NCBI GenBank assembly: GCA_000002975.1
Contig: AF165818.4
Location: 120,001 to 152,000 of the forward strand
DNA from: Guillardia theta nucleomorph
Taxonomy: Eukaryota; Protista; Cryptophyta
DNA length: 32,000 nt
Direction of reading: 5' to 3'
Below, piece after piece: positions 1-32,000 of the stretch (positions are counted from its first letter, which is position 1; each line of letters begins with the position of its first letter). Position numbers and translations under genes: made by a program. A model generated the notes under the pieces. That model worked only from the letters and a program-made list of their open reading frames with translations, was not told the DNA's origin and did no database searches.

Positions 1-1413
1 ATTTTAAATTTTACTTGGAAAACAATACGAAAATTAACTATACCTGGAGATTTGTTTTACTTCGAAGCTAGAATTTATGAAATATTTAGTTTTAATAAGA
101 TTTTAGCAGGTTTATTAGTCGAATGCTATAAATGTAATTCCTTATTCATTTATAACTTCAATTCAACAATCTTAGAAACTCCATTAGTTTGTATTAAAAA
201 TAACTGTTCTTCTCGTAAGTTCTTTTTCAAAAAAAAAAAAATTTTACTAATGACATTTACTAAAATTAAATTTATTAAAGAGGATTTTAAAAAAAATAAA
301 TTTTTGTTTTTTGACAAAGCTTTGATTCCAAATTTTAGAAATTCTTTGAAAATTGGAGACAAAATTATTATATTCGGAATGTTGAATGTCATTTCAATCT
401 CCAATAATCATAATATAATTGAAAATAAAAAAAATATTTACTCATTTTATTTCATATCAAAAAAATTAGTTCTTAAAAATAAATATAATACAAATTTAGG
501 TTACTTTAAATACAAAGAGATGTATTTTCTATTAAGAATTGTCAGATACAATGATTTTTTTTTTTTCCTGGTGAAGAGGTCAAGGTTTAATAATTTTCCT
601 AACAAAATTTTATTTATATATATATTTTTTTTTTCATTGGCAAATTTATCATTTTTTAAAGGAATGGTTTTTCCTAAAGATTTTTTTTTTAAATTTTCAT
701 CCTCTATAAAAAATATTTTATCTTATTTTGATGCATTCTTTTTTTTAAATTTCGAAGAAAAAAAAATGAGAAAAAATAATCAATCTATAAATTATCAGAA
801 AAAAAAGCATGCAATTATTCTTGAAAATTTTTCCTTTCAAAATTATTGTGAAACTTTGTTAAGCTATGATAATTTAAAATCGTCAAATCAAAATAATTGT
901 ATTTTAATCTTTAAAAGTAAATTTGAAAAATTAAGATCATTAATACAATTTTACCCATTAAATTTCATAAATCTTAATGATTATTTTATGAAGAATATTT
1001 ATTCAAACAAAAAAAAAATATCTAACATATTATTAAGTACTTTTAAGATTAAAAAATCGCACTTTGAAATTAAAAAAAAAAAACATATTAATATTACTAA
1101 ATTAGCTCTTTCAAAATATTTTTTCAAAAAATGTGTTTCAGTTTTTCAAATGCAAAAAAAACCATACTTAACAAAATTAGCTCATGAGTTTCTTCTTCAT
1201 TTGTATAGTAATAATATAAAAAATACTTGTAATGGTTTTAGGCATAATGTAGTATCATTTGTTATCAAATTGGCAGAGATAAGAATTAAATTTTTATTTA
1301 AAATATTTGTTTCATTGGAAGATATATTGGAAATTATAGATATATTATCCTTGAATAATGAATTAATTTTAAAAAATCCAATTATTAAACTAAAAAATTT
1401 TTTAAAAATTTAA
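1..1413 (+). CDS. Highly divergent MCM-family protein (MCM8-like), 5'-truncated by the window edge
   Basis: Frame 1 is open from base 1 (ILNFTWKTIRKLTIPGDLFY...). It has an MCM Zn finger (CYKC...P.VC...NCSSRKF), an OB-fold segment (SLKIGDKIIIFG) and MCM C-terminal helices (PYLTKLAHEFLLHLY...VIKLAEIRIK...VSLEDILEII). No Walker A/B is visible. Confidence 0.7.
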   Translation: MLNFTWKTIRKLTIPGDLFYFEARIYEIFSFNKILAGLLVECYKCNSLFIYNFNSTILETPLVCIKNNCSSRKFFFKKKKILLMTFTKIKFIKEDFKKNKFLFFDKALIPNFRNSLKIGDKIIIFGMLNVISISNNHNIIENKKNIYSFYFISKKLVLKNKYNTNLGYFKYKEMYFLLRIVRYNDFFFFLVKRSRFNNFPNKILFIYIFFFSLANLSFFKGMVFPKDFFFKFSSSIKNILSYFDAFFFLNFEEKKMRKNNQSINYQKKKHAIILENFSFQNYCETLLSYDNLKSSNQNNCILIFKSKFEKLRSLIQFYPLNFINLNDYFMKNIYSNKKKISNILLSTFKIKKSHFEIKKKKHINITKLALSKYFFKKCVSVFQMQKKPYLTKLAHEFLLHLYSNNIKNTCNGFRHNVVSFVIKLAEIRIKFLFKIFVSLEDILEIIDILSLNNELILKNPIIKLKNFLKI

Positions 1414-1440
1414 TTTTTATTACTTTTTATCTTTTTTATC

Positions 1441-2058
1441 CTACTTAAATATTCTTTTACTGAAAATTTTAATCCAACCATTACTTCGAACTAAATATAA
1501 ATTATTATAGCCGCCAGAATAAGGATCATTTAATGCAGCTTGCACTATAGCATTTCTACCTAAATCTATCGCTTCATTAATTCTAGTAAACCAATTATAT
1601 CCAGAATCAAGAATTGAATAGGCAAATAAACATCCAGATCCTACTGAGATAATCTTTATTTTTATTCTAGATCCCTCCGAGTCAACGTAATAAATGTTTG
1701 GACCATTCTTGTCCCAACCAAGTATCATAGTTCCCATAGAAAGTCCAGCATTCTTATAATTTGATATCATACTCATTAGTACTTTTGAAGATCCTGCAAC
1801 TGAAAGTTTTTGATTGTTTCTAATTTCAAATATCTTACATAAAGAAGATAAATTCCTTTCCCAAAAAAAACAATCAGCTGCACCACCTGCCATTGTACCT
1901 AATAAGTTATTACTTATTTCTAGTATTTTTCTAACTTTCGAAGAACCAACATAACTTCCCATAGAAGCCCTTGAATCGACAGAAACAATTATGCCTCCAC
2001 GAAAAATAAAAGCTAGAGTAGTTGTGCCATGTAGGTACCTAATAAGCTCTGTTTTCAT
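1441..2058 (-). CDS. PSMB5: 20S proteasome subunit beta5 (PRE2/PSMB5)
   Basis: HG|TTTLAF processing site with catalytic Thr1, VDSRASMG, LLGTMAGGAADC, SVGSG, DPYSGG. Very short propeptide. Confidence 0.96.
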   Translation of the reverse strand: MKTELIRYLHGTTTLAFIFRGGIIVSVDSRASMGSYVGSSKVRKILEISNNLLGTMAGGAADCFFWERNLSSLCKIFEIRNNQKLSVAGSSKVLMSMISNYKNAGLSMGTMILGWDKNGPNIYYVDSEGSRIKIKIISVGSGCLFAYSILDSGYNWFTRINEAIDLGRNAIVQAALNDPYSGGYNNLYLVRSNGWIKIFSKRIFK

Positions 2059-2121
2059 TCTTTTATTCTATTTAAATATGACTTTATTAATATAAATTAA
2101 GACTCTAAATTTGAAAATTTA

Positions 2122-4032
2122 ATGATAAATATTTTTTTGCACTTATTAGTGAGTTTTTTATTAAGATTTCTTAATAAAATTAATAAAAATGAATTAATAA
2201 AAAAAAATAATTTTATTAGGACTAAAATATTCCACGGTTATATTTTTGGATATCTATCTTCGATGCCTTATAGAATAATTCCATTGATTGAATTTATTAA
2301 AAAATTCTTAAAAAAGAATAAATTTTTCAAGCACATCAATTGCTTAAAAATTGAGATGATAATACAATCGTTATTAGATTTTATACCCATAAATACATTT
2401 GAAATTTCAAAGATTAACAGTTCATATAATGGTAAAATGATAGTACATAAAGGGATTTTGTTTGATACTAGTTTAATTTTACTAAGAAAATCTCAAAAAA
2501 ATTTTAATTATGAAAAATTTAATTTATTTAATAAGATTAAGTTTAATGAAACAGAAATTAAAAATAATTATATAAAAAATTATTATTACAAAGAAGGTAA
2601 AGTTTTATTAATCCATGAGAATAATATTGCAAATGATAAAACTTTTAAAAATATAATAAAGGTTTTTTTCAAAGGGGAAGGAGTTAATTCCTGCAAAGAG
2701 GGTGATACAATTGAATTTATAGGAATACACTTATATCAATATGATATGTACAGAGAAAAAATTAATATAATAAAAGATGTTTTAAATATAATTTTGCTAC
2801 GAATTTTTAAAGAAAAAAGAATTTTAAAACAAATTATGTACAAGAAAAATCTTAAACATCAAAATTTTATAGAAAATTTATTTGATCAGAGTTTTAAACT
2901 TGACTTAAAAACAAGAAAAAAAAAATTTGAACAAATTTTAGATATAGCATTTAAGAAAAATTTTAAAGAGAAATTTGCAGAATTTATATTAATATTTGGA
3001 TCAGTTTATTATAAGAATTTCAATAAAAAAAGTATATCAATTATTATAAATAGAAATTTTAACCACATGAACTTTGATTTACAACAAAATATTATTTTTT
3101 TTCATGATAATTTCATCAATTTATACACAGATAAAAAAAATTTTAATGCAGATAGAATAACAAGTTTATTACAAGTTTCAGAAAAAAAAAAATTTAATGT
3201 AACTTTAAAAAATCATCTCAGTTCGTTCTTAATGTGCATTAGATTTAAGTCCATAAATTTCAGTAATTTAGAACAATTTATTGATAAAATTATTAATTTA
3301 AAATTATTCGAATTCAGCTCGATTAATTCGAATTTCAAAATAAATTTTCCGAATAATATTTTAATTTTCATTAGATCCAAACCAATTGAGTCTATTACTA
3401 ATACAAAAAATTCGACTACAATAGAAGAAAAGTTCAAAAAAAAATTTTTTGACAAGATAAATTTTATATTATTTTCTATTGATTTTGAAAAATTACATCT
3501 AAATGAATCTACGTTGTTAAAAAAATATGAAATGAACGAAAACTCTCAAAAGAAACTAAAATATTTGAACAAAAAATTTTTTTTTAATTTTCACATAGTT
3601 GACTTCAAGTTTTATGTAAATTTCAACAAAAATTTTTTTTTATCTAGATTAGATGCAAATACAGAAAAGTTGATAGTAAAGATTTACAAATCAACACAAT
3701 TGTTTTTAAAAAATGAATATAGAATTAATTTCATAGAAAAAATTCATTTATATTCAACTATAATTTCAAATTTGTTTTACAAACGTAAACATTCTTTTTT
3801 TGATTGTCTATTAGCAATGCTACTCGTATTTAAATTCAACATTTTCTTAAAAATTAAATACAATAGCATTTTTTTGAAAAAGTTGTTACACATGTTATTA
3901 AATTACTCTAAAAACATAGTATATGAACATAACATTTTTAGTAACAATAAAGTAAATGGTATTTTAACCACAGTTTCGGGTAATACTAATTTTATTAGAT
4001 TAATAGAAAATGAATTTCTACAATGTAAATAA
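2122..4032 (+). CDS. Highly divergent MCM-family protein (MCM9-like)
   Basis: OB-fold segments GKMIVHKGILFDTS and IKVFFKGEGVNSCKEGDTIEFIGI (cf. MCM9 VILEDDLVDSCKSGD...GI). C-terminal FKFYVNF...RLDANTEKLIVKIYK...RINFIEKI...LFYKRKHSFFDCLLAM resembles MCM helices. Zn-finger cysteines and Walker motifs are absent. Confidence 0.55.
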   Translation: MINIFLHLLVSFLLRFLNKINKNELIKKNNFIRTKIFHGYIFGYLSSMPYRIIPLIEFIKKFLKKNKFFKHINCLKIEMIIQSLLDFIPINTFEISKINSSYNGKMIVHKGILFDTSLILLRKSQKNFNYEKFNLFNKIKFNETEIKNNYIKNYYYKEGKVLLIHENNIANDKTFKNIIKVFFKGEGVNSCKEGDTIEFIGIHLYQYDMYREKINIIKDVLNIILLRIFKEKRILKQIMYKKNLKHQNFIENLFDQSFKLDLKTRKKKFEQILDIAFKKNFKEKFAEFILIFGSVYYKNFNKKSISIIINRNFNHMNFDLQQNIIFFHDNFINLYTDKKNFNADRITSLLQVSEKKKFNVTLKNHLSSFLMCIRFKSINFSNLEQFIDKIINLKLFEFSSINSNFKINFPNNILIFIRSKPIESITNTKNSTTIEEKFKKKFFDKINFILFSIDFEKLHLNESTLLKKYEMNENSQKKLKYLNKKFFFNFHIVDFKFYVNFNKNFFLSRLDANTEKLIVKIYKSTQLFLKNEYRINFIEKIHLYSTIISNLFYKRKHSFFDCLLAMLLVFKFNIFLKIKYNSIFLKKLLHMLLNYSKNIVYEHNIFSNNKVNGILTTVSGNTNFIRLIENEFLQCK

Positions 4033-4744
4033 ATTTAATAATAAGAAAAGAAATAACAAATTATTTTCAAAAAAGAATATTATTTATGACTTATTTTTTA
4101 TAATTCCTCTAATTTCTAGTAATATTGATTTTTTTTTTCATAAATATAAAAAAATTTACCACTTTTCTTATCTTAATTTAAAATTTTTCATTTCATACTT
4201 AAAGAATTGTTCTTATAGAAACATTAAAGTTCATTTAAATTTATCAATCAGTAATAATATTAAAAAAAAACATATTATCACTCTTTTCTGTTATAAAATT
4301 TCAAAAATTTTCAATTATTTGGATTTAATTAATGTTATTACAAAAAATTTTAGGTATATTTTGTTTAAAAATTTTTCGAACCATATCATTTATTCTTATA
4401 AGATGATATTCAATAAATTATTAATTCGTATTAGCACTTTTAACTATAATTTTTTTTATTCAAAATTTCATTTTTCAGCAAAATATTTAATAGTTTATTC
4501 CGATATGAGTAGTTATGAAATCCTAAGAAAAATTTTATTAAATTCTTCAAAAAAATTCATACTTATTTCCAAATTTAACTCAAGAAAAAGAAACATTTCC
4601 AATCTCAAAAGTTTTAATTCTTTTAAAGAAAAAATTATGGTAATTGATAAAATAATTCTGATAAAAATATTCAATAAAATTGATTTCCGTGAGATTAGTA
4701 ATATAATTTTGTTTAATAAAGGTGAAAAAAGTTTTTTTATATAA
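4010..4744 (+). CDS. Hypothetical protein, possibly an eroded DEAD-box helicase (DBP9/DDX56-like C-terminal RecA domain)
   Basis: 244-aa ORF. YLIVYSD...LRKIL...RNISNLKSFN...IMVID...KIDFREISNIILFN follows the spacing of helicase motifs IV-V and ends where motif VI would start. Overlaps the upstream ORF by 23 nt. Confidence 0.35.
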   Translation: MNFYNVNKFNNKKRNNKLFSKKNIIYDLFFIIPLISSNIDFFFHKYKKIYHFSYLNLKFFISYLKNCSYRNIKVHLNLSISNNIKKKHIITLFCYKISKIFNYLDLINVITKNFRYILFKNFSNHIIYSYKMIFNKLLIRISTFNYNFFYSKFHFSAKYLIVYSDMSSYEILRKILLNSSKKFILISKFNSRKRNISNLKSFNSFKEKIMVIDKIILIKIFNKIDFREISNIILFNKGEKSFFI

Positions 4745-5283
4745 ATTTTTTGTATAGCATATTTTATCTAAACATTGATTTTATAAATTTTAAATTTAAT
4801 ATCACATACAAAGTGAAGTAAAATCAACTTTTATTTTGAAAATCTTAACTTAGTAATTTTTATCAAGGTTTATTAAAATTTATTATATTATTAAAAATTT
4901 AAATTTATTTAATTTTCATGATCTTCATTTATATGAGATATAAAAATAATATAAATTTTCCTTTTTGTATTCAAGATTAGAATGTTTCATTTTAATTAGG
5001 AAAAAGTACATGAATATAAACAAATTATTTTAATATTTTAATCAAAATATTAATAACGAAAAGTATTAAGTTTTACAAAAAAATCATGTTTTCGTTTTCA
5101 TGAATAAAAACATATAAATATAATAAGAAATTTAATTATATTTTTAAAAATTTTTTGATTATATTAAAAATCTCACAATTATTTATTTTTCAAATTTGAT
5201 AGAATTTTTTTGTTTTACCATCAAAAATTTAATATAAAAATATATCAAACTTAATTATTGTATGGAAAATTTGCAATTTTTTT

Positions 5284-6624
5284 TTAGAAATAAATATTTT
5301 TTATCGAAGATTGACTAAATTTCAATCTACACAACGGGCATTTTCTATCACGTGATTTTATGAGACTGTTAATAAAAATGGTTGAAAAAGTATGTCCACA
5401 ATTAATCAGAATTACTTCTTTTGCATAATTTTTCAAAACTGGACAGTTAATTCTTGATCTAAGTTCATTTATAATCATGGTTTTATTATCAATTGATTTA
5501 CATAATAGGGTTTTATTAATTTTTTTTATTTTATTTGAAATATAAAACAATTTCGAATTTATAATTTTTAAATCGTAAATGAACCCTTTCTCCTGTAGAA
5601 GATTTTTATTTTTATAAAAATTACTTAAGCAATATCTATAGTAATTGCAAATTTGACGAAAAATCTCAAATTTAATTAAAAAATAAGTATGTAAAATGAA
5701 TTCTCTATTGAAAATTATTTCTTTAAAATTTTTGATAATATTACTCGAAATTTTTTTTGAATTAAAATAATATATCAATTGTAATAGGGTATTATTAAAA
5801 AAAATATTAAATTTAATCTTGAAATAAATATTCATATTTCTGTGATTATTTTTTTTAGGATAAATTAAATGTTTATTCAAATCAATTATTCTCCTCAATA
5901 TAAAAACAAATTTTGGTATATTTAAATTTTCTTTCAATGATAAAAATTTTTTAGATTTCAAATGATAAAAATTTTCTTTTTGTAAGCCATTTTTAAAAAA
6001 ACATCTCAATAAAATTGTTTTAGATTTTATCAATTCAAATAAAAGTTTACCACTTGATTTGTATTTAGTATGCAAAAATATTTTGTTATTATCTTGCCAT
6101 ATTTTTTGAATTATTTTTTTTTGGGAAAAATTTATTTGAAATAATTGACTTATAAAAATAAAAAAATGTTTTAATGAATGTAAATCTCTAGTTTTAGATA
6201 TTTTTTTTTTCCCTAAATTCAAATTTTTTTTAATTTTCATATTGATATTTTGTGTATTTTTTTTGTAACCAAAATTTATTGCGTCCGAATAACTAAAAAA
6301 ATTTAAATTAAAAGATCTAAAAACATGATTTCTGAAATAATTATAGTTTTCATTTTTTGCTAAAGACATTAAATTTTTAGTTTTGAATAATTTGTTGGTA
6401 TTTTCTGAATAGATAAGATTAAAATAATTTTTTGCATAAAATAATTTAAAAAAATATTTTGATAAAGGTAAATCAATTATTTCTTTAAAAATTAAAATAT
6501 CTTTAATATAATTATCTATAATATTTTTCAGTTTAGATATTAAAAATCCTAAAAATTTGTTTTTTGCAAAATATATATTAATCTTATCAATACACTTGAA
6601 TAAAAAGTAATTAGTGTTGATCAT
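5284..6624 (-). CDS. BRE1-like E3 ubiquitin ligase with a degenerate C-terminal RING
   Basis: The extreme C-terminus INCPVLKNYAKEVILINCGHTFSTIFINSLIKSRDRKCPLCRLKFSQSSIKNIYF matches the BRE1/RNF20 RING pattern (R.RKCP.C...F.......IY.). Confidence 0.65.
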   Translation of the reverse strand: MINTNYFLFKCIDKINIYFAKNKFLGFLISKLKNIIDNYIKDILIFKEIIDLPLSKYFFKLFYAKNYFNLIYSENTNKLFKTKNLMSLAKNENYNYFRNHVFRSFNLNFFSYSDAINFGYKKNTQNINMKIKKNLNLGKKKISKTRDLHSLKHFFIFISQLFQINFSQKKIIQKIWQDNNKIFLHTKYKSSGKLLFELIKSKTILLRCFFKNGLQKENFYHLKSKKFLSLKENLNIPKFVFILRRIIDLNKHLIYPKKNNHRNMNIYFKIKFNIFFNNTLLQLIYYFNSKKISSNIIKNFKEIIFNREFILHTYFLIKFEIFRQICNYYRYCLSNFYKNKNLLQEKGFIYDLKIINSKLFYISNKIKKINKTLLCKSIDNKTMIINELRSRINCPVLKNYAKEVILINCGHTFSTIFINSLIKSRDRKCPLCRLKFSQSSIKNIYF

Positions 6625-6675
6625 TAATAATTAAAAGGATTAATTAAAATTTTTTCTACGTCTATTTACAACTAT

Positions 6676-6939
6676 ATGAAATCAGCAATAAAAAAAAAAT
6701 GGTCAAAAGTTAAAAATAAAGAAAAGTCAAATAATCAAATTTATATAGAGAAAAGTCTTTACCAAAAAATTATCGATGAATTAAATAAAGAAAAATTTGT
6801 TAGTTTTACTTCTTTGTCAAGTAAATATCGTATAAAAATTTCATTAATTAAAAAGATAATCAATCATCTATCAGTTAGAAAGAATTTATATACTACTAAA
6901 CTTTTTAATAACTTCATTGTAACAAACAAAGATTTATGA
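6676..6939 (+). CDS. rps25: 40S ribosomal protein S25
   Basis: KKKWSKVKNKEKSNN motif, 87 aa, basic, followed by a winged-helix segment (SLSSKYRIKISL). Confidence 0.9.
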   Translation: MKSAIKKKWSKVKNKEKSNNQIYIEKSLYQKIIDELNKEKFVSFTSLSSKYRIKISLIKKIINHLSVRKNLYTTKLFNNFIVTNKDL

Positions 6940-7028
6940 TCAAAGTTTATTTAACATAAAATTAGTATTTTAAATTTTTAAATTAAATAGTTAAAATATA
7001 ATTTATAGTTTCTAATAATAATACCTTA

Positions 7029-8447
7029 ATGAAATGGATTACTATTTTATACAGTTTTCGAAGTTCAAATCATATAAATCTATATTTTTTACTAAAACTA
7101 TTAAATTCAATTTTTTTAAATTATGAAATTATAGATTTTTTGAATGATTCAAAATGGTATGATAATCTTTATAAAGTAACCGATAAGAAAGTGTTTGTAA
7201 TTCTATCTACAGATTTTAAATTAATTAAAAAAACTTTTAAAAGGTTTATTAACGATAATATTTTGTTTATTTTTATGGAACATCAAAATTTGAATGGATT
7301 AAACTCATTATTTAAAAACAACTCGAAATTCAAATTTATAAACTTATTTAAGGTATATGAAGTACTAAATGACAAATTGACTAATTTCTTGAAATATAAA
7401 TACTTTATTGTTAAGGACTCATATTCTTCCAAATTTCACTTGACAACGAGAAACACTTGTTTACTTGAATCATATTTATGGTATAAAAGTATTTATTTGA
7501 TTGAAAAATTATCTTCTAGAAAAATAAAAAAAGAGATCTATGATTTAGAACTAAAATATTTAGAAAAAACCATTAAAAAATTTTTATATAAACTAGATTC
7601 GGTCCGTATCATTAAACAATTTCCTATATTTTTTTTAAGACACACTTCAATCTTAAGTTCTATATATTACACTCCTTTTATTTTTATCAGTTCAAAATTG
7701 TGGAAAAACGATTATATATTTAATTTAATAAATTTCATTAAGTTTGTGCTCAAAGATGTGCCAAAATTTAATAATAGTTGGCGTAAGCAAACTAAAAAAA
7801 CAAAAAAAAAAATTTTAAATTCTTTAAAAAAAATTTTTAATTTCCTTGGTTTAGAATTATTTCAAACAAAATTGATATTTAAAAAATTTAAAGGTAAATC
7901 ATTAAAATGGTTTTCTAATTTTGATTTACTAATTCTTTCAGATAGTCTATTTTTTAGAAAATTTGATCAGAAACCAGACCATATATTGAATTTTTTTAAC
8001 TATAATAATCTTCTAGAATCATCTGGATTTATTAATAAACAATTATTAAAACAAAAAAATGAAGTAAAAAAGATTATTAATATTTGCTTAGATTTAATAG
8101 CTAAGAAAACTTATTTGGCTTTCGAGAAAAAATTATTGATTATTATTAAAAGTAATAGGATTTGTTTTAATTTTTATTCACAATTATATAGAATTTTTAA
8201 TTTGTGTTTTAAAATCGAACACAAATTGAACTCATCAATTATAATTTTGGTTAAAAATGAAAATTTCAGTGTTATTTTAACATCTCTTGTGAATTTTAAA
8301 AATATAGCCGATTTGAAAGAGTATAATGAAAATTCTGAATTATTTAATTCTAAAATACAATTCTTTATTATAAAAGAAATACTTCTAATTAAATCTAAAA
8401 AAAATTGTGAAGAAAAGATACTTCAAAAAATAGGTTTGTTTATATAA
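7029..8447 (+). CDS. Divergent CDC45-like DNA replication initiation factor
   Basis: YLW...KIKKEIY...LE then FFLRHTSILSSIYYTPF...SKLWKND resembles CDC45 LL.HWSL.DS...S.Y....KLW. Downstream KKKILNSLKKIFNFLGL...F also fits. Confidence 0.6.
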   Translation: MKWITILYSFRSSNHINLYFLLKLLNSIFLNYEIIDFLNDSKWYDNLYKVTDKKVFVILSTDFKLIKKTFKRFINDNILFIFMEHQNLNGLNSLFKNNSKFKFINLFKVYEVLNDKLTNFLKYKYFIVKDSYSSKFHLTTRNTCLLESYLWYKSIYLIEKLSSRKIKKEIYDLELKYLEKTIKKFLYKLDSVRIIKQFPIFFLRHTSILSSIYYTPFIFISSKLWKNDYIFNLINFIKFVLKDVPKFNNSWRKQTKKTKKKILNSLKKIFNFLGLELFQTKLIFKKFKGKSLKWFSNFDLLILSDSLFFRKFDQKPDHILNFFNYNNLLESSGFINKQLLKQKNEVKKIINICLDLIAKKTYLAFEKKLLIIIKSNRICFNFYSQLYRIFNLCFKIEHKLNSSIIILVKNENFSVILTSLVNFKNIADLKEYNENSELFNSKIQFFIIKEILLIKSKKNCEEKILQKIGLFI

Positions 8448-8486
8448 AATTTGAATGTTGCACACACTAAATATATATTAATTAAA

Positions 8487-9173
8487 ATGTTTTTTTGTTC
8501 ATATTTTAATCTGATTAATTGTAATCTTTTTAGATATTATCTTGTCAAAAATACTTGTTTAAAAACAAATTACTCTAATAATAAGAAAAAATCCAAAGTT
8601 AATAATTTAACATTTTTAAAATCTAACGAAGATAATCAATTAGTCAAAGAAAACACAATAAACATTGATGAAGAAAGAGATAAAATGTTTGATACTATTC
8701 TCCAAGAATTGAGTGCAATCCAGCAGAATGCTCCCAGGAGAGTTGCAATTTTAGGGACAAGACATTTTTCCTATCTTCACCAACAAATAGTAGAACTTTT
8801 GACTTATGCAAATATACTAGTAGGAAACCATGTATTTACTAGTGGAGGTGCAGTAAGTGGGACTAATGCTGCTGTAATAAAAGGTGCTCTAAGAGCAGAA
8901 AAACCAGAATTATTAACTGTTGTTTTACCTCAAAGTTTAAGCAGACAACCTCCTGATGTAAGAGAACTTCTTGAAAAGGTAAGAAATGTTGTTGAGATGA
9001 GGGAAAATGACGATTTGCCTCTTGATGTAGCAAGTAGACTATGTAATTCAAATATTCTAAGCAGGTGCGATCATCTGATATCTTTTGCGTTTCATGATAG
9101 CGTTGTTGTTTTGGAAGCAGCTCGTGAAGCAAAAGCACTTAACAAATTAGTCACATTATTATATTTAGATTAA
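8487..9173 (+). CDS. Plastid-targeted cyanobacterial-type DprA/Smf-like Rossmann-fold protein (228 aa from ATG 8487)
   Basis: QELSAIQQ..RRVAILGTRH...TSGG..GTNAAVIKGA...LLTVVLPQSL...LCN..ILSRC..LI.FAFHDS...KLVTLLYLD matches a conserved cyanobacterial family. The N-terminal extension starts MFF. First in-frame ATG is 8487 (the ORF track uses TTG 8451). Confidence 0.8.
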   Translation: MFFCSYFNLINCNLFRYYLVKNTCLKTNYSNNKKKSKVNNLTFLKSNEDNQLVKENTINIDEERDKMFDTILQELSAIQQNAPRRVAILGTRHFSYLHQQIVELLTYANILVGNHVFTSGGAVSGTNAAVIKGALRAEKPELLTVVLPQSLSRQPPDVRELLEKVRNVVEMRENDDLPLDVASRLCNSNILSRCDHLISFAFHDSVVVLEAAREAKALNKLVTLLYLD

Positions 9174-9209
9174 CACAATATTATTTAATTTAATTCATTA
9201 GAAAATAAC

Positions 9210-9722
9210 ATGAACCACAGGAATCATTATGAGTATTTAAGTTTATTTGAAAAAATGATGACTTATGATCAATTATTGAAAAGATTATTCAACGAAAAAT
9301 TATCCACTTCACGTTCTTGTTCTAAACTTATAATTCCTATTCCTAAAGTCTTTAGAGAGGGATCTAAAAAAACAGTATATAAAAATTTTCTCGATACAAC
9401 TGAAAAATTAAATCGAGACAAAGATCATTTGATTAGTTTTATTTGTAATGAACTCAGAACTTATGCTTCTATCCAAGAGGGAGGAGGGCTTGCTATCAAA
9501 GGAAGATTTAATGAAAAAGATATTCAAAAAATTATGAGGATTTACATACCTGATTATGTTTTATGCAAAAGTTGTAATTCATGGAAAACTGATTTAAGAA
9601 AAGATATTATAACTAGATTATATTTTATGGACTGTAAAACTTGTGGTGCATCAAGGTCTGTAGCAAGCATCAAAAAAAACAGTTTTGAAATAATTGACAA
9701 AAGAAAAAATAAAAATCTTTAA
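9210..9722 (+). CDS. EIF2S2: Translation initiation factor eIF2 beta subunit
   Basis: YDQLLKRLF, REGSKKT, ELRT..SI, IKGRF, YVLCKSC...CKTCGASRSV Zn ribbon. Confidence 0.93.
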   Translation: MNHRNHYEYLSLFEKMMTYDQLLKRLFNEKLSTSRSCSKLIIPIPKVFREGSKKTVYKNFLDTTEKLNRDKDHLISFICNELRTYASIQEGGGLAIKGRFNEKDIQKIMRIYIPDYVLCKSCNSWKTDLRKDIITRLYFMDCKTCGASRSVASIKKNSFEIIDKRKNKNL

Positions 9723-11773
9723 ATATCCAAAGAATCAATTTTTATCAAACTTGCTTGTATTTGAATAAATTTTTTACGTTCAGGAACTTTGGATCCCATC
9801 AATACTTCGAAAATTTTATCTGCTCTTTTAGCATCTGAAAGTTTAATTTTTTTAAGAATTCTCATCTCCGGTGACATTGTAGTTTTCCAAAGTTGTTCAG
9901 GCATCATTTCTCCTAATCCTTTGAAACGTTGGATGTTTTTATTGAAGTGGGAAGATTGGATAATATATTCTAATTCTCCTTCAGAGTAACAATATTGAGT
10001 ATTTTTATCCAAATTTTTATTTTTCTTATTTTCAATTTTATACAAAGGAGGACACGCGATATATACAAATCCTTTATCAATTAGTTCTTTTTGATATCTA
10101 TAAAAAAAAGTTAATAATAAAGTTCTAATATGAGCCCCATCAACATCTGCATCTGTCATGATAATTATCTTATGATACCTTAAATTCGAGAGGTCTTCAT
10201 CATTTCCTCGTACTCCCAAACCCAGAGCAGAAATTAAAGATTGTATTTCAGTGTTATTGTAAATTTTTTTTTCATCGTTTTTTTCTATATTTATTATTTT
10301 ACCTCTCAATGGTAATATGGCCTGGAATCTTCTGTCTCTAGCTTGTTTAGCAGAACCTCCTGCTGAATCTCCTTCGACGATAAAAATTTCAGAAAATTGA
10401 GGATTTTTTTCGCTACAATCAGATAGTTTCCCAGGTAATGTTATACCTTCTAAAATTGATTTTTTTCTAACAAGTTCTTTGGCTTTTTTTGAAGCCTCGT
10501 ATGCATTCATTGCTGATATAGCTTTTTCGAGAACAATGTTTAATAAATTAGAATTATTTTCGATGAAATGAATTTCTCCTTCTTCTTTTATTAGATTTTC
10601 AACTAGAAATTTAATGTCAGGGTTGCCAAGTTTTGATTTAATTTGACCTTCAAATTCTGGTTCTGAAGTCTTTACATTAATCAAACAAGTTAATCCTTCT
10701 CTTATGAACTCTCCAGAAATTGAATTAAGTTTTTCTTTACTTTTAATTTTTTTTTTGCTTAATAAATTCACAAGTTTAGTAATTCCTTGTTTGAATCCAT
10801 CAACATGTGTTCCTCCTTCAACAGTTCTGATGTTATTAACAAAACTTAGAATATTTTCTTGATATTGTTCGGACGACCACACAAACCCAATTTCAATTTG
10901 AGAATTGTTGAATATTTTTGAAAGAATAATAGGATTATGTAATCTTTTTTTGTTTATTGTCATCTCATTGATATATTCCATGATACCTCCATCGTGTAAA
11001 AATAAAGATGATTTTATTATTTTAGACCTTCTATCTTCTAATAATAGTTTTAAATTTGAATTAAGAAATGCGAGCTCATTTAGTCTTCCACCAATTACAT
11101 AAGAATCAAAATCAAATTCAGAAAAAAAAATCTGATAATCAGGTTTGAAATTAATTGTAGTTCCATTTATGATGTTTTTTTTAAAAGAACTTATATTGCA
11201 TTCTGAAATTTTTTTTCCTCTAACGAATCTCATACCTATTTTCCTTTGATTTCTTTGGGTATTAATGTTTAAATATTCACTCAATCCATTAACAACACTT
11301 ACACCAACGCCGTGTAACCCTCCTGAAACTTTATAACCACCTCCACCAAATTTACCACCTGCATGTAGAATAGTCAAGACTGTTTCTAATGCAGTTTTAT
11401 TTGTTATTGGATGAAGATCAGTTGGTATCCCTCTGCCATTATCTCTTATAGTTACCGATTTATCCGAATTTATAATAACATCAACTTTTTCGCAAAAACC
11501 AGCCATTGATTCGTCAACTGAATTATCTACTATTTCGTATACTAAATGATGAAAACCTTTTAAACCTGTACTACCTATAAAGACACCAGGTCTCCTTCTA
11601 ACTGGCTCAAGGCCTTCTAATACTGTTATATTATTTGCATTATAATTATTATTTGAATTCGCATTATTTAGTGAAGATTTATTATTTATATCCGTTATAA
11701 ATTTTTTCGAGAGAATTCTTCCTGAAAATTGAATGATCTGTTGTGACAAATTAATAGAATATTTGTATATCAT
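9719..11773 (-). CDS. gyrB: DNA gyrase subunit B, plastid-targeted
   Basis: EGLEPVRRRPG, EIVDNSVDE, DNGRGIP, HAGGKFGGGGYKVSGGLHGVG, EGDSAGG, PLRGK, MTDADVDG, QRFKGLGEM. About 45-aa N-terminal extension. Confidence 0.97.
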   Translation of the reverse strand: MIYKYSINLSQQIIQFSGRILSKKFITDINNKSSLNNANSNNNYNANNITVLEGLEPVRRRPGVFIGSTGLKGFHHLVYEIVDNSVDESMAGFCEKVDVIINSDKSVTIRDNGRGIPTDLHPITNKTALETVLTILHAGGKFGGGGYKVSGGLHGVGVSVVNGLSEYLNINTQRNQRKIGMRFVRGKKISECNISSFKKNIINGTTINFKPDYQIFFSEFDFDSYVIGGRLNELAFLNSNLKLLLEDRRSKIIKSSLFLHDGGIMEYINEMTINKKRLHNPIILSKIFNNSQIEIGFVWSSEQYQENILSFVNNIRTVEGGTHVDGFKQGITKLVNLLSKKKIKSKEKLNSISGEFIREGLTCLINVKTSEPEFEGQIKSKLGNPDIKFLVENLIKEEGEIHFIENNSNLLNIVLEKAISAMNAYEASKKAKELVRKKSILEGITLPGKLSDCSEKNPQFSEIFIVEGDSAGGSAKQARDRRFQAILPLRGKIINIEKNDEKKIYNNTEIQSLISALGLGVRGNDEDLSNLRYHKIIIMTDADVDGAHIRTLLLTFFYRYQKELIDKGFVYIACPPLYKIENKKNKNLDKNTQYCYSEGELEYIIQSSHFNKNIQRFKGLGEMMPEQLWKTTMSPEMRILKKIKLSDAKRADKIFEVLMGSKVPERKKFIQIQASLIKIDSLDI

Positions 11774-11818
11774 TATAATTAAAAATAATTAAATTAATTT
11801 AGTTACTTATATATTTGT

Positions 11819-12325
11819 ATGAATGAATTGTTTAATGTCAAGTTAAACTTAATTTTACAAATTTCAAGTTTTCATATAGCTTCAACATCAAGAATAAATA
11901 TTTACTGTAATGAAAGAAGGCTTTTTAAAGATTTTAAAATCAAAAAATATGTTAATTCGATCATAAAAAATAAAAAGTCTATTACCATATATTTCTTTCC
12001 AATGAAAATAAAAAGTTTTATAAATATCAATGATAAATTTTCTAAAAGTTACCAAAAAGAATATAATAAAACTATAAAAAGTGAGGAACTAGTGGGCTAT
12101 AAAACTTTTTTAGGTAATGAAGATTTAGAAAATATATCAAATATTATAAATTTTGAGAAAATTTTCGAAAAAAAAATTATTAAACATTTTTATACTAAAA
12201 TTGATAATAAAAGTGTAACTTATCATGATATTCAGTTGATGGGTGATAGATATTTTTTAGAAAAAAAAAAGCTACTATATAAATTTAATAATTTAATTTC
12301 ATTATTAAATAGCATATCTAAATAA
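11819..12325 (+). CDS. Hypothetical protein
   Basis: 168-aa ATG-initiated ORF filling the space between gyrB and the WD40 gene. No motif recognised. Confidence 0.55.
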   Translation: MNELFNVKLNLILQISSFHIASTSRINIYCNERRLFKDFKIKKYVNSIIKNKKSITIYFFPMKIKSFININDKFSKSYQKEYNKTIKSEELVGYKTFLGNEDLENISNIINFEKIFEKKIIKHFYTKIDNKSVTYHDIQLMGDRYFLEKKKLLYKFNNLISLLNSISK

Positions 12326-12340
12326 AATATTCAACATATA

Positions 12341-14608
12341 ATGAATCCAATTTTTACATTCGAAGGCGTTCTTAGCTGCAATAATGTTAAATTTTTAAAA
12401 GGAACCAAATTTCCAACAATAATAATTATCTTTTCCAAAACTTCTATGAGTTTTTGGAATTGTAGAAAACAAGTGTGTATTAGTTCTTTTAATTTTGCTA
12501 AGAATTCCCAAATTACACATCCTGATATAAAAATATCTAATATCGATAGTTCAAGAATTTTTAATATTGCTATTGCTTACACTAATGGAAACTTGAGTCT
12601 TTGGAATGTGGATTTATCTAACTTCAAAGTGAAAAAAATTGAAATAAGAGGAAATTTGTTGGATATATCATCATTTTGTTTAGATTTAGATATAATTATT
12701 TCTGGATCTGAAAAAGGAAATATTTCAGTATGGGATGTTAAAAAAAATAATTTTATCAAAAAATTTAAAGCTCATAATTGTAAAATAAAAAAAATCAAGA
12801 TCATTAAATTCAAAAAAAAATCATTCTTTGTTACTCAAGGCAATGATAATAAATTAAAGTTTTGGAGTAATTCAAAATTTTTATGTTTTAAAGTTTTTAG
12901 GATACAAAAAAATGTTTTTTTTGATTTTAAAATTTTAACTAATTCTAAAACTATAATAATCATTTTAAGCTCTGGAAAAATTTTATTTTACAAAATAGAC
13001 GCATCATTAAATTTAAAATTTATTTTAAAGTATGAAACGAAATCAATTAGTTTAAATACTATCGCTAAATTTGTGTATAAAAAAAGATGTTTAATACTCA
13101 CTGATTCAAAAATTTGTAAAATTCATTTTATATCAATTCACAAAAAAAAAATTCAATTATCTACAACTAAAAAATTTAAAAATATAAATTTAATTCATCA
13201 TTTTGATATTTTTGAAAATTTTTTGAGTGAAAATTTTTTTTTTTTGATTGGATTCAATCGAAAAAATAAAATAAACATCTATGAGGTTGACACAGAAGAT
13301 GTACAATTTAAAACTCGATACTTAATGAGAAAATATATTACCGTTAATAACATTTTAAACTGTTGTGAAATTAAAAGTTTACATTGGCTAAACGATAATA
13401 ACTATTTGATATCTTTATGCGGTTCAAAAAGAAGGATATTTTTATGGTCAATCTCTAATAAAAAAATAATTAAACAAATAAAAACTATTTCAAAATCTAA
13501 TTGTATGAAAATAATAGATGAGAAATTAATAATAATAGGTACTAAATTTGGAAGATTAGAAATTTATGAATTTAATTTGGCAAAACCAGTAGTCTCAGTA
13601 ATGGAACATAATGGTACAATATGGTGTATTGATATTTTTATTGAAAAATTCAAAATTATAACAACTGGATCAGACAAAAATCTTATAATTTGGATTATAA
13701 ATGAAAAAAAAATTATTCCTATCAAAAAAATACAATTATTAGAACAAACAACGTTTGTTAAAACATTGTCGTCTAAAAAGATGATTTTTGTTAGCGTTAC
13801 AAGTGGATCGGTAATTATCTTTTGTTCAGAAACGCTTGAATTTAAAAAGCAGATTAATTGTCATAGTTTACCTGTTTTGTCTATAGAAATCTCTATTAGT
13901 TTAAATCTATTAATTACAGGATCTTCCGATTCGTCAATAGGTATCTGGGATTTAAATTTTTTATATCAAAAAAAATTAATAACAGATAAAAACGAAGGGA
14001 TCACATCAGTTGCTTTAATCAATTGGGTTAATAATTTAGTTTCAGGAACAAGAAATGGAACTATTAAAGTATGGAATCTTTTTTCGTATAGTTTAATTGC
14101 TCAATATTTTTTTATACATCAAGGTCCAGTATGGAGCATTGTTACATCAATTAACTGTAAATATTTAGCATCAGGATCATCTGATTCTTCAATAATAATT
14201 TGGAGATTGTATCCTAATGATACAAAAAGCTTAGATGAAAATACTATATCAAAAAATAATTTATTAGACACAACTATAATAAAATCAGACAATAAAAACT
14301 ATGATGTTAGTCATATTAATTCTTTTAAAACTAAATCTAGTAGATTCAAATTTACAAAATTTTTACTGAAAGATCCTAATAGTCTTTTAATGCATATTGT
14401 AGATATAACTAAAAAAAATAAAAAAGTATTACCAAATCATTTCGACTTGAAAACTACAATTTTTTTATTAAAAGAAGTTATAAAAAAAAATAATAAAATA
14501 AAATTAAACCCAGAATTTCAATATATAAAGATAAAGATCAAAAATAAGTTAACAAAAGAACTATTAGAAATTGACAAGTTTCTTGAATTAATAAATAATT
14601 TACTATAG
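12341..14608 (+). CDS. DIP2: WD40-repeat U3 snoRNP/SSU processome protein UTP12/DIP2 (WDR3)
   Basis: Many WD repeats. HNGTIWCID and HSLPVLSIEIS...LITGSSD..IGIWDL correspond to UTP12 H.LPVL.MDIS...TGSAD..KIWGL. Confidence 0.8.
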   Translation: MNPIFTFEGVLSCNNVKFLKGTKFPTIIIIFSKTSMSFWNCRKQVCISSFNFAKNSQITHPDIKISNIDSSRIFNIAIAYTNGNLSLWNVDLSNFKVKKIEIRGNLLDISSFCLDLDIIISGSEKGNISVWDVKKNNFIKKFKAHNCKIKKIKIIKFKKKSFFVTQGNDNKLKFWSNSKFLCFKVFRIQKNVFFDFKILTNSKTIIIILSSGKILFYKIDASLNLKFILKYETKSISLNTIAKFVYKKRCLILTDSKICKIHFISIHKKKIQLSTTKKFKNINLIHHFDIFENFLSENFFFLIGFNRKNKINIYEVDTEDVQFKTRYLMRKYITVNNILNCCEIKSLHWLNDNNYLISLCGSKRRIFLWSISNKKIIKQIKTISKSNCMKIIDEKLIIIGTKFGRLEIYEFNLAKPVVSVMEHNGTIWCIDIFIEKFKIITTGSDKNLIIWIINEKKIIPIKKIQLLEQTTFVKTLSSKKMIFVSVTSGSVIIFCSETLEFKKQINCHSLPVLSIEISISLNLLITGSSDSSIGIWDLNFLYQKKLITDKNEGITSVALINWVNNLVSGTRNGTIKVWNLFSYSLIAQYFFIHQGPVWSIVTSINCKYLASGSSDSSIIIWRLYPNDTKSLDENTISKNNLLDTTIIKSDNKNYDVSHINSFKTKSSRFKFTKFLLKDPNSLLMHIVDITKKNKKVLPNHFDLKTTIFLLKEVIKKNNKIKLNPEFQYIKIKIKNKLTKELLEIDKFLELINNLL

Positions 14609-14610
14609 TA

Positions 14611-14690
14611 TCCGTTCTGCCAGATTCGAACTAGCGACCATCTGATTATTTATCTACAGTCAGATGCTCTTCCAACTGAGCTAAGAACGG
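14611..14690 (-). tRNA. trnY: tRNA-Tyr(GTA) with a 7-nt intron at 14647-14653
   Basis: Minus strand reads CCGTTCT TA GCTC AGTTGGAA GAGC A TCTGA CTGTAG [ATAAATA] A TCAGA TGGTC GCTAG TTCGAAT CTGGC AGAACGG A. The cloverleaf is complete and is 73 nt after intron removal. Confidence 0.95.
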
Positions 14691-15605
14691 ATGATTTTAT
14701 ATGTAACTAAAAATAATAAAATTATAATTAACAAATTTGATGTTATCAATGAGACTTACTACGGAAATAAATATCACGAGATTGATTTTAGACAAAAGAG
14801 CGTTAATAAAATTTCTGATCACAAAAAAAATATAGTATTTGGTATTAATAAAGAAAAACTATTTTTTTTTAATAATATAAATAGAAAATTCGTAGAAATT
14901 TTTTCTATTAAACCCAATAAATTTTCAGATTTTTTCATATATGATCAATCTAATGTGGTAGTTAGTGATAAAAATTTTATATTATTATATAATTTTTCAA
15001 AATACCTTAAAAATGAACTCAAATACGTTTACAAATTTGACTCCAATATCTCTGAGATGCACTATCATAAATTAAGTAAAATTTTCTTCATAAAATTTTT
15101 TAACAAAAACCGGATTGATATGTGGAAAGTTAACGATAAAAATTTAGTTTATATAAATACATGTAATTTATACGATTGTAATAGTCTAAATTTATCCAAT
15201 CAAAAAATGGAATTTTTTATGTATAATGAAAAGAAAGAAATTTTATTACTATATGATTTGTTTGGAAATGTCAAATCTAAAATTAAAATCGATATACTTT
15301 CAAACAATAAAAAAAAATTATATTCTAATTTTGTAAAATGGTTTGATACTAACTCTTTTTTACTAACAACTTCAAAGAGTTCATTAGATTTATATGATTT
15401 TAGAATAAAATCTAAAGTTTCTAGTATTTATTTAAATACAGAAAAAATTACGCACCTGGAAACTAGTAATAACTCAGAAAGATTCAATTTTAATTTTTTC
15501 TACGTTGATAAAGCTAAACTGTTGAATGTTTTTGATATTAGAAATTATAAAAATATATTATCTATAAACGCCAGAAATACTATTAAAAATATATTCATTA
15601 ATTAA
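14691..15605 (+). CDS. Divergent WD40-like beta-propeller protein
   Basis: Repeated blade ends (IDMWKV, LLLYDL, LDLYDFR, LNVFDIR). The ATG directly abuts the 5' end of tRNA-Tyr. Confidence 0.55.
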   Translation: MILYVTKNNKIIINKFDVINETYYGNKYHEIDFRQKSVNKISDHKKNIVFGINKEKLFFFNNINRKFVEIFSIKPNKFSDFFIYDQSNVVVSDKNFILLYNFSKYLKNELKYVYKFDSNISEMHYHKLSKIFFIKFFNKNRIDMWKVNDKNLVYINTCNLYDCNSLNLSNQKMEFFMYNEKKEILLLYDLFGNVKSKIKIDILSNNKKKLYSNFVKWFDTNSFLLTTSKSSLDLYDFRIKSKVSSIYLNTEKITHLETSNNSERFNFNFFYVDKAKLLNVFDIRNYKNILSINARNTIKNIFIN

Positions 15606-15619
15606 TCTTAATTAAAAGA

Positions 15620-16177
15620 ATGTCTGAGAAATCAAACTTAGCTCCTTTTATAAAAAAACTTTACCAACTGGTCAATGATCCAATGACTAATGACTATATT
15701 TGCTGGGAAAAGAATGAAACATGTTTCATAGTTAATAAACCTACTGAATTATCTGTTTATATTCTGCCAAGATATTTCAAACACAATAATTTTTCATCTT
15801 TTGTTCGTCAGTTAAATCAATATGGTTTTCATAAACTTGAACCTAATGAATGGGTCTTTGGACATCCATATTTCAAGGGAGGAGATAAATTAAAATTAAG
15901 TTCAATAAAAAGAAAAAAACAATGGAGTTCCCAAAAAAATGTTAGTGTTGATTTTTATAATAATGAAATTTTTAAAAAATTAATTTATGAACTCGATACA
16001 TTAAAAAAATATAAACAAGTTTTAACTAAGGACATATTAGACGTATGTAGAAGGCAAGAAAGATTTTTGATAAAACAGCAATCTATTGAAACTAAAATAA
16101 AAAAAATAGAAGAAGAACTTAATAATTTAAAATATTTAGTTTTTGGATATTTTGGAAAAATTTTAAAAAGTAACTGA
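15620..16177 (+). CDS. hsf: Heat shock transcription factor
   Basis: HSF DNA-binding domain PFIKKLYQLV...LPRYFKHNNFSSFVRQLNQYGFHK...W.F.HP.F followed by a heptad coiled coil. Confidence 0.95.
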   Translation: MSEKSNLAPFIKKLYQLVNDPMTNDYICWEKNETCFIVNKPTELSVYILPRYFKHNNFSSFVRQLNQYGFHKLEPNEWVFGHPYFKGGDKLKLSSIKRKKQWSSQKNVSVDFYNNEIFKKLIYELDTLKKYKQVLTKDILDVCRRQERFLIKQQSIETKIKKIEEELNNLKYLVFGYFGKILKSN

Positions 16178-16232
16178 AAAAAAATAACATATTTACAATA
16201 ATCATTTAGATATTTTTATCTATATATTTACC

Positions 16233-16901
16233 ATGTATTTATTTATAAACTGTTCAAATTATTTTAAAAAGGTTTTAACAAAAAAATGCAATTCCGAAAA
16301 AAAAAAAAGTTATTTAAATTTAAACCAATCCTTAATTGAAAAATTTTGTAGTTATATCGAAGGCGATTGGAATAATTATGACCAAAATCAAAAGTTTCCA
16401 TCATTGTGGTCACACATTCGTGTTTGTTTTAGGACTATTCCTGAAGAAAATGTAGGACCTAACTGTTTTTATGTAGAATCTGCCTATGATTACATGTTAG
16501 ATAAACCTTACAAAACAGTTGTAGTCAGAATAATCGAAAAAGATGGATTTATAGAAATGGAAAATTTTAAATTAAAAAGTCCTGAAGATTTTTGGTTTGG
16601 ATCAAGAGATTCTTCTTTGTTGCTAAATTTAAAAGTAGATGATTTAATCAAATTTAATGATGATTGTAATTCAATATTTTATTATAAAGAAAATGAAGAT
16701 ATTTTCTATGGTATTACTAAACCAGGAAAAAAATGTATAATAATAAGAAACGGTGTTAAAACATATCTAGATTCGCGTATAACACTTTCAAAAAGTAAAT
16801 ATACGAGCTGGGATATTGGTAGAAGCTATGAGAGTGAGTTACAACTATGGGGATCAACATCTGGGCCTTTTTGTTTTGAAAAACAAGACTTTAAATTTTA
16901 A
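16233..16901 (+). CDS. cpeT: CpeT/CpcT-type phycobiliprotein lyase, plastid-targeted
   Basis: GDWNNYDQ...P.LWSHIRVCFR, YVESAYDY..KPY, C.I.R.G..TYL, SWD.G......WGS..GPF.F. N-terminal extension MYLFINC. Confidence 0.88.
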   Translation: MYLFINCSNYFKKVLTKKCNSEKKKSYLNLNQSLIEKFCSYIEGDWNNYDQNQKFPSLWSHIRVCFRTIPEENVGPNCFYVESAYDYMLDKPYKTVVVRIIEKDGFIEMENFKLKSPEDFWFGSRDSSLLLNLKVDDLIKFNDDCNSIFYYKENEDIFYGITKPGKKCIIIRNGVKTYLDSRITLSKSKYTSWDIGRSYESELQLWGSTSGPFCFEKQDFKF

Positions 16902-16949
16902 TTGTTTTATTAGATATCATTTAATTTTAACAATACTATTTAGTTTTTT

Positions 16950-17318
16950 ATGAACAACTATACTTTTACAAAATTTAAAATTCCAATATATTTTCTAAAA
17001 TTAATAAAAACAAAAAGTATTCATCTTTTACACAAAGTTTATTACAATCCTAAAAAATTTAATTTCCATAGTAAATTTAATAGCGAAAAGAAAATAAGTT
17101 TTATCTTCAAAAGAAAATTTACAGAATTTTTTTTAACATTCAGATTAAATAGCAAATATGAACTGATAAGCTATGTTAATACGAAAAATTTTATAAATTT
17201 TAATAAAATTAAAGTCAAAAATTTTATCGAAAGAATAGATCTTATGATAAAAGAAAATTTCTTAAAGAGACATTTACTACATGATTTTAGATTGATTTTC
17301 AAAAAGAAATATACTTAA
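16950..17318 (+). CDS. Hypothetical protein
   Basis: 122-aa ATG ORF, K/F/I-rich, collinear with its neighbours. No motif recognised. Confidence 0.45.
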   Translation: MNNYTFTKFKIPIYFLKLIKTKSIHLLHKVYYNPKKFNFHSKFNSEKKISFIFKRKFTEFFLTFRLNSKYELISYVNTKNFINFNKIKVKNFIERIDLMIKENFLKRHLLHDFRLIFKKKYT

Positions 17319-17432
17319 ATTCAATGACTCTATTGATTTTGTATTTAACATAATCAAAACACATTTGGTTTATTATATTTTTAAACATTTATTTATAATA
17401 TCATAATTACATCTGAACATTTTCAAGAGACT

Positions 17433-18545
17433 ATGATAAAGGATAATACTTCAAATTTCGAAAAAAGAAAATCAGAAGATTTTAAAGAGGATTATATATC
17501 TTCTCTTGACCAGAAAAAAATAAATAAAATTGAAACTCAATATTATTTTGAAAAAGTTCAAAAGTGTACAAAATATAATATAATGGATTATGATTATATA
17601 AAAATTAATGAGAGTATGAGCAATTGTATACGATTGTTTGATATTTCTACGGAAACGAAAAATTGTCTAAATATTTATGAAATAAACAAAATCAACAAAA
17701 TTAATAGAGTTCATAAAAAAACTATACATTTTAATTCACAGATTGTTCACATGAGCGTTCTAAATGATTATAATCTTTCAACAAACGAAAACTGTTTGTT
17801 TTCGACTATATTTAAAAAAAAAAATTTCTCAATATTTCAATTTTTTGATGATTTAGAATTTGGTAAAATATTTTCCATTAAAACGGTAGGTAAAATTTAT
17901 AATGCTTTGTCATACAAATCAATTCTTAAATTTGATAATAAAGTAGTAAATTTTAATCCGTTTAACAACAACTTGTTATTTTTTGATCATAAAAATTTAG
18001 AATTTAACAGCATAGAATTAAAAAAAGGGAAAATATTTAAAAAAAAGATTAAAAGCAAAATAGTTAATTTTGAATTGAAATATAGCCTTAGTACAGAATT
18101 TCTTTATCACGACTCTAAAAAAATATTTTATGACGATTTTAGACAAAGAAACACACCTTTAATTATAGATTATTGCGAAAGAATGAATAAAGTTCAGTAT
18201 TATTCAGACACTAAATTATTATTAGTTTTTGAAGAGCATGCCTTAAAAATAATTGATATAAGATTTCCTTCAAATAAGAATATAATTTTTTACAAATCAA
18301 TTTCATATGATCATGTGAAATATATAAAAATTAATATTTCTAGAAACAAGATAATTTTGTGTAATTCTAATAGTATAAACATAATTGATTTATCAGATAC
18401 AAACAATCCAAAAGAAAAATCAATAAACATTAAGGGATTATGTTTCAATCCGAAAGTACAGTGGGCATACCATAATAATAGAGAAAGTTTGTTATTTTTT
18501 GATTTAAATACTGAAAAAAAAAAACTTAAATTTTATTCAATATAA
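17433..18545 (+). CDS. Divergent WD40-like protein
   Basis: 370 aa. Blade-like ends IRLFDIS, IFYDDFR, LKIIDIR, INIIDLS, LLFFDL. Confidence 0.5.
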   Translation: MIKDNTSNFEKRKSEDFKEDYISSLDQKKINKIETQYYFEKVQKCTKYNIMDYDYIKINESMSNCIRLFDISTETKNCLNIYEINKINKINRVHKKTIHFNSQIVHMSVLNDYNLSTNENCLFSTIFKKKNFSIFQFFDDLEFGKIFSIKTVGKIYNALSYKSILKFDNKVVNFNPFNNNLLFFDHKNLEFNSIELKKGKIFKKKIKSKIVNFELKYSLSTEFLYHDSKKIFYDDFRQRNTPLIIDYCERMNKVQYYSDTKLLLVFEEHALKIIDIRFPSNKNIIFYKSISYDHVKYIKINISRNKIILCNSNSINIIDLSDTNNPKEKSINIKGLCFNPKVQWAYHNNRESLLFFDLNTEKKKLKFYSI

Positions 18546-18803
18546 TATTTTGGAATTTGATTCTTCTAAAAATTTTGAATTTATAATATAATTTTTTAAA
18601 TGTTTTATCCTATTTTTTCTCGCAGTTTTTAGATATTTTATAAAAAAATTATAATTTTTTATGAAAATGTGTCGTACTTTCCCTGATAATAAATTGGTTT
18701 GCGATCTATTAAAATATGAACATTTTTGTTTGAAACTAAAAAAAATATTAAATTCGGAATATTCAAGTATTAAACCATAAATTTTAGTATACTCAATACT
18801 CAT
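18537..18803 (-). CDS. Hypothetical protein (88 aa from ATG 18803)
   Basis: The ORF-track start (18842) lies inside tRNA-Leu. The next in-frame ATG is 18803 (MSIEY...). 9-nt convergent overlap with the 17433-18545 ORF. Confidence 0.4.
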   Translation of the reverse strand: MSIEYTKIYGLILEYSEFNIFFSFKQKCSYFNRSQTNLLSGKVRHIFIKNYNFFIKYLKTARKNRIKHLKNYIINSKFLEESNSKILY

Positions 18804-18817
18804 ACTTGTATTAGTAT

Positions 18818-18897
18818 TGAAATGGATGGGATTCGAACCCATGCCTTTTCAGACTGGAGCCTAAATCCAGCGCCTTAGACCACTCGGCCACCATTTC
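18818..18897 (-). tRNA. trnL: tRNA-Leu(TAG)
   Basis: Minus strand reads GAAATGG TGGCCGAGTGGTCTAAGGCG CTGGA TTTAGGC TCCAG TCTGAAAAGGC ATGGG TTCGAAT CCCAT CCATTTC A, with a long variable arm. Confidence 0.96.
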
Positions 18898-19279
18898 AAT
18901 TAATTATTCCTAAAACTCTTAACATTATTTCAATTTGAGAAATTAACGATTGTTTTGTCCATAGTTCTGTTAACAAACCAGTTGTAATAAAAAACATAGC
19001 AATTCTACCATTAATAATCTCTGAATATTTTGAAAAACCAAAAATTTTATTTTCTAAGATTTCTTTTTCTAATCTTTCATTTTTCCACTTTTCAGCTAGA
19101 ATTTTTAGCTTTTTTTCTCGATTTGAGATTTCTTCTTTACTTAATACTATTTTACCTGGAATATTATTATCATCAGAAATAAAATCTGTTATCGTAGAAT
19201 ATTGTATAGTTTTAAGATTTTTAACTCCATAAATATTTCCTTTAATGCCGTTAAAATTGTGCAACACAATATTAATCAT
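18896..19279 (-). CDS. hlip: High-light-inducible / one-helix protein (LHC superfamily), plastid-targeted
   Basis: FGFSKYSEIINGRIAMF...LLTELWTKQSLISQI contains the chlorophyll-binding ExxNGRxAM motif. Confidence 0.9.
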   Translation of the reverse strand: MINIVLHNFNGIKGNIYGVKNLKTIQYSTITDFISDDNNIPGKIVLSKEEISNREKKLKILAEKWKNERLEKEILENKIFGFSKYSEIINGRIAMFFITTGLLTELWTKQSLISQIEIMLRVLGIIN

Positions 19280-19421
19280 TTTGGATACTTAATATCGCGC
19301 ACTACTTTAACTTACAATATCATTTATGATAATATATTAATGATAAGAATAAAACGTGAGTTATTTAAGACAGTTGTTTTCAATACATTTTATAATTAAC
19401 CAAATACTGTTAATACTCAAC

Positions 19422-19904
19422 ATGTACAACGAACCAAGGACTTTTATTCCTAATCATATCCTGGTATCAATGGGTCTGGTTAGTACTTTTATGGTGATTA
19501 TCTGCCTAGGCTACACTTATAAATTATTGCAAGATCTCAGTACTGATACAGTCAACCCTGTAGAAGTGTGTGACAAAGTAAATCAACTCAAAGTTCCTGA
19601 ATATCTGGCCCATCTTTTTTTATCCATTGCATTTGTGATAAGAGGTTGGTGGATTGTTGGCTTCTTAAATTTTCCATTCATATTTTACAATTTTGCACAG
19701 TGGTACGAAGGGAAGCATCAGCTTGATTCTGCACAAATTTTCAATGTTCTGTCTCGTGAGCTTAGGGTTATAAAGGCGAAATCTGCTTTTTTTATCATAA
19801 TCGTGATTTACACCATATGGGAATGGATGATATGGGTTCCACCTGATTATGTATCTGCAGGAGAAGGATATCATGTTGTAAAACAGATCCAAGTCTCACA
19901 CTAA
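19422..19904 (+). CDS. Cornichon/Erv14-family membrane protein (160 aa from ATG 19422)
   Basis: LQDLSTDTVNPVEVCDKVN..KVPEY..H...G.W....LN.P...YN.......H.LD...IF..L......K is the cornichon signature, with three hydrophobic segments. Confidence 0.8.
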   Translation: MYNEPRTFIPNHILVSMGLVSTFMVIICLGYTYKLLQDLSTDTVNPVEVCDKVNQLKVPEYLAHLFLSIAFVIRGWWIVGFLNFPFIFYNFAQWYEGKHQLDSAQIFNVLSRELRVIKAKSAFFIIIVIYTIWEWMIWVPPDYVSAGEGYHVVKQIQVSH

Positions 19905-19997
19905 CCAAGAATAAAAAAAGAATTAACTCTAAAATAACTTTCAACTTAATAAAACACTTCAGATCAAATCAAAATGTATCCTATTATGTATAATTAC

Positions 19998-20049
19998 AAC
20001 TATGATGTTCTTAGCTCACATTGATTAATGATTAAATCATATAAACTGA
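19998..20049 (+). ncRNA. Putative minimal box C/D snoRNA (snR71/SNORD29-like guide)
   Basis: Box C ATGATGT 20002-20008, guide CTTAGCTCACA, D' TTGA 20021-20024, C' ATGATTA 20028-20034, D CTGA 20046-20049. The guide pairs with the conserved LSU GUGAGCUGGG, and the D'+5 rule lands on the A. Confidence 0.7.
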
Positions 20050-20121
20050 GCTTTGTTAGTATAGCGGTTAGTATGCCTGCCTGTCACGCAGGAGTCCGGG
20101 GTTCGATTCCCCGACAAAGCG
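20050..20121 (+). tRNA. trnD: tRNA-Asp(GTC)
   Basis: GCTTTGT TA GTATAGCGGTTAGTAT G CCTGC CTGTCAC GCAGG AGTC CGGGG TTCGATT CCCCG ACAAAGC G. Confidence 0.96.
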
Positions 20122-20136
20122 TCCTAAAAATAATAT

Positions 20137-21366
20137 TCAAAATTTCAATATTCCGCCAATACCACCAAATCCTTTTACGAATTGAGCACCTTCTGGAGTT
20201 CTATCTGTTATAATATATATTTGTGTTTCACATTTATTTTTATTTTCAATTACCCAATCAATCACGTTACATTTGGCTGAAAATACAAGCTTTGGGTTTT
20301 CATCTAAACATTCAGTTTTATCACACTCATTTATTTTTTTAAATTTAACTATTTCTAAATTAGTAAACGAATCGATGTATACCATTCTTTCTATTTCCAG
20401 ATTTTCCCATAAAATTATTTTTGATAAGAATCCGTTTGTTAAAGAATTACATGTTTCTTCACATCCATAAACATATTTTCCCGTATCTTTTTCGATTTCA
20501 TCAAAAAAAGATTCAATAATTTTTTTTTCTTTTATACATTTTAGTTGATCTAATACAGAAGAAGAATTTTCTATGGCCTTATTAAATCCTATTTCACCTC
20601 CATAGGAAATATCAATGATGGATAAAATTTTTTCGCGCAACTTTTCATTAAAAAGTTCTGATGATATAAGTTCATTTTTAAGGTCGGCTGGTCCGGCAAT
20701 TACTAAACCTTCAATAAAATTTTTGTTAAAATCGCTTAGATAATATTGATCTGCAAGCTCACATATTTTGCGAATAAAATTTGTTCTTTTCTCAATTCTA
20801 ATTCTACTGAATCTTAATGCAGATTGACCTCCTCTTCCGTGTTTTTTGGGTAAATTTACATTTAATTTGTATAAAATTTCTTTATTATTACCAGCTAATA
20901 TTCCGAACAGTGCCCCTTTACCATCAAGTATAATGAAAGCTATTTTTTGATCTACCTGAATCATTTCAAGCAAGATGTTCGTATGAAATTTACTATCACA
21001 AATGTAAAATGAAGAATTCAATGGCTTTAAGGGTTCTATTTCTATCAATATTTTTTTTTCTTTGTTATTTTCATCTGTAAAAGTCCCACAATATATTATT
21101 AATCCATTATTTGGAGTTTTCGTATAATATTTTAACTTTTGTTGAACTGAAGATATCGCAGACAAAACAGAAGATCGATTAATTCTTGATTTTATGTTGG
21201 AAGCAGTTGCTAATTCATCTGACAACATTTTCGAAACCTTACTGATATGTTCATTTGAAGGTATTACTAATGAAATCATACTAGTACCGTTACCTTTTAT
21301 TGTTGAAAGATATTGATAAGTTTTTTTAATCTTCCACAGTTCGGTTTCATCTGGATACAATTCCAT
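20137..21366 (-). CDS. erf1: Eukaryotic peptide chain release factor 1
   Basis: GNGTSMISL, TASNIKS, YICDSKFH, PKKHGRGGQSA, EGAQFVKGFGGIGGIL. Confidence 0.97.
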   Translation of the reverse strand: MELYPDETELWKIKKTYQYLSTIKGNGTSMISLVIPSNEHISKVSKMLSDELATASNIKSRINRSSVLSAISSVQQKLKYYTKTPNNGLIIYCGTFTDENNKEKKILIEIEPLKPLNSSFYICDSKFHTNILLEMIQVDQKIAFIILDGKGALFGILAGNNKEILYKLNVNLPKKHGRGGQSALRFSRIRIEKRTNFIRKICELADQYYLSDFNKNFIEGLVIAGPADLKNELISSELFNEKLREKILSIIDISYGGEIGFNKAIENSSSVLDQLKCIKEKKIIESFFDEIEKDTGKYVYGCEETCNSLTNGFLSKIILWENLEIERMVYIDSFTNLEIVKFKKINECDKTECLDENPKLVFSAKCNVIDWVIENKNKCETQIYIITDRTPEGAQFVKGFGGIGGILKF

Positions 21367-21477
21367 ATAAGGTGCAAATAATTTATTTAAATGTAAATTA
21401 AACTAATATAGTATATTTATATTTATATTGATTAAATAATCTGACGAAGATTTTACTTAACTATTTACATTAAAAGT

Positions 21478-22419
21478 ATGTATATTTCTAGAAAAAAATT
21501 AGTTTTCATTGAAAAAAAAATCATGCTAAAATCATGTTCATTGAATATAAAGATTTTAATCTTCAAAAGCAACAAACGAAAAAAAAAATTTTATAATGAT
21601 ATCTACAGTTATCTTAATATTTTATACAAACAATTTTCTAACATGACAAAAAACTACATAGAAGAGACTATATGTGATATAAGTCACAACATTATATTGA
21701 TAAAAAGGCTTGATAATGAAAAAATTGTCGGAGGAATTTGTTATAAATTGTTTCATTCGTGCGAAATATTGGAAATAGTTTTTCTATGCATTGACCAGTT
21801 GAGAAAAAACTCAGGCTATGGTTCGCTGTTAATTAGTATTATTAAAAAACTAATTAAAAAAAAAAAGGTTAAATATATCCTAACATTTGGAGACATTAAT
21901 GCATATGATTTTTTTTGTAAATCTAACTTCAAAATTTTTAATCCAAATTTTAGATGTACATTGAATAGTTTTTTGAAACTTTATCGAAATGCAATTCTTG
22001 TTTATAATAGTTTTAACAATAATCAAAAAATAAGATTGAAAGATAGTTACATAAACTTGTGTTTCTTATTTCAGTGTAAGTTCACATATTTAAATAATTA
22101 TGAAATTTTAAATTATATTTATAATAATCATAACTTCGTCAAAAAAATTAAAAATTCTATTAATTTAAAAAAATTGCAGAGTCAAATTTTTATAAAAAAA
22201 TATAAAAACACTTTATTTTTTGATTTAATCGAGAACAACTTTAAATTTTTGTACATAAAAAATAAAAAATCTTCAAAAGTTTATTTTTATTATACCAAAA
22301 TAAGAAAGTTCAGGCAAATAATTTCATACTTAATTTGTCTTGATGGAAAGAAGAATAAGTTTGATAATTTAATATTTTATAACTTATTTAAACTTATAAA
22401 GATTATAATTTTTAAATAA
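21478..22419 (+). CDS. gcn5: GCN5-like histone acetyltransferase (HAT domain only)
   Basis: IVGGICY...EIVFLCI....NSGYG..L...K.....ILTFGD..A..FF....F. The catalytic Glu of EIVF is retained. Confidence 0.8.
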   Translation: MYISRKKLVFIEKKIMLKSCSLNIKILIFKSNKRKKKFYNDIYSYLNILYKQFSNMTKNYIEETICDISHNIILIKRLDNEKIVGGICYKLFHSCEILEIVFLCIDQLRKNSGYGSLLISIIKKLIKKKKVKYILTFGDINAYDFFCKSNFKIFNPNFRCTLNSFLKLYRNAILVYNSFNNNQKIRLKDSYINLCFLFQCKFTYLNNYEILNYIYNNHNFVKKIKNSINLKKLQSQIFIKKYKNTLFFDLIENNFKFLYIKNKKSSKVYFYYTKIRKFRQIISYLICLDGKKNKFDNLIFYNLFKLIKIIIFK

Positions 22420-22421
22420 CA

Positions 22422-23966
22422 TTATAAAAAATTAAATTTACAATTGGGTATTTGTTTTTTTACATCAGTATCATTTAGATCACAATTTGAGGAAAATGAT
22501 TCATCAACGTTATAATTATCGGTTTCAAAATACTTTTGTAAAATTTTTTTACTATATTCGTAAATTTTTTCGTCATTATGATATTGTAATTTCTCAATTT
22601 TGTCTAGACCATTTTCTTCTATTTTTTGGAGATAAATATTATCTTCTTTTTTTGTTACATTTTTCATTCCAAATTCTAGTATATTATCAATACCTTCTAG
22701 AATAACACGTATTAATCTTGGATCTGTTGAATCTAATAAATCAAGCATCGGCTTAATGCAACCATTGTTAACCATGTAATTTATTTGTCTAATATCGCCT
22801 CCACTAGTAGCATTTGAGATTGCCCATGCAGCTTCTTTTTTTACATCAATTTCAGCATTAGCAAGTAATTCTAAAATAGGGGGAATTAAATTTGCATCAA
22901 TAACTTGTTGTATCTGTGAACGTGTACCAGCGGTAATATTCGATAATACCCAGCATGATTCTCGTCGTAGTGTTTTTTTGCTTGATTTTAATAAATAAAG
23001 CAGACAAGGAAGGCTGCCACAGTTGATAATAAACTGTGTGTGAAAATTATTTCCTGTGGTGATATTACCAATTGTTCTAAGGGCAGGAACTTGGATTGAT
23101 ACATTATCGGAAATCAATAATTCAGTTATTCTTTTCAAAATTCCGGACTTTACAATCAATTCTATACCTTCTTCGTCATTATCTGACAAATATGATAATG
23201 TCCAACAAATGTCAGCTAGTATCTCAGAATCTTCTGTGAAAATTAGATCATTAAGAATAAAGACAAATTTTTTTTTGTTTTCGTTAGATAATCCAGGTTT
23301 TCCTCTGCAAAGATTCGAAATAGTCCAGATTGAGTTCCTTAATAGTTGCAATTTATTAGTTATCTTGATTTGATTTAATAGAGAATCTACAATTCCTTTT
23401 GTAATCAGAATATCTCTAAAATTTACACAATCGCCTGCAATATTCCCCAGCGCCCAAATAGCTTGACTTTTAATGCTTTCATTTGGGTTTTCTATATGTT
23501 TTATCAAAATTTCAGCAATTCCATTATCTATCAACGTTTTAGTTTCATCAGTTGAACCTGAAGCAATATTAGTTATTATCCAAGTTGATTCAAACTGTAT
23601 CTGAACATTTGAAAAATCTTCTAGCAAGTTTTTAAAAATAGGGACGAAACCAGTTTGAATAATTTCTTTAATGGGAGGCTGTTGTTCACTTGAAAGAATT
23701 TTTCTAATTTTGATAATAGAATTCAATCTTAAATTAATATCTTCTGATAACAAATTTTCTTTTAGATGATTTAGATTATTATCTCTATCGTTTTTTATAT
23801 CAATATTAGATAAGAAAGCTTCTTCTTCTATTTTTTCTTTTCTTCTTTTCATTGCTACAGTGTCTCTAACAATTTTTTTCTGTTTAATATTAAATTCTTC
23901 TCTTTTTTGGGTATTTTGTTGATAAATATTAATTTTATTTCTAATAAAACTGTTTTTTTCAATCAT
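22422..23966 (-). CDS. impA: Importin alpha (karyopherin alpha)
   Basis: IBB-like N-terminus and ARM repeats WIITNIASG, WALGNIAGD, WTISNLCRGKP, WVLSNITAG, KKEAAWAISNATSGG. Confidence 0.97.
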   Translation of the reverse strand: MIEKNSFIRNKINIYQQNTQKREEFNIKQKKIVRDTVAMKRRKEKIEEEAFLSNIDIKNDRDNNLNHLKENLLSEDINLRLNSIIKIRKILSSEQQPPIKEIIQTGFVPIFKNLLEDFSNVQIQFESTWIITNIASGSTDETKTLIDNGIAEILIKHIENPNESIKSQAIWALGNIAGDCVNFRDILITKGIVDSLLNQIKITNKLQLLRNSIWTISNLCRGKPGLSNENKKKFVFILNDLIFTEDSEILADICWTLSYLSDNDEEGIELIVKSGILKRITELLISDNVSIQVPALRTIGNITTGNNFHTQFIINCGSLPCLLYLLKSSKKTLRRESCWVLSNITAGTRSQIQQVIDANLIPPILELLANAEIDVKKEAAWAISNATSGGDIRQINYMVNNGCIKPMLDLLDSTDPRLIRVILEGIDNILEFGMKNVTKKEDNIYLQKIEENGLDKIEKLQYHNDEKIYEYSKKILQKYFETDNYNVDESFSSNCDLNDTDVKKQIPNCKFNFL

Positions 23967-24134
23967 AATGTTATATTTTTAGATTTGATGTTATTAACTT
24001 TAAAAATATGCTTTAAATAAAAATTTAATTTTTAAACATAATAATCAGTTAGCTTAAATTAAAACTGAAATAAAAATAACATAATCAAGATTTAAATTTT
24101 TAATAAAAAATTTTACTTAAGCATTATCTTAACA

Positions 24135-24392
24135 ATGATTAGCAGATTATCAAATAGTAAAATTTTAGAAAATTTTAAAAGATCTCTTTTTAAGAATAAT
24201 ATAACTCGGTCTTTTGATAAGAAAAATATTCAGATAAAATCAAATTTAATTTTTTGTCGTTATTTTGGTTTAATTTTAAAAATTAAAATATTGACAAAAA
24301 TTTATTTAAATATTTTAGAATTTAATAATGTTCAATTTAAGATTAAAGTTCGTAACATAAAAAAATTTTTTAAATTCTTAGTAAATTTTTAA
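24135..24392 (+). CDS. Hypothetical small basic protein
   Basis: 85-aa ATG ORF occupying the gap before sufD. No motif recognised. Confidence 0.35.
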   Translation: MISRLSNSKILENFKRSLFKNNITRSFDKKNIQIKSNLIFCRYFGLILKIKILTKIYLNILEFNNVQFKIKVRNIKKFFKFLVNF

Positions 24393-24446
24393 TATCAATG
24401 GATTATTATTTTATAAACAAATTCCCAACTTTCACATTGTATAGAT

Positions 24447-25850
24447 ATGTTCATTAATTGTTACATTTATGATTACAGAACTAATATTAAAACATCTAGG
24501 AGGAACAAAATCGAGTATAAATGTTCTAATATAAATAAAGTAAATATGACAAATCCTATGGTGCAAAAACAAAATATTGAAATAAAATGGTTAGAATCGT
24601 TTATTAAAACTCAAAACTCAGTTGAAGACATGCATCTATCTAATTGGAAAAAAATTGGGCTTAAACTAATAAAAAACTATACATTTCCTTCAAAAAATGA
24701 TGAAGTGTGGAGGTTTACTGATCTTAAAAAACTATATAATTTGAATTTCAATAAACATCCAAGTGAAAGTGATATTCTAGAATTTTGTGATAAAATAAAT
24801 ATTGAAAATAAAATAATTTTTGAAAACGGAAAGTTAGTTTATTTTGATAAAACACTAAGTGAAAATAAAATGATTGAAATAAAAAAGTTCACTGAATTAA
24901 ATAATGATGAAAAAAAAAAAGTTCTAGAATTATCTAATTCAGGTGAATGTGGTATTAGTGGGGGATTTTTTTCTATTTTAAATATTACATCTATTAATGA
25001 TATTTATATATTAAAATTTAATGAAGATTTTACAATAGAAACAAACATCAATCTTATTTCAATTGGTGCTTCTAATGAAAATCAAGAGATAGGATTTTCT
25101 AAAAGACTTTTGGTACTCTTAGAAAATAAATCTGAAGTTAAATTTAATTTAATAAATACATCAACTAAGAAAGAAGATATTTATTTTGAAAATTCATGCA
25201 TTAATTTTTATTTGAAAGAAAATTCTAATCTTGTTTTACAAAACATAAACAATTCTGTAGGTAGTTCAAACATTATGAATACAATTCACGTTGATTTAAA
25301 TAAAGGCTCGTTTTTCACATTTAACTCAATTTCTTTTGGTGGAGATTTTGAAAGAATCAATATTGGAGTCGATATGAACGGACCGGAATCACAATGTAAA
25401 TTAAATGGTGTATTTATAAATCACCAAAATAAAATAGCTGATATACACTCAAGAATTTCCCACAATTTTCCAAATTGTAAATCTTCTCAATTTCAAAAAA
25501 ACATATTGAACAATTTTTCTCATGCTATTTTTGCAGGAAAAATACAAATTCAATTTGGTGCAGAAAATTCCGAAGCTGAGCAACTATGCAGAACATTGAT
25601 GTTATCTCCAAAAAGTAGAATTGATTCTATTCCTATATTGGAAATAAACAACGAGAATGTTAAATGTTCTCATGGTGCTACTGTTTCTGATATCGATGAT
25701 GAACAAATGTTTTATCTTATAAGTAGAGGAATTGAAAAAAAAATAGCACAGTTAATATTAATTAAAGGTTTTATAAACGAATCTCTCATTCCTTTACCTT
25801 TATACCTTAAAAACAGTATTGAAAAGAAAATTTTTTCGTTATTAGAATAA
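24447..25850 (+). CDS. sufD: Fe-S cluster assembly protein SufD, plastid-targeted
   Basis: P...DEVWRFTDL N-terminal motif, beta-helix, H.RISH..P.C.S.Q, IDSIPILEI...NVKCSHGATVS.ID.EQMFYL.SRGI. N-terminus MFINC. Confidence 0.93.
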   Translation: MFINCYIYDYRTNIKTSRRNKIEYKCSNINKVNMTNPMVQKQNIEIKWLESFIKTQNSVEDMHLSNWKKIGLKLIKNYTFPSKNDEVWRFTDLKKLYNLNFNKHPSESDILEFCDKINIENKIIFENGKLVYFDKTLSENKMIEIKKFTELNNDEKKKVLELSNSGECGISGGFFSILNITSINDIYILKFNEDFTIETNINLISIGASNENQEIGFSKRLLVLLENKSEVKFNLINTSTKKEDIYFENSCINFYLKENSNLVLQNINNSVGSSNIMNTIHVDLNKGSFFTFNSISFGGDFERINIGVDMNGPESQCKLNGVFINHQNKIADIHSRISHNFPNCKSSQFQKNILNNFSHAIFAGKIQIQFGAENSEAEQLCRTLMLSPKSRIDSIPILEINNENVKCSHGATVSDIDDEQMFYLISRGIEKKIAQLILIKGFINESLIPLPLYLKNSIEKKIFSLLE

Positions 25851-28800
25851 ATAATTGCGATTGTTACATAGATGTTTAAACAAGGTGTGCTTGTTAAATT
25901 TTCTAATTTGACTAGATGAGTTTATCATACTACATATATACAGTTTATCGCATTTTTTTAATAGATCTTTGTGATAACTAATTAAGAAAAGTTGGGCTCC
26001 TATAGTTGAGAGTTTTTTTAGGTATAAAAGAAATTTAATTGTAATTTGTTGGTCTAGATATGCATCTGTTTCATCAAAGAGTAAAATTTTCACTTTGTTA
26101 TAAATGGAATTGATAATCATTAAAAGACATAATATTATCCCAGCTTCTCCGCTTGACAAATATGAAATAGAAATAAAGAAATTTTTGTTGTTTTTTGTAG
26201 TTATGAAATCGATTCCATAAAACTTAACTTTTTTTTTATTTTCCTTTTTAAATTTTGACATATTATTTTTTGTGTAAAAAATTGGATAAAATTTGAAATT
26301 TAAAAAGGATTTGACAATTTCATGCTGCATATTCAACAGGAACCTAAAAATTCTTTTTTTTTTAAAAATTGCTAATATAATGATTGATTGAAATAAAAGT
26401 ATTAAATCTAGCTGAGACTTATTATGAAATCTTGTAACGAAAAAAAATAATTGTTTATAATTATAAGAGTTTTTTCCATTGATATTTTCATTTTTTGTTA
26501 ATATCATAAATTTTTTGAACAAATACTTTAACGAAATTTCTTTAAATTGATTTATAAAAAAATTTTTTATTACATGAATTTGAGAATCTCGAATGAGATA
26601 TAAATTAAAGAGTTGAAAAATTCTTGACATAAAATTAAAAATGTAAATCTTATTTTGATAAAATATTAATGAAGTATTTTTATTTTGAAATAAAATATCA
26701 AAATTTATAAGCTTGTAAGTTTTGTTTTTATTATTTTTTTTTAAATATTTAACGTTCATTTTAAATTTTTTGGTTACTAATTTATAATTAATTGCAATGA
26801 ATAATTCTATTATAAAAGAGAAATAAGAAATGAATATTTGTTCTGTGAAAATCATTTCATATTTATAATTTTTATGAGTTATTGTCGAATTAAATTGATT
26901 TATGTAACATTTAAAATTCCTATTAAATTTTTGATTATTTAGAATAAAATAACACAAATGTATTGAATATGTTATACTTAAGTTTTCTCTGGCAAATTTT
27001 GAATACGAGTCTAAGGAAGAGTGAAATTTAATTTTATTGTAAGTTTGTTTGATTTTTATAAATATTTGTTCCAGTTTTTTTAAAAAAATTATTTTATAAT
27101 CCATGGTCAATTTCATAGACAATATTTCTTTTAGACCAGTTCTTTCTATTTTTAAATATGATATAAAATTAACAAAATGTTTTTTTTGATTGATATATTT
27201 TATCTTGTTTTCATTTCTTATTTCAAATCCTATTTCTGTGAAAATATTTATTTTATATTTTTTGGCTACATATAATGATTTTGCCAAGTTATGTGTTAGA
27301 AAGTCGGTATTAAAAATACTATTAATAATAGTTTTGAACTTTTTTTTACAATAAATCAGTTCATTTACTCGAATTAATTTTGATAATTTCATTAAATTTT
27401 CCTTTTTATATTCATATTTATTTTGTTCCAATATTACAAAATTAATGTCAGAGTTTTTTTGGGTAATAGTCAACTTGAATAATTTTTTTGCGGTTTGAAT
27501 ATTGTCTATTATAAGAAAATTTCCATACTTAATCATGATATTTTCATAAAACTTAACATATGGTGGATAAATGATAATGAGATCAAAAAGAAAACCATAA
27601 ATGTGTTTTTTTGAAAGTTCATTTTTTTCAAAAATATTATTTAATGAATAAATTGCATTTACTAAAGACATACTTAGTGAAGATTTTAAATTTTTTTCTA
27701 AAAACATTAAATTAGTTATAGTTTTCAATTTTTCATCATAAATATTGTTGTTGGTGATTATTATTTTATTTAAACATTTTAATTGACTAAATTCATGTAA
27801 ATAGAAAATAGAATTTAATTTTGATAAAAAGTGTTTAAAAGAAACAGTAAAATAAACCAAAATATTAAAAGGAAAAAAAATATTAAGTTTATATATCTTT
27901 CTAATATTAATCTTGTGAAATCTAATCTTAATTATATCGATAATACTGTTAATAAAAATGATATTACTATTTATCCAGCTTTTTTCCTTATGCAAACTGT
28001 TTTGAACGCTAGTAAAATACAAAATCTTTGAAAATAAAATATTCGAATATTTAAAGTAATTTTTGTACAAGTGTTTTTTCATTTTTAATTTTGAACTAAA
28101 ATAATTAACACTATTCTGTAATTTATAAAAGATTCGACTCATAAATGATAAATAAACAGAATTCTTCAATAAACAAAAATGTAAAAAAAAAATATCAAAT
28201 TTTAAACAAAAATTTTGACAAAATATGTTTGTAATGATATTAAAAAATTTTAATAATATATTTCTGATATTATTATATCTGCATTTATATTTTTTGTTTT
28301 TTGAAATAATTGTTTTGAAAATTATTGATTTTTTTGCGAATTTTATACCATCCCTTATTTGATACAATAATTTTTTTTTTATGTTAATTAATTTCAATAA
28401 AGACTTTTTAATTTTCATATTTAGGAAATTATAATTTGAAAGATTAAATTTTTTTTTAAAAAACACATATATTTCATGTGCTGTATAATTTTTAATAGTT
28501 TCAATTTCTTTTTTTTCAAAATGTGTAAAAAATAAGCCTTGAATTAAATCATTTGAATGTAAAAATAAAAAGAACTCATGTTTATCAAATACATAATCTT
28601 GAATCCAGAATTTTTGATAATCACCACTAGTTATTTTTTTGAATCTTAAATATTTTGATTTAAATGGAAAAAATCGACAGCGATTATCAAACGTTAATTC
28701 AACTAAAGAAAAATGTTTCTTTGAATAATTAAATCTTTTGTAATTTTTTTCTTCGAAAAAATATAGTATTGATCTAATGAAATTAGACTTTCCAGAACCA

Positions 28801-28901
28801 TTAGTACCGTATACTAAATTAATTCCTGGAGAAATGTCCTCTAATTGAAAAATATGTTTATAAGATAGAAAATTTAGTAATCTAACTTTACATATACTCA
28901 T
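25842..28901 (-). CDS. smc3: SMC ATPase, SMC3-like cohesin subunit (divergent)
   Basis: Walker A GTNGSGKSN, VELTFDN..RFFP, hinge-like IYGFLFDLI...LIIDN, signature LSSGE, Walker B/D-loop LLFDETDAYLD. Confidence 0.8.
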   Translation of the reverse strand: MSICKVRLLNFLSYKHIFQLEDISPGINLVYGTNGSGKSNFIRSILYFFEEKNYKRFNYSKKHFSLVELTFDNRCRFFPFKSKYLRFKKITSGDYQKFWIQDYVFDKHEFFLFLHSNDLIQGLFFTHFEKKEIETIKNYTAHEIYVFFKKKFNLSNYNFLNMKIKKSLLKLINIKKKLLYQIRDGIKFAKKSIIFKTIISKNKKYKCRYNNIRNILLKFFNIITNIFCQNFCLKFDIFFLHFCLLKNSVYLSFMSRIFYKLQNSVNYFSSKLKMKKHLYKNYFKYSNILFSKILYFTSVQNSLHKEKSWINSNIIFINSIIDIIKIRFHKINIRKIYKLNIFFPFNILVYFTVSFKHFLSKLNSIFYLHEFSQLKCLNKIIITNNNIYDEKLKTITNLMFLEKNLKSSLSMSLVNAIYSLNNIFEKNELSKKHIYGFLFDLIIIYPPYVKFYENIMIKYGNFLIIDNIQTAKKLFKLTITQKNSDINFVILEQNKYEYKKENLMKLSKLIRVNELIYCKKKFKTIINSIFNTDFLTHNLAKSLYVAKKYKINIFTEIGFEIRNENKIKYINQKKHFVNFISYLKIERTGLKEILSMKLTMDYKIIFLKKLEQIFIKIKQTYNKIKFHSSLDSYSKFARENLSITYSIHLCYFILNNQKFNRNFKCYINQFNSTITHKNYKYEMIFTEQIFISYFSFIIELFIAINYKLVTKKFKMNVKYLKKNNKNKTYKLINFDILFQNKNTSLIFYQNKIYIFNFMSRIFQLFNLYLIRDSQIHVIKNFFINQFKEISLKYLFKKFMILTKNENINGKNSYNYKQLFFFVTRFHNKSQLDLILLFQSIIILAIFKKKRIFRFLLNMQHEIVKSFLNFKFYPIFYTKNNMSKFKKENKKKVKFYGIDFITTKNNKNFFISISYLSSGEAGIILCLLMIINSIYNKVKILLFDETDAYLDQQITIKFLLYLKKLSTIGAQLFLISYHKDLLKKCDKLYICSMINSSSQIRKFNKHTLFKHLCNNRNYLF

Positions 28902-28914
28902 TAAAATTATTTAA

Positions 28915-30297
28915 TTATATTTTTATTTGTTCCAAAAATCTATTTAAAATTTTTTTTTCTAAAGCATTATATTTAATTGAAATTTTTTGATTATCACTAA
29001 TATGTAATAAATTTTCCTTTAGCATAATATTTCTAAGGTTTTCGTAATCATTATAATTACTATTCAAACTTTTTTCAATAACTGTAACAATGCATGATTT
29101 TATAATCTTAGTGTAATCATAATTTTCAATTTTATTAAGATTAAAATTTTTGTCATTAATATTTGTGTTAAATAAACAAATTTTAATAAATTCTATCATT
29201 TCATCAGGATATTTATATAAAAAAATTGGGTATGAATTGTAAAAAAATTTTTTATTAGAAAATAAAAAAGATTTTTTTTCTTTAAAAAAAATGTCTTTTG
29301 GTGACATAGAAATCCTGATAATAACAGAATCGTATGGATTTCTTTCGGCTATAAAACCATAAAGGTTTAATAATTCAAGGTTTGACTTTTGACCATATGA
29401 GATGTAAAGCTGATCAAATTTGTTACAATTCTTATCGGAGTAAACAACTATTTCTTTAGAATCTGAAAGTGGAATTTTCCTGTAACTTATGAATGAAGAC
29501 GAAAATGGGTTATGATTCAACAGATCAATGTAAGGTATTAAAACGACTTTTTTTGTTTCTTGTAGTGAAATTGTTCTTGAAAGTAATATGGACATTGACC
29601 ACTCCCAATTTTGATAATTGAAAATTTTAGAGGGATAAAGGAGTCTATTTCTTTGAAAAACTTCTTTATTAACCATTTCGTACTGGGCTTTCAACTTTTT
29701 TTTTAGATAATCACTAGCTTTGGATAACCTTGATCCTTTAATAAAAAACAATTCTTTCAACGGCCATCTAAATAAAAGTTTTAGATCATATTCTTCTGGT
29801 AGAATTCCAATATAAGGGAACCAGAATGATTTTTTATTTTTGAATAACTCAACCAACAATTTAATTGCCAAATCAGAATAATTATCTGAACCATTTGAAT
29901 TAATCTCTAAATTATGTTCAAATTTATCAAACATTAAATTCTCAGAAATTTCTATGATTTTTTCATTTTTCAAAATATTTCTTGATGCTATTAACCCTCT
30001 CCCTATAAATTCTTCTTCATCAAAAGTTTCATTGGAAACGTAGCATGGATGAGAAGATCTACCCCAAGAACTTTTAGAGTTTACATATGCACCGTTTTCA
30101 ACTAGCCAAGAAATAAATCTATCACTATTGTATTGAGATATACTCATATTTATTTTGTAAATTTGGTAAAAATTATTTTTTCGCTTTTCTTTAATTAAAA
30201 TATTTCTTTTTTTCTTTAACCACGTATTATCTAGAGTGTTATTTCCTACCAATAAATTAACATTGTTGTATGCCACTACATAATTATTCATTTGCAT
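28915..30297 (-). CDS. SET-domain lysine methyltransferase, Rubisco LSMT-like, probably plastid-targeted
   Basis: FISWL.ENG, GRGLIA, SFWFPYIGILP, LIPYIDLLNH, QLYISYG.KSN.ELL..YGF. About 55-aa N-terminal extension. Confidence 0.85.
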   Translation of the reverse strand: MQMNNYVVAYNNVNLLVGNNTLDNTWLKKKRNILIKEKRKNNFYQIYKINMSISQYNSDRFISWLVENGAYVNSKSSWGRSSHPCYVSNETFDEEEFIGRGLIASRNILKNEKIIEISENLMFDKFEHNLEINSNGSDNYSDLAIKLLVELFKNKKSFWFPYIGILPEEYDLKLLFRWPLKELFFIKGSRLSKASDYLKKKLKAQYEMVNKEVFQRNRLLYPSKIFNYQNWEWSMSILLSRTISLQETKKVVLIPYIDLLNHNPFSSSFISYRKIPLSDSKEIVVYSDKNCNKFDQLYISYGQKSNLELLNLYGFIAERNPYDSVIIRISMSPKDIFFKEKKSFLFSNKKFFYNSYPIFLYKYPDEMIEFIKICLFNTNINDKNFNLNKIENYDYTKIIKSCIVTVIEKSLNSNYNDYENLRNIMLKENLLHISDNQKISIKYNALEKKILNRFLEQIKI

Positions 30298-30333
30298 GTA
30301 TTCTTTTGAGTTTTTTTAAAATTTAAACTCAAA

Positions 30334-30978
30334 ATGAACGATGATAAAAATATTCAACACTTGTTTAAGGTGAGAAGGACTGTTTTACAAATGATAAGAG
30401 ATCGAGGATATGTTGTGTTTGACTCTAAAGATGATTTAAATATATCAAGATCTAGTTTTGAAGAATTCTACATGAAAAATCATGCAATATGTAGAAAAAG
30501 TTTGGAAATCAAAAGACCTAGATGGGATAATCCTGAAAATCGAATATTAATTGTATTTGTTGAGGGAGAAAAAGATAAAATGAATATCGGAGTAAAATCG
30601 ATAAGATTATTCTGTGAAAGAATTAAAAATGAAGGTTTTAGTAGAGTTTTAATGATTCTCAATGGTAAATTAACTCCTCATGCTAAACAAGCCGTATCTT
30701 CCATCAATTCAAATAATGATTTGATCGAATATTTTTCTGAAAATGAATTAATAGTTAATATTACCCATCATATGCTCGTTCCAAAACATGAAATATTAAG
30801 CAAAAATGAATCTAAAAGCTTACTAGAAAGGTATTCAATAAAATTTGATCATTTGCCAAAAATTCTTAAAAATGACCCCGTCGCAAAATATCTAGGTCTT
30901 CAAAGATCTGAAATTGTAAAAATAACAAGAGTTAGTGAAACTTCAGGAAAATTTATTACTTATAGAATTTGTATTTAA
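30334..30978 (+). CDS. rpb5: RNA polymerase I/II/III shared subunit RPB5
   Basis: LFKVRRTVLQMIRDRGY, ELIVNITHH.LVPKH, LPKI...DPVAKYLGL, VKITR.SETSG....YR.C. Confidence 0.97.
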   Translation: MNDDKNIQHLFKVRRTVLQMIRDRGYVVFDSKDDLNISRSSFEEFYMKNHAICRKSLEIKRPRWDNPENRILIVFVEGEKDKMNIGVKSIRLFCERIKNEGFSRVLMILNGKLTPHAKQAVSSINSNNDLIEYFSENELIVNITHHMLVPKHEILSKNESKSLLERYSIKFDHLPKILKNDPVAKYLGLQRSEIVKITRVSETSGKFITYRICI

Positions 30979-31015
30979 TTTTTAAAATTTAACTAAATTG
31001 GGAATTTTTAATAAT

Positions 31016-31396
31016 ATGTCTGAAATTGAAAGCTTAGAATCAATAAGTTCTGTGAGTGTTGAAAATGAAGTAGATTCAGAAATGATATCAAATGAATTTC
31101 CAGAAAAATCTTTAAATTGTAACGAAAACATTTTCAAAATGAACGATAAACTTGATATAGATTTTAGAATGACATTACCTATTTTGACTAAATACGAGAA
31201 AGCGAGAATACTAGGAGCAAGAGCTCTTCAAATTAGCATGGGTGCGCCAATTCTAACAGAAGTTAATACACTAAGCGATAGCTTGGATATTGCATCAAAA
31301 GAACTTTATGAAAGAAAAATACCAATTACTATTCGAAGATATCTACCAAATGGCAGATATGAAGATTGGAAAATCGAAGAACTTATATTTGATTAA
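31016..31396 (+). CDS. rpb6: RNA polymerase I/II/III shared subunit RPB6
   Basis: [28 protein letters not shown]...KIP..IRRYLP.G.YEDW...EL. First ATG is 31016. Confidence 0.97.
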
Positions 31397-31401
31397 TATT
31401 A

Positions 31402-31846
31402 TTATTTGTTACTGTTTAGATCATTTAATTCTTTATCCAGAATCTCGTCGATTTTAATTTCATTTAAAGTTTTAGATATTCTTTTATTGTCTGAAATTTT
31501 TTTAATATTTGAATCATCAGAATCTAAAGCAACCTGGAAAGTTTTTTTTGCTTCTTCAGCTACATTTTTTAATTCTCCAGATATTCTACCTAAGTCTTTA
31601 GCCAGTTGGTAAAGTCTCTTAGGGACCTAGAACTAACCATGCAACTATTCCGATAACAATTAATTCCGAAGAACCTACACCCAAAATTCCTCCTGAAGGG
31701 CCAATTAGATTGACACTTATGTTTTTATTTGGTTTTATTTGGATTGCGTTTCTTTTTAAAAAACAATTAATTAAATTAAAATTATGTTTTTTATAATTTA
31801 AAGCATGGATTTTATAATTGACTAACAACGTACTTTTAATAAACAT
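31402..31846 (-). CDS. Thylakoid Tat translocase TatA/TatB (Tha4/Hcf106) family protein, interrupted by a +1 frameshift at 31619-31624
   Basis: Frame A: MFIKS...GILGVGSSELIVIGIVAWLVLGP-stop. Skipping one base continues KRLYQLAKDLGRISGELKNVAEEAKKTFQVALDSDD...NSNK-TAA (31402-31404). The joined product is 147 aa with TM, GP hinge, amphipathic helix and acidic tail. Confidence 0.85.
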
Positions 31847-31892
31847 TGTGTGCAATTTAAAAAATCAATTTAGATTTAGTTCATTAATTATA

Positions 31893-32000
31893 ATGTTATT
31901 AAATAAACATTTAAGCGAGAAAAATATAGGTTTTTTTTTTTGTAATTTCATGCTTAAGAGGAAGAAAAACAATTCATGTCAAGTTAGAGTAATTTTAAAA
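31893..32000 (+). CDS. Possible 5' end of an ORF running off the window
   Basis: ATG at 31893 with 36 open codons to the window end, divergent from the Tat gene. Confidence 0.3.
   Translation, partial: MLLNKHLSEKNIGFFFCNFMLKRKKNNSCQVRVILK

What the first reader, a model, noticed from the sequence alone, without database searches (positions are those of the whole stretch)
19998..20121. snoRNA-tRNA fusion: a ~52-nt box C/D snoRNA whose D box directly abuts nucleotide 1 of tRNA-Asp
Seen: ordered C (ATGATGT), D' (TTGA), C' (ATGATTA) and D (CTGA, 20046-20049) boxes, with the tRNA starting at 20050. The D' guide CUUAGCUCAC forms 10 bp (2 G-U) with the conserved LSU peptidyl-transferase-region sequence GUGAGCUGGG. 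The fifth nucleotide upstream of D' pairs with the A that is 2'-O-methylated in yeast (Am2946, snR71; vertebrate SNORD29 site). Known: plant dicistrons place the tRNA first and RNase Z releases the snoRNA. Inference: here the order is reversed, so the snoRNA is effectively the pre-tRNA 5' leader and RNase P would create its 3' end. It may be co-transcribed from the upstream cornichon gene. This would be an unusual snoRNA biogenesis route produced by genome compaction.
Basis: partly seen in the sequence, partly recalled or inferred. Interest (0 to 1): 0.8.

Follow-up and report, generated by a model that had tools for sequence, protein, structure and literature searches.

The report
Known snoRNA abutting the tRNA-Asp gene
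A small, already published guide RNA for ribosomal RNA methylation in the leftover nucleus (nucleomorph) of the alga Guillardia theta ends exactly where the tRNA-Asp gene begins. This head-to-tail pair is kept in every cryptophyte nucleomorph examined, so the enzyme that trims the tRNA probably also cuts the guide RNA free.

Summary
The window is Guillardia theta nucleomorph chromosome 1. tRNA-Asp(GUC) lies at 20050-20121.

The snoRNA itself is not new. It is GtNM-R11 (Asman, Curtis and Archibald 2019, PMC6461891), an abundant SNORD29-type guide for LSU-A3250. That paper lists it as 67 nt (window 19996-20062), which runs 13 nt into tRNA-Asp. The paper never mentions the tRNA.

What is new here:
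- The same snoRNA sits directly 5' of tRNA-Asp in all 12 cryptophyte nucleomorph lineages I could fetch, including Chroomonas mesostigmatica.
- The gap between box D and the tRNA is only 0-9 nt.
- The gene upstream of the snoRNA differs between lineages.
- Changes in the guide all still allow pairing with the target, some through G-U wobble pairs.
- Sense-strand RNA reads cover the junction without a break.

Best reading (about 0.55): one snoRNA-tRNA precursor, in which the RNase P cut at tRNA +1 makes the snoRNA 3' end. This is inferred, not shown. The published 67-nt annotation argues for the rival, in which the RNAs overlap but mature separately.

Verdict: a new variant of the known tRNA-snoRNA dicistrons, of moderate interest.

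The parts
19996..20049 (+). Box C/D snoRNA GtNM-R11 (SNORD29 type), from the published 5' end to the last base of box D
   Evidence: Suppl. Table 5 of PMC6461891 matches the window sequence. It is the only full copy in the genome. Rfam SNORD29 E 0.013.
20002..20008 (+). Box C, AUGAUGU
   Evidence: GATG is invariant in 12 lineages.
20009..20020 (+). D' guide. U20016 pairs with LSU-A3250 (GUGAGC)
   Evidence: The AGCUCA core is conserved, and the changes are compatible with pairing through wobble.
20021..20024 (+). Box D', UUGA
   Evidence: [ACU]UGA in all lineages.
20028..20034 (+). Box C', AUGAUUA
   Evidence: a [AU]UGA motif lies between D' and D in all lineages.
20035..20045 (+). Region upstream of box D. 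It is not conserved and is probably not a working guide
   Evidence: It differs even from the 97%-related L030.
20046..20049 (+). Box D, CUGA. Its last base is position -1 of tRNA-Asp
20050..20121 (+). tRNA-Asp(GUC), with no encoded CCA
   Evidence: ARAGORN. Rfam 64.9 bits.
20050..20062 (+). First 13 nt of tRNA-Asp, included in the published 67-nt GtNM-R11 sequence
   Evidence: One search compared.
19422..19904 (+). Cornichon gene upstream on the same strand. Possible source of read-through precursors in G. theta
   Evidence: Pfam PF03311, E 1e-24. Sense coverage is continuous into the snoRNA.
19350..20029 (+). About 680 nt repeated with 100% identity at two chromosome 3 sites. The repeat ends inside the snoRNA
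20137..21366 (-). eRF1, convergent, 15 nt from the tRNA 3' end. Used as the synteny anchor for the comparison

Best explanation
GtNM-R11 is a minimal SNORD29-type box C/D snoRNA. Its D' guide directs 2'-O-methylation of nucleomorph LSU-A3250. The snoRNA and the single tRNA-Asp gene form one head-to-tail unit that is conserved across cryptophyte nucleomorphs.

Proposed steps:
1. Transcription starts upstream. In G. theta at least part of it is read-through from cornichon. It runs through the snoRNA into the tRNA, because there is no room or signal to stop between them.
2. The snoRNP proteins protect the stretch from box C to box D.
3. The 5' side is trimmed to a 5'-monophosphate end.
4. The RNase P cut at tRNA +1 releases the snoRNA with a 3' tail of 0-9 nt, so the tRNA's whole 5' leader is the snoRNA's tail. 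The RNase P is not encoded in the nucleomorph and must be imported.
5. The tRNA is then finished at its 3' end.

Shown: the anatomy, the conservation, the published expression, and sense RNA covering the junction. Inferred: that the RNase P cut makes the mature 3' end, and that A3250 is methylated.
For: - Anatomy and target.
- Published abundance: TPM 2946-9665.
- Published target: LSU-A3250 = human A4493/SNORD29 = Arabidopsis A2936/U29.
- Conservation: 12 lineages whose eRF1 proteins are 52-79% identical to each other all carry box C-guide-D'-C'-D directly 5' of tRNA-Asp. Spacers are 0, 0, 0, 0, 1, 1, 1, 4, 4, 5, 6 and 9 nt.
- The spacers fall within or close to the 3-13 nt that follow box D in the other published G. 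theta snoRNAs, so little or no further trimming would be needed.
- The upstream neighbour varies. Rearrangements never separated the snoRNA from the tRNA.
- No conserved terminal stem needs nucleotides beyond box D.
- Sense-strand depth is 105 and 74 in the two bins that flank 20049/20050, and 188-212 over the tRNA 3' half. No pile-up of read ends was reported at the junction. An 818-nt RNA-type contig spans it.
- R11 is the most sensitive of all the small RNAs to Terminator exonuclease in the light sample: ratio 0.011, against 1.3-1.9 for the snRNAs in that sample. This points to a processed 5' end and so to a longer precursor.
Against: - The only published ends put the 3' end at 20062, 13 nt inside the tRNA. 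That pipeline removed reads mapping to tRNAs, capped reads at 76 nt and drew ends by eye.
- The raw-read run showed no concentration of ends at 20049/20050, but it is a 3'-biased 60-nt library that is poor for small RNAs.
- No RNase P RNA or PRORP was found in the nucleomorph genome. The controls for these searches did not respond. The paper also says RNase P RNA is missing.
- A Pol III start for the tRNA inside the snoRNA cannot be excluded.
- Nucleomorph tRNA genes are often wedged against their neighbours with almost no spacer, and nucleomorph gene order changes slowly. Adjacency alone could therefore reflect compaction only.
Confidence: 0.55

Rival explanations
1. The units overlap but mature separately. 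The stable snoRNA keeps about 13 nt of tRNA sequence, as in the published 67-nt form, and its 3' end is made by 3' exonuclease trimming or by a cut inside the tRNA. Functional tRNA-Asp comes from its own Pol III transcripts, which start a few nucleotides upstream inside the snoRNA. The tight spacing reflects genome compaction and slow change of gene order only.
For: The published sequence is 67 nt and ends at window 20062. Other tRNAs in this genome also touch or overlap their neighbours. No pile-up of read ends was seen at 20049/50. Only 1 of the 10 tRNA genes examined has a snoRNA upstream, so this is not a general processing scheme.
Against: A snoRNA precursor must still read into the tRNA, because no terminator fits in 0-9 nt. 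A folded tRNA in that precursor is a natural RNase P substrate. The published end may be an artefact of the 76-nt read cap and the tRNA read filter. The spacer never exceeds 9 nt in 12 lineages. No terminal stem uses tRNA nucleotides.
Confidence: 0.3
2. A Pol III dicistron. TFIIIC bound to the tRNA's internal A and B boxes places the start about 55-65 nt upstream, so Pol III makes the snoRNA and the tRNA as one transcript. This mirrors the plant tRNA-snoRNA genes. RNase P still separates the two RNAs.
For: In L036 and L037 only about 50 nt separate box C from a divergent tRNA-Ala, which leaves little room for a Pol II promoter. T-runs follow the tRNA in most lineages (trailers).
Against: In G. 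theta, sense coverage runs continuously from cornichon and R11 is sensitive to Terminator exonuclease, so it is not 5'-triphosphate. G. theta has no T4 run after the tRNA. From general knowledge, Pol III tRNA leaders are normally under 20 nt. No conserved upstream motif was seen.
Confidence: 0.1
3. A chance arrangement of short motifs in AT-rich DNA, and not a functional snoRNA.
For: The boxes are short. The Rfam scores are below the gathering thresholds.
Against: The RNA is abundant in published data. Boxes and guide are conserved in 12 diverged lineages while the flanks are not. The expected chance count is 0.00.
Confidence: 0.02

Closest known systems
GtNM-R11 / SNORD29 (human), U29 (Arabidopsis), snR71 (yeast)
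   Same: This is the same RNA as published GtNM-R11. It has the same D' guide core (UAGCUCAC + NUGA) and the same target adenosine in the conserved GUGAGCUGGG of LSU rRNA.
   Different: It is much shorter (48 nt from box C to box D) and has no terminal stem. The link to tRNA-Asp and its conservation in other cryptophytes were not reported. The yeast equivalence rests on my own count of the 25S sequence from memory.
Plant dicistronic tRNA-snoRNA genes (Kruszka et al. 2003, cited in PMC3491384 and PMC13578239)
   Same: A tRNA and a C/D snoRNA lie on one strand almost without a spacer, and a tRNA end-processing endonuclease would define one snoRNA end.
   Different: The order is reversed here (snoRNA first), so the enzyme would be RNase P making a 3' end, not RNase Z making a 5' end. 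The tRNA's internal Pol III promoter cannot simply drive an upstream snoRNA.
Nanoarchaeum equitans tRNA-Val-sRNA8 and Thermococcus kodakarensis tRNA-Arg-sR44 (PMC3491384, PMC4247193)
   Same: A minimal genome, archaeal-sized C/D RNAs without paired ends, and a proposed co-transcript with a tRNA.
   Different: For N. equitans the tRNA lies upstream, and both papers propose release by RNase Z. N. equitans lacks RNase P altogether.
MALAT1/MEN-beta-mascRNA 3'-end formation by RNase P (Wilusz et al. 2008; from my own knowledge)
   Same: The 3' end of an upstream functional RNA is created by the RNase P cut at the 5' end of a downstream tRNA-shaped element.
   Different: There the downstream element is a tRNA mimic and the upstream RNA is a long Pol II transcript. 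Here the downstream element is a real, essential tRNA and the upstream RNA is a snoRNA.
Mitochondrial tRNA punctuation (Ojala et al. 1981; from my own knowledge)
   Same: tRNAs butt against neighbouring genes and act as processing signals in a compacted genome. In this window the hlip ORF's stop codon overlaps tRNA-Leu.
   Different: This is a genome of nuclear descent with eukaryotic polymerases, and the released neighbour is a snoRNA.

Membership tests
Box C/D methylation-guide snoRNA | Box C (RUGAUGA) near the 5' end and box D (CUGA) near the 3' end | tested here: met
   AUGAUGU at 20002-08 and CUGA at 20046-49. Conserved in 12 lineages.
Box C/D methylation-guide snoRNA | Internal D' and C' boxes | tested here: met
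   UUGA at 20021-24 and AUGAUUA at 20028-34.
Box C/D methylation-guide snoRNA | A guide duplex with rRNA ending next to D/D', with the target paired to the fifth nucleotide upstream | tested here: met
   10 bp (2 G-U) with the own LSU sequence. 8-10 bp in 12 lineages, with the +5 register kept. Eight base pairs is short.
Box C/D methylation-guide snoRNA | A terminal stem of 4-5 bp closing the C/D kink-turn | tested here: not met
   No in-register stem in any of 11 lineages. This is as in archaeal sRNAs (PMC3491384). It is not required for the class in minimal systems.
Box C/D methylation-guide snoRNA | Stable expression as a small RNA | tested here: met
   Published small-RNA-seq, TPM 2946-9665. 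My own read data do not resolve the small RNA.
Box C/D methylation-guide snoRNA | 2'-O-methylation at the predicted site and binding by fibrillarin, Nop56, Nop58 and Snu13 | not testable with these tools
   The paper reports that the nucleomorph encodes all four proteins. There are no methylation data.
SNORD29 (Rfam RF00070) | A score above the family's gathering threshold | tested here: not met
   23.8 bits against 48, E 0.013. The shared guide and target suggest homology, but convergence cannot be excluded.
Dicistronic tRNA/snoRNA unit | Same strand, with a spacer of a few nucleotides | tested here: met
   0 nt in G. theta and 0-9 nt in 12 lineages.
Dicistronic tRNA/snoRNA unit | A joint precursor transcript | tested here: inconclusive
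   Sense depth is 105 and 74 on the two sides of the junction, with no end pile-up reported, and an 818-nt contig spans it. No single read was inspected, and the contig carries no strand information.
Dicistronic tRNA/snoRNA unit | tRNA first, Pol III from the tRNA promoter, release by RNase Z (plant and archaeal type) | tested here: not met
   The order is snoRNA then tRNA, so this is a variant and not a member of that type.
RNase P-defined 3' end | The mature 3' end of the upstream RNA coincides with tRNA position -1 | not testable with these tools
   The published annotation ends at +13.

The most novel reading that the evidence does not exclude
The stable snoRNA really does keep the first ~13 nt of tRNA-Asp, as published. 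Each precursor would then yield either a snoRNA or a tRNA, never both. That would couple the supply of the only nucleomorph tRNA-Asp to production of a ribosome-modifying guide. In species with no spacer, the guide can also pair in cis with its own box D/tRNA junction (UGAGCU, the same six bases as the rRNA target). This would place position -1 at the methylation site and could modulate the RNase P cut.
Probability: 0.12. Interest if true: 0.75.

Novelty: new variant of a known kind. Interest (0 to 1): 0.55.

Why it matters
The snoRNA is known, but its physical union with tRNA-Asp is not described in the paper that reported it. My full-text searches also found no snoRNA-then-tRNA unit of this kind.

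If RNase P makes the snoRNA's 3' end, this would mirror the plant and archaeal tRNA-snoRNA genes that use RNase Z. It would also show that tRNA-processing enzymes serve as general RNA-release tools in a shrunken eukaryotic nucleus, much as in mitochondria.

The finding corrects the published GtNM-R11 record, whose sequence overlaps tRNA-Asp by 13 nt but is marked as having no overlap. It adds R11 homologues in 11 further nucleomorph lineages. It also gives a simple substrate for finding the still unknown nucleomorph RNase P.

Tried and rejected
- **Whole-genome scan of tRNA upstream regions:** Only 10 of 32 tRNA genes were examined, and only tRNA-Asp has C/D boxes upstream.
- **Scan of viral contigs for the arrangement:** no hits.
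- **RNase P RNA (RF00009) and PRORP (PF16953) in the nucleomorph:** no hits, but the control genomes did not respond either, so this is weak evidence.
- **Terminal stem using tRNA nucleotides:** the Rfam alignment suggested C20000-G20050 and A19998-U20052. No such stem is conserved, so I dropped it.
- **Conserved promoter motif upstream of box C:** none is visible.
- **MFE fold of the 136-nt precursor:** not significant (z = -1.2), and it does not recover the cloverleaf.
- **Run X15, which I guessed might be a small-RNA library:** it gave a single contig at 19792-19988 and nothing over the snoRNA, so it is uninformative.
- **DNA could not be fetched for two eRF1 loci**.
- **Named Hemiselmis andersenii and Cryptomonas paramecium records** could not be picked out, so I cannot say they were covered.
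- I redid it by reference.
- **Two searches failed on syntax and were corrected**.

Full report
**Identity of the window.** The window's genome has 551,264 bases in three contigs, and the window is contig 1, 120001-152000. That size, the 16-30% G+C content and an exact sequence match to a published small RNA identify it as the Guillardia theta nucleomorph, chromosome 1.

**The observation.**
- ARAGORN and Rfam place tRNA-Asp(GUC) at 20050-20121 on the + strand.
- Upstream, the sequence reads box C AUGAUGU (20002-08), guide UCUUAGCUCACA, D' UUGA (20021-24), C' AUGAUUA (20028-34) and D CUGA (20046-49). The next base is tRNA nucleotide 1.
- The guide pairs over 10 bp (2 G-U) with GUGAGCUGGG. That sequence is present in all six rDNA copies of this genome.
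- The fifth nucleotide upstream of D' pairs with the A of GUGAGC.
- The box C-guide-D' string is unique in the window, with 0.00 expected by chance.
- Rfam gives sub-threshold C/D matches, including SNORD29 at E 0.013.

**The snoRNA is already known.**
- Asman, Curtis and Archibald 2019 (PMC6461891) found 11 nucleomorph C/D snoRNAs by small-RNA sequencing.
- Their GtNM-R11 is a 'potential homolog of SNORD29'. Its D' guide targets LSU-A3250, equivalent to human A4493/SNORD29 and Arabidopsis A2936/U29.
- Its sequence in their Supplementary Table 5 is the window sequence from 19996 (the stored PDF text has a few reading errors).
- It is the fifth most abundant of their 21 small RNAs, at TPM 2946-9665.
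- Its stated length of 67 nt puts the 3' end at window 20062, 13 nt inside tRNA-Asp. The table nevertheless says 'overlap: no', and the paper never mentions tRNA-Asp.
- Their pipeline discarded reads mapping to tRNAs, used reads of at most 76 nt and drew ends by eye. That 3' end is therefore uncertain.
- They report two 34-nt pseudogene copies on chromosome 3. I find these are the right-hand edge of a roughly 680-nt block that is 100% identical in three copies. It holds the whole cornichon gene, the spacer and the first 34 nt of the snoRNA, and it breaks at 20029/20030.

**New comparative evidence.**
- A pattern scan of metagenome contigs for guide + D' + D + tRNA-Asp D-arm found one 106-kb AT-rich contig with the same arrangement and a 6-nt spacer.
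- I then used the convergent eRF1 gene as a synteny anchor and fetched the DNA around its relatives.
- Every locus whose DNA could be fetched has tRNA-Asp just past the eRF1 stop codon on the opposite strand. Immediately 5' of the tRNA, each has box C, an AGCUCA-type guide, D', a C'-like UGA and box D.
- One of these loci is Chroomonas mesostigmatica CCMP1168 nucleomorph, CP003681.1.
- Counting G. theta, there are 12 distinct lineages. Their eRF1 proteins are 52-79% identical to each other, apart from one 97% relative of G. theta.
- Box D-to-tRNA spacers are 0 nt (four lineages), 1 nt (three), 4 nt (two), 5, 6 and 9 nt. Box C to box D spans 45-57 nt.
- Guide substitutions all keep pairing with the invariant target, some through wobble: C or U opposite G8, U for C opposite G1, and G for A opposite U2. 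The +5 register never moves.
- The segment before box D is not conserved, even in the 97% relative. Only the D' guide is under selection.
- The gene upstream of the snoRNA differs between lineages:
  - cornichon on the same strand in G. theta;
  - a divergent CCT subunit in several lineages;
  - an unknown same-strand ORF in two;
  - a divergent tRNA-Ala only about 50 nt away in two.
- The conserved link is therefore to tRNA-Asp and not to cornichon.
- Among the 10 G. theta tRNA genes I could read, only tRNA-Asp has C/D boxes upstream.

**RNA evidence.**
- One 2026 raw-read RNA run (60-nt reads, first mate in sense, 3'-biased) gives sense-strand depth that peaks over the cornichon 3' end. That peak is the sum of three identical loci.
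- Depth then continues at 689 (20001-27), 105 (20028-54), 74 (20055-81) and 188-212 (20082-20135). It decays to below 20 beyond 20244.
- Past 20029 the reads are specific to chromosome 1.
- No pile-up of read starts or ends was reported at 20049/20050, so reads must cross the junction.
- Antisense depth from eRF1 read-through is 20-44.
- An older run has contig depths of 9465, 3620 and 578, which do not fit the 3:2:1 ratio expected of DNA. It holds an 818-nt contig from 20000 through the tRNA into eRF1.
- This supports a sense RNA that contains both genes. It says nothing about mature ends.
- The published TPM table shows R11 dropping to 0.32 (dark) and 0.011 (light) of its untreated level after Terminator exonuclease. 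U1, U2, U4 and U6 stay at 0.9-1.9. This is one replicate of each treatment. It suggests that R11 has a 5'-monophosphate and so a processed 5' end, contrary to the paper's 'capped' reading.

**Mechanism.**
- With 0-9 nt between box D and the tRNA, and no T-run inside the tRNA, any transcript that makes the snoRNA must run into the tRNA.
- A folded tRNA in that transcript is a substrate for RNase P. Its cut would leave the snoRNA with a tail of 0-9 nt, within or close to the 3-13 nt seen after box D in the other published G. theta snoRNAs.
- No lineage has a conserved terminal stem that would need more 3' sequence.
- I therefore favour a snoRNA-tRNA precursor separated by RNase P, at about 0.55.
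- The enzyme is unknown. Neither RNase P RNA nor PRORP was detected in the nucleomorph (weak controls), and the paper also lists RNase P RNA as missing.
- The main rival, at about 0.3, is that the abundant species really ends at +13 and that the tRNA comes from separate Pol III transcripts starting inside the snoRNA.
- A Pol III dicistron starting upstream of box C is a minor variant, at about 0.1.

**Comparison with what is known.**
- Plant tRNA-snoRNA genes and the archaeal cases in N. equitans and T. kodakarensis are read as tRNA-then-sRNA units released by RNase Z.
- Full-text searches for snoRNA, tRNA, dicistronic, RNase P and for 'snoRNA-tRNA' found no unit in the reverse order.
- From my own knowledge, the nearest mechanistic parallel is RNase P forming the MALAT1 3' end at mascRNA.
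There the follow-up did not favour co-transcription. I did not test it.

**Verdict.**
- The snoRNA is already known.
- Its conserved head-to-tail union with tRNA-Asp is new.
- RNase P as the maker of the 3' end is plausible but unproven.

Noticed in passing
window 19350-20029; L008 (- strand) and L009: The whole cornichon gene, its 92-nt 3' spacer and the first 34 nt of the snoRNA occur three times with 100% identity: once on chromosome 1 and twice on chromosome 3. The right break is at 20029/20030, inside the snoRNA. The two chromosome 3 copies share 61 further nt past the break. RNA reads and contigs continue into the chromosome 3 sequence, so the truncated copies are transcribed as part of longer RNAs.
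   Followed up: partly
PMC6461891 Suppl. Table 6 (GtNM-R5 to R13): After Terminator exonuclease, most nucleomorph C/D snoRNAs fall to 0.01-0.45 of their untreated TPM, while the snRNAs stay at 0.9-1.9. This suggests 5'-monophosphate (processed) ends rather than the caps the paper infers. The data are one replicate each and the values are relative TPM.
   Followed up: partly
window 20013-20018 and 20047-20052: Box D plus the tRNA start reads UGAGCU, the same six bases as the rRNA target. The guide AGCUCA can therefore pair in cis with its own 3' junction, and the MFE fold uses this pairing. It exists only in the lineages with no spacer, so it is probably a coincidence.
   Followed up: partly
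window 18817-18898 (-) and ORF 18896-19279 (-): The stop codon of the small hlip-like ORF overlaps the first bases of tRNA-Leu on the same strand. This is a second case in the window where the RNase P cut would define the 3' end of the upstream gene's RNA.
   Followed up: no
window 20122-20160: No run of four or more T follows tRNA-Asp in G. theta; the longest is TTT at about +29. Ten of the other eleven lineages have a T4-T8 run within about 25 nt of the tRNA end (L039 has only TTT), though such runs are common in AT-rich DNA.
   Followed up: partly
L036 2988-3062 and L037 3015-3087: In two metagenomic or Logan nucleomorph lineages a tRNA-Ala(AGC) lies divergently only about 50 nt from box C of the snoRNA. 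The CCT gene sits on the other side of GCN5, so the local gene order is rearranged.
   Followed up: no
window 19913-19986: A few reads (3-7 each) of the raw RNA run join opposite strands within the cornichon 3' spacer. This is probably a library artefact at an AT-rich stretch.
   Followed up: no
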